This document shows positions 1 to 64,000 of a stretch of DNA of 64,000 nucleotides, one piece after another. A program made the position numbers and the translations under genes. The notes under the pieces were generated by a model, which did no database searches, was not told the origin of the DNA, and was given only the letters and a program-made list of their open reading frames with translations. The stretch spans positions 28,210,001 through 28,274,000 of the forward strand of contig OZ320323.1 in assembly GCA_976226885.1 (NCBI GenBank), given 5' to 3'. Source of the DNA: Iphione sp. A-MEVVRFRX5. Its lineage: Eukaryota. Numbering within the stretch: the first letter of the stretch is position 1; every line of letters begins with the position of its first letter.

Positions 1-187
1 ACAGGTGGGAATTTGGCAGGTATGCCTTGAGACCCATAAACAGGGCCATAAAAAGGGAGAAGTATTCCTCACCTGTCGGATCCCTCTCAGATTGAGTCAT
101 GGCAAGGTGTAAGTTCTCTTTGATCTAGTAACTGCTCTTGCGAAAGAGGGGAATTGCTCATTCCTGCCTGGATTGCTTCGAATTGCG

Positions 188-559
188 TCACGAAATGTTG
201 GAAACTTGCTGAGTATGCATTTGAAAAGGAACGTTAGTGTTCCCGAGATAAGGAAAGGCCGGATGGGTACACTGGGTATGCTGAGCCAGCCCGGAGGGTT
301 TGGGCATGGTCGATCTAGTTTTTGCGATGGAGTCGATCTTTAAGGGAGTCGTTGATCTAACACTTGGACAAAAGAAACATCTCAACCGTCTGCTCTGGGC
401 ACCCTGGTGTAGCTCCTTCACGTGTCTCTCCAGAGACAAACCTCTCCAGAAAGGCCTCCTCTTCTCACAGAACTCACACAAGGCTGCTCCCTCTGGGATG
501 GGAGCTCCCTCTTTGAGCACCCGGGGGAGGCAAGGCTTCCCAACCTTTTGCCTTGCCAT
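188..559 (-). CDS. Accessory ORF with two C2H2-like zinc-finger motifs, inside the gypsy element
   Basis: CEFC-x14-HVKELH and CFFC...HTQCTH; ATG at 559 preceded by acceptor-like TTGACAG; possible 5'UTR intron 562-859 (donor GTAAGC). Confidence 0.55.
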   Translation of the reverse strand: MARQKVGKPCLPRVLKEGAPIPEGAALCEFCEKRRPFWRGLSLERHVKELHQGAQSRRLRCFFCPSVRSTTPLKIDSIAKTRSTMPKPSGLAQHTQCTHPAFPYLGNTNVPFQMHTQQVSNIS

Positions 560-1399
560 GACTGTCAACAATTCGTCGGACCTTGCCAAGGGGGCCCCGC
601 ACCCTCACGGACTTGCCTCGTCAGGGAACCGCAACGGCGACCACTTTGGGGTACCCCGAGCAACAGAGGGATACGACGGCTCACCAGGCCGATAAACTCG
701 AGGGCCCGCGACGGCCGACGGCCCCGAGCGTTCACCAACAAAGTCAACGTTACCACCAGAAGCTAGGTGCTTCTTTGAGTCCGGGGGTCCACAACAGGTC
801 ATAAGTCGGGGTACCCCGACCAGCAGTTCAAATGCAATGGTGAAGAGAGGATGGCTTACCAGATCGATGAACTTGGGGTACCACGATGTCCGATTGTCGG
901 CGGTCAACACTCCTCTGGCTTTGCTTCTCCTGGACTACAATAAACACAACAGAGCTTCCTTGCTTGCAAGGCAGGTTCCTTCCTCTAACTCCTCTTCCCT
1001 GTTTAGTACAAATCCTGTGGCAGCATCCCCTTCTTTTTGGGAAAAACAAGTTTGTAAGAAGTCAGTAAACTTCTACCTCCATGTTACTCAGTTGGCCCTC
1101 CGCGCGATCTGAAAACGAGGCTGACCTCGATCTCAGTCCGGTCGGGGTTCCCCAACCCGATTTGACATCGCTTCCTAATTTCCAGGTTTCTTTCTGTTGG
1201 GGGCCCCCGACTAACATAATTTCTCTTTTCGGCTCGCTTGAAAATCAATTGACGCTGTTTCGTACATTCCGGAGGTATCCGCTTCACTCGATTCCGCCCT
1301 TGCTGCCTATTCGCGTGGTTGGGGGTCCCCAACCTCATTTTTTACACAGTTATCCGGGCGACCGGGGTTCCCCAACCCGCTGTCGATTCCCGCTTCGTC

Positions 1400-1435
1400 T
1401 ATATAAATGAGCGTGGCGGAGGCTCGGCGTCAGTG
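1400..1435 (+). promoter_or_regulatory. TATA box + initiator of the antisense gene
   Basis: TATATAAA with TCAGT about 30 nt downstream. Confidence 0.55.
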
Positions 1436-1675
1436 TGTCTACTGCCTTCGTCGTGATCACATCATGGATGTTCCTGCTTATCTGACTGGGGCCACCCAAA
1501 ATGGGTTGTACCTGCCTGAAGATGGTGACATTTGTTTTCCTCCTCCCAGGATGAGGTAGGTCTCTTCCCTTGAGGCAAGGGATCCTCACTGTTGCCAGTT
1601 CTGGAGACCATGTTGCCACCTGGCAGTTAAGTTGGCCCTCCTTGGAGGCCATGTTGACATCTGGCAGTTGAGTTG

Positions 1676-1733
1676 ATGGTGCTGCCTCTTCATGGCTCTA
1701 CCCCCGGATGCTTTGGCAGGTAAGTGGTCAACC

Positions 1734-1776
<43 letters not shown>

Positions 1777-2470
1777 CCCTTTCTCTCTTCTCATTTACAG
1801 GTCACCCCCTCCTGACAGCTATATGCGATACGTCGATATCGGAACCCCTGGGCCCACCATTCGCATCTTCGGACTACATCCGGTCATCAATCGGCCCCTC
1901 TACGTGTCTGCCCCAGGGGAGGTACGTCTAGTCGGGCCCTACCACTATGTGGACATTTCAATCCAGCCCATTTTGCCTCCCGTGGCGCCACCGACCGGCT
2001 TCTGGGCACCCCGCTTGGATGTGGTGTCCCCGGACCTGGGCCCCGAAGAACTCACCCCGTATCTTACCACCCTGGAGTCTGGGCCCCCCCATGAACAAGA
2101 CTACAGGGATCGTTGGTCGCCTGCCTCCCTGTCTACCTCGATCTTGGACCCTTGGCCATCCTCCTCTCCCTCCTGGTCACCCAGCACCAGCGCTACTTCT
2201 ACATCCAGCTCATCTTCATCGCCTCCCGCCTCCGACTATCCTTGCTCTCCTTCACCGATGGAATGGGGTACGCCAGTAGACACCCCTTCTCGCCCCACCC
2301 CACCGAACTCGCCCGAAGCAGGTCCCTTGCTCAGCCATGCTCATCTTCCTGCCTGGACGCCAGAGATCCTGGAATCCTGTTATCCCGGTCTACGGCCGGG
2401 GGACTGTCCCTGGTATCCCGTGGTTATCTCGGACACTGATGAGGGCGAGTCATTCAGGGGATACATCTAA
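1676..2470 (+). CDS. Antisense spliced accessory gene, join(1676..1719,1801..2470), ~237 aa Pro/Ser-rich protein of unknown function
   Basis: Intron GTAAGT (1720)...poly-T tract...TTTACAG (1800); splicing removes an in-frame TAA and joins ATG 1676 to the 215-aa ORF; TATATAAA at 1400-1407, Inr-like TCAGT ~1430, AATAAA ~2539. Confidence 0.6.
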
Positions 2471-2954
2471 TTGGACTGGGGGGGTGGGGATGTCGTATTA
2501 CCTTGCTGCTGTTTTTGTTATTGCATGGCTTCAGTAATAAATAATATAATAATTACATTCCTGGTTGGCACCCTTTTCTGCTTCTCACGATTGTTGCAAT
2601 CATCCTGCCATTCTGGCCAAGTAACTTCTGCCGTAGATTATACTTGTACATTCTAGTAGTTTACTGTAATGCGGTGACTACATCTTTTAAATGAATGTCC
2701 CATATCACCTCCATTAACAGGTTTTGCCACCCTCTTCCAGAGGACATAAGAGCAGCTTGGCATCTTACCCACTTCAAGAGGACAGTAGAGCAACTGGGCC
2801 CGCTTGTTCCTTTCCATGGCCGTGATGATGTCCCGCCCTTCGTCCAGAGGACATCTCCTCAACTTGGTCACCTTCTTCAAGAGGACGTAAATGCAGCTTG
2901 GTATTGTACCACTTCTAGCAGCACAATCCTGGTTACTTCTGCCTTCTAGTCCCC

Positions 2955-3915
2955 TTAACACCCCGCTCCAGGGGTAATCTTCTGTTTCGAGCAGTCCCAG
3001 GGCGTTTTATTTACCCTCACGGATCTTCTTGCGCATTCTTCAGGGTACTCATCCCCCTTGTGGGTGTCTGGGTTCCTCCCCAGCTTTTCTCGGTGGGATC
3101 CCCTTCTCCGGGACCCACCGCTTCCCCCACCATGGACCTTTTTGCCTCCCCCCCTCTGGCGATGGGGGGGGGGGCCCGGATGTCCGCCCTCCTCTCATGA
3201 GTTTTCTGAATGCCGCCAGGATGTCCGTCCTCCTCGTAGGCTCTTCCGCACTTTCCCCATGCCAGGGTGCCTACATCCCCTCAAAACTCTTCCGACTGCT
3301 CCAGGACACCATCCTTCTTCAGTATTCCCAGGGCCCTAGGGCCCCGTGGTCTTAGCCTTTTCTTGTTGTCTTCGCCACGCTACCACCCACCGGGGTACAG
3401 CCTCCCCCTTGTACTCGCGTACCCGATTTCGGTGTACGACCTTCGGTTTGGCTTGTCTGGCTCGCTGAATTACCACTCGCTCATCATCCAGCTTCTTCAC
3501 CACTAGCCATGGCCCTGTCCAGGGGAAGAATATTTTTGGACTTCTCCCTTTTGGGGGCTGGGCGTCGTGTAACCAGACCAACTCTCCGTCCGCAACAGGG
3601 TGTGCTCTTGCCCTTCGATCATAAGCCCTGGCCTGTAGCTTGGCTGCCCGTTGCAGGTGTAGCCGGGCCTCCCGATAGGCTGCTTGGAGGCGCTGCGCAA
3701 TCTCAGCTACCTTCTCAGATAACGGCTTCTCCTCTTCAGAGGGCTGAGGCACCCCGTCAATAGCGTGAACTGGTAGAATCACCTCCCGCCCAAACATAAG
3801 CATGTTGGGCGTATAACCCGTACCAGCCTGAGGGGAGGCGCGGTAAGCCATCATCAGGTAGGGTAAGGCTTCATCCCATTCGTCTTCCACCTCGTGACAG
3901 TGGGCCTTGATCATC
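2955..3915 (-). pseudogene. pol: Integrase C-terminal part and degenerate tail
   Basis: DEWDEALPYLMMAYRASPQAGTGYTPNMLMFGRE, ...KIFFPWTGPW...VVHRNRVR (GPY/F module); RRSVRVNKTPW tail near 2995-3030. Confidence 0.85.
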
Positions 3916-4738
3916 CTTGGATGCCGCAAAGATTCCCTCATGCTTCTTCAACACCTCTTCTAGTGCCCCCAGTTCTGGTTCGGACAGCTGGCTTGCAGCC
4001 GCAGTCAAGAGGGTTCTCCAAGCCTTGTCTGGTTCTAAGCAAACGCTGCGTACCTTGGGCCCGGATGCCTGAGGGGGCTCCTGTTCACTCACAGGCTGGC
4101 CCATGGCTAATGGGGTCCCTTGTTTCAGCACCACTGCTCTCTCCCCTAGGTTCCATAATGGTAGGGTCGTTCTAACTATACATCGTATCCCGAGGATACC
4201 CTTCCCCAGATTTTCCTCAGCCCCCCTTCGACAAGGAATGAGTTCCCCTAGCCACCCCCTCGCCAGCTGGTAGGGTTAAGTCATGAGCAAGACACAAGGG
4301 GGTCTCCTGTCCCCACTCTGCCGGGTCGATCCCCCTGTGGTTAAAATTTATCTCTCCTCTAGCTAAGTCTACCACTGCTTTGTGGTGGTTCAAGAAGTCA
4401 CTCCCTAGTATCCCATCCCCCTGGATCCTTGCTACCAGGAATGGATGTTGAAAATGGCCCCCCGCAATCTCTAAATCCAATACTTCTTCCCCTAAGGTGG
4501 GAATGACATGTCCTCCCGCTCCCGAGATCCGGGTTCCCCCCTTTTCCTCATCTAGGCCAGGGGCCACATCAGGGTTGATAATGGAAACTTCAGCTCCTGT
4601 GTCCACCAAAAACATGTGAGTATTGCCTCGAAGGCTTACCTGCAAGTGTGGCCCCTGGCCTTGTTCCACTATCCGCCCTGTAGGGGTCTTGTCAGCCGGG
4701 CCTCCCTGGCCTACTGGGCCGGCTGTGTTCTGTTTCCC
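3905..4738 (-). pseudogene. pol: pol N-terminus: retropepsin-type aspartic protease and pre-RT linker (frameshifted)
   Basis: FLVDTGAEVSII...GILGSDFL (ORF 4217-4759); LEEVLKKHEGIFAASKDDQG linker (ORF 3871-4134). Confidence 0.88.
4680..4738 (-). promoter_or_regulatory. -1 ribosomal frameshift signal (G GGA AAC + downstream stem/pseudoknot)
   Basis: Heptamer at 4732-4738; 6 nt later CAGCCGG pairs with CCGGCTG; loop GTAGG can pair with downstream CCTAC; the -1 frame is the protease ORF. Confidence 0.75.
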
Positions 4739-5554
4739 GAAGTGGGTAACTCTGGACAATTTCTCTTAAAATGCCCCTGCTTCCCACACTGATAGCATCC
4801 TGTAAACCGGGGCTTACGGGGCTTGGTTTCCTCCATGGCAGCATTTTCCTCGCGGAATTTCTTCAGCTCCTGAGCTATCACTTCCTCCATCTCCTTCTTC
4901 CAGGCTGGAACAGATGGGGTCTGTTGCACAGTATTGACGGTCTTGGCGCGGAACCGCTCCTGGGTCTCCATAACCTGGATGGCGTTATCCAGCGTCGTGC
5001 ATTTCGCTTCCAGGCATTTCAGATGGAGAGTATCTGCCAGTGCCCGTTGAAAAGCAGCTACTGCTGCCAGCTCCCGGGTTTCCCCGGTGACGTCCGGGTA
5101 GGCTGTTCTAACTAGCCGCCTCACTCTATCGGCTAGGTCTCGTACGTCTTCTTCTTTCCCTCGCCTCACCCCCCAAAAGTTTCTGCATGGCGATTACCCA
5201 GTCCCGCCGGCGGCCAAACCGCCGCTCCAAGGCGGCCACCCTGGAGGCGTAGTCCTTCTTTTCTTTGACTGGTAGATCGCCATAGTACATACGGGCCGCC
5301 CCCGTAAGAGACAAGGTTAGGGCTAAACATTTCGTACCTTCTCCCCAGTGACAGGCATCAGCCCATTCTGTGAACTGCCCAATCCAGCTATCCCAATCAA
5401 CAGTCTTTCCATCAAAGCGTTCCGGTTTCAAGGTGTTTACCTTCAAGGGCTCTTCAGGGGCCATCACAAAAGGCTCCTCCCCCTCCTCGTCCGGAGTTGG
5501 ACTGGGTACACGAATCTGCACTTCATCATCAACATCTACATACCTTGTAGCCAT
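4711..5554 (-). pseudogene. gag: gag (capsid-like region + CCHC zinc knuckle), one frameshift near 5170
   Basis: ORF 5126-5554 (KPERFDGKTVDWDSWIGQF...LSLTGAAR) and ORF 4711-5169 (CYQCGKQGHFKRNC) join if the G6 run near 5169-5174 loses one base. Confidence 0.88.
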
Positions 5555-5566
5555 CTTGCTTGGGGA

Positions 5567-5584
5567 ATCCCACTTCTGACACCA
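5567..5584 (-). promoter_or_regulatory. Primer-binding site complementary to the 3' end of tRNA-Leu (CAA type)
   Basis: Minus strand TGGTGTCAGAAGTGGGAT right after the LTR end ...TTACA-C; the plus strand reads GAATCCCACTTCTGACACCA, the 3' end of eukaryotic tRNA-Leu. Confidence 0.9.
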
Positions 5585-5585
5585 G

Positions 5586-6117
5586 TGTAATTTGCGTGTT
5601 TAATCCTCCACTTGGGTGTATCCAACTATTGTTACTACAGTCCAGGCTTAGTATGATCCACTGAAGTTAACCCATGTATCCTCCCAAGAGGTAGTCCCAA
5701 GTGGTTATGTGCTGCTAAGGTTCCCCGGAAGAACAAGTGCCACAAAGGTAATCCAAGTGCAAACTGGTTTATTGGTCACACAGGACCCATATTTATACCT
5801 CTCAAACAAGTCATGTGATCACAGAAAATAGCAACCATGTACTCTTCTTTGGAATAAAATGTATACAATGTCTCTTGTGTTGTCATTCTACACCAATCAG
5901 CTGTTGGCACCCTGGATGGTACCTAGAGATCCAGGGGCTAAGGTCACCTCTAATCTTAACTGGTTCGGGGTACCCCAACGATCCTTATATCTGGGGGTCA
6001 CTCGGTGCATCTAAATTCCCCTTGTGTCTGGGGTACCCCAGCCCAAACCTTCCTAGGGGTGAACAAGTACATTCAGACAAGCAGCTCAACCCTAGCTGAC
6101 TCGGGGTACCCCGTACA
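5586..6117 (-). repeat. 5' LTR (~532 bp)
   Basis: TGTA at 5586 and TACA at 6114-6117; 1 nt from the PBS; minus-strand TATAAA (5792-5797) then AATAAA (5768-5773). The outer boundary is inferred because the second LTR is not visible. Confidence 0.75.
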
Positions 6118-9100
6118 TGAAAGTTCTCCCTCTCTACAGTACGTATATAGTCAGTGTTTCCTTTGGACTGTACACAACTACTATGTCTGATGATAAAAAA
6201 GTAAGGAATGCTTTACACAGAAAAACGTAGACAATAAGAAACAGCTTGTGTAATCTTATAAATTGGTTTCTATGTGTAACACTGACAGGCATAATTATGC
6301 GTTTTACTCCAGGTCTTGGATGAAACACCACCTAAAAGTAACGGCAATGTCTGCATGTATGTCATGCGGTGAGGGTCAGTGGACATTGATATTATACACA
6401 CAGGAATGTCCTTGATCTATATTCACTGCAGTTTAGGGTTAATATAATCGTTGGCATGTAATACAGGACTGGCCTGTACCCTGAAGACTTGGATTACCTT
6501 GGACGTGTTGTCTTTTCTTCTCCTGGAGAAAATTCACCTTCCTGTGGTCACCTCAGTGCTATCAAATACCAGGTTGCATAATCATGTAGCCAATAAATAT
6601 TGATATCCTACTATGCAAAGCAATCTCCCTGAAACAGAAAAAAAGTAAACACGAGTTGTCCCCCATAAAGGACTGGCTCTAAGGGAGGGGGGGGCGGGGG
6701 GTTCCCTTCTTCTCAAATCGCTGTCTGTACCTATTGTCTTCAGTTATCTCCCTCAATCCATATTTGGGGCCAATTTGTTGATTTGGGCCATAAAACGCCA
6801 AGTTGATTGTTTGCGCCTTTCAATATTTGGTACCATTTGTTTATTTTCCCTTTTACGTACATGTCTTCTTTATGCAGAATACATTCCGGGTCATTTTGTG
6901 ACTTTGGGTCACTGGATGCTATGTGGAAAGTTTGCATCTTTCAAACCGCTTGAACCCTTTTAGCCATTTACCAAACCCTTCCTTTTTATCTAAAACACAT
7001 TTTGGATCATTCTATAGCTTTGGAGAAACATCTCTTTGAATCGGTTTGCAACTCTGGGTAACAGCAAAAAAAAACAATTTCAGAGAAAGGGGACAGTATA
7101 CCCTTAAACATGGCCGATTTTGTCCATTTTGTGCCCTTCTCTTTCATCTCGGATTCATCTATTCTCGACAATAAAATTTTTTTGTGGAGACAAAAAAACA
7201 TTTTACACCAGGTGTACATTTCGGGCCTTTTTGTCTATTCCTACCCTTCATCCATTTTCGCCTCTCATTCTTAGTTCTATTATGAATCGAATCATACGGT
7301 AACTTTCAACCATTTCCTGCTGATGTCCTACATTAGTATTTAAAGACATACTAGATTCACGTGAAACCTTTGAAAGCAGACATGTGACCTCTCACAAACG
7401 ACATGTCTGGCCGCCGTGGTCAGGGGTCAACAGCCTAGAAATTGTATTTCCTGGCTCACCACTACGGACATAGCTATAGGTCAGAAGCAATATAAAAATG
7501 CACGTTATTCAAGTGAAAGAAGTACTTTGTTTAATAAACCTGGTGGCTGGTGAATATCCTACAAGTACAGCACACACACATTTGTTTGGGACATGAGGGG
7601 GAAATCAACAAGAAGTAAGGAACATGGCGAGTACTCTTTCCTGCTCAGCTCCTTTTCTTCAACCTTCTATGTTTTGCCTTAGAAAAGAATGGAGCTCAAA
7701 GCTGCCAGTTGAAGCTACACGCGTATATGGCATGAATTGAATATACATGAGTGTATATTTATTCGATTAACTACCCCTGAAGTAGCTTACCTCTCCTGTC
7801 TGGATCAATTACGTAGGCTTTCTCGATCCATGCGGATACCATCATATATACCCACAGCAGTTCACAGCAGCCACTGTATGGCTATCGTCAAAACACAAGA
7901 CGCCCACTTAAAGATTATGAAAGCGTTAGTCCTCAAGTTCCCTTCCTCCGTGGCAAATTCCTTTCTTCCATATTCTGCAGCTTAATACTGGCCAATGTCT
8001 ACTTTGTGAACATATTTAAAATTATTCTGAGTCTTTATACCCCATAGACAATTTTGCATCACAGTTGTGCCGGGAAATGTACAGCTAAAATAGTCAATCC
8101 ATTTGAGTACAATCAGTTTACGATCAGCAGTCTAGTTACATTCTGACAAAGTCTAGCTGAAGACATGGAAAACAGTAATGTAACATTCCTGCGAGAAAGA
8201 GAAAAGAGAGAGGATGTGAAAGGGAGGGAGAGAGAGAAGGTGAGAGGGGGAAAAGGAGCTGAGGGGCAAAGACTGGTAGACACAGAGAGACAGGATGAAA
8301 GGGAGCGGGAGGGGGGGGACATCCTGTCACCAGTTATAGAGAGGGAACTTGAAGTATCCATATCCATACTGGCACTCCAAAAATAGTACATAATGAAACA
8401 ACTCCTGCTGGATCTGTCAAGACAAACATGCTATGCAGAAAAAGGCCTCCTCGCGACTGAGGTCAACACCATCTCAAATCTTTTGTCGAGGGAATAAAGA
8501 AAGTTGAATCTTATTTATTAATATGATCGTTACCTGCGAGTAGACATGAACATTAGTTCATCTTGTCGCCATTTCTTCTACTGTGCTATCTGAAGAATCT
8601 GAACATCCACGCTACAGGCTACCATAACTATTCAAAAATGGTGCCATTCGTAATCAGCTACAGTTATAAAAGAGTCACATTTCAGTAAGCTGGGCATAAT
8701 CCACATCTTTATTCGATTACAAGATATAATTCCTAATAAGGGTTCCTGGCCTTGTTTTAGCTGTGACCCAAACTATAGTATTCACTGTTTACTTTTTTTG
8801 AGTGACACTAGAGCTGGACCAATCACAGTGTATCCCGCCCAAGATGGGGGAACTTGCACCATAGAAAAACAAAGCTGTCTAGCACTGCAATAAATTGGGA
8901 GGTTAAATATCTCTTTTAATATTGCAGATAGACTTATTTGCTTTAAATAGCATAAAGAATATAAATTAACCCTGCTTCTAACCAACATTTGTATTTTTCC
9001 ACCACATCGACTCTGAAAGTTGACAGGGGGAGGAGTTATCACCTCAAAAGTGACAAGTGAATTCTAGCTGGCTTTGTGACCCATACTTCAACTATGACCA

Positions 9101-10914
9101 ATACACATAAGGTGAAAAAAGAACTTTCAAACAACGCTTGGCAACCCATTTAATAAGACATCGTGATCAAAGTTTTGATCAGAACCCAGGGGTTCTTCAC
9201 CCCTGTGTTAACCTGTACGTTAGTCCGGTAAAGCCTCACCAATGGGAACACCCTGAATTTAAAATGAAATTGTCTCTATTTTCGGGGTGTTCCTAGTCCT
9301 GGAATGTACAATTTGGAGCCAAAATCTAATGTTGTTGTGGCCAAAGATGTCCCGCATCTACGGGTCTCCCTTGTCTTGGGTGTCCCTATAATTTTCTCCC
9401 TTATTTTCTTGATTCAGTATCTGAGTATTAGCATATATCCCCCTCCCCAGAACTAAGGGCATGTCTTGGTACCATGTCTTGAATCCCGAGATATTTGAAT
9501 ACACCAAATACGGTATTTCCTGCTCTTCTCTGTGTGCTGTTCTTTGCTGAATTTATTTTTTAAACCAGCAAAAAGGAATTCCCCTTTCCATTGCAACAAA
9601 AATTATTCGTAACACCCAAAATGATATGCGGTACGAGCCTCAACACTATCCTGCAATCAGAGGCTGGTGCATGCGTAAGAGGGCACTGATTATATACGAG
9701 TTGTTGGTATGTCCCTCACGAACTGAAACCCTGCACCAGTGCAAAGGGCTATGCGCGAATTAGTAGTTTTCACTTCACACGGAAGTTTGAAGGAAAGTTT
9801 GGAAGGAAAGTAGACTTCTACATGCCATGTGTTTGAATGTGATAGCGGGAAAGAGGAAACAATATGCGCATCTTCAAACCTTGCAGTTGCTCACGAATCT
9901 CAACCAGAGTATTACACACAACATAAACAACAATAACTGCTAACCTTGAAAGGTTATGACTGTGGATATCCTGCTAAATATGATCGTCAACAATGTCAAT
10001 ACTGCCTACAAAACCAAGGACGCCCAACGAGAACGAGAAACTGAAATGTTCAAGTCCCCATTATTGATTTATCCCACATCATTATATGTATCACAAAATA
10101 GAATTTTAACATTGTGACCAAAACTTTGTCTATATTTCACCTGTTCCTAAAAATGGGCGGATTATATCATTTTACTATATGTATTATAGCTGTGAAATAT
10201 CCATGAATGTACACTATATACAACCAGGAGATAAATTCCTAATACTCAATCTCTGAAAATATGCAATTGGCAAATGATTTTCTCTGATGGAAATGGGTCT
10301 TTTTCTACAGCAATCATACTCAACATTCAAGTATACTTGATTTCCACCCAAAATCTGTGATATGCCGACTATTCGGATATCAAAAATCGACTTTTCAGAA
10401 TGCTTCATATATGTCGCAGGTGACTTATATATGACACTGAAATTATCCCTAATACTCTTATCATTTACCACATGTTCATCGTGAATTTGCAAAGGAATAT
10501 CTTGAAATATTAGACAGTTTCAGGTCTTGTGAAATTTTGATTAATGTAAGATGAAAGAACTGGTGCTGCTATTTAACCACGTGTGCAGTGTTCAAGGCCA
10601 GAGGCCAAGAATGGAAATAGTTAATTTAAGCTAAAGTGTTCTCATGATGAAAGTGTTTTGATGCTAACGTGTTCTGATGATGCTTCTGTGTAATGATTTA
10701 AGATCTCCACAAAAAGAGTAGGAGATGATAATTTAACAAGTGGATCGTCCACCTTTTAAATAAAAGTAAACATTTCGTGTGACCTCATATGGCAGTTGTT
10801 GACGTGTGTCCTCTATGTTTTGGTTGTGGTGATCATTACTTTCTTGATTTTCATTTCATCTAAAATAAGATAATAATGCTCTTTAACACAGGATTCCTGC
10901 AGGCTTCACACACA

Positions 10915-12270
10915 TTTTTTTTTATTTTTCTTTATTTCACCTGATATTTATATACAATAAGTACGATTTCTCAGGTCTCTTTCATATCATGTTTACGAGT
11001 GTAGTGTATTTACAGGAGGTGTTGTTATTTGCATATATACATATCTATACATACTTTGATACATTATGTACAGTAGTATGGTTATTATGATATGAGTACG
11101 ATAATGGGTGAATGCTGACGCGGGTAGATGTTACCTTCATTCTTATTGTCAACTTTCCCTCCTAGACATTGCCCAAGGAGTACGCTATAGCCGTAAATTT
11201 TGAATCTCACTGTTGCAATTAACATCACGTTTCATTACATTCGACTGTTGTTACGATGGGTCCTTGACAGATATTAAAGCCTTCCAGACATAGCCCAGGA
11301 AGATTACCGACTGTCCCATAGACTGATATGCCCAATGGGAGTTGATGGCACCATTTACAGTTGTTCTTGTTGTTTTAAGAGTAGTTTGACTCGTTTATTA
11401 AATTCCTTTTTGGGACAGCTCGTTATCGACACCGGTAGACTATTCCACATCTTTCCTCCAGCATATCCTATACTCTTCTTGAATGCTTCGTAGTTAGGTT
11501 TCTCGATTACAAATCTTGGCTTTGCATCATTCCGTGTTTTCATGTTGTTAGACTTGGTGGTCTGTCCTAGGGAGTGACGGCTGTACATTATTGAGAGAAC
11601 CCGGAAATTCCTTCTTGTAGAGAGATTGCTGATGTTAGCGTCCTTTTTCGCCTGGGACGATCGTATCGGGTGATTGTAGATGGTTCGTATTACTTTATTG
11701 TACATCTGTGCCAGGCGCTGGAAGTTTTGAGAATTTTCTCTGGTGAACAGTATTACACCATATTCCAATTGTGGCAATATTGTCGTTTTCACTATCAGTA
11801 TTCGATCCTTGAGGGTTAGCAGATTTTTCAATTTTCTAAACAGGAACAGCTTCCTACTGACTCGCGATAGAACTGAGTCAGTATGCTTTTCATAGGACAT
11901 GTTGTTGTCAATCAAGACCCCTAGATACTTGTATACGGGGACATGTTCTAAGGTGTAATTATCGTAGAGTATGTTAGGTGGGTCTCTTACTGGGTACCTA
12001 TATCGATACCACATGGCCTTTGTCTTTTCTCTGTTAATACAGATTCTATTGTCGGTTGTCCATTTATGGATTGCACTAACGTCAGTTTGGATGCGTTCTG
12101 TGGCCTGGGTTCTTGTGTCGCCGATTGCAGTGATCACCATGTCATCTGCATAAAGTATAGTTTTGCTAAATTTGCAGACTTGTACTATTGGGTCGATGAA
12201 GATAGTGAATAGAAGTGGACCCAGTATGGATCCCTGTGGGACACCGCAGGTTATTTTTGTTTTGTCTGAT
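10915..12270 (-). mobile_element. 5'-truncated non-LTR retrotransposon (CR1/L2-group LINE)
   Basis: RT motifs CGVPQGSILGPLLFTIFI and LYADD, then YKYLGVLID; frame open to the stop at 11355; 3'UTR ends in AATAAA and an A-rich tail at ~10915-10937. Confidence 0.9.
11355..12268 (-). pseudogene. LINE ORF2 C-terminal fragment (RT thumb and C-terminus)
   Basis: The 261-aa ORF 11355-12140 extends upstream in frame through YADD and GVPQGS. Confidence 0.88.
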
Positions 12271-13067
12271 ATTAATCATATATATGTAACATAGGAAGTT
12301 AGTTTTAAAAGATGTGCTCCAGTAGAATTAATTACAGCAGTACGTCAGTGCCCTCACCAAAATATGTATGGAAAACACAATCATCGTTGACTTCTAGAAA
12401 TAGAGTGAAGTTTAACTTATTTATCCTTCCATGGTGATCCTCCTCGTTCAGTTTTTTCCTCCGAAAGGAACGGTTAGTTCTGGGCCTCGAGTGCCCTTAG
12501 ATATGAACGGATTCAGGTCTTGGTCTGCCTAGGATGCTAAGGGATTCCGTGTTTGATTAAGCTGCTAGGCTGAGAGTAGGGTGGGACACAAGTGTCTCGG
12601 GTCAAAGCTAGGAATACAGCCATTGCGCCGGAGGGCTGGGATTATTTCATCTTTAGACCACTCCTTTATCGAATCCCTCGTGTAATAGTCCGTCTACTAT
12701 AGAGTTTTATGGTTGGGAGAAATTTTCTCAGTAACACATGGTAACTTGTATAGTCGTGTATGTTCCAACATAAATATCTATGAGAAAGAGGTGTTATATC
12801 AAAATGGAAACCACAAACTCATATTGACAGATATTGTGGTATACAATTAATATTTTTATTCTTCACACATAATTCACTGCTTCCAAACAAGGATCAAGTT
12901 GAATTCACATGAAAATATTTTCGTAATTGACCGCACAGCAGTATCTTCGCTCTCTTCTTTTTCCTCTATATCTTCCATACATCCTTTCATGTTGCTCACC
13001 AGTCCTCCTGTTATCTCTTTATCCCGACCTACCCAGTTCTTTATCCCTTTCGACTGCTCTCCTGCTC

Positions 13068-13140
13068 TCTTCTTCTTCTTCTTCTTCTTCTTCTTCTCCT
13101 TCTTCTTCTTCTTCTTCTTCTTCTTCTTCTCCTTCTTCTC
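13068..13140 (+). repeat. (TTC)n microsatellite
   Basis: Direct reading. Confidence 0.95.
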
Positions 13141-14885
13141 TCATCACATGTTTTGACCTCTCTTTCCCCCTCTTTCTCCTTCCTCTTGACTCTTTCCGTC
13201 TCTCTTTTTTCCTTATTTTTTTTTCATCTTGCCTCCCGGCGTATCTTTCCTCGTGCGTCAGTGCCGCTCGGGTTTCCGGGTAGACTACTCTCACTTTGCT
13301 CTTTTCGCCATTTCACTGCATGCCGTTTTCAGCGATCATCGCGCTGCCGTTAGCATCTCTCGTCACTAGATGGCGAGGTCTTCCGGCTGACAGTTGACCA
13401 ATGCATGCGCATGCGTAGATGGACGGGCCCTGTTGGCAGAGTGATGCCTTTATCGTGCCTTCCTAGGTTTGTTTTCCGTTCATCAATGTGTGCAAACCAC
13501 TGTTCAGAATAAATTCACCTTGTTGAAAACAATAAATAAGGTCCCTGTTTAGGTTCTTGTTTCGGTGATACGAAACAATCCTCGAGCAATAACTAGTATC
13601 ATAGTTGCGTATCAGAAAACTCATTTAAATAAGTCATTTATACAGGGAGCCCAATTTCACATTGTTAGAAATACTATTTTGATTCGTAGCAATCGCTATC
13701 AGGCATGACTTTCACCGATTAGAGAAGTAAAAATAAACGAAATGTTGCATACATCCGCAAAAAACAACGAAAACGATTTCTGCAAACGTTTCGTCAAAGC
13801 AGCTTTTAAGGAAATTATTTGCAGAAAATGTGTTCACATCTCAGGGAACCTGAATATCTAATCAGAAATAGCTCGAAATTAATTTCCTCAAAATAGAACT
13901 GTATGTGCTTTTGAAAAACAGCTCTATTGACTATAATATTCCAAACAGATCCTTGCCATTCATGCTAGGTTCTTTAAGTTATGGTCGATATGTTTCGTCG
14001 GTCGCTATGTACGTCGTTAAGAGGGCATAGTTCAGCCTGAAGGCCGGAAGTAAACCCGGAAGGCGACTATTCCCATCAGGCCTTTAGGATGTTAGGCGCG
14101 GGATATATTGGCCTCTTTCGGTTTATCGCAGGTTACATCCACTCCCGCAAGGGGTAGCTCACTGTGCATTCGTCGTAACAGATTTATAACCCCGTTAATT
14201 GTCTTTTGTTTCATAGAATAGAGATGCGTGCAAGCATCTGCTGAGTGCGCAAGATTTGACTTGGCCTCGCCTCACCTATGCGAATAGCGTACCTGATCCT
14301 TCCTTAGCATCATATGGGTATATTTATCTCTCGCAATATCGGTTTATATGTGGTACATGTACTTGTCAAATCCCAATCACACTATCTCATATGTCATACC
14401 GTTTATGTCTTTGGCTATGCCATTAATTGTTATTAGCGTCCAATCCGGGTTATATAAAGGTTTTGCCTTGCACTGGCCTTTCTGCTACTATCAGAGTTTG
14501 TTTGGTACTGGTAGATAAGACTACATTCATGAGTTTTGAAAATGTTATCAAAACATGAGTTCACTTTCTCAAACCATGTCTTTACATAATAATACATACC
14601 TCATCTTCACACAGGTTACATATGATACCAATTTATTTAATCATATTAACTATAAACAGTGCAAGAGTGTGATGTACATTATATAAAAGTTAATTCAAGC
14701 GCATGTTTTTTTTCTATTTTCTATGAAAGTTTGTAAATGATGCAGCCCACCTACCACAGTGTTTATATTACAATTCTGAACTAGCAGGCTTTCTCAATAT
14801 CTATATACACTGTCAAAGCATCATTTGATGTTTCAAGGTTATGCAGCAGTCGACCAACAGACTCAGCACTGTCTGAAATGTTTTT

Positions 14886-15521
14886 TCAGGAATTGCCGAT
14901 GCTGAGATACACATCGTAGTTTTCATACATGCCAAATGCGACAGCGCTGAATGAACACAATTGGATCCACTGCCTCAACACTGTGGTACCCATTAAACTC
15001 AATGTCATAGGTGCTACATCACTAGAGTATGATCCCTGACCAGGAGCACCACCAGACATAGCCATGTTTATAAGAATTGACTTGTTAACTCCGGTGGATA
15101 GGCCCCATTGGGGGCAATACCATTTAGGTGTTAGACAGTTGGACTTGTGGCGAAACATTGTTACCTCAAACCACCTCGCCAAAGAGTTTACAGCCCTGTT
15201 GGGTCCCAACTGTCTGAATGTAAATAATTTGTCTAATGTAAATATTTCTGATGAGACTACATTGTTGAAACCCTAAAACCTTGTCTTAATGCATAGATCA
15301 GGGCAAATAATTATCAACCTAAAACAAGAACCAATTTTGATTTCAATAACATCAAAATAGGCAAGGAACAGTTACCTAAGCAATCCATGTTGTTGCTTCC
15401 CTTTCCCTGACAACTGGATTCTATCCAACAGTGTCCCACAAGGCAGATACCCCAGACATAGTGGGACCCCATTATACACGATTGCCACGTCTACACCACT
15501 GGGTAAAATATCTACAGGTAC
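14886..15521 (-). pseudogene. Possible spliced gene remnant, exons 15521-15376 and 15213-14886, product unknown
   Basis: TTTGTAG acceptor, AG|GTAAC donor, ATTCAG acceptor; the phase-2 junction keeps ~157 codons open; upstream 15560-16030 looks like decayed coding sequence. Confidence 0.3.
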
Positions 15522-16739
15522 CTACAAATATTAAAAAGATTATGTTTGGACAAATCCTCGATGTTGCCCCCAAGCAAACATGCACCTCCATCACTACATA
15601 AGCCAGGCATATGGAAGCAGTATTTGAAGTCGCCCAACCAACAAATGTTATTTTGAAAGGCGGATTTAGAAACCATTCGGCCAGTCAGACTCAGATAAAG
15701 AACTGTAAGTGACAGGCCTGATCCTGCATCAATCATGCTTGATCCTCAGTCATTGTGTGTCTTGTTTCTTGCACAATGTCTCCTGATGAATGACCATCAT
15801 GAACGAGCTCCAATAGACCCTTGGTCCTGGCTACTTTGCACTTCTTCCTTGACGTTAGGAGGTCGTCACATAGCAGAAATGAATCATAATGAAAAGATCG
15901 AGAGACGAAATCTCCGTGGCTCCAATTGCTCTCTTAATGTCAAGAATTCTTTCCATTTGGTTTGTGACAGGCAGCAACATGCGAACGATATGTACCACGG
16001 AAAGGTTTACATGCAAGTTGACTACGTGTGGATTGGTTATGTTAGCAATGGAAGATTCAATTAAAGATTGCTATTTGGAAACGTTAAACTTAACTGGCAT
16101 GTTCTAAAGCATAGATCTTCAACTGTTTCCATGATATCATAGCGAACAAGGGTGCACAGTTGACACCTGTCAACCATCATCACATTAACCGGATATTTGC
16201 ATTAACCATAACAAAACCAAATTATTAAATAATTTTCTGTATAAATTTTACTATTATGTTAAATCCACTGTCCACAATCAGAGTAGATTTCAAGCCATTT
16301 TGAATTAATTTATGTAGACAATAAACACAGTTAACCAGAGTGAAGCTTGTCTGATGCTGATCATTGGGTATGCAAACATGACATGCCCAGACCAGGTGGG
16401 GTAGGGTCTGTTTGAAGAACATAGCATCACTTGCTCAAACAACACAGGAAATTCACTGATGCGGAGAGACTCACAAACAAAGGCAGACTGGCAGGGGACT
16501 TGCAAAGCCATATCACATATGGGTATCAATGTGTGTTTTTAGGGAACAACAATATCCACCAGGAGGTCGTCCCGGGGCTATTGTATTTGTGATGTCCAGT
16601 TGTCTTGACCAAGGCATCCTTCTGGGCATGCAAATGGGCATAAAAGAAGGAGTTTTGGGACAATCTGGATTTATTTCTCCAGGAAGCTTTGACATTTCAC
16701 AACCACCAAGCAAACACCGCAGGATATGCATCACAAACA

Positions 16740-18660
16740 ACCAGAAGAAAGAACCCTGGAGTATCACAGACAGAGCTCAGCTTGAAATTCTCCTCGCAAT
16801 AGGGGTTTGCTCTACCCAGATCAACACTGTCAGACATCTTGAAGAGATCATCCCATTGGATGGGTATGTCCAGTGACAAGGGCAACCTATGTCATCAACA
16901 CTCACCAACAGAGGTCAGATTTGAACAAGCCTTGTCTATCTGGTTCAGTGATGTATGTGGTCAGGGTGCTATTCTAAGTGACAATATGCTCATCATGAAA
17001 GCAAGATGTCTACGTGGGCAACTGGGTTTGGCTGATTTCAATTAGAGCTGAGGCTGGCTTGGTCCTTTCAAGACAAGAAATAACATTAAGTGCTTCAAAC
17101 AGCATAGCAAGTCTGTGTCAGCAGATCTTACCCAAGTTGAAGAGGGTCGCTCATCCCTCCAGGAGGAATTGTCTGGTTTTGACCCCACCAACATACAGGG
17201 GAAACTCGCTTTGCGACCACCACTTGGGTCGGCCCAAAATGGTCGTAATTCTGAATATGGTCCCAAAGTGATTGTGTATGGGGTCTGGGCTTGAAATCAT
17301 ATCCCTTTCTCCCTCTCTCTTTATTAACATATGAAACGTCCAAAAAGTGCTGAATTGGACCATTTGACCTGCGACCACTGCTGGCAGACCCTCTCCAGGG
17401 TGAGAGACCATCAAAGACGTCGGAGTTGACACCCTCGACCACTGCCGGCCTCACCCCTCCAACGTGTGAAACCATCAAAGACGTTGCAGTTGACACCTGC
17501 GACCACACCTCCAGGGTGAGGCGGTCGTATAGTGATATTAAAATGTGCTGAAAACGACCCTAGGAGGTGTGGTCGCAGGGTGAATTTGGTCGCAAAGCAA
17601 TATGGTCGCAAAGTGATATGTTATCATATGGTAAATGTACTAAAATTGCTTCCGTTCCGACCCAAAATGGTCACAATAGTCGATTTGGTCGCAAAGTGAG
17701 GAGGTCGCAAAGCGAGTTTCTCCTGTATACAGTGTGGATGAAACTTGACTCCTTTATCATTTGAAGCCTACCTCCACCCTCTCCACTGCTGCTCTCAAGG
17801 AGGAGAAGAGGAGTAAAGATCAAATCACTGTTGTATTGCCGAGCAATGCGACAGTAGATTTTGTCCCCTGGGTACAGGTAAATGCTTCTTCAGGGGTTTG
17901 ACCGTGGGATATATGTTCGTTATCGTCACAACCAAAAGGCATGGATAACATTCACATTCTGGCATGACTGCCTCCATATGTTGAATCAATGAGCGAAAGG
18001 CCAGGTACAATCTCACCTGGAAATTCGTCCCCCCAAACACAACTGCCCATGTACAGCCCTTAGATGCTTGTATCATCGCCTCTTTCAAAACACATTACAG
18101 GAGGAGGCTGGTGAGACATTTTCTGGATTGTGTAGAAAGTGATGCCCCCATGGTCACAAATCTCAGGAAGGCCATCCTGACGCTTGCTGAAAGCCTGGGC
18201 ATCTGTGAGATCAACCACCATCCAGAGGTACTGGGATTATGTGAATATCCTCCCAAGCCAAGGCAACACCACATCTGAAGATAACTACTCAGATGAAGAT
18301 AATCTCCTTTGTCTGAACTCCAGACACTGCTCCAGGCCATGCCCGGTGAAGGTGGGCAACCACTGATGCCTGCCAAGGAGTATGCCCAGGTAGACTCTGA
18401 GGCTGAAACAGCTGGAGATTTGACAGATGGGGCCATCCTGACTCTTGTGACTCAGCCTCAGGTGACAAAGGATGACACTGAGGACATTACCCCAGCTCCA
18501 ATCACCCTAAACGAAGTCACCAAGTCAGTAGACATTCTTGTCAGGCTCTGTAAGGAGCAGCAAGATATCACTAGGATACCATTCCTCAGGGATCTGTTAC
18601 AGAATGCCCAGAAAACCCAGAAGAGTAAAAGACAGACATTCATCCAGGTTTCTTTAAGTG
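16740..18660 (+). pseudogene. Decayed pogo/Tigger (CENP-B-like HTH + DDE_1) transposase
   Basis: FEQALSIWFSDV...GWLGPFKTRNNI HTH; NIY|SVDET split by a MITE; PPNTTAHVQPLDACIIASFKTHYRRRL; AWASV; KRQTFI tail; several stops and frameshifts. Confidence 0.85.
17196..17725. mobile_element. Tc1/mariner-pogo type MITE (530 bp), TA TSD
   Basis: TIRs CAGGGGAAACTCGCTTTGCGACC / GGTCGCAAAGCGAGTTTCTCCTG; TA on both sides; removal restores AAC ATA TAC AGT GTG GAT GAA ACT (NIYSVDET). Confidence 0.92.
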
Positions 18661-20096
18661 CAAATAAGCACAATGTCTTCGGGTATGCCTATGTATATTT
18701 TTTTTAATATATATTTTCCCTATTTTTCCTATGGTTAATTCATCTGTCTAAACCAGTAAACACTTCCATGCACTGTACTTGTATGTATTGACAATAATAA
18801 ATGGCCTCACCCATAACTACAATTGAATGTGTCATTTTTCAACTTTCCGAAACATTACTTAATTTATTATATTTCTTACATACTTACTGTTATGCGTGTT
18901 TTACCCACCAGGAGATGCTCTGGTAGCATTTAAAATCAATACAGATCAATATAAACCCATATCGATAATGTTCTCATACTTTACTATTATGCAAATTTTC
19001 CCTGCCAGGAGACACATGGGTAGCGATCGTCTCCAGCTAATAAGTCTATACTGTATTGGATGAAGAGATAATCTTGTGTTTAGTCCCAATGTCAGTTTAA
19101 AGTCTCTCGAAGCTATTTGTAATCCTTTTGTCAGCTGTCTCTGCAATCTTCTGAATAGTATGCAAGAGGTATCATTGATTTTATCTATACCATAATCATG
19201 AACTGAGTTGCAAAATCACACACTGAGTCAGCAGTTATTATACCACAGCCTCCTGGGATTGTCAGCCTGGATGTGGCCCTGAGAAAGGCCTTCTTTCCAA
19301 ATACCTGTGTATTATTGTTGTTTGTCACCATGTTGTCGACGTGCTTTTTGGTAACAGCAGGAGTGTATATATGCATGTTTGTATTGTGTATGGTGTAGCT
19401 TATGTGCATGTATCACAGGGAGACTTTTCATAGGCTTCAGCTACACACTACACAGGTACCTGAGATAGGAGAATTTATAGCTCTGTATGTATTAAGCTGT
19501 TCTGGAAATAATTCATATACATGTAGTATATTCCACCACTATATTGTATCGTCTGGTAAAGACTTGCCAAATCAGAAGTGCAAAAAGGGCATGAATCATT
19601 TCTGTTCATTTTTGAAAGAAATTATTATTATCCAATGGAATGTTTGCCGCTTAAGGTAAAATTCAGTCATGTTGACATCAGGACTTCCACCCATATGAAG
19701 AAAGCTATCTTCTTACGCGCAGCAGGTCATGTTTCCCCGTTTTTAACCATGGAAAAACCATTACTATGACGACGGGATGAGGAAGAGAAGAGAACGTAAG
19801 GGTTGAATGTTGTTAGCTAAATATGAATAATTCCTTCTGCGTAATGCATACCTATGGGTGTGATAAGAAAGTCAAAGTTCTGTAGAAGAGTCTTAGGCGG
19901 AATTCCCAGCCAACACAGAAACGTTTTAAAAATATTGTAAAAACGTTGTAAAAGACATTGTAAAAACGTTGTAAATGAAAGTTTGTATCATGTTTTCCTA
20001 ACCTGATATGAAAATGTTTTAGGACTTTTTTTAAGAAAACGTTATAAAAACTTTTTTTAAACATTTGAAGAACAGGTATGAAAAAAGAATGAGAAG

Positions 20097-20173
20097 TCTG
20101 GTCAGGGTTTGAACCTAGATTCATACACCTCCCCTGACAAGGCTGGCACTCTCATCCACTGCTCCACAGCGGC
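20097..20173 (-). other. tRNA-derived sequence (A and B boxes) inside the TIR element
   Basis: Minus strand TGGAGCAGTGG ... GGTTCAAACC. Confidence 0.5.
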
Positions 20174-20214
20174 TGTACAAGGATAGAAGCATGATTCGTT
20201 CATTCATTGCAGGG

Positions 20215-20490
20215 TTGGCTGCTCTCCTGTTGCTCTCAGACGTCCCCACACCTCGCCAGGCCTCCTCTTAAGCCTTGGCCGCTCTCCTGTCGCTGTCAGA
20301 CGTCCCCACACCTCATCAGGTGCTACATGTATACTCGGTCATACTCCTGTCGCTGTCAGATGTCCCCGCACCTTGACAGGTATTGCCCCGGCCTTGCACG
20401 TCCTCCTGTGGTTCTTAGAAGCCCCCCGCACCTTGTCAGGTACAGCCCTGGTCTTGGTTATCCTCCTGTTGCTCTCAGAGGTCCCCAGAA
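20215..20490 (+). repeat. 60-bp tandem repeat, ~4.5 degenerate copies
   Basis: CTCCTGTYGCTSTCAGACGTCCCCRCACCT... recurs at 60-nt spacing (20221, 20281, 20341, 20401, 20461). Confidence 0.9.
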
Positions 20491-23400
20491 GTTCTAAAAT
20501 GATTGCAAACATTCTAACCAAATTACAACAGTGTTAAAAGGTTTTATAATGGTTGCAAACATTCTAACCAAATAAAAACGTTCTTAAAATGTTATAAAAA
20601 GGTTGCAAACGTTCTAACCAAATTAAAACACTACACAACGCTTTTAAAACGTTGTGTGCTGGCTGGGTTACCTCACCAACATCCTGTTTGTTCCCCACGT
20701 TGCGGAATGCTAATATATTCCACGAATCTCCATGCACCATCCTACCTGTCTGGTAATAGCTGTTTCTTTAATTGGGATATTCAATATCATTAGCAACATC
20801 CCAGAGCTTACATATATACCCGTATTTTTTATGCGCATGGGCTTAAATTTGTAACATTCTTAAGGAGTAAACTTCAGTTAACTTCAGGTATAAAAGATTG
20901 TGTGACACATTTCCGCACATTTCCCTTACTGTGAGGGGCAAGCAAATGATTTGTAGTGAATTTGATGGATAAAAGCCCCATTTGCACCAAATTTGAGGGA
21001 CAAAGGTCCGATTAGCGGTGAATTTGTGGTGATTTCTATGTGTCTGTGGGCATATAGACTATCCTTGTCTCTGCGGAACTCTGTACTAGGATTTGGGCAG
21101 AAGTACATGTACTAAGTAAGCTACAACGTGTACAGACCTTTAGAGTTGATCTAATGCATTTGTTTTATGTCTGTATGTACAAACGTATATTTTATGTACG
21201 CAGGTATATAGCAGATTCTGCATGAATCTTTGTGCACGTTTCTGTATGATTGAGTAACTGGCTCTGATAACAAGCGAATCACTTGTAATACTAAAGGCCT
21301 AATTCAAGAGCACCCACTGTGAATATTAAGAGGAAATGACACGCACCTTGTTACAGCCTAAGCCTCCTAGTAAGGACACTCGTGAAACTTGACAATTTCG
21401 AAAAGAATCAAAGGTGGTGTTATTAGGCAAAATTTACTGTACAGCTAGTGCTTAAACACGTCTGTCAATATATACCACCGTCAATAAATAAAAGGTAACA
21501 CTGAGTTCATAATCGTACAGGTACGAAAATATTTTCGTAACCTTCTTGCAAATTTACTACATCATCGACTGCTGCATCGTTCTGGGTAAACCACGTCACA
21601 GAGTTGCTATGACAGACTTATTAAACCTGTCAGCTTAGAAACAATGCAATTCTAAGCTATTCCCACACCAATAACCTATAGGGAGTGAAATATATAATTA
21701 TACTCGGTTGGACATGCACTTAACTGTGCGTGGGCTTCCTACCGGCGAAAGAGGATTTGCAGCAGGCATTATGCAATTTATGCATAACGAGTACTTCACA
21801 CATGTGATGATTTTTACATCAACTCTTCCAAACTGCTTTGACTGTAATGGGTTCCATTTTGCCTTAATTTTGCATGCGGCTATTTTTGCTCCCGCAATAC
21901 GAATTAATGACTTTTTAAGTACTAGGGATGAGAGTCAACATGGAGATGGCGATGGGTACCTGATGCTGAAAGCAGCGACAGTATCCCAGTCCTGAGGTGA
22001 GATCATAGGGTTTGGCCACTCTTTCACAAATGATTTACTTAATCGCAGTTCTGATAACAATAACTACACCAGCACTACACCTTTTTTGGAGAGTTTCGGT
22101 CTATTTTTCTTTTATTTCGACTCACTAATTGCTTGTTTGGCAAGGGTGCCATCTAAAACTATGTATTGTGCATATCTGACCCAGTAAATAGCCTACTGAG
22201 CATGCGCCTTGGATGAAAAATTTGATACTTCCTGTTTCGACTCCCTGGAAAACCCTTTAAAAAAATTAAATGTACTTCTTCTCTGATGACCTTTATGTCT
22301 TTATATATTGGTGTGCGATAGGTCAACATAACATTGACATTCCTGTCATGAAATGGTGAACGCTAACACGATAAGAATAGAAGCTGATGGCAGTCTTGAC
22401 AGGCTTATCATTTCCATTAGTGTTATTAGAGCTTAGAGGCAAATCTATCACTAAAGGAAGGGAAAATTGGATTGGTGCCTTAGCATGGAACACGAGTCTA
22501 AGGCTTGGCGTAAATATCCATCCCTCAGCTTTTACAAGGACCCAAACATTACAATTAAATATCATTAAGATGTTTAAAGGGTGGAATATTGATTGATCCA
22601 GACGCCCCATAATCAGAAGGACCCCCATTTCGTAAGATAACACAGAATCAACTCTTAAACATGGGCTTTCACGGTAATAGGTTTTTTCAAAACCTTTTAC
22701 AGCTTTGTTCTCAGTTGCTTTGATTATTTACAAGTTCATTAGATATCTGTTTAAGATGACTGGGACCAGGCAAACCATTGTTAATGTTTTAGCCATCCGG
22801 CAATGATAATTATTCACGGCTGATACATATATATCTTGCAGGGTCCATCTTTTTTATTGGGCCTAATAGGAGGTTGGTAGGTTGATAGGAGGTTGGTTTC
22901 TTATGCTACACACCACTATAAAGGAAGGTCGTTCTCTACCCAGAGCTATGTCTTGGAAGCTTCCTGATGGTAGACTAATCCACATTACCTGATGATGTGT
23001 CATTTGATGCAATCTTCTCTGCAATCATCCCTGGGGTATGATTTTGATCAGATTGCCGCGGAAACCCGAACAATCCTTACTTAATCCATCAAGAAAGCAA
23101 ACAGTATACGCATGTAGTCCCTCGCTCCCATTTTGGCAAATGGTCATGGCTCAGTGAATTATGTAATCCCTAAGGGTAACTCTGAAAGCGTTTACAGCAT
23201 TTAGTTCAGAATGTCTTTCTCGGTCATATAATCATGATGGAATTCATTGCTGATGATTTATCACGGCCGGTCGAGACTTGCGCTTATATACTGTTTGGAG
23301 ACTGTCGTGAATATAGTAGGTGAAAAACAATTTGAGACATGTATGTGACAATTCAACGCTTCGACTGAATTGATGCTTATGAGCAAAAAAACGCTTGAAT

Positions 23401-23956
23401 CTTTATTTCACATAAAGGGAATAAAGTTATCAGATATAATGCAGGGTTGGTAGTTTTTCTACCTATTCGTACGAAAATGAATAAGTGTGCGTATATGTGA
23501 ATGCCTACAATAATAGAGCAGGGCTGCAAAAATATCCATCCCCGTGTGCAGATGCGGAATGAAAAAATCATGATGCATGTGAACAGCGCCTCAGGTAATA
23601 AAACCTTATAGGGAATACTTAAAACACAATGAAAACATATTCAGATGACATTTAAGATAAATCTGAGGTACTTTTAAGCTTAGAAAATATTTTGTATAAA
23701 TATCCATGACAACAACTTAACATAGAGGTGTCATTCCCTGTAATCTATCTAAATTTTCACCATGTTACAGTTTGTAACTTTGAAAACCTTTAACATGTTG
23801 GGTTTTTGTAAATTGAGTAGAAAATTGCCGTAGACCATTGTTAGGCTCTTGAAGGAAGTAATAAAAATCAACGCCAGAGTTTTAAGAATGCTATATTGTA
23901 TCATCTAATATGACTCTCATGAGACCAACTGCCATTCCCTATCAAGTATAGTAGTA

Positions 23957-24128
23957 CAGTCGAACCTCGTTAACTGGACACCCTCCGTCACATCAATGTT
24001 TGTATGGACAATGCATATTCCGGTTAACAAAACGAGAAAACATTAAATATGATACATCCATTCCTCAAGTTAAGTCCAGATAATGCAGTTTGCCAGATAA
24101 TAAGTCTCTGGTAGGCGAGTTTCAACCG
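23957..24128. mobile_element. Short Tigger-like MITE, TA TSD
   Basis: TA-CAGTCGAACCTCG ... CGAGTTTCAACCG-TA (degenerate TIRs). Confidence 0.6.
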
Positions 24129-38592: not shown

Positions 38593-39931
38593 GTCTCCAA
38601 ATACTGCAGACAGCAGGTCTACACTGTATGTCCACACAGTGTCTGACTGTGGGCGCTTCGTGCCAGGACCTCTTGAGGGTTGTAAACTAAGCTTATTCAC
38701 GTCAGCTGTCATTGTCCTCCATGCGTTCACTTACGCACTCATACACACATACACACACACACACACACACACAGAGAGAGTCGCGCACACACATACAAAT
38801 AGACACTTGGCCTATTTTGATAACTGAATTCAAAACGCTCGATAAAAACACAAGCTTCCGGACGAGAAACGCATCCACAGGGAAACGGATAGAAACGCAC
38901 ATACGGAAACCAGGCCTTCGGATGTTTATACAACATCTGAAGAAGAGTGTTAACACAATAGAATGTGCAGATAATGTGATTAGTTCACATTATTGAACAA
39001 TTTCTGTGAAATAAAACTTTATGTACTTAATGTGTTTAATTGAAGAATGCAAAATCCAACCTGATTTGCAAACGCGGTCGTTCAATATGCCGGGCGTTAC
39101 TCTGTTTGTGGGCGCACGATTGCGTCGTATTCATTTGGGTACCATCTTTCATCAAGAAATCGACCGATCGCAGGTAACGTAGTGATATACTGCTAGAAAC
39201 GTAATACCATAAAAATAACCGTCACTGAGGGCTTATACCGCACGACAATAACTGGCGTAGGATGAAACAATGCAAGTTTTCATCGCATCTGGTACTGTAA
39301 CATCAGCAGATCGGTCAGTTTCTGGGCATTGACATGTTATTCTCGAGAGAGAAAAAAACTGCCTTGAATGGAGGAAATTAAACTTTTGCAAAAACAGCTC
39401 CAAACCTGACAATAAGGTAAGAAAATAATGTTACGAATTGATAACTTGAAATTAATGAAACGATCATAGTTATTAAAAAACAGATATATCGGCTTTCTAT
39501 GATTCAGGAAGCAAATGATAACTGACAGTTCAAATCGTATTATTTTTGAATAGTTTTGGTGCAAAAGTCAGGGGCAAATAGCAGCTGACGCTGTATTTAA
39601 GCTAATGCTTGTGGTTTGAAAAAGAGGTTGCTCCATGTGGATATATAACTCCTTTTTTCTTCCGTCCCCCACAATATCATTCTTGCTTTCCCCTCACCCT
39701 TTGCTTTTCTCACTTGTTTTCCACCTTCTTCACTCTCTCCTAATGAAAGTAACGTCACATGATTTCAGAATGTATTAGAATAACTGTTACTTAGTGTTTT
39801 CTGTGGTTGGGTCACATGAACTGATTGGTATTATTACGTTTATATTACTCACACTTGTACCAACAACTTCTCCCTCAATATGAATATAACTTGGTGTCTC
39901 CCTTCCTTGTCTACCTGCTCATTCTCCGTTG

Positions 39932-39933
<2 letters not shown>

Positions 39934-39981
<48 letters not shown>
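39934..39981 (+). repeat. (CT)n microsatellite
   Basis: Direct reading. Confidence 0.95.
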
Positions 39982-39984
<3 letters not shown>

Positions 39985-42322
39985 TCTTTCGATCTCTGTC
40001 CGTCTGTCTGTCTCTGCTTGGTATTTGTTGTCCAGGAAGTAATTCATCTCATCTAGGATCCAGTAAACAGTTTAGTTTTATTACTACATCACTAAATATT
40101 GGGGGGGGGAATTCCTACAGCACCCTCCCCTTGCTAACAGGTGTGACCCATCATAAGACAGGACTCTTATGGAGGTGTCTCTGGCGTGCGCACACAGAGA
40201 CCTGCGCATGCGTGGGAATGCTCATCACCAAGCTACAGCCGTCGGCAGCGTGTAACATAAGGACGCCCAAAGAATTCCCATTCAGGCGTTGTGTTAAAAG
40301 TTCCTCCCCACCAGACGGTGGCTGCGAGTGACACTATAATTGACAGAGGGGTGTTGTTTGATGTGTCCCTTGAGCTCTTCCTGCGTCCGCTGTGTTTACG
40401 GTGTTTCCTATATCCTTGCACGGTTGCCAGAACGGCGCTATTGGATGTTGTCCTTTGTTAGCATTTTTTTTTATAAGAGCATTACCTGATGGAGAAAAAT
40501 CCAAAATTCCCCGTCGTTCACTCACCCTCTCTCTATCTGTCTCTGTCTACCTCTTTCTCTCTCAGGAGAGACGAAGTGGATATTCTCACCACCAGTATAT
40601 TGCGAGAAATGTACAGCCATTCGAAAACGTTTTCAAACGCTTTGAAGTTGTGGTTGGTAAAATTTGTAATCTGCCAATGTCTCTTTGACACAAATAGCAA
40701 ATTCATACAGGTCCCATCCTACTGCCGTCTGTTCCATTTCTGGTACTGGCCCAGTGACGTCCCATTTTCTTCCCAGCTGTCCCACAAATTACGCCCATAT
40801 AACCTTCATGTTGTAGGTACAGTTAAAGAACTGTTATCATGTAATACGTGATTTTTATGTGGTGCATGAAGGTATGACTTCAATACAATCCTCTGAAATC
40901 GAAATGGAAGCATAGGCTTCCGGTATGTATCTGAATGTTATGAGTTGAGTTAGCAATTGATGTGTATGTGTACTTTGCCTCATCCGTATGTTGCCCTATA
41001 AGGACCTTAGCTCTGTTTGCTATGATTACCTCATGTCTTATATAACCATGCTGCACTAGTACGTGAGGAGCACTGCTTCATGAAAACATTAATTGACAAG
41101 GAGACACTCACACAGAGAACTTGTGTTGTATCCTTCTCCCTCTCCCTGGGACCTGGAGGCACTGTCTGACACAGCCATGCTGCAGTGTCATGACTTGCAT
41201 CAACTATCAAGTTCATCCTGATCGTGCTGTCAGCATTTCGACAATCAAAATGTTTTTTGTCAGCTTATCAGGAAGCCAGTAGGAAGAATTCATTGCAAAA
41301 ATGTCTGGTTAAGCATAACCCTCGGCTCTGACGATTTGAATAATGTTATAATTCCTAATGGGCTATGTCCTTTTTTTCGCATAGGAAAAATAAGTTCCAC
41401 AACGTAGCTCCAAGTACAGACTGCTTTATGTGCCACAAGAGAGTCATAAACCTGGGTCATGTGACCCACGTGCACCTGACGAATTACAATAAAGTACGGA
41501 ATGAAATTGATACTGTGTTGCTCTTTTATCGCAAGTGACTTTTTCTGCACGAATTAAGTACTGGAGACTTGACTACAGAGTATTAGATGCCTAGACCACC
41601 AGGGACCCACTCACTGCTATATGTTGTAGAAGTGAAAATCCAGGACCCAAAGTCACCTCTAACTTCGAACATATTCACAGAGTACATGTCTTAGATAGAT
41701 TTGGCGGGGGTACCACGACCACCTGTTCGTCGTAGAGTTCACAGAGTACAGCTTACAGGAAAACATGGTTTGTGGCATCGCGACCACTGGTCACAGTGCC
41801 CTGACCATCTGCACAATATGAAATCATACTATTACAGAATACAAAATACAGTTTTTCAGGTTGTTTTTACTCGCAGTACCCAAAGAGTTAAAAAAGCATC
41901 AGGTACGAAGGTCAAAGCCACCTCTAGCTCTTTGACCAACATGAAATAGATTTAGATTGACCCTATACGTAGTTGAGTCATGTTGCAAATGAAGCTCATG
42001 TATGGCAAGCCTCCTGAGTATATGCATTCAAATACAAAATAAAGAATTACAGTCTGATACTAATAAATAGGTATATAAAATATGAAGTTCATCTTTATAC
42101 CCCTTTCATGGTATTATCACTGGCTGGGATGGGAAGTGACAGTAAACCCTATGGCATATTCACAACAGGCACTCTTGTATATATACCTATTCACCCACCG
42201 CCCAGTACCAAAAACAGAGGGTAAAGCCCAATATGTGAGAGATTAAACCTTACGGGTAAAGGCCATACCATGTTTTAAACTCTTTTCTTCCAAATTTATT
42301 CCTTTTTCCTCAATGGACGTAT

Positions 42323-42384
42323 TACTTGGATATTGCTCAGGTTGCTTGGATGTTGCTCAGGTTACTTGGATATTGCTCAGGTTC
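42323..42384 (+). repeat. 20-bp tandem repeat x3 (TACTTGGATATTGCTCAGGT)
   Basis: Direct reading. Confidence 0.9.
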
Positions 42385-43319
42385 TCTTGTCTTGGACTAC
42401 CACCTTTTTTTACTGTGAAAGGTTGTAATGCCAACAATCAAAGAGAAGTATTGACAATATCCAAACCTTCCAGTGGTAGGTCAGTGGTATGAAAAAGGAC
42501 GAAACATCGCTTCAGTAGTTACAACCTCATCCAGCCAGATTTGCTGAAGTGGACCTGAGGATCAACCTAGACTGTGCAGAATGTTGCATTGGGGGGTTGT
42601 GCTTTAACCCCTTACCGTCCACGTCATAAGACGCATGCTAGCATTCAGGCGGTACCTGATGGGATCATTACAGATTATTGCAATCTCTGTTGTAGATATA
42701 CATGTGGAAATTTCGCAAGACTATACAAAAAGACTGGGTCTGCAATATCTGAATTTTTTTTTATAAATATTAATGGTCGAGTATTATAAATCAAGGGTTA
42801 ATGCGATGAAGTAGACTATGAAAACGCTGAGAAAAGTCATGTCATCGGTGGAAAATGTAAAAAAAATATAAGAAGGAATGAATAAAACATTATTAGTCCA
42901 GTGTACAAATTATAGCAGGAATAATTTGCTATCTGATGATGTGAAAATTATTATATTTACGAATGACAAAACATTTGTGAACGTCTAATAAAAGGAACAC
43001 CTCTACAACAGATGTCGTTACTGTGTAGTACGTCAGGCCTAGTGGCTCCATCTTCTGTAATGTAAATTAGTGTGATGTGAATAAAACGTCCCTTTTTATT
43101 ACTCGAAACTTCATTAAAAGCCAATCTTTCATTGAATTATGTTGTATATATGTAGCAAATAGTTTGGACTATTGCAGTTGTGATTTTTTAATGAATAATA
43201 CATGATATAATCCAAATGCATGATGGGCATGAGGTGACTGGGCTAGCAGATTTACGTCTTGCAAGTGCCGGCCTGAATTCGAGTGACAAAAGCATCTGTA
43301 CAAGTGTCATAGTAAATTG

Positions 43320-44170
43320 ATGACAATGGATCAACTAAGAGATGCGTTTCTGCAGAGGGGGTGAGTGTGTAAATTCATCTCTTGTCATTGATTTCCAAGA
43401 TAAAAAAATGAAAATATCAATTTTCGCATGTGTGACAAGCAACGTACGATGACTACTGGTTGCTGATGTGAAGGTTGGAATGATGAATTATTGATAATAG
43501 GTCTGCTAGCGAATAATGAATGTTTTGAGGTGTAGTGATATGCCAGAATGACACATTACTGTAATTCAGATAATAACATTCTTTTATTTTGTTTTATGCA
43601 TTTAGTCTTATGGTGCCACCTGGACTCTTCAGATTGATTGAGAAGGGCCGCGATAGGCATAGTGTCTATAGGAGGTTGTGGGCAATAGCCAAAGTAAGTC
43701 CAGATTTTTTTTGATTAGTATTCAGCCTGTTACCTTGTGGTTTTTCGTATATCAAGCAAGCATCTTTATGAAATGGAATATGGAAACAAGTGAATATGTC
43801 ATATGAGTGAACAAGAGACATTTCTTTGATCAATGTGTTTTTATCATTCAGTTTGGGGCTAAACTTGGACAGGGTGCAACGACATTCACATTCCCTGTTG
43901 AGCTGAGAGATGCAGTGCGAGATCAGTTCAAAGATGTTCCTGATGCTGGATATGACAGTCAGTACACAAACATGCCAGGGGTATGTGTGGAACTCCTGTG
44001 CTTCCAATGTCTTGGTCTACATGTGTGGCAGACATACCAGTACAAGTTTGAAATACTCTTGCATTGTATCAATTGTACTTCTGCATCAGAAGCCCTGACA
44101 ACGATGTTTACTTTTGCAGGTGTACCATGTTTCCTTGGAGGAATTGTCCCAGATGAACTACCCAAAGTAA
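43320..44170 (+). CDS. Second piggyBac gene, join(43320..43360,43606..43693,43852..43980,44120..44170), ~102 aa, unknown function
   Basis: Donors GTGAGT, GTAAGT, GTATGT; acceptors TTTAG, TTCAG, TTTTGCAG; phases 2,0,0 all in frame; TAA at 44168-44170; AATAAA at 44215-44220. Confidence 0.72.
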
Positions 44171-44248
44171 ACCACAGGTACAAGACAAACTGAAGTCATG
44201 AAATTACAGATGAAAATAAAAAGATTCAAATCCGATCACATAGTCTCT

Positions 44249-47108
44249 TCATTTGCCTATCCTAGCCTTGAGTTGTTGGAACGCATCAGTGTGCCACAGA
44301 TTGAAGCAATTTCTTTCTCCACTAAGACAGATGGGTACGTTGCATTGCTCTTCTGAGCAATACCATTTGGTCTTGTTCTCCTTCCCATGCAGAACATAGC
44401 ATACTTTGCAGTTGCGGCGTGTTGAAGAATGCATTGGCCTGTGAACACCATCGAATCCAAAGTGGCTTCTAATACGTGGTCTCAAGGCAGTATGGGGGTT
44501 TTCTTCCAAGTCACTGATTCCAGCCAGCTGACGACAGAGTTCTTCACGAAAATTCAGGTGTGAGAATCCGCTTGGTCGTTGTAGAGCAGTTACCTCGGGG
44601 TGCAGCTTCTGCCACTCTTTGAACAGCAAGAAGCTGTTCAGCACCGACATATCCAGCAAATGATAGAATAGTGTCTTCCACCATTTTTTTGATTTGTGCA
44701 GCATGGAGTATGTCCCCAGGAGTTGGTCAGAGATGTCCACCCCGCCCATGTGTGAGTTGTAGTCATGGATAGCCAATGGTCGCCTGATCATCATTTCCCT
44801 GTGACTTCCATCAGGTAGTTTCAGGTGACGCCTGACGAAAACATAATCACATCCTCTGTGCATGCTGCTGCAGGCACACACGGGCCTATTGTCCAGCCAT
44901 TGTTGACAGAGGATCCTGTCTGTTCTAATGAACCGTGTGTCTCCTCTTTGGGCTGCCTTTGCCCATGCCTTGTCTCTGAGGGCCTGCAATATTTAAGTGA
45001 TAGTATTTACAAATAATTCAAAACTATGAAGGATGAAGATTACAGTAAAACCCGATGTGCTTGCCTTCTTTCATCATGCTTTATTGTAGATCGTTTCGGG
45101 ACACTCGACCCCCTTCATCAGGAGTCTTCATACTTTATAATTAATTTAATTTTTTTTTTAATCTCAATGTAAAACTCACCGCAGGAAAGCCACGCCGTGT
45201 GACCACACTCGTTCCACAAGCAGCAGATCCCCTGGACATCAGACATTTGATGAGTGGCAGAGATGTAAAGAAATTATCAAAATATATCTTGTACCCTTGG
45301 TCAAGATGCTGATCCATGAGGTTAGTAACAACATCGTACCCAAGGCCATGTTGTGATGGGCGCTGACATCTACCAGTGTATACACTGTAAAAACAGTCAA
45401 TATCAGATATTCATTACATGCGCTGAAACTGTCTTGGCGCAAACATTTGGAATTCCATTCTGGATACAGTTGAACCAAATATATGCATGTTAATACCAAG
45501 TGCACCAAAATTGTTAAACACACTACTTCCATCACAAAGACAACACTTATGCACACCTGAAGTTGATGGTGTAACCTGTTGTCGACTGGCATAAGCACCA
45601 CAGCTTAAAACCAAACCGTATTGGTTTATTGGGTATAAATTGCTTCAGACTGCATCGTGCCTTTGAGCGCACCATACGTTCGTCCACAGCTACATGTTCC
45701 TTGGGTTGATATAAACTTGAACACATCCTCCTGACATGATCCAACACTGGTCTGACTTTTGCTAGGTGGTCAGTTGGGTCCTCTGCAGATGGGTTACTTG
45801 CATGCAGCATGCTAGAGATGGCCTTGAATCTAAAAGAGAGAGGATTACACTTCAAATACCTTATGCCTTAGTACATATGCCAATTTAGAATTCCAATGTT
45901 CATCATGTTGATGCTGAGTACAGAAACATGCAGGTTCTTAGTCTCAGGTACTTAGGTATTTAGTCGCCCTATCAAAATGATTCTGTTTTGGCACTAAAAC
46001 CTACACACCCATGGTTCTCTAATATTTTCCATTTCACCCAATTTTTCGTTGTGAGTATGTGGGCCAACAAGAAGCACGGGGCTCACCGATTTCTGGAGAG
46101 AAAGCGTGATGCCCATCCACCGGAGTACAATGTTGACTGATTCCAATAACGTGACACATCATGAAGTTCAATGAAACCCATCAAGATACACAGCGCTATG
46201 AATGATCTCATCTCTTGAAATGTCACTTCGTCCCAGGTACCTTGTGGGGTAGCATACGATGGCTTGTTATGGATCGTCAGCCAGCCATACAAATTAGTGT
46301 TATCACACAGCATCTGCAGAAGCAAATATGGAAGGATGTTCATCCCACATAGGATTCAATGAGGGCTACGATAAGGGGATGTTACAAATCATAAATACAT
46401 CAATGAAATGAACATATATATGATACAGTTACACATGCACATACTTGCATCAATTCATGAGTGAAGAATAGCTGGAAAAAATCCACAGCTCTGGTGAGTC
46501 CTTCCATGCGCCATCTCGTAATCCTATCTGATACATGGGGGCCTGGAGCCCGCATGGGAGTGAATGCAGGTATACTTGGATGTGAGTCGTCATCCTCATA
46601 TGTTTTCGGCCTGTAAAAAAAAAGTATATTAACAAATGTTTCAACACTGCCAATAATGACTATCCATAGCGCAATGGATAGCGCACTTGCTTTTGGTGCG
46701 CACGACCCGGGTTCGATTCCCAGACGATTTTTCTGTCAACAGATGAAAACCTTTTTTTTTCATTAAAAAAAGCACAACTATATAATAATTATATTTAAAA
46801 ACATAGTTTTACATTTAATCTTGCAGTTTCACCTTAATTACGAGATAATTTGGCAAAAACGTTTGTTAATCATAGAAGATTCACTTTTACCTTGATGTTA
46901 TTGGACGAGCAGCTCCAACAGCCGGGACTTCTTCCATCTCTTCTTCATCAACTTCCATCATTAAATCATTCATCTCAATTTCCTCTAATTCTTCCTCTTC
47001 ACCTGATGACATCCCTGACATCTCGTCACTTTCCAAAGCTTTTTTCCCTTTTCCTGAATTCCATAACTCCCGAGCTCTTAGAGCAGCAGATCTCACAGTA
47101 CGTGACAT
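44249..47108 (-). CDS. piggyBac (PGBD4-like) transposase, six exons: 47108-46891, 46610-46445, 46313-46087, 45829-45557, 45384-45180, 44983-44249; 607 aa
   Basis: All five introns are GT-AG with matching phases (2,0,2,2,0); 1824 nt open; acidic N-terminus, DFFQLFFT, VAVDERM, NKPIRFGFKLW, FDNFFTS, YNSHMGGVDISDQ, KKWWK, C-terminal CKVC...C...C...C...CFNLWH domain. Confidence 0.93.
45078..45125 (-). ncRNA. Hammerhead-ribozyme-like core of Penelope-like-element type in transposase intron 5
   Basis: Minus strand CTGATGA-A-GGGGG-TCGAGTG-TCCC-GAAAC-GATC followed by AATAAA; helix I partner not evident. Confidence 0.45.
46660..46732 (+). ncRNA. tRNA-derived Pol III-type unit (not a canonical tRNA) in transposase intron 1
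   Basis: A box TAGCGCAATGG, B box GGTTCGATTCC, then TTTTT; the acceptor stem does not pair. Confidence 0.5.
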
Positions 47109-49078
47109 TGTTGCAAATGCAGGTATTACTTGTTACCATGACAATTCTTTTCATAAAAAACAAGTTAAACAACAATTTTCGGGGCATGGAGAATCTTTAT
47201 TGTTCATACAGATTACCATGTACATCACAATTTCTTAAAAGAAAAAATTACTGTCATCTTCTCGTTCGAAACGTCATCGTGCACTTTTGCACGATTTTCC
47301 TATGCGTGGACGGTAAGGAGTTAAGTACAGTACTCAAGAATGATCAATAGAATGTGTAACAGGTACGTTACGCTCTAGATAGAGGGGGGTGAAAAGAGAC
47401 ATAGTCATTATATACGCTATGTCATTTGAGACTAAGGTTTGACCCCGGATTAACCCTCTGAAGTCAATAGCACTCCACAATGCGGTCTTACCTCATTTTT
47501 CCTTACACTACATGTATAAAACGCTGCATGAATATAGACCCAGTCTATGGAATGCGCAAAATAATGTGATTTTAGAAAAATAGAGTATTTAATAGTTCAT
47601 AGTATTATTTGCAGATAATATTCAGAAAGGTGCTAACTCATACATATTCTATGTATGGAAAAGGATTGTCATTGAAAACTTATGCCTTATGTAACCCTTT
47701 TTTCAAAGCCGAGTAGGAATATCTCTTGGTAATATATGTGATGCCTCCTTTGTGTTCAACCGAGCATAACTTACTCATAACAACCAGTGCAAATGCTGTG
47801 AGCCCTCTGGCAGTAAATGGGTTCAGCATATGAATCAGCGCGAAAATAGCGTATACATCTGGTATGTTTTGACTTATGTAATGATTCCATAGAGGATCCC
47901 CCCCCCTGCTGGAGAGCGCATAACTTCAGTCACTTAGTATTGTTTACACAAAAAGTCAGAGTCAATCATCAAGCATCGCACATAAGAGCTGGTTTCTGAA
48001 TCACCAAGGACCAATAAAACGTTTCACTCCTGCAATAAGGACGAGGGAAATCAATCCAAATGAGGAGGCATTTTCATTTTAGTGTCGCAAAATCAAAATG
48101 ATTGTGTCTGTCCAATCACTTAGTGATAATGATTTGGGATTTCATAAAGAGTAATTCAATGCAATTATGTTATGCTTGGGTGACAGACAAAGAAAGTCTT
48201 TAAACTATTTGGCCTGAACCTCCATTTTTCATAGGAGAATGGCCCTCAACTGATCAGGTTTTTGTGAAAAACGATAACGCTGAAAGTTATCAACTGATTG
48301 TCCCGAGCGACCACAGTGTGATGATCGTGGTGCTGGTGGAAGTTTGGCTGTTTTGTGATGACCTGTTGCTCCGGCCTATTAAGTTTCTGTTCCCGTTGAT
48401 TCCAGATCGCTGTCTCTCGATATCATTTTGTGTTTTAATTTCTCGCTTTCCCTCTAAACTTAACCACTGTCTGTACAGCGGTAAGGCGGAATATATTATA
48501 TTATAAAGTTAACAGGGTTTCTTAGTGTAAACTACAAATAAAGAAGACAATTTCAGCTATCCTTTGGCTATAACAAAATGTAAAACTCTTAGTGTGACCA
48601 ATGAAATTGCATCCCAAAGGACATTCAAGGATCAAAGTGACATGCTATAAACCATTGCGTTTATTTAATGATAAATATAAAAGGCAACAAAAAATAAAAG
48701 GTGCATTTTTTGTAGAAATTGTTCGATTAACAGGTTTGTTCGGATATGAAATATTGCAATAGATCATTAAAGGTCAAAATGTTCCAACAGAAAGCATTCG
48801 GAAATGGAGAATATTTGTATATGGAGTGTACGGGACAGCTCTGGCCTGCTGTATTTGTAATACAAGTGAAAGAGCTGGGGCCGGTTCCCCAATCACAGTT
48901 AATACTGTGATTAAGCCTGATCCATGGATCAATTATTAATCCAGTAATTTCTGTTCCTCAATAAAAGTTGATCTCAAAGATTAAGAGTTGCTCCTTTTCT
49001 CCGTGTTGACCCATGCAAAAGCACTCCACAAAAGGCTTTGATCCAGGGTAAGTCCGATCTTACTCTTTAGTAAGCTCA

Positions 49079-49663
49079 AGTCTATCCACTCTACTCTAAC
49101 TAAATCAATGGTAATACCATCACTTCTAGACTTTAGATTTTAATGAAGCGCATATCAAATGAAAGCTAAGGCTATAAGGAAGAAAATGGGTCACGGAATG
49201 TCCTCCTATGCCCATTTGTCTGAAAGTTATGACTTTATCAAATTTTCCTCATGAGTCGCAGAAAAATGATGTTTTTACTATGATTGCTGTAAATACGTCA
49301 TTTTATTTTGAGTTGGTGATGAAACCTCACAGGACATAACTTCCGTCATCATGGCTCTAGAAAGACATGTTATGGCTCATTGTCTTCCTTGGATCCTTAC
49401 CTTTCATATGAACATTGTTGCACAAATATCCCATCATTATTAAGGACGTTACTGCTGTGTAAAGTTTTGCTCCAGATTTAGGATTGAATGACGTTTTTAC
49501 CACAATTTGCAGTAAAAACAATGTCATTCCTCCCTGAATCTGGAGGAAAAATTATGCTGACAACCTCAACATATGAAAATCTTAATTAAAAAATTGCTTA
49601 GCAATCCAGGGTGATTTCCGCCTAGTTAACTGGAAGGTTTTCATAGTAGAGTGGGTGTTAACT
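49079..49663. mobile_element. Probable MITE
   Basis: Imperfect terminal inverted match CCACTCTACT / AGTAGAGTGG and inverted internal ATGAAAG(C/G)TAAGG motifs; no clear TSD. Confidence 0.4.
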
Positions 49664-50207
49664 ATGTTGAATAAATAATCATAGAAGAGATTCTAACTGT
49701 AACTCACATTGGAGGAATCATGGACATCATACGAGTTTCTCTTCGATTTTATTCTCATGTGTAGTATTTTCACTGGTGGTTGGGTATTTACTGTGAGAAG
49801 TGATCATTTATTCTCGGGCGAATATGTTTTTTATATAAATGGTTGAGTTGTCAGAATTATAATCCTGTCAACCACACCTGTATTTGTGACTTGTTTCATA
49901 TCACTGGCATTGCTATCACTTGAAGCTTTGGGATTTTTTCCAAGAGCTTGCGTGATTGACGGCTCCCTCGTTTTAATGCATGTTTAACCAGGTATTTGTC
50001 AAAAGTTGTTTTCAGCGGATACTAATATGAACTGTGAACTTATTGAAAAAACAACTTCATAGTCGGTATTTTGATTCAAATTATGGGTAAATCCAACATA
50101 AACATACCAGAGTCATATTGGTCGATTCTTCTATGGCAAATATTTTGAATGACAAAATTTACGCTTAGATTATTATATAATAGATTCTGACTGGCAGTCT
50201 GTATATA

Positions 50208-50429
50208 CAGGGGGCTTCAACTATTCTGGTGATGCGTTACTGGCCTTTTTATTTCAATGCGAAGCGTTAATTGCCTCTGGAATTTAACTTTATACGTTAT
50301 TCATTGATTCCTTGTGAAGCGTTACTTGCTGTCCAATTCTTGGTGAAGCGTTATCTGCATCTTTTATAAGCGTTATGCATGTTATTAATTCTTGGTGCAG
50401 CATTATTTGGTACTCCCTGAACCCCCCTG
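50208..50429. mobile_element. Short hAT-like MITE with internal GAAGCGTTA repeats
   Basis: CAGGGGGCTTCA / TGAACCCCCCTG termini; flanking 8-mers TGTATATA vs TGTACATT (6/8). Confidence 0.55.

Positions 50430-64000: not shown

Follow-up and report, generated by a model that had tools for sequence, protein, structure and literature searches.

The open reading frame at 188-559 on the minus strand of the window (the whole 64-kb stretch of DNA that was analysed) is best read as a decayed member of a widespread class of zinc-finger genes that gypsy elements carry after pol as an ORF3 that is not env. It is almost certainly the remnant of a real finger gene, and it probably belongs to the gypsy element that lies beside it. 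The first-pass annotation of this DNA had proposed an element-encoded, nucleic-acid-binding regulator, and the part of that proposal that stands is a non-env protein with a nucleic-acid-binding type of finger, probably encoded by the element and separately spliced. Beyond the earlier description, the element is decayed, ORF3 is probably truncated, an antisense gene separates it from pol, and a zinc-finger ORF3 is lineage-wide rather than a one-off.

The zinc-finger ORF3

The reading frame and its two Cys/His regions are located as follows.

188-559, minus strand: zinc-finger ORF3, 123 aa, ATG at 559 and stop at 190-188, probably truncated
407-478, minus strand: finger 1, C-x2-C-x14-H-x4-H with an F-x5-L-x2-H core
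263-379, minus strand: finger 2, non-canonical, with a CxxC, a 29-residue spacer and H-x4-H

The ATG at 559 and the 123 codons reported previously were found again, as was the C-x2-C-x14-H-x4-H motif, whose ligands are C28, C31, H46 and H51. Both the pattern and the hairpin-helix fold of this region are those of a C2H2 finger. Arg occupies helix positions -1 and 6, which we take to be the usual guanine readers of the recognition code. The protein is basic (19 K+R vs. 7 D+E) and has no hydrophobic stretch, its highest 19-residue Kyte-Doolittle mean being 0.55, so, in agreement with the earlier description, it is not env. An env identity was rejected: the 123-aa product lacks a signal peptide, a TM anchor and an extensive ectodomain, and it matched none of the env families in Pfam.

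The second C-x2-C...H-x4-H motif had been listed beside the first. Its residues are present, but an intact canonical finger is ruled out. The spacer between C64 and H94 is 29 residues long, and in an alignment with 11 relatives the His pair of the relatives falls on residues 78 and 83, neither of which is His in the window protein. No His pair lies on a helix 12-15 residues after the CxxC, the predicted helix at 72-83 being without His. A short word is present in three imperfect copies in the DNA of the spacer, as a local duplication or an indel could produce.

Structure prediction, recommended earlier as a check on the frame, returned finger 1 as a hairpin and helix and left H94 and H99 in a low-confidence region, with pLDDT below 50 in both AlphaFold models. 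The alignment-guided model contained two hairpin-helix units with helices at 40-50 and 72-83 (pLDDT 64.8, the model being biased by the input alignment), and residues 88-107 were unconfident. Prediction from the single sequence gave a poor model (pLDDT 43) with the first helix only. Foldseek returned nothing at E 0.001 with the ORF3 model; its top rows were weak matches to DNA-binding C2H2 fingers, the first being a two-finger peptide (E 0.33).

Searching 1.84 billion representative proteins with phmmer gave two matches (E 3.3e-5 and 3.1e-4), both generic multi-finger proteins aligned to finger 1 only. The Pfam C2H2 match was sub-threshold (E 0.26), and the Atlas gave generic C2H2 clusters only, with recognition below its threshold. 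A specific homologue was not found by phmmer, by a word-based protein search at near lengths or in the Atlas, and a sequence search of the PDB gave chance matches only.

The gypsy element beside ORF3

Minus-strand features upstream of ORF3 in the sense of transcription belong to a Ty3/gypsy element.

5586-6117, minus strand: 5' LTR of 532 bp, TGTA...TACA, with a TATA-like box at 5797 and AATAAA at 5773
5567-5584, minus strand: primer-binding site (PBS), TGGTGTCAGAAGTGGGAT
4711-5554, minus strand: gag with a CCHC knuckle (zf-CCHC, E 3.6e-5) and one frameshift near 5200
4217-4615, minus strand: aspartyl protease (Asp_protease_2, E 1.2e-7), its frame stopping at a break
3336-3914, minus strand: C-terminal part of integrase; reverse transcriptase (RT), RNase H and the integrase N-terminus are missing

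The LTR edges were placed from the TG...CA ends and the adjacent PBS. The PBS, presumably that of tRNA-Leu, has the same first 14 nt as the PBS of the relative L042. TGAAA adjoins the LTR at 6118-6122, the word expected of a TGAA or TGAAA target-site duplication. The TG...CA LTR, PBS, CCHC-bearing gag, protease and integrase at the end of pol are those of a Ty3/gypsy element; RT and RNase H are deleted from this copy, and both are present in relatives. In relatives integrase is the last domain of pol, which speaks against a Gmr1 order. Because about 790 codons of pol are missing when compared with the relative P0009, the window element is a dead, decayed, non-autonomous gypsy copy.

Neither a second LTR nor a further copy of any other part of the element was found within the 64-kb window, which ends 187 nt past the ORF3 stop. 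The A33G9 tract read on the minus strand at 1772-1731 was rejected as a polypurine tract preceding a 3' LTR, the DNA that follows it being unlike the LTR. A search with the PBS pattern recovered one unrelated env-type element; L001 is an env-carrying gypsy-type element among viral contigs with a similar PBS.

Palindromes, putative promoter and antisense gene between integrase and ORF3

ORF3 follows pol in the sense orientation, as described before. The statement that it lies where env would be holds insofar as it comes after pol, where infectious relatives have env, and is loose in that the distance from integrase is 2.8 kb and includes an entire antisense gene. The intervening DNA and the LTR contain the following features.

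2730-2901, no strand: four imperfect 31-nt repeats after pol
1400-2541, plus strand: antisense gene, with TATATAA at 1400, donor GTAAGT at 1720, acceptor at 1800 and AATAAA at 2536
560-1420, no strand: putative internal promoter and 5' leader, probably bidirectional
648-1373, no strand: six GGGGNNCCCC palindromes, starting at 648, 808, 1144, 1199, 1321 and 1364
860-934, minus strand: putative 75-nt exon between the acceptor at 935 and the donor at 859
562-859, minus strand: putative intron, donor GTAAGC (859), acceptor TTGACAG (last base 562) 2 nt upstream of the ATG
5967-6112, no strand: three GGGGTACCCC palindromes in the LTR, starting at 5967, 6030 and 6103, upstream of the LTR TATA box

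The palindrome that had been noted as common to the LTR and the ORF3 region occurs far above chance. GGGGNNCCCC was counted three times in the LTR and six times at 648-1373 and was absent from gag-pol and from the other 58 kb of the window; its frequency in 1-1500 and in the LTR was reached in 0 and 1 of 1000 shuffles, respectively. The palindromes sit upstream of both TATA boxes, that of the LTR and that at 1400. With the 3' LTR beyond the window, it is this sharing between the LTR and 648-1373 from which we infer that ORF3 belongs to the element. The palindromes argue for membership of ORF3, not for their binding by the finger protein. Eight of the nine, and likewise 5562-5571 directly behind the PBS, fit what we take to be an NF-kB-type consensus, and a host factor may therefore bind the palindromes.

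The predicted promoter region stands out by a CpG observed/expected ratio of 0.93 at 560-1420, against 0.20-0.70 in nine other segments that were measured. An origin of this promoter by duplication of the LTR was rejected, since the alignment scores were reached in 14 and 2 of 100 shuffles; the only similarity of the LTR to 1-3335 is the palindrome.

Signals for the 5' UTR intron proposed at 859-562 are present, but its acceptor is weak, with 8 of 16 pyrimidines compared with 12 of 16 for a stronger acceptor at 935. The 75 nt from 935 to 859 are open in the reading frame of the finger ORF, and with the stronger acceptor this suggests that the finger gene may have further exons. On the opposite strand, the antisense ORF (1823-2470) has 215 codons and encodes a Pro/Ser-rich, acidic product with a motif near its end that we take to be SIM-like. 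Its gene has an 81-nt intron containing a C9T33 tract (A33G9 on the minus strand, 1731-1772). No homologue of the antisense ORF was found in Pfam, in a word-based protein search, among the loci of relatives or in the Atlas. The DNA directly after integrase, 2656-3335, contains broken frames and matched neither Pfam nor those loci.

Zinc-finger ORF3s in related elements

Relatives were collected by aligning integrase homologues and scanning metagenome contigs with the alignment. The best 80 of 111 confirmed stretches were kept and formed 56 families at 85% identity, 36 of which extend at least 1 kb past integrase; no integrase relative was confirmed among viral contigs. C2H2-type motifs, counted over 4 kb past integrase with H or C allowed as the last ligand, occurred two or more times on the sense strand in 11 of the 36 families and on the antisense strand in none (best 80 of 111 stretches). 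One or more motifs occurred in 17/36 families in the sense and 3/36 in the antisense orientation, and the 17 still include L028, whose ORF is a chance one. Omitting the short chance ORFs of L028 and L073 from the 21 motif-bearing families left 19 for the analyses that follow.

In these relatives the fingers lie near the start of ORF3 and are followed by a long low-complexity tail. The distance from first finger to stop is 154-615 residues in 12 of the 14 closed ORF3s, and the two shorter ones (L045 and L050) look frameshifted. The ORF3 of L050 lies between LTRs that are 96% identical, and those of L033 and L065 precede an LTR end and PBS. ORF3 is separate in 17/19 relatives, mostly behind its own acceptor, and the best acceptor leads to an in-frame ATG within 22 nt in 13/19 ORF3s, compared with 209/1600 pol controls. 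A spliced ORF3 message would accordingly be the norm in relatives, an arrangement that supports the separate spliced transcript proposed for the window gene. The finger region and pol form one open frame in L056 (2621-5230) and L074 (297-5957), and L071 (1045-1518) and L075 (2076-2591) have another kind of short ORF3, in which one CxC...H...C motif is present.

Comparison of L050 and L060 gave a dN/dS of 0.34 over 299 codons of ORF3 and 0.18 for integrase, and purifying selection on the coding sequence of ORF3 is thereby shown for this one pair; dN/dS was not computable for the ORF3s of L061, L044 and L071/L075. Eight families (L022, L025, L026, L037, L042, L045, L053, and L055) form a clade with 100/100 support in the integrase tree. 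The finger regions of this clade, compared without L037, are mutually similar down to E 7e-21, and by these comparisons ORF3 is inherited with pol in the clade.

Two kinds of additional domain were detected. The ORF3s of L054, L063, L065, and L077, which are 650-1085 aa long and have a Cys/His region, end in a TatD DNase domain (E 1e-30 to 1e-39); L069 is probably likewise, and the integrase tree groups the TatD-type families in a single supported clade. The ORF3 of L060 starts with a histone-H3-like tail (L060:2093-2167; L050:6234 onward), whose only PDB matches were three H3 tails (E 0.26-0.78) and which points to chromatin for the L050/L060 family. The ORF3 starts of L056 and L027 resemble that of L060 by eye, and L056 had no PDB match at E 10. 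Neither type was recovered for the window copy. Histone H3 mimicry was rejected, its N-terminus having no H3-tail or other match in the PDB at E 10, and a TatD-type ORF3 was rejected for lack of similarity in 1-3336, though only 187 nt follow the stop.

The window ORF3 has the layout of the class: it lies on the sense strand after pol, its fingers begin within about 30 residues of the start, and it has no TM segment. Its acceptor, although weak, lies just before the ATG (2 nt), as in the class. A profile of the finger regions of the 19 relatives ranked the window ORF3 first of 2177 targets at 11.5 bits, the next, a chance match, scoring 11.0; the best single relative was L023 (9.8 bits). L023 and L035, with a canonical finger 1 and a long-spacer finger 2, have the closest pattern. 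From first finger to stop, however, the window ORF3 has 96 aa, well short of the tails of the relatives, and its own tail was probably lost to a premature stop. We thus regard it as probably truncated, with damage to finger 2.

The match to the class is architectural, as judged from these sequences, and orthology is not claimed. The window element was unplaced in a tree built from the integrase piece, tblastx of 1-3336 against the loci of relatives gave nothing at E 0.05, and neither a repeated palindrome nor a similar antisense gene was present in the 17 relatives inspected. The gap from integrase to ORF3 is 2.8 kb in the window and 0.16-1.6 kb in relatives. The nearest elements by integrase identity (L006, 45%; L043, 44%; L076, 42%) have no finger ORF in the 1.6-6.3 kb downstream.

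Possible role of ORF3 and alternatives

The combination of finger and disordered tail, the Arg residues at -1 and 6, a G-rich motif common to the LTR and the putative internal promoter and, in one family, the H3-like tail suggest a nuclear regulator that could bind the promoter DNA or chromatin of its own element and keep the element transcribed, an explanation that we favour tentatively. ORF3 would be the third gene of a gypsy element, encoding an N-terminal C2H2 pair and a low-complexity tail from its own spliced mRNA. A CpG-rich internal promoter at about 1100-1400 would fire both ways, into the antisense gene and the finger gene. The protein might then enter the nucleus, where its fingers might bind G-rich promoter DNA or chromatin of the element, and by recruiting or blocking chromatin machinery of the host the tail might keep transcription of the element going; this whole sequence of steps, entry into the nucleus included, is the more conjectural part. 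In the dead element of the window, ORF3 has a damaged finger 2, and its tail has probably been lost to the premature stop.

A broader version of this explanation, which we regard as unlikely, is that a large animal gypsy lineage uses the place of env for a zinc-finger regulator of chromatin encoded by the elements themselves, with swappable effectors that defeat host silencing. The fingers would address the element's own promoters, and the effectors would be the H3-tail mimic, the TatD domain, a coiled coil or an acidic tail. The window ORF3 would stand head-to-head with an antisense SIM-bearing protein, both under the palindrome of the LTR, and the two genes would form a feedback circuit like those of complex retroviruses. 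If so, the main anti-transposon protein fold of the host would have been turned to the use of the transposon.

The same gene in the same element could instead act on RNA, binding unspliced genomic RNA and serving nuclear export or limiting splicing as CERV or Rev do, which we consider improbable. A sense intron or acceptor in a retroelement requires genomic RNA to escape splicing, and C2H2 fingers in general can bind RNA. CERV is a spliced, Cys-rich, non-env product in the env position that is needed for export of genomic RNA (passages of PMC10309623). On the other hand, the structure matches of the window ORF3, all weak, are to DNA-binding fingers, one family carries the H3-like tail, and tandem C2H2 fingers with acidic, Ser/Pro-rich tails are generally more typical of transcription regulators.

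Membership of ORF3 in the element bears on a further explanation, in which the finger ORF is foreign: recombination would have attached the 3' portion of a different element as 1-2700, or a piece of a host zinc-finger gene would have been captured. The lack of a 3' LTR in the window and the long gap after integrase would agree with this, as would the intron-containing gene that lies between with its own TATA box and poly(A) signal, the restriction of database matches to generic multi-finger proteins and the lack of an ORF3 in the nearest integrase relatives. The confinement of the palindrome to the LTR and 648-1373 speaks against a foreign origin, as do a GC content of 48-60% in nine-tenths of 1-3335 compared with 40% in the flank and an architecture like that of the ORF3s of relatives, and we hold such an origin to be improbable as well.

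That ORF3 is a tether directing integration to chosen chromatin, like the chromodomains of chromoviruses, seems highly unlikely. The fusion of the finger region to pol in two relatives and the TatD nuclease domain in four would suit a tether, but ORF3 is a separate frame in the other 17/19 and lies far from integrase (2.8 kb) in the window.

That the ORF and its Cys/His motif both arose by chance in repeat DNA rich in GC is scarcely credible: although an equal length, not significant alone, was reached in 9.8% of 500 shuffles, one C2H2-like motif arose in 39/500 shuffles of 1-3336, four loose finger motifs occur in the other 58 kb and the Pfam and Atlas results were below threshold, the motif with a following CxxC (a pattern picked after the sequence was seen) arose in 0/500, phmmer reached E 3e-5 among 1.8 billion proteins, and strand, position and acceptor-ATG spacing are right for the class.

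Comparison with known systems

Rotifer gypsy-type elements are described in passages of PMC5408684 as having non-env ORF3s after pol that encode a DEDDy exonuclease, a GDSL esterase or a coiled coil. Those of bdelloid rotifers resemble the window class in belonging to animal gypsy-type elements, in being non-env genes after pol and in being described as separate spliced units; they differ in being enzymes or TM proteins, and the words "zinc" and "c2h2" are absent from that text. CERV of the C. elegans element Cer1 is likewise a non-env product in the env position made from a spliced mRNA; it is nuclear, has a possible zinc-binding Cys cluster and regulates its own element, but its Cys loop is of the C4 type and it shares exons with gag (passages of PMC10309623). 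Compared with CERV by description, the ORF3 class has an N-terminal C2H2 pair, apparently its own promoter and a lineage that extends over many hosts. The earlier generalization that additional ORFs in animal gypsy elements as a rule resemble env therefore has published exceptions in rotifers and Cer1 (passages of PMC5408684 and PMC10309623).

In the plant elements Retand and Grande the stretch from pol to the 3' LTR measures 2.9-6.6 kb and contains tandem repeats as well as antisense ORFs whose products are probable DNA-binding regulators (passages of PMC11963269), an arrangement like that of the window element, and a title cited in that paper refers to an accessory gene of Grande with its own promoter. 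They differ in belonging to a plant lineage, in encoding a TRP28 domain and in being antisense only (passages of PMC11963269), whereas the window element is from an animal and has a divergent antisense and sense pair with a C2H2 gene. The env ORF3 of errantiviruses also follows pol with an acceptor just before the ORF (passages of PMC13524379); the window encodes a basic 123-aa finger protein instead, with neither a signal peptide nor a TM segment nor a large ectodomain. In comparison with classical C2H2 fingers (Pfam PF00096 and kin; the two-finger peptide PDB 2drp), the core of finger 1, the fold and the two-finger layout are alike, but the 14-residue spacer, the scores below Pfam cut-offs and the non-canonical finger 2 are not.

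No description of a C2H2, TatD or H3-mimic ORF3 in animal gypsy elements was found in searches of open full-text articles; Repbase, Dfam, GyDB, subscription journals or supplements may contain one. No such ORF3 is described in passages of PMC8220671, PMC12440569, PMC13524379, PMC6238403, PMC6338049, and bioRxiv 10.1101/2022.11.29.518450, and a literature search on gypsy and TatD gave nothing relevant. Non-env accessory genes are thus already known, and the zinc-finger class is apparently undescribed.

Significance of the class and host surroundings

With regard to transposons, C2H2 fingers are known chiefly from the defences of the host. A gene for them in roughly one-third to one-half of the families sampled in one animal gypsy lineage would mean that these elements encode their own regulator or counter-silencing factor, and the recurrence of the gene in elements of many animals suggests a widespread self-encoded regulator of mobile elements. 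Few cases of self-encoded regulators in animal gypsy elements have been worked out, CERV being one. The ORF3 of L027 (5712-6323) is identical to RefSeq scallop proteins labelled "uncharacterized" at several loci, and some multi-copy "uncharacterized" zinc-finger genes of invertebrates are thus retrotransposon genes. The window locus is a dead and damaged copy, and its value lies in the class to which it points.

Elsewhere in the window, all on the minus strand, are a host exon of a rhodopsin-family GPCR (32347-32826), a piece of a piggyBac-like transposase (44249-44992) and a piece of a non-LTR RT (11355-12275).

Follow-up and report, generated by a model that had tools for sequence, protein, structure and literature searches.

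A palindrome of about 18 bp (GGTYGGGG-NN-CCCCRACC), whose centre is always 2 bp long and whose copies show no relationship in their outer flanks, recurs in the LTR and in the accessory-gene region of what is, as judged from its sequence, a defective Gypsy element lying at the start of the window, the 64-kb stretch of DNA analysed here. We tentatively favour as the reader of these palindromes a two-finger C2H2 protein of the element's own Gypsy family, in a form of self-recognition comparable to that of foamy-virus Tas or plant VANC. The factors that act on LTR enhancers normally come from the host; to our knowledge, foamy viruses and the VANDAL transposons of plants are the only elements known to encode a sequence-specific reader of their own.

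A palindrome family of fixed geometry

The original prediction listed exact copies of GGGGTACCCC at 648, 808, 5967, 6030 and 6103, the second within a perfect 16-bp palindrome (805-820), as well as variants at 875, 1144, 1199, 1321 and 1364, and all of these were found again in the sequence. A site at 590 has a 1-bp centre and falls outside the family. Enrichment against shuffled element sequence, which had been proposed as a check, is evident: the element (positions 1-6139) contains nine GGGG-NN-CCCC sites versus 0.7 expected and five exact GGGGTACCCC versus 0.03 expected, counts that none of 1000 dinucleotide shuffles reaches in either case, and there is no G4-NN-C4 in the remaining ~58 kb of the window (6140-64000). 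When up to one mismatch is allowed, GGGGTACCCC has 10 matches in 64 kb versus 1.07 expected (0/100 shuffles). The nine full sites have TA as centre in the five exact copies, TT at 1144 and 1364, GC at 1199 and GT at 1321, and all nine lie outside ORFs. Weaker palindrome copies are present at 623 and 783, and the core is broken in three copies.

The pyrimidine flanks that had been described around the cores distinguish these sites from the other G-runs of the element. Half-sites of full palindromes carry Y at -1 in 18/18 cases (9 C, 9 T), TY in 14/18 and GTY in 10/18, versus 6/81 for TY and 0/81 for GTY among the other G4 runs. Conservation is graded and reaches position -4 outside the core, and YGGGG and CCCCR are separated by a spacer of 2 in 9/9 cases, spacers from 0 to 15 being otherwise absent in the element. 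The outer flanks show a mean of 10.7/40 identical positions over 132 comparisons (best 19), which is the chance level, and the copies are therefore not recent tandem duplicates. That one factor serves both the LTR and the accessory region, as had been suggested, agrees with the occurrence of the same fixed-geometry site in both (3 sites in the LTR and ~9 in the accessory-gene region) and with the 6-mers shared by the two regions, which exceed 200/200 shuffles. The CpG observed/expected ratio is 0.91 in 590-1400, 0.24 in the LTR and 0.60 in the flank. Palindromes of this kind would be the sites of one symmetric (dimeric) DNA-binding factor, which would contact ~9 bp on each side of the 2-bp centre and act on both the LTR enhancer and the accessory-gene region.

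The element and its accessory genes

The element has the features of Ty3/Gypsy, with TG...CA LTR ends followed by the primer-binding site (PBS), presumably of tRNA-Leu type, and the order gag, protease and, in last place, integrase (Table 1). The window starts inside the element, and the outer LTR edge is deduced because the second LTR lies outside the window. A TATA-like box (5788-5799) and an AATAAA near 5768 mark the LTR. Both RT and RNase H are missing, only a stub being present between protease and integrase, and this copy is consequently defective; no env was seen in the element. Its integrase is 33-37% identical to those of full-length elements in which RT precedes integrase, gag is 83% identical to a relative (P0012) with gag in one frame, and the element forms a long branch in a tree made with a quick method. 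No match turned up when viral and genome contigs were scanned with gag, or when viral contigs were scanned with integrase.

Table 1. Features of the element, with positions in the window
Feature	Positions	Strand	Basis or remarks
Two-finger C2H2 ORF, 123 aa, sense to gag	188..559	-	
Five palindromes upstream of zinc-finger ORF (648, 808 exact; 623, 783, 875 imperfect)	623..884		
Four palindromes (1144, 1199, 1321, 1364) upstream of antisense TATA	1144..1373		
Antisense accessory gene, two predicted exons (1464-1555, 1801-2470)	1464..2470	+	In-frame GT-AG splice prediction
Second, unrelated array: four 31-nt units, GAGGAC core	2730..2901		Between integrase and antisense gene
Stub past protease and C-terminal integrase part	3336..4275	-	
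Aspartic protease	4217..4765	-	PF13650, PF13975, PF00077
gag, two frames (broken), zinc knuckle	4711..5554	-	ORFs, PF00098
Primer-binding site, one base past LTR end	5567..5584	-	
5' LTR (TG...CA) of Ty3/Gypsy	5586..6138	-	Sequence, edges, adjoining PBS; three U3 palindromes
U3 palindrome core, TA centre	5967..5976		Sequence match
U3 palindrome core, TA centre	6030..6039		Sequence match
U3 palindrome core, TA centre	6103..6112		Sequence match

The two accessory ORFs face away from each other, as originally described, the zinc-finger ORF being sense to gag; the divergent promoters suggested for them are hypothetical. The zinc-finger ORF, whose finger 2 has a long loop, is shorter than its complete relatives (at least 245 aa in the first set), and its six Cys/His metal ligands are invariant over 20 element-encoded proteins, the window's included. 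A Pfam search gave no match of its own for this ORF, comparison with 1.84 billion proteins returned generic finger matches only (the seven representative matches being generic multi-finger proteins), a word-index search found no homolog and Atlas clusters contained only generic C2H2 proteins. The predicted antisense product is Pro/Ser-rich and has a C-terminal VVISD motif, which we take to be SIM-like, and its gene is accompanied by a TATA at 1400 and an AATAAA near 2536. A homology search with the second exon found no homolog. A single-sequence fold prediction was uninformative (pLDDT 43). On the - strand no TATA was found in 1-1200, and an internal one is present on the + strand only, at 1400. 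Splice-site motifs suggest a possible intron (562-859), which would hold four of the five palindromes that precede the zinc-finger ORF.

Related elements and their arrays

Of the relatives whose sequence extends 1300 bp or more past pol, 12/24 within the clade and 0/5 outside it have a sense Cys/His ORF downstream of pol, and such an ORF is also found in 10 contigs with less than 1300 bp in this region. The arrays located just before the TATA in the U3 of these relatives are family-specific and differ from one another, with GCTCC in L034, AAGGT in L081 and L083, ACTCC in L109, CCAGC in L092 and L217 and GGCCA in L160, and the U3 of L219 has an array of GGGGCGCCC-type sites. Only five G4-NN-C4 occur, scattered, in 66 relative loci (473 kb), so the motif is family-specific, and no array like that of the window was found among the related elements. 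The spaced-palindrome test, applied to loci with at least 1000 bp of non-coding DNA, was passed by 4/39 relatives, many of them without a full LTR and one passing via a plain tandem repeat, and the same motif was present in the LTR and the accessory spacer of 2/11 relatives; L133-L135, with no integrase match, were left out of the array tests. We had considered the CCTCA arrays of L098, L101 and L085 as targets of a GAG-reading finger and discarded them, the L098 copies being tandem repeats downstream of the TATA; L098 is also near zero in the U3 test. Searches of the open-access literature found no account of the C2H2 ORF family or of the motif.

Swap tests between fingers and sites gave a mixed result. 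In 12 lineages, the triplets predicted from the recognition helices were enriched in own versus swapped U3s (p 0.001-0.011 against base shuffles, 0.002-0.018 against dinucleotide shuffles), and the controls gave p 0.17-0.60 with the site read backwards and p 0.06-0.48 downstream of the TATA. The recognition code was written when 7/12 lineages had already been seen. Five held-out lineages showed no own-U3 signal (p 0.49-0.61; backwards control p 0.03), 2/5 of the predictions set beforehand for them holding true, and top-5-mer tests with one element per lineage were not significant (p 0.07-0.29; held-out 0.37-0.83). Reversed finger order scored equal to the canonical order. The triplet tests were run without the sister lineages L083, L101, L145 and L217, and L218 and L086, in which no U3 TATA was found, were also left out. 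As for the window element, its helices fit their own array worst (z -1.1 to -2.2, rank 17/17 U3s), with 3/5 coded positions matching TYG-GGG. The element's own zinc finger, one of the two factors originally put forward, finds backing at the level of the lineage and not in the helices of this copy. Simple zinc-finger codes are described as context-dependent in the sections drawn on from PMC4330361, and both the swap support and the mismatch of the window element are weakened for this reason; the window's helix cores had no match in the supplements of that paper other than file 1.

Candidate readers of the palindromes

The other factor originally proposed, host NF-kB, is a possible reader with an imperfect fit. 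A p50/Relish-type homodimer sitting on the 10-bp cores would couple LTR and accessory transcription to immune or stress signalling, a scenario that we regard as rather improbable. The GGGRNNYYCC consensus, with its 10-bp geometry, is matched by 9/9 full sites, the original claim having been made for most of them, and published array rows document Rel-homology binding in vitro for 3/4 centre types. For Nematostella (Cys), Drosophila Relish, Amphimedon and Aiptasia, in this order, the final z values in the rows retrieved are 11.6, 10.5, 10.7 and 12.5 for GGGGAACCCC (sites 1144 and 1364), 6.0, 10.7, 8.6 and 9.7 for GGGGACCCCC (site 1321) and 3.7, 5.8, 6.3 and 7.7 for GGGGTACCCC (PMC5700166), the TT and GT cores being those that invertebrate NF-kB binds well; a probe for the GC centre (site 1199) was not found in the array supplement file. 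Human NF-kB heterodimers give z 1.9-3.3 on CGGGGTTCCCC in the values taken from PMC3218832. Near neighbours on the human array had suggested that the TA core is not bound by NF-kB, a reading overturned by the exact probe on the invertebrate array. This core, however, which accounts for 5/9 sites and for every one of the three in the LTR, ranks last among the eight centres compared for Relish and Nematostella and 6th for Aiptasia, its z values being similar to those of probes that have a single G-run. The high-affinity centres are missing from the element: AT is found in 0/9 sites, GGGGATCCCC, the best G4 variant in the rows consulted (z 10.8-14.6 in the four proteins), is absent, and there are no 11-bp G4-NNN-C4 sites (AAT/ATT included). 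Furthermore, every half-site has G at position 4, even though GGGAATTCCC is bound as well, conservation runs 4 bp past the NF-kB footprint whereas flanks mattered little for the human dimers (in a probe set to which Y flanks do not belong), and no related element has such an array.

About as likely as NF-kB, and unlikely too, is a different host protein specific for palindromes of a G-run and a C-run, for example a zinc finger of the PLAG family or of the HIVEP/Schnurri type. The usual role of host factors at LTR enhancers favours it, as does the GGGGCGCCC-type array of L219, and a secondary PLAGL1 array motif is reported to contain GGGGTACCCC. In the motifs obtained from PMC5737700, PLAGL1 selects G4C4, and GGG(C/G)(G/C)CCC on protein-binding arrays; site 1199 is the only one of the nine full sites that matches either form, and the GGTY flank lies outside these motifs. 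A search for a PLAG gene of the host gave nothing relevant, and the 58-kb host flank is free of G4-NN-C4. It is very improbable that the palindromes have no protein reader, being either what is left of a single perfect palindrome that was duplicated long ago and has since decayed by CpG loss, or nucleic-acid hairpins. The even C/T split at -1 is what CpG decay might give, some cores are broken, and 29 viral contigs, none homologous to the element, also have clustered GGGGTACCCC in the paired-site pattern; yet the core is nearly invariant while the outer flanks are at chance identity. We reject a hairpin role at the RNA level on the asymmetry of the arms, since bridging their mismatches with G-U pairs would call for one strand at 1144 and the other at 1199, and Rfam gave no match.

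Recognition by a C2H2 protein of the element's own family, the reading that we tentatively prefer, would establish a self-regulating loop in which the protein, supplied by the window's copy or by a helper element, reads the LTR and accessory sites of its own family. Binding and dimer formation would be expected, together with an internal promoter and an effect that may be activation, repression or anti-silencing. Against self-reading stand the last rank of the window helices, the null result in held-out lineages, the long branch and the short ORF. Still more tentatively, a widespread invertebrate Gypsy lineage might carry its own two-finger C2H2 factor, co-evolved with a private LTR array; here the array would extend to a second control region between the sense zinc-finger gene and the antisense gene with its SUMO-binding-like tail, giving a retrovirus-like circuit to which the partial kB overlap could admit host immune signals. 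If Gypsy elements do bring their own zinc-finger reader, each family would be a natural finger-and-site pair, on which C2H2 recognition could be tested directly, as could the ways in which selfish elements evade silencing or keep their copy number down. If the reader is NF-kB or PLAG, the array would be an ordinary, though tidy, host-factor array.

Comparison with known systems

That kB sites occur in retroviral LTRs is well known. Those reported in the array data used (PMC5700166, PMC3218832) resemble the window in that 10-bp GGGRNNYYCC cores are bound above background in vitro, and differ from it in the weak TA that dominates among the centres here, in the lack of the best variants and in conservation extending past 10 bp. 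PLAGL1/Zac1 is a C2H2 protein whose sites, several of them near a start, also join a G-run to a C-run, but the motifs seen in PMC5737700 have a C/G centre or none, and a PLAG protein of this host is hypothetical. Additional genes in the interval from pol to the 3' LTR, as in the window, are found in Oikopleura Tor (PMC4402516) and in bdelloid ORF3 elements (PMC5408684), for which the portions consulted describe no tandem C2H2 ORF or matching LTR array.

VANC of the Arabidopsis VANDAL elements is a transposon protein that recognises a short motif, which is concentrated in the non-coding regions of the element and of which each related family has its own version (PMC5735166). VANDALs are plant DNA transposons whose motifs, in the account used, lack symmetry, share one orientation and have spread by way of tandem repeats, whereas the window sites are palindromes with unrelated flanks that show no such spread, and anti-silencing would here be one conceivable outcome; the window motif is, like that of VANC, family-specific and non-coding (9/9). 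The foamy-virus system differs from this Ty3/Gypsy element, which shows no env, has a two-finger C2H2 protein as its putative regulator and carries a repeated 18-bp palindrome as the site. Foamy-virus Tas/Bel1 is an element-encoded DNA-binding protein with targets, according to the part of PMC517496 used, in the 5' LTR and in an internal promoter that drives accessory genes, and the Gypsy element likewise has the same site in its LTR and upstream of its accessory genes.

Spaced palindromes in the LTR and accessory region

All palindrome positions named in the original prediction were borne out by a sequence check of the window. The site at 590 has a different spacing. Enrichment against shuffled element sequence was confirmed: the element (bases 1-6139) contains five copies of the exact 10-mer where 0.03 are expected, and nine of GGGG-NN-CCCC where 0.7 are expected. 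None of 1000 shuffles reaches either count, and the latter core has zero copies in the remaining 58 kb of the window. The palindrome unit exceeds 10 bp, with C or T at half-site position -1 in 18/18, T at -2 in 14/18, G at -3 in 11/18 and G at -4 in 12/18, and with information fading farther out; among the element's 81 other G4 runs, TY is found in 6 and GTY in none. The centre measures 2 bp without exception. Including three imperfect copies (623, 783 and 875), the palindromes total 12, placed as 3 in U3, 4 upstream of the antisense TATA and 5 upstream of the zinc-finger ORF. Because the outer flanks of these copies share chance-level identity (mean 10.7/40, best 19, in 132 comparisons), the palindromes are not a recent tandem expansion. 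The array is a real, highly non-random cis-element, and it is very probably functional.

A lone near-match to the palindrome lies in the flank at 41704-41719, where similarity to the element is otherwise lacking.

Architecture of the element

The element is a Ty3/Gypsy retrotransposon on the minus strand that lacks RT and RNase H, and the window start falls inside it. The strong donor-like site directly after the gag start could, judging from sequence, join LTR transcripts to acceptor-like sites near 1109 or 562. The antisense Pro/Ser-rich protein, for which a homolog search found none, ends in VVISDTDE, which we take to resemble a SUMO-interaction motif plus an acidic tail; the accessory protein of the relative L149 has a C-terminal IVVDLTD, also hydrophobic-acidic. 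Short repeated segments (AGATC...GAC) in the long loop of finger 2 (300-360, minus strand) are perhaps local duplications. In the flank, an exon of a rhodopsin-type receptor and fragments of animal transposons indicate that the host is an animal.

Features of the element and of the rest of the window
Feature	Position	Strand	Details
LTR	6138-5586	minus	
PBS, then gag (two frames), protease, stub, C-terminal part of integrase		minus	in this order after the LTR
Donor-like AAG/GTATGT	5537-5546	minus	
Second array	2730-2901		31-nt unit with GAGGAC core, present four times; flanked by integrase and the poly(A) signal of the antisense gene
Antisense accessory gene	1464-2470	plus	TATA at 1400; in-frame intron predicted
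C2H2 ORF, 123 aa	559-188	minus	sense to gag
Non-LTR reverse transcriptase fragment	11355-12275	minus	
Small element	17193-17728		29-nt inverted ends, internal GGTCGCAAAG repeats
DDE_1 transposase fragment	17985-18275		adjoins the small element
Rhodopsin-type receptor exon	32347-32826	minus	
DDE_Tnp_1_7 transposase fragment	44249-44992	minus	piggyBac-like

Relatives and their zinc-finger genes

Relatives were recovered by integrase and RT scans from contigs inside bacterial genome records, contigs that we infer to be invertebrate host DNA. One such record (G001, the source of locus L034) holds 107 integrase matches to eukaryotic retrotransposons, which is heavy host-repeat contamination, and other genome records are likewise affected. 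A quick integrase tree places the element within a 47-row clade, at the end of a long branch. Among the 24 members of this clade that extend 1300 bp or more past pol, 12 encode a CxxC...H...H/C finger in a sense ORF, and L107 adds one more case; 10 shorter contigs also carry such an ORF, against 0 of 5 informative outgroup elements. In an alignment of the window's protein with 19 of these, none of its six ligand positions varies, and 13 of the 20 aligned proteins match a Pfam C2H2 model. One or two such fingers are also found in elements from another record. The zinc-finger gene is thus a feature of the lineage.

Loci L143, L145, L149-L151 and L153 are complete, with both LTRs and a C2H2 ORF downstream of pol; two of them, L143 and L145, repeat a CpG-rich ACGT/ACGCGT tract of U3 in the spacer that precedes this ORF. 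A subclade (L112, L114, L115, L119, L121 and L122) carries post-pol ORFs of 500-970 aa, in which no finger match was found.

Several relatives have short motif repeats directly ahead of the LTR TATA, the motif being family-specific (GCTCC, AAGGT, ACTCC, CCAGC, GGCCA or GGGGCGCCC). A G4-NN-C4 array occurs in no relative, with 5 scattered matches in 66 loci and at most 2 per locus in a later set. A strict spaced-palindrome test, in which many of the contigs lack a full LTR, was passed by 4 of 39 relatives, one of the four via a tandem repeat, and the window scores highest. The window and 2 of 11 relatives carry the same motif at the LTR and at the accessory spacer. The U3 array of L219 (2270-2370) is made of GGGGCGCCC-type sites, which resemble both the motif of the window and the array motif of PLAGL1. 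Clusters of GGGGTACCCC occur in 29 unrelated viral contigs (L005-L033), often near contig ends, and these contigs show no homology to the element.

Candidate readers of the array

The array may be read by an element-family C2H2 protein, an assignment that we make tentatively. Helices were scored at positions -1, 3 and 6 with a simple recognition code, a type of code described as context-dependent (PMC4330361). In top-5-mer tests p was 0.03-0.05 over 10 elements and 0.07-0.29 once each lineage was represented by a single element. An occupancy test covered 12 lineages, leaving the window out; the code had been fixed only when seven lineages were already known, and the statistic of this test when the remaining ones were. 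It gave p 0.001-0.011 in canonical finger order, p < 0.001 in reversed order and p 0.27-0.60 with the site read backwards; the corresponding values with dinucleotide shuffles were 0.018, 0.004 and 0.17, and a control region downstream of TATA gave p 0.06-0.48. Five held-out lineages alone gave p 0.49-0.61 while their backwards control stood at 0.03, six held-out elements with base shuffles gave p 0.035, and 2 of 5 predictions set beforehand came true. The window's own helices rank last against their own U3, although finger 1, with its two coded arginines, and finger 2, with its lysine, would suit TYG-GGG. Set against the held-out null and this last rank, the occupancy signal suggests self-recognition, as originally proposed, at the level of the lineage and leaves it unproven in the window's copy.

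The other reader originally proposed, host NF-kB, is unlikely. On a human array the TT-centred site was bound by most dimers, and four GGTACC neighbours were weak (PMC3218832). An invertebrate array includes the exact cores (PMC5700166; the same probe fills one row of PMC8677719), and there TT and GT centres were bound well, with z about 10 for Relish, so that NF-kB could occupy 3 of the 4 sites beside the antisense TATA. However, the TA centre reached z 3.7-7.7, the level of single-G-run probes, and was the weakest of the eight for both Relish and Nematostella (PMC5700166). AT, the best of the centres, is missing from the element. NF-kB sits awkwardly with an array in which TA prevails, G4 never varies and the flanks are conserved. 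Another host factor is a somewhat unlikely reader. PLAGL1 reportedly has a secondary motif with a TA centre. It also selects G4C4 and GGG(C/G)(G/C)CCC (PMC5737700). That the palindromes have no reader at all is highly improbable.

Comparison with known systems

Neither the ORF family nor the motif was found described in the open-access literature searched, and the consulted passages of PMC13524379 do not mention zinc fingers. An element-encoded reader would work like foamy Tas or like VANC, though it is a member of neither family. Foamy Tas binds elements in the LTR and the internal promoter alike (PMC517496), and the proposed protein would act similarly on the LTR and the accessory region; VANC reads family-specific motifs of its own element (PMC5735166), and the proposed reader would likewise recognise a family-specific motif in its own.

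Follow-up and report, generated by a model that had tools for sequence, protein, structure and literature searches.

The 64-kb stretch of DNA analysed as a whole (hereafter the window) begins with a Ty3/gypsy-type LTR retrotransposon, which occupies its first 6.2 kb and is encoded on the minus strand. Domain searches together with the order of the features confirm the gypsy arrangement of LTR, primer-binding site, gag, protease, and integrase. The 5' LTR (5586–6175, minus strand), whose right edge is uncertain (about 6140–6176), contains three palindromic sites in its U3 region (5967, 6030, and 6103) as well as a minus-strand promoter consisting of a TATA box at 5797 and an initiator-like site 30 nt further, with an AATAAA just ahead of the latter. 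One base off the LTR end, a primer-binding site (5566–5584, minus strand) is recognizable by its sequence, which we take to be of the tRNA-Leu type and which has matches of 18–26 nt in 3 of 82 related loci; the window contains no tRNA gene, and Rfam gives no match in 1–7000. Gag with a CCHC zinc knuckle (4711–5554; zf-CCHC, E 3.6e-5) is split over two frames and is followed by an aspartic protease (4217–4765; Asp_protease_2, E 3.4e-9) and by the C-terminal half of an integrase (3336–3947), located downstream of an internal deletion near 3925, all on the minus strand. Reverse transcriptase (RT) and RNase H, as well as the N-terminal half of the integrase, are missing, i.e., about 730–790 codons as judged by the spacing in the polyproteins of two related loci (L003 and L009), and the gap between protease and integrase spans about 150 codons in this copy as opposed to 875–950 in relatives. 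The reading frames of the element are interrupted in a few places. By its domain content, this gypsy copy is evidently non-autonomous, RT and RNase H having been deleted. The nearest integrases share only about 40% identity with that of the window.

Between 0.8 and 1.9 kb past the integrase stop, an intron-containing transcription unit is predicted in the direction opposite to gag-pol, and a spacer repeat of four degenerate 31-nt copies (2723–2910) separates the integrase from the poly(A) signal of this unit. A preliminary description had placed the unit inside the retrotransposon and antisense to gag-pol. Its direction is indeed opposite, and it lies antisense to and beyond pol, but it does not overlap gag-pol, and a position inside the element has to be deduced, as only the 5' LTR lies in the window. 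No second or 3' LTR is found within the 64 kb, the element extending past the left edge, and the LTR gives no significant alignment to 1–3340 apart from common motifs. Region 600–1500 was considered as a diverged or inverted LTR and rejected, its alignment scores being within or on top of the shuffle range (1–3 of 100 shuffles at best) and explained by these common motifs. A GC content of 53–55% is unbroken over 1 to 5585, compared with 41% outside.

The remainder of the window includes the first coding exon of a rhodopsin-family GPCR (32350–32826, minus strand), which ends in a consensus donor after the DR motif; the exon marks the window as part of an animal genome. Other features are a truncated LINE-type RT fragment (11355–12275, minus strand), a piggyBac-like (DDE_Tnp_1_7) transposase fragment (44249–44992, minus strand), a decayed pogo/Tigger-like stretch recognized by eye at about 16700–18700, and two adjacent minisatellites with 60-nt and 50-nt periods (20215–20649).

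Signals and 5' structure of the antisense unit

The core promoter of the antisense unit (1400–1435, plus strand) is made up of a TATA box (TATATAAA, 1400–1407) and, 30 nt downstream, an initiator (TCAGTG, 1430–1435), which predicts a start at 1432. Among the 72 TATA-like sites of the window, five distinct ones are accompanied by an initiator at 26–33 nt, and two of these five pairs belong to the gypsy element, namely the antisense promoter and the LTR promoter. The intron (1720–1800, plus strand) is 81 nt long, of the GT-AG type, and bounded by the donor CAG/GTAAGT at 1720 and the acceptor TTTACAG/G at 1800, which rank third of 7,529 GT and second of 7,785 AG on both strands of the window when scored with a rough frequency matrix. 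Only one host donor can be identified in the window, that of the GPCR exon, and it is identical to donor 1720 over all nine bases. Because the plus strand of the element is pyrimidine-rich, it abounds in good acceptors, and 4 of the 10 best acceptors of the window are located there. At the distal end, the poly(A) signal AATAAA (2536–2541, plus strand) lies 66 nt past the stop codon and is followed by CA at 2557–2558 and a T-rich stretch. TATA box, initiator, 81-nt canonical intron, and AATAAA, all of them in antisense direction as originally described, were recovered on direct reading and by script, and the seven ordered signals of the unit are in register. Removal of the intron had been said to delete an in-frame stop; in fact, the unspliced frame contains two stops in the intron (1721 and 1772), both of which are lost, and a frame of 237 aa is then open.

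Two start and donor combinations can be considered for the 5' part. In the first, exon 1 (1432–1555, plus strand) contains ATG 1464, which is the first ATG past the initiator, has an A at -3 and a G at +4, and stays open to the donor GAG/GTAGGT at 1556 (rank 30 of 7,529); this donor is in phase with exon 2, and splicing would produce 253 aa. In the second, ATG 1676 and donor 1720 give 237 aa without internal stop, with seven ATGs upstream. A first ATG with context, open and in phase to the donor, is obtained in 194 of 20,000 block-of-two shuffles (1,704 if context is not required), and some in-phase open ATG ahead of donor 1720 in 4,086 of 20,000. Because of ATG context, phase, and this rarity among shuffles, 1464/1556 is preferred as the better start and coding model. 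Donor 1720 then serves as a strong alternative, although the stronger of the two donors is thereby not part of the preferred coding frame. The short ORF from ATG 1464, formerly thought to lie upstream of the gene and to leave its 5' structure uncertain, does possess the ATG and the donor at 1556 but is probably exon 1 of the gene itself. The segment 1556–1719 (plus strand), intronic in the 253-aa model and exonic in the 237-aa model, contains five ATGs and a 41-nt tandem duplication (1602–1675). A model of three exons, the middle one having its end at 1719, was discarded, as all acceptors from 1574 to 1672 score below 0 and the two of suitable length hit stops. Six bases ahead of donor 1556, a strong acceptor at 1549 (rank 7) would define a micro-exon of 6 nt; no upstream donor matching it was seen.

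On the minus strand, 1732–1792 harbors a 57-nt purine-rich stretch, consisting of an A31-G9 run plus adjoining purines in the sense of the genomic RNA. Judged by composition, this run could double as an internal polypurine tract; it was rejected as the 3' polypurine tract of the element, since no LTR comes after it.

Predicted product of the antisense unit

The coding part of exon 2 (1801–2470, plus strand) comprises 222 codons and ends with the stop TAA (2468–2470). Its product contains 43 Pro, 33 Ser, and no Lys, and has a pI of 4.5. The Pro/Ser-rich ORF of about 237 residues reported in the preliminary description is present and open, but the protein runs six residues past the tail quoted there, and the compact N-terminal part attributed to it finds no backing in single-sequence structure models, which are poor (pLDDT 35.5 and 37.8) and, at a pLDDT of 35, uninformative on this point. 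A fold search with the second model retrieved nothing.

Dinucleotide shuffling leaves the 666-nt frame of exon 2 open in 9 of 2,000 cases and any frame in 30 of 2,000, and an ORF of this length arises anywhere in 1–3330 in 29 of 500 shuffles. On its own, ORF length would be only moderate evidence for a gene, and it is therefore the stack of signals that carries the case. All three minus-strand frames opposite exon 2 are stopped 8–10 times, so that the ORF does not merely mirror a gene in sense direction. Taken over its full length, the exon-2 frame shows weak codon-position bias (matched by 138 of 2,000 shuffles), compared with 0–1 of 500 shuffles for gag, protease, and integrase; each half of exon 2 is biased when taken alone (25 and 1 of 500 shuffles as high, respectively). 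An origin by chance, in which the "intron" would simply be complementary to an internal polypurine tract while the C-rich strand yielded the ORF as a by-product, seems very improbable to us. The 57-nt purine-rich stretch, the many acceptor-like sites of the plus strand, and the ORF lengths reached in regional shuffles are compatible with such an origin, but it leaves the consensus donor, the spacing of TATA box and initiator, the in-phase first ATG, and an AATAAA at 66 nt past the stop unexplained, and the purine tract is not succeeded by an LTR.

The antisense protein matches 0 Pfam families at E 0.1, and searches with the ORF gave no match in PHROGs or among PDB sequences, none among 414 candidates of 122–389 aa, no usable match in the protein atlas, and no homologue among 95 metagenome candidates. 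The tBLASTn comparison with relatives, proposed earlier as a check, likewise yielded no match to the antisense ORF in the 82 related loci. Four matches of the first 120 residues among 1.84 billion representatives were dismissed as tandem-repeat proteins whose scores are summed over repeats. In 25 loci that extend 2 kb or more past the integrase match, none of the 30 antisense ORFs of at least 120 aa carried the set of TATA-initiator, donor, acceptor, and poly(A) signal, and the ORF of the window passes the same filter; this is a loose control, as the filters were shaped on the window and the hosts differ. Among related loci there is no sign that the antisense unit would be clade-wide.

Lack of homologues and weak codon bias would also suit a unit that acts at the RNA level only, its transcript base-pairing to the genomic RNA in its 3' portion and feeding small-RNA silencing, a mode of action proposed for micropia, while the ORF is incidental; non-coding antisense RNAs of micropia and TART are indeed mentioned in PMC7264820. 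We nevertheless regard this as unlikely, given that the first ATG lies in strong context, in phase and open to the donor, that 222 codons are open, and that such an RNA would miss gag and pol.

Some short motifs of the predicted protein deserve mention. Near its C-terminus, an acidic tail (2420–2443, plus strand) contains VVI followed by S/T/D/E, which presumably fits the pattern of a SUMO-interacting motif (SIM) with acidic flank. The resemblance of VVISDTDE to a SIM, pointed out in the preliminary description, is real, but a SIM-plus-acidic pattern arises in 985 of 20,000 shuffles of the same protein (5%), and 2 of 17 long ORFs that come from related elements but are unrelated to this protein show it as well. 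The hint at interference with SUMO-dependent silencing, which had been drawn from this tail, has no backing other than the resemblance. That the protein is an anti-silencing factor, whose tail binds SUMO and disturbs SUMO-dependent silencing of transposons, appears improbable to us: the placement of the tail, with its acidic flank, near the end of a disordered, lysine-free protein speaks in favor, but against it stand the frequency of the pattern, the expectation from base composition that a product lacks lysine 8% of the time, and the literature found, which offers no such protein for an animal LTR element. A PTPPxSP stretch (2294–2314, plus strand), which we take to resemble Fbw7 phosphodegrons, is found as an exact, post hoc pattern in 48 of 20,000 shuffles (TPPxS in 1,566 of 20,000), and the 15 Ser/Thr-Pro sites of the protein are reached in 360 of 20,000. 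Tail, Ser/Thr-Pro sites, and degron-like motif fit a disordered, motif-driven regulator, and singly prove nothing. The ORF does not look like an env-type ORF3, which would be sense and encode a signal peptide and a transmembrane segment: it is antisense, its product is acidic and Pro/Ser-rich, and no long hydrophobic run was noticed on reading.

Palindromic sites and a zinc-finger ORF beyond the unit

All nine GGGGNNCCCC cores of the window lie within 1–6200, and none occurs in the other 57.8 kb. Six of them are situated in 648–1373, upstream of the antisense TATA box, forming the cluster 645–1376 (cores at 648, 808, 1144, 1199, 1321, and 1364; consensus GGTYGGGG-NN-CCCCRACC), and three are those in U3 of the LTR. 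Weaker palindromic sites are found at 783 and 875, within the cluster and between two divergent genes. The consensus widens to 18 bp by its flanks, which are conserved up to 4 bp past the 10-bp core on each side, and of the 18 half-sites, all have a pyrimidine at -1, 14 a T at -2, 11 a G at -3, and 12 a G at -4; site descent by duplication could add to this likeness of the flanks. Independent variation of the halves (five of nine sites are asymmetric) is more in keeping with recognition by a dimeric DNA-binding protein than with a hairpin, and an RNA hairpin was rejected because mismatches exist on both strands. All nine cores match the 10-bp GGGRNNYYCC, presumably the NF-kB consensus, and a host NF-kB-like factor is a live alternative as the binder, as far as the motif can indicate. 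One exact match of the palindrome in viral contigs, within a small phage-like contig, is ascribed to chance. The earlier reading of the unit, correct as to its signals, had missed both the 18-bp palindrome and the neighboring zinc-finger ORF.

The palindromic sites bear on the question whether 1–2600 might be a mere passenger, i.e., a captured piece of a host gene or a separate mobile element beside a 3'-truncated gypsy copy, serving no function for the gypsy family. Such an origin would accord with the missing 3' LTR, with the failure of the LTR to align significantly to 1–3340 beyond common motifs, and with the absence of the unit from all related loci. We think of it as rather unlikely, as the palindromic sites are common to this region and the LTR but absent from the other 57.8 kb, composition is continuous, and no host-type homologue is known from the searches. 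Also, no AATAAA precedes the minus-strand A-run, which thus is not an evident retrocopy tail.

Beyond the palindrome cluster, an ORF of 123 aa (188–559, minus strand) has the same orientation as gag-pol and thus diverges from the antisense gene. Of its two C2H2-like fingers, the first (from 478) is clear; the second is stretched and scores -1.7 bits on a profile of related elements. In the protein atlas, the ORF falls to C2H2-type clusters at 0.90–0.93 with low recognition, and its Pfam match (zf-H2C2_2, E 0.02) is below the cut-off. With the related-element profile, which was built from 23 loci (L028, L068, L073, and second matches in L005 and L029 being left out), it tops 1,676 ORFs of the window (E 0.0047) and scores above all 2,000 of its own shuffles, although this weak match possibly reflects generic C2H2 likeness. 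No homologue was obtained by tblastn of the 82 loci or by database searches, which returned chance-level matches at most. A minus-strand donor at 72 (rank 6) lies downstream of the ORF, and the gene may continue beyond the edge of the window; the ORF is probably broken or spliced onward past this edge. No promoter was identified for it, and an acceptor just ahead of its ATG was discounted (rank 1,629).

The related loci comprise 80 metagenome loci, gathered via integrase alignment, and one locus from a viral collection. A C2H2-like sense ORF is present behind pol in 26 of the 58 loci with at least 600 nt beyond the integrase match, a few of these being chance matches, and in most of them it has two fingers and starts 0.1–0.35 kb past the integrase match, as opposed to 2.9 kb from the integrase in the window. 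Because such ORFs are found behind pol in these relatives, the distal zinc-finger ORF is likely to belong to the same element, which would place the antisense unit inside it. By this pattern, a broad group of gypsy elements possesses a sense ORF of 200–600 aa right behind pol, encoding two tandem C2H2 fingers and then low-complexity sequence, with weak zf-C2H2 Pfam matches (for example L011:7076–8374, L015:1626–3377, L018:609–2105, L025:5051–6790, L027:7168–8565, and L043:1202–2872, among others). Two loci carry far longer ORFs of 1,366 and 1,635 aa behind or fused to the integrase (L016:11813–15910 and L068:3–4907), which contain C2H2-like fingers and no other Pfam match. In a quick integrase tree of 63 of the 82 loci and the window, in which L004 and L024 were labelled by eye, 19 rows labelled as zinc-finger-bearing fall into a clade of 28 rows (support 98) and six more elsewhere; the window branches just outside of this clade, on a long branch and with a fork support of 82. 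The two-finger ORFs behind pol may constitute an undescribed gene class in their own right.

Comparison with known systems and interpretation

Antisense additional ORFs between pol and the 3' LTR are described in the consulted parts of PMC7264820 and PMC11963269 for gene23 of maize Grande, for rice RIRE2, and for the TRP28 ORFs of Retand, where all clusters have antisense ORFs, mostly of the TRP28 type (PMC11963269). The unit of the window resembles these plant ORFs in its presumed position, in orientation, and in having its own promoter (shown for gene23, predicted here), and equally in a long post-pol region with tandem repeats and in a product of no known function suspected to be a nuclear regulator. 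In contrast to them, it resides in an animal host, has one or more introns, and encodes no TRP28 or SMC domain, Transposase_28 (PF04195) being absent from the antisense protein at the Pfam threshold applied above; furthermore, its promoter has palindromes in common with the LTR and is followed, on its far side, by a zinc-finger ORF in divergent, sense orientation. By the descriptions available in PMC8365987, PMC4227169, and PMC7264820, brtn of the Boty-like gypsy elements of Botrytis is likewise an antisense extra gene behind pol, but belongs to a fungal chromovirus; this comparison is one of descriptions and not of sequences.

HBZ of HTLV-1 is expressed, according to PMC1459196, as an antisense, alternatively spliced, and polyadenylated mRNA with translation starting in exon 1, and its product modulates transcription of the element. 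The point made in the preliminary description, namely that splicing of the genomic RNA leaves an antisense intron in place, holds logically, and spliced HBZ represents the same situation (PMC1459196). The layout with antisense splicing, polyadenylation, and a start in exon 1 is shared by the predicted unit. Unlike HBZ, a bZIP protein with its start in the 3' LTR, the unit of the window has an internal TATA promoter and no leucine zipper, and its element is a retrotransposon rather than a retrovirus. Response sites common to LTR and internal promoter, beside a candidate DNA-binding protein encoded by the element, recall foamy virus Tas, but the internal promoter of the window faces antisense and the candidate binder is a putative C2H2-like protein. 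Among animal gypsy-like elements, the ORF3s of bdelloid Vesta and Juno (PMC5408684) are family-specific extra genes behind pol, and Oikopleura Tor (PMC4402516) has an internal promoter; in contrast to our unit, those ORFs are sense (env, DEDDy, GDSL), and the sections of these papers covered mention no antisense gene or zinc finger. No such gene is described for animal elements in the parts seen of PMC8220671, PMC13524379, PMC4402516, PMC12477816, and PMC5718144, nor in those of PMC7998251, PMC8556966, PMC2774666, and PMC5408684. In the titles and abstract openings of a literature made up largely of open-access papers, neither a spliced antisense gene nor a C2H2 ORF behind pol of an animal gypsy element is reported. 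The layout as such is known; host group, sequence, and regulatory context look new, as judged from one broken copy.

The signals of the unit, their frame and their rarity, and the palindromic sites common to LTR and promoter are observed at the locus. On balance, and with moderate confidence, we favor the interpretation that the unit is an accessory gene of this gypsy family, transcribed antisense from its own promoter, co-regulated with the LTR, and encoding a disordered nuclear modulator. It would be located in a long post-pol region between pol and the unseen 3' LTR, a position suggested by the common motif, by composition, and by the zinc-finger ORF. The 18-bp palindromic sites may drive the TATA/initiator promoter as they may the LTR, so that unit and element would be activated jointly. 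The principal mRNA is expected to start near 1432, to join 1555 to 1801, and to end near 2558, whereas the donor end at 1719 would be an alternative and probably less productive. Due to the antisense orientation, intron and poly(A) signal should be invisible to the processing of the genomic RNA. The product, of about 250 aa, acidic, Pro/Ser-rich, disordered, and presumably without an enzyme fold, would most likely be nuclear and work through short linear motifs (the SIM-like acidic tail, the Ser/Thr-Pro sites, and the degron-like motif), possibly as a short-lived modulator of the transcription of its own element. Transcription and translation of the unit, the nuclear role, and the direction of the effect are what we infer from these features. 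The open frame of 760 nt, in a copy with few breaks, says little on selection after insertion.

A bolder version, which we consider unlikely, is that of a closed circuit. In it, the sense C2H2 protein would bind the 18-bp palindrome, understood as a pair of adjoining 9-bp half-sites, both in the LTR and within the divergent promoter inside the element; the latter would thereby induce the spliced antisense protein, which would feed back on this promoter or shield the element from SUMO-dependent silencing. The zinc-finger gene would then be ancient in this group of elements, whereas the antisense gene would have been inserted later, in the space separating it from pol, in a layout like that of a complex retrovirus. 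If it is true that the zinc-finger ORF binds the palindromes, gypsy elements would encode a sequence-specific transcription factor of their own. Antisense extra genes of LTR retrotransposons are a decades-old question, pursued almost wholly in plants and fungi, and a case from an animal, complete in its predicted promoter, splice, and poly(A) signals and sharing candidate operators with the LTR, lends itself to concrete tests.

A repeated palindrome of its own is seen in one related locus (L039), where eight copies of a AGCCGCGGCT core (701–782, 1843, and 2957–3015) lie directly past the integrase as well as at the far 3' end, on either side of an ORF of 368 aa that has an acidic SIM-like stretch. 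By analogy, these palindromes are possibly a parallel to the sites in LTR and promoter of the window.

Follow-up and report, generated by a model that had tools for sequence, protein, structure and literature searches.

Most mobile piggyBac elements carry a transposase domain without introns, and the multi-intron piggyBac genes treated in the sections of the literature cited here are domesticated (Bouallegue et al. 2017, PMC5381638; Pavelitz et al. 2013, PMC3902484, the latter also for the intronless majority). A preliminary description of the locus analysed below had taken the well-studied active piggyBacs to be intronless. To this there is a published exception in Pokey of Daphnia, a mobile element of the piggyBac superfamily for which the cited part of the report gives one spliced transposase intron, confirmed by RT-PCR (Elliott et al. 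2013, PMC3849761). With regard to gene content, the cited sections of Kojima and Bao 2022 (PMC9587614) list only two piggyBac families with a KolX-like second protein, piggyBac-2_GrCh and piggyBac-14_PI, and most of the ballast cysteines are lacking in these second proteins. The main text of a recent large piggyBac mining study, by term search, makes no mention of introns (PMC13461360). Our literature survey, to which Repbase/Dfam and subscription papers were external and may hold such families, returned no account of a mobile piggyBac clade from animals with several introns, nor of an intron in a DNA transposon that carries a Pol III cassette, nor of this combination. Since piggyBacs are regarded as elements with a single ORF and mostly no introns, clades of this kind may be systematically missed.

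Anatomy and classification of the element

The window analysed here is a stretch of 64,000 nucleotides from Iphione sp. A-MEVVRFRX5 (contig OZ320323.1), in which a piggyBac element occupies positions 42604-47324, TTAA included at either end. The element holds two genes arranged tail-to-tail, the plus-strand ORF2 ending about 80 nt from the stop codon of the minus-strand transposase. Its features are as follows, with fractions referring to the 76 least damaged loci of the clade described below:

42604..42607, no strand: TTAA target-site duplication (TSD), left
42608..42623, plus strand: TIR at the ORF2 end, starting CCCC
43326..43360, plus strand: ORF2 exon 1, ATG at 43326; next intron at codon 11, phase 2, in 76/76
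43606..43693, plus strand: ORF2 exon 2; next intron at codon 41, phase 0, in 76/76
43852..43980, plus strand: ORF2 exon 3, with a P-x6-[IVL]R-xx-F motif; next intron in 73/76
44120..44170, plus strand: ORF2 exon 4, to the stop codon
44215..44220, plus strand: AATAAA, likely ORF2 polyadenylation signal
44249..44983, minus strand: transposase exon 6, D446, Cys-rich domain, stop codon (PF13843, PF13842)
45180..45384, minus strand: transposase exon 5, D331 (PF13843)
45557..45829, minus strand: transposase exon 4, D253 (PF13843)
46087..46313, minus strand: transposase exon 3 (PF13843)
46445..46610, minus strand: transposase exon 2
46660..46732, plus strand: tRNA-type Pol III promoter cassette, in transposase intron 1 (46611-46890) and antisense to the transposase
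46667-46677, 46691-46694, 46710-46720 and 46728-46732, plus strand: A box, internal T4, B box and T5 of the cassette, in that order
46891..47108, minus strand: transposase exon 1, ATG at 47108, acidic N-terminus
47305..47320, minus strand: TIR at the transposase 5' end, starting CTCC
47321..47324, no strand: TTAA target-site duplication, right

The predicted transposase comprises six exons with an uninterrupted frame of 607 aa, separated by introns of 280, 131, 257, 172 and 196 nt (introns 1-5); among the 576 combinations of GT/AG sites near the junctions picked by eye, exactly one yields an open frame. The PF13843 profile matches exons 3-6 in profile order, each exceeding the cut-off, and PF13842 matches the tail with an E-value of 4e-4, under its cut-off. 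The VDE, FDN and GVD motifs supply the catalytic triad D253, D331 and D446, conserved in 76/76, 75/76 and 76/76 loci of the clade, respectively. The Cys-rich tail (C555, C558, C572, C577, C582, C589 and H594) retains its six cysteines and one histidine in 74-76 of the 76. In these respects the frame, triad and tail bear out the preliminary description, which had reported a six-exon protein of this length with the three motifs and a Cys-rich domain.

The 16-nt TIRs differ at a single position, the second (CCCC versus CTCC), and with the intact TTAA duplication agree with the near-perfect termini reported previously, as does the CTCC start of one of them. This start is normal for the clade, whose termini are mostly CCCC, CCCT, CTCT and CTCC, and CTCC occurs at 7/80 and 6/80 ends of the members with TIR and TTAA; we thus rejected as unlikely a reading of it as an inactivating change. 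The window copy has a TTAA duplication, short TIRs starting with C, a DDD triad within PF13843 and a C-terminal Cys-rich domain, and on each feature examined the element belongs to the piggyBac superfamily. Kolobok identity is excluded, as the termini start with C rather than following the 5'-RR...YY-3' form that defines Kolobok in the cited section of PMC9587614. The retained TIR and TSD speak against a domesticated PGBD gene. The preliminary description was therefore right for the transposase, TIRs and TSD, but incomplete, having missed ORF2 and the Pol III cassette.

A large clade of low-copy subfamilies with recent movement

The genome assembly comprises 1.18 Gb in 89 contigs, and in a DNA search of it (best 40 of 159 candidates) the only near-identical match is the element itself. 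The nearest relative shows about 71% nucleotide and 76% amino acid identity, with a dS of about 2 and synonymous sites near saturation, and over long stretches no second copy exceeds about 71-73%. The element is unique at its left end and in its left flank, and a repeat in the right flank begins about 180 nt away. Queries with ORF2 and with exon 6 recovered at least 160 matches (150 of 806 candidates scored) and at least 207 matches (150 of 1996 candidates scored), respectively. The check on copy number and identity proposed in the preliminary description hence gave no near-identical second copy, but a large diverged clade in the same genome. Outside it, 25 database transposases share only 38-45% identity, over exon 6, and metagenome and viral scans returned no relatives.

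We modelled 98 loci with a purpose-made spliced aligner that rewards GT/AG sites, namely the window copy, 37 loci found by DNA search, 40 chosen for an ORF2 hit and 20 for a hit to the transposase. Among these, whose intact share is inflated because they were drawn from the tops of hit lists, 80 have TIR and TTAA, 49 an open full-length transposase and 83 an open ORF2, with 43 combining all three. A branch with SH-aLRT support of 99.9 separates the clade, represented by its 76 least damaged loci, from seven database transposases, the only outgroups used. Subfamilies number about 1-4 copies each among the sampled loci.

Ten pairs of loci share 96.8-99.3% identity, and nine of these lie in unrelated flanks with their introns kept; the exception, L076/L077, has its flanks in common and represents a duplication or haplotig. 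The unrelated flanks show that intron-bearing relatives transposed recently. Of the two copies in a near-identical (97-99%) pair, one or both have usually acquired a stop or frameshift; with recent relatives already damaged, the unblemished window copy is probably young. The earlier proposal of a potentially active element in which introns and mobility coexist thus stands at the level of the family, though not directly for the window copy, which is intact in both genes, TIRs and TSD but has no near-identical sister, and whose own activity is a prediction.

It is conceivable that the window copy is instead an old single-copy insertion, immobile or domesticated under host selection, as its unique left end, its lack of a close second copy and its one TIR mismatch would allow. 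We regard this as very improbable, given that its TIR, TSD and layout are those of its mobile relatives, that CTCC ends are common among them, that the damage seen in recent pairs implies a young age for an unblemished copy, and that 43 equally intact loci are too many for separate domestications.

Transposase introns and their precise loss

Intron and cassette counts were made on the 76 least damaged loci, 22 of the 98 having been dropped beforehand as damaged. Their transposases share six intron slots, at codon/phase 72/2, 128/0, 203/2, 294/2, 363/0 and 501/1, occupied in 76, 64, 60, 62, 59 and 37 loci, respectively; slot 501/1 is empty in the window copy. The introns of relatives fall at the same codon and phase as those of the window copy, and relatives without window introns 2-5 read straight across the corresponding junctions in genomic DNA, a comparison that supports the predicted splicing of the transposase. 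Intron absences are precise in 98/98 cases. Per slot, Dollo reconstruction gives 0, 6, 8, 7, 8 and 12 losses and Fitch reconstruction 0, 6, 7, 7, 8 and 8 changes, with the Fitch root state of slot 501 being absent, so that this slot may reflect a gain rather than a loss. Five of the six slots are empty in several separate lineages, and intron 1 is never lost. The precision of the losses suggests that these occasional events probably occurred through recombination with cDNA, that is, reverse-transcribed mRNA.

The preliminary description had suggested splicing-level control as in P elements, which would mean tissue-specific intron retention, most plausibly of intron 1, confining active transposase to the germ line. 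Intron 1 is indeed present in 76/76 loci, kept also in the 13 elements that lack the cassette, and longer than the others (median 321 nt versus 135-161), and retention breaks the frame for 327/329 modelled introns; such frame-breaking, however, is true of almost any intron, and first introns are generally those least often lost. Apart from the splice sites and the Pol III cassette, no conserved block was seen when the intron-1 sequences were aligned, and the location of the cassette there offers another reason for intron 1 to be kept. With the other five slots repeatedly absent, the suggestion is unsupported and we consider such control quite improbable: nothing points to regulated splicing, and the introns are probably spliced constitutively.

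ORF2, a conserved convergent gene

ORF2 is a predicted four-exon gene encoding 100 aa. A model of at least 70 aa was obtained in 97/98 loci; in loci chosen by transposase hit alone it was found in 19/20, with scores of 157-273 as compared to 20-35 for 24 control segments. Both genes are under purifying selection, with omega at 0.113 in ORF2 and at 0.067 in residues 204-403 of the transposase across 46 undamaged loci. Their trees are correlated (Mantel rho 0.73, a value reached in 0/999 permutations), and 19 of the 23 supported ORF2 splits are present in the transposase tree, with the remaining four in conflict. AATAAA or ATTAAA occurs on the ORF2 strand in 46/71 intergenic gaps, as against a poly(A) signal on the transposase strand in 2/71, and the first AATAAA of the latter strand lies 156-1933 nt beyond the coding end. 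Such signals being rare and distant, the transposase mRNA would likely overlap ORF2 in antisense.

A profile search of 1.84 billion proteins recovered 29 ORF2 homologues; 20 were looked up, and an organism name was attached to four, all gastropod (Nucella, two Haliotis and Batillaria). The gastropod homologues include Nucella ACOMHN_002146 and Haliotis XP_067655863.1 and XP_046575683.1. In Nucella the cluster comprises five members, located on different contigs, the pattern expected of a transposon gene. Full-length annotated gastropod homologues match the profile of spliced ORF2, with E-values down to 3.5e-18, and span its junctions 2 and 3, some also junction 1. A word search with ORF2 exon 3 gave no match.

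ORF2 weakly resembles the Cys-free end of the ballast domain (PF20478; PDB 6U9V) of P2X7 and of KolX, the protein of Kol0 Kolobok. The shared feature is the spacing of the third ballast motif, given in the cited section of Rump et al. 2020 (PMC7016195). This P-x6-IR-xx-F/Y pattern, a short motif picked after the likeness had been noticed, occurs in 69/73 ORF2 proteins (0.8 in shuffles) and in 26/29 homologues from outside. ORF2 proteins have a median of 0 cysteines and lack the seven zinc-binding cysteines of the ballast. Among 13 ORF2 homologues and four genomic pieces, none matched PF20478 at E-values up to 10, in a search whose filters drop weak matches. The sole PF20478 candidate in the Iphione genome was set aside as a gag-like ORF. 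Sequence searches of the PDB with ORF2 returned nothing significant, and the ESM Atlas nothing usable. A structure model of the Nucella homologue, with a pLDDT of 90, aligned to residues 473-595 of 6u9v_A, the rat P2X7 ballast, at Z 2.3 (rmsd 4.1 over 76 residues, rank 49/48,161). This target had been named beforehand, but the score lies in the noise range, a BEN domain reaching Z 2.4 and the best row Z 3.2. Foldseek with the same model found no match at E 0.001 in the PDB or BFVD. Altogether, we see the case for homology of ORF2 to ballast/KolX as evenly balanced.

A Pol III promoter cassette in intron 1

Scored against the generic A and B box consensus, both boxes of the window cassette have 0 mismatches; they lie 43 nt apart, start to start, which is tRNA-gene spacing, and a T5 run follows. 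An A+B pair with at most two mismatches occurs antisense in intron 1 of 61/76 loci and in the sense orientation in 1/76, with ORF2 intron 1 giving 0/76 on either strand and shuffles 0/380. Beyond intron 1, no such pair was found in the TIR-bounded elements. The spacing is 43 nt in 47/61 cases, and pairwise identity between elements is 78% in the boxes and 47% in the spacer; for comparison, the introns of the closest relative are only 2-12 points over shuffled identity. A T4 run separates the boxes in 41/46 cases.

The cassette was also compared with tRNA genes and tRNA-derived repeats. Pairing of the cloverleaf stems (acceptor, D, anticodon and outer T) is 0.39-0.57 over 46 rows, equal to shuffles; ARAGORN finds no tRNA in the window, and the Rfam list has no tRNA row. 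We rejected a tRNA gene, as no cloverleaf is conserved. A dispersed tRNA-derived SINE was rejected as well, because genome matches to the cassette lie inside clade elements in 12/12 cases, in one DNA search that may skip very common words. The cassette is absent from 13/76 elements, in five lineages, most with an open transposase. As these include a recent pair, L078/L079, elements can move without the cassette. The target of selection seems to be the promoter rather than a tRNA, and the cassette likely recruits TFIIIC/Pol III.

Since the boxes are conserved and the RNA stems are not, the main role of the cassette may be to hold a Pol III complex on the DNA, which would maintain the transposase promoter nearby in an open state or shield it from silencing. 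As in tDNA barriers, the cassette with TFIIIC/Pol III bound to it would form a barrier, at a distance of about 450-650 nt from the 5' end of the element. The main rival to this barrier is a head-on throttle, part of a wider alternative in which both extras are brakes, a short antisense RNA from the cassette or a head-on collision with Pol II throttling the transposase, and ORF2 or its convergent transcript acting as a repressor. This alternative would account for the very few copies in each sampled subfamily, and it accommodates the antisense cassette with its downstream T-run as well as the shortage of poly(A) signals on the transposase strand, with the resulting likely antisense overlap of ORF2. 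The antisense orientation, however, has a single origin and so does not count as repeated evidence, the T4 run between the boxes could truncate the RNA early, and no obvious burst of copies is seen among the sampled members of the cassette-less lineages. We view the brakes as a rather unlikely explanation and prefer the barrier.

A model for the element and its implications

Taken together, we find it fairly probable that the window copy is an intact, young, autonomous cut-and-paste piggyBac with three conserved parts: a spliced transposase, an ORF2 whose 100-aa protein likely helps transposition or adjusts it, and a Pol III cassette within intron 1. Its introns would travel with the element because it moves as DNA, and the lineage would persist as many low-copy subfamilies. 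A more specific proposal, which we put forward tentatively and with greater doubt, is that of an undescribed animal piggyBac lineage combining the spliced transposase with a ballast/KolX-derived cofactor and a captured tRNA promoter acting as a TFIIIC/Pol III barrier or throttle. If true, its cofactor would have ancestry in common with Kolobok transposons and the P2X7 tail, the element would be a DNA transposon with its own tDNA-type chromatin control element, and the coexistence of dozens of intact low-copy subfamilies would be explained.

What is novel here lies less in the introns than in the conservation of a partner gene and of a Pol III promoter within intron 1. A selected Pol III promoter in a DNA transposon would be a new route to resisting or managing silencing, and the element, being compact and having a small partner gene that is conserved, offers a direct test bed for KolX-like accessory proteins. 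The clade supplies dozens of intact and divergent transposases, with TIRs to match, as new vector candidates, and six intron slots with repeated precise loss form a natural series for the study of intron loss.

Comparison with known systems

Autonomous piggyBacs of the Trichoplusia ni type, as presented in the cited sections of Bouallegue et al. 2017 (PMC5381638), have the same TTAA, C-starting TIRs, DDD triad, Cys-rich domain and PF13843 match; relative to that account, the five transposase introns, the convergent second gene and the intronic Pol III cassette are found only here. KolX of Kol0 Kolobok and the P2X7 ballast share the third-motif spacing with ORF2 but have a zinc-binding Cys cluster, absent from ORF2, and the carrier of KolX is a Kolobok whereas that of ORF2 is a piggyBac. 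Closer in composition are piggyBac-2_GrCh and piggyBac-14_PI, which in the sections of their accounts drawn on here likewise pair a piggyBac with a small second protein without most of the ballast cysteines. Their suffixes presumably denote a red alga and an oomycete, respectively. The piggyBac-2_GrCh protein as presented there also has an R-x3-Y ... G-x-L-G ... P-x6-[IV]R-xx-[FW] pattern in common with ORF2, as noted by eye; those sections describe neither introns nor orientation nor a Pol III cassette.

Pokey, like the present element, is mobile with an intron in its transposase, but in the cited part of its description (PMC3849761) it has one intron of 68-84 nt, compared with six shared slots here, targets rDNA and has no second gene described. 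The domesticated PGBD5, PiggyMac and TPB2 resemble the present transposase in having several introns within the transposase domain. They are, however, fixed host genes without TIR or TSD, whereas 80/98 loci of this clade retain TIRs with TTAA and relatives of the window copy have moved recently.

Genomic surroundings of the piggyBac element

Beyond the piggyBac element itself, the window holds the following features, listed here together with the gap between the element's two coding regions (window positions):

3336-5599, minus strand: broken pieces of a gypsy-type LTR retrotransposon (gag zinc knuckle, protease and integrase C-terminus)
11355-12275, minus strand: LINE-like reverse transcriptase fragment (PF00078)
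about 20100-20170, minus strand: A and B box pair, spacing 51 nt, outside the element
32347-32826, minus strand: initial coding exon of a GPCR of the rhodopsin family (PF00001, E 3e-21)
44170-44249: gap between the transposase and ORF2 stops
47500-47800: old dispersed repeat, starting some 180 nt beyond the element's right end

The element sits about 10 kb upstream of the GPCR exon, and the old repeat recurs in at least 39 other places at 67-87% identity. The A and B box pair is possibly the head of a SINE.

A non-coding family sharing the element's ends

The first 17-18 nt of the element, comprising TTAA and the TIR, are common to a family of non-coding repeats roughly 1.02-1.08 kb in length, for which we recovered 119 termini in the animal's own genome (examples L127-L135); both ends were located in four of nine examined copies. 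This is a MITE family, probably mobilised by the element's piggyBac clade, and an older one, since its copies are 75-93% identical. Separately, a distant (27%) piggyBac-like fragment adjoins one clade element (L029:2041-2757).

Predicted antisense overlap and ORF2 homologues

When the gap between the two stops was also examined in relatives, a poly(A) signal for ORF2 was present in 46 of 71 gaps, and one for the transposase in only 2. Because the gap almost never holds the latter, the transposase mRNA would probably run antisense through ORF2.

The ORF2 homologues P0026-P0057, including those from gastropods, end C-terminally in a CxxC motif, whereas the ORF2 proteins of the animal's own genome lack this ending.
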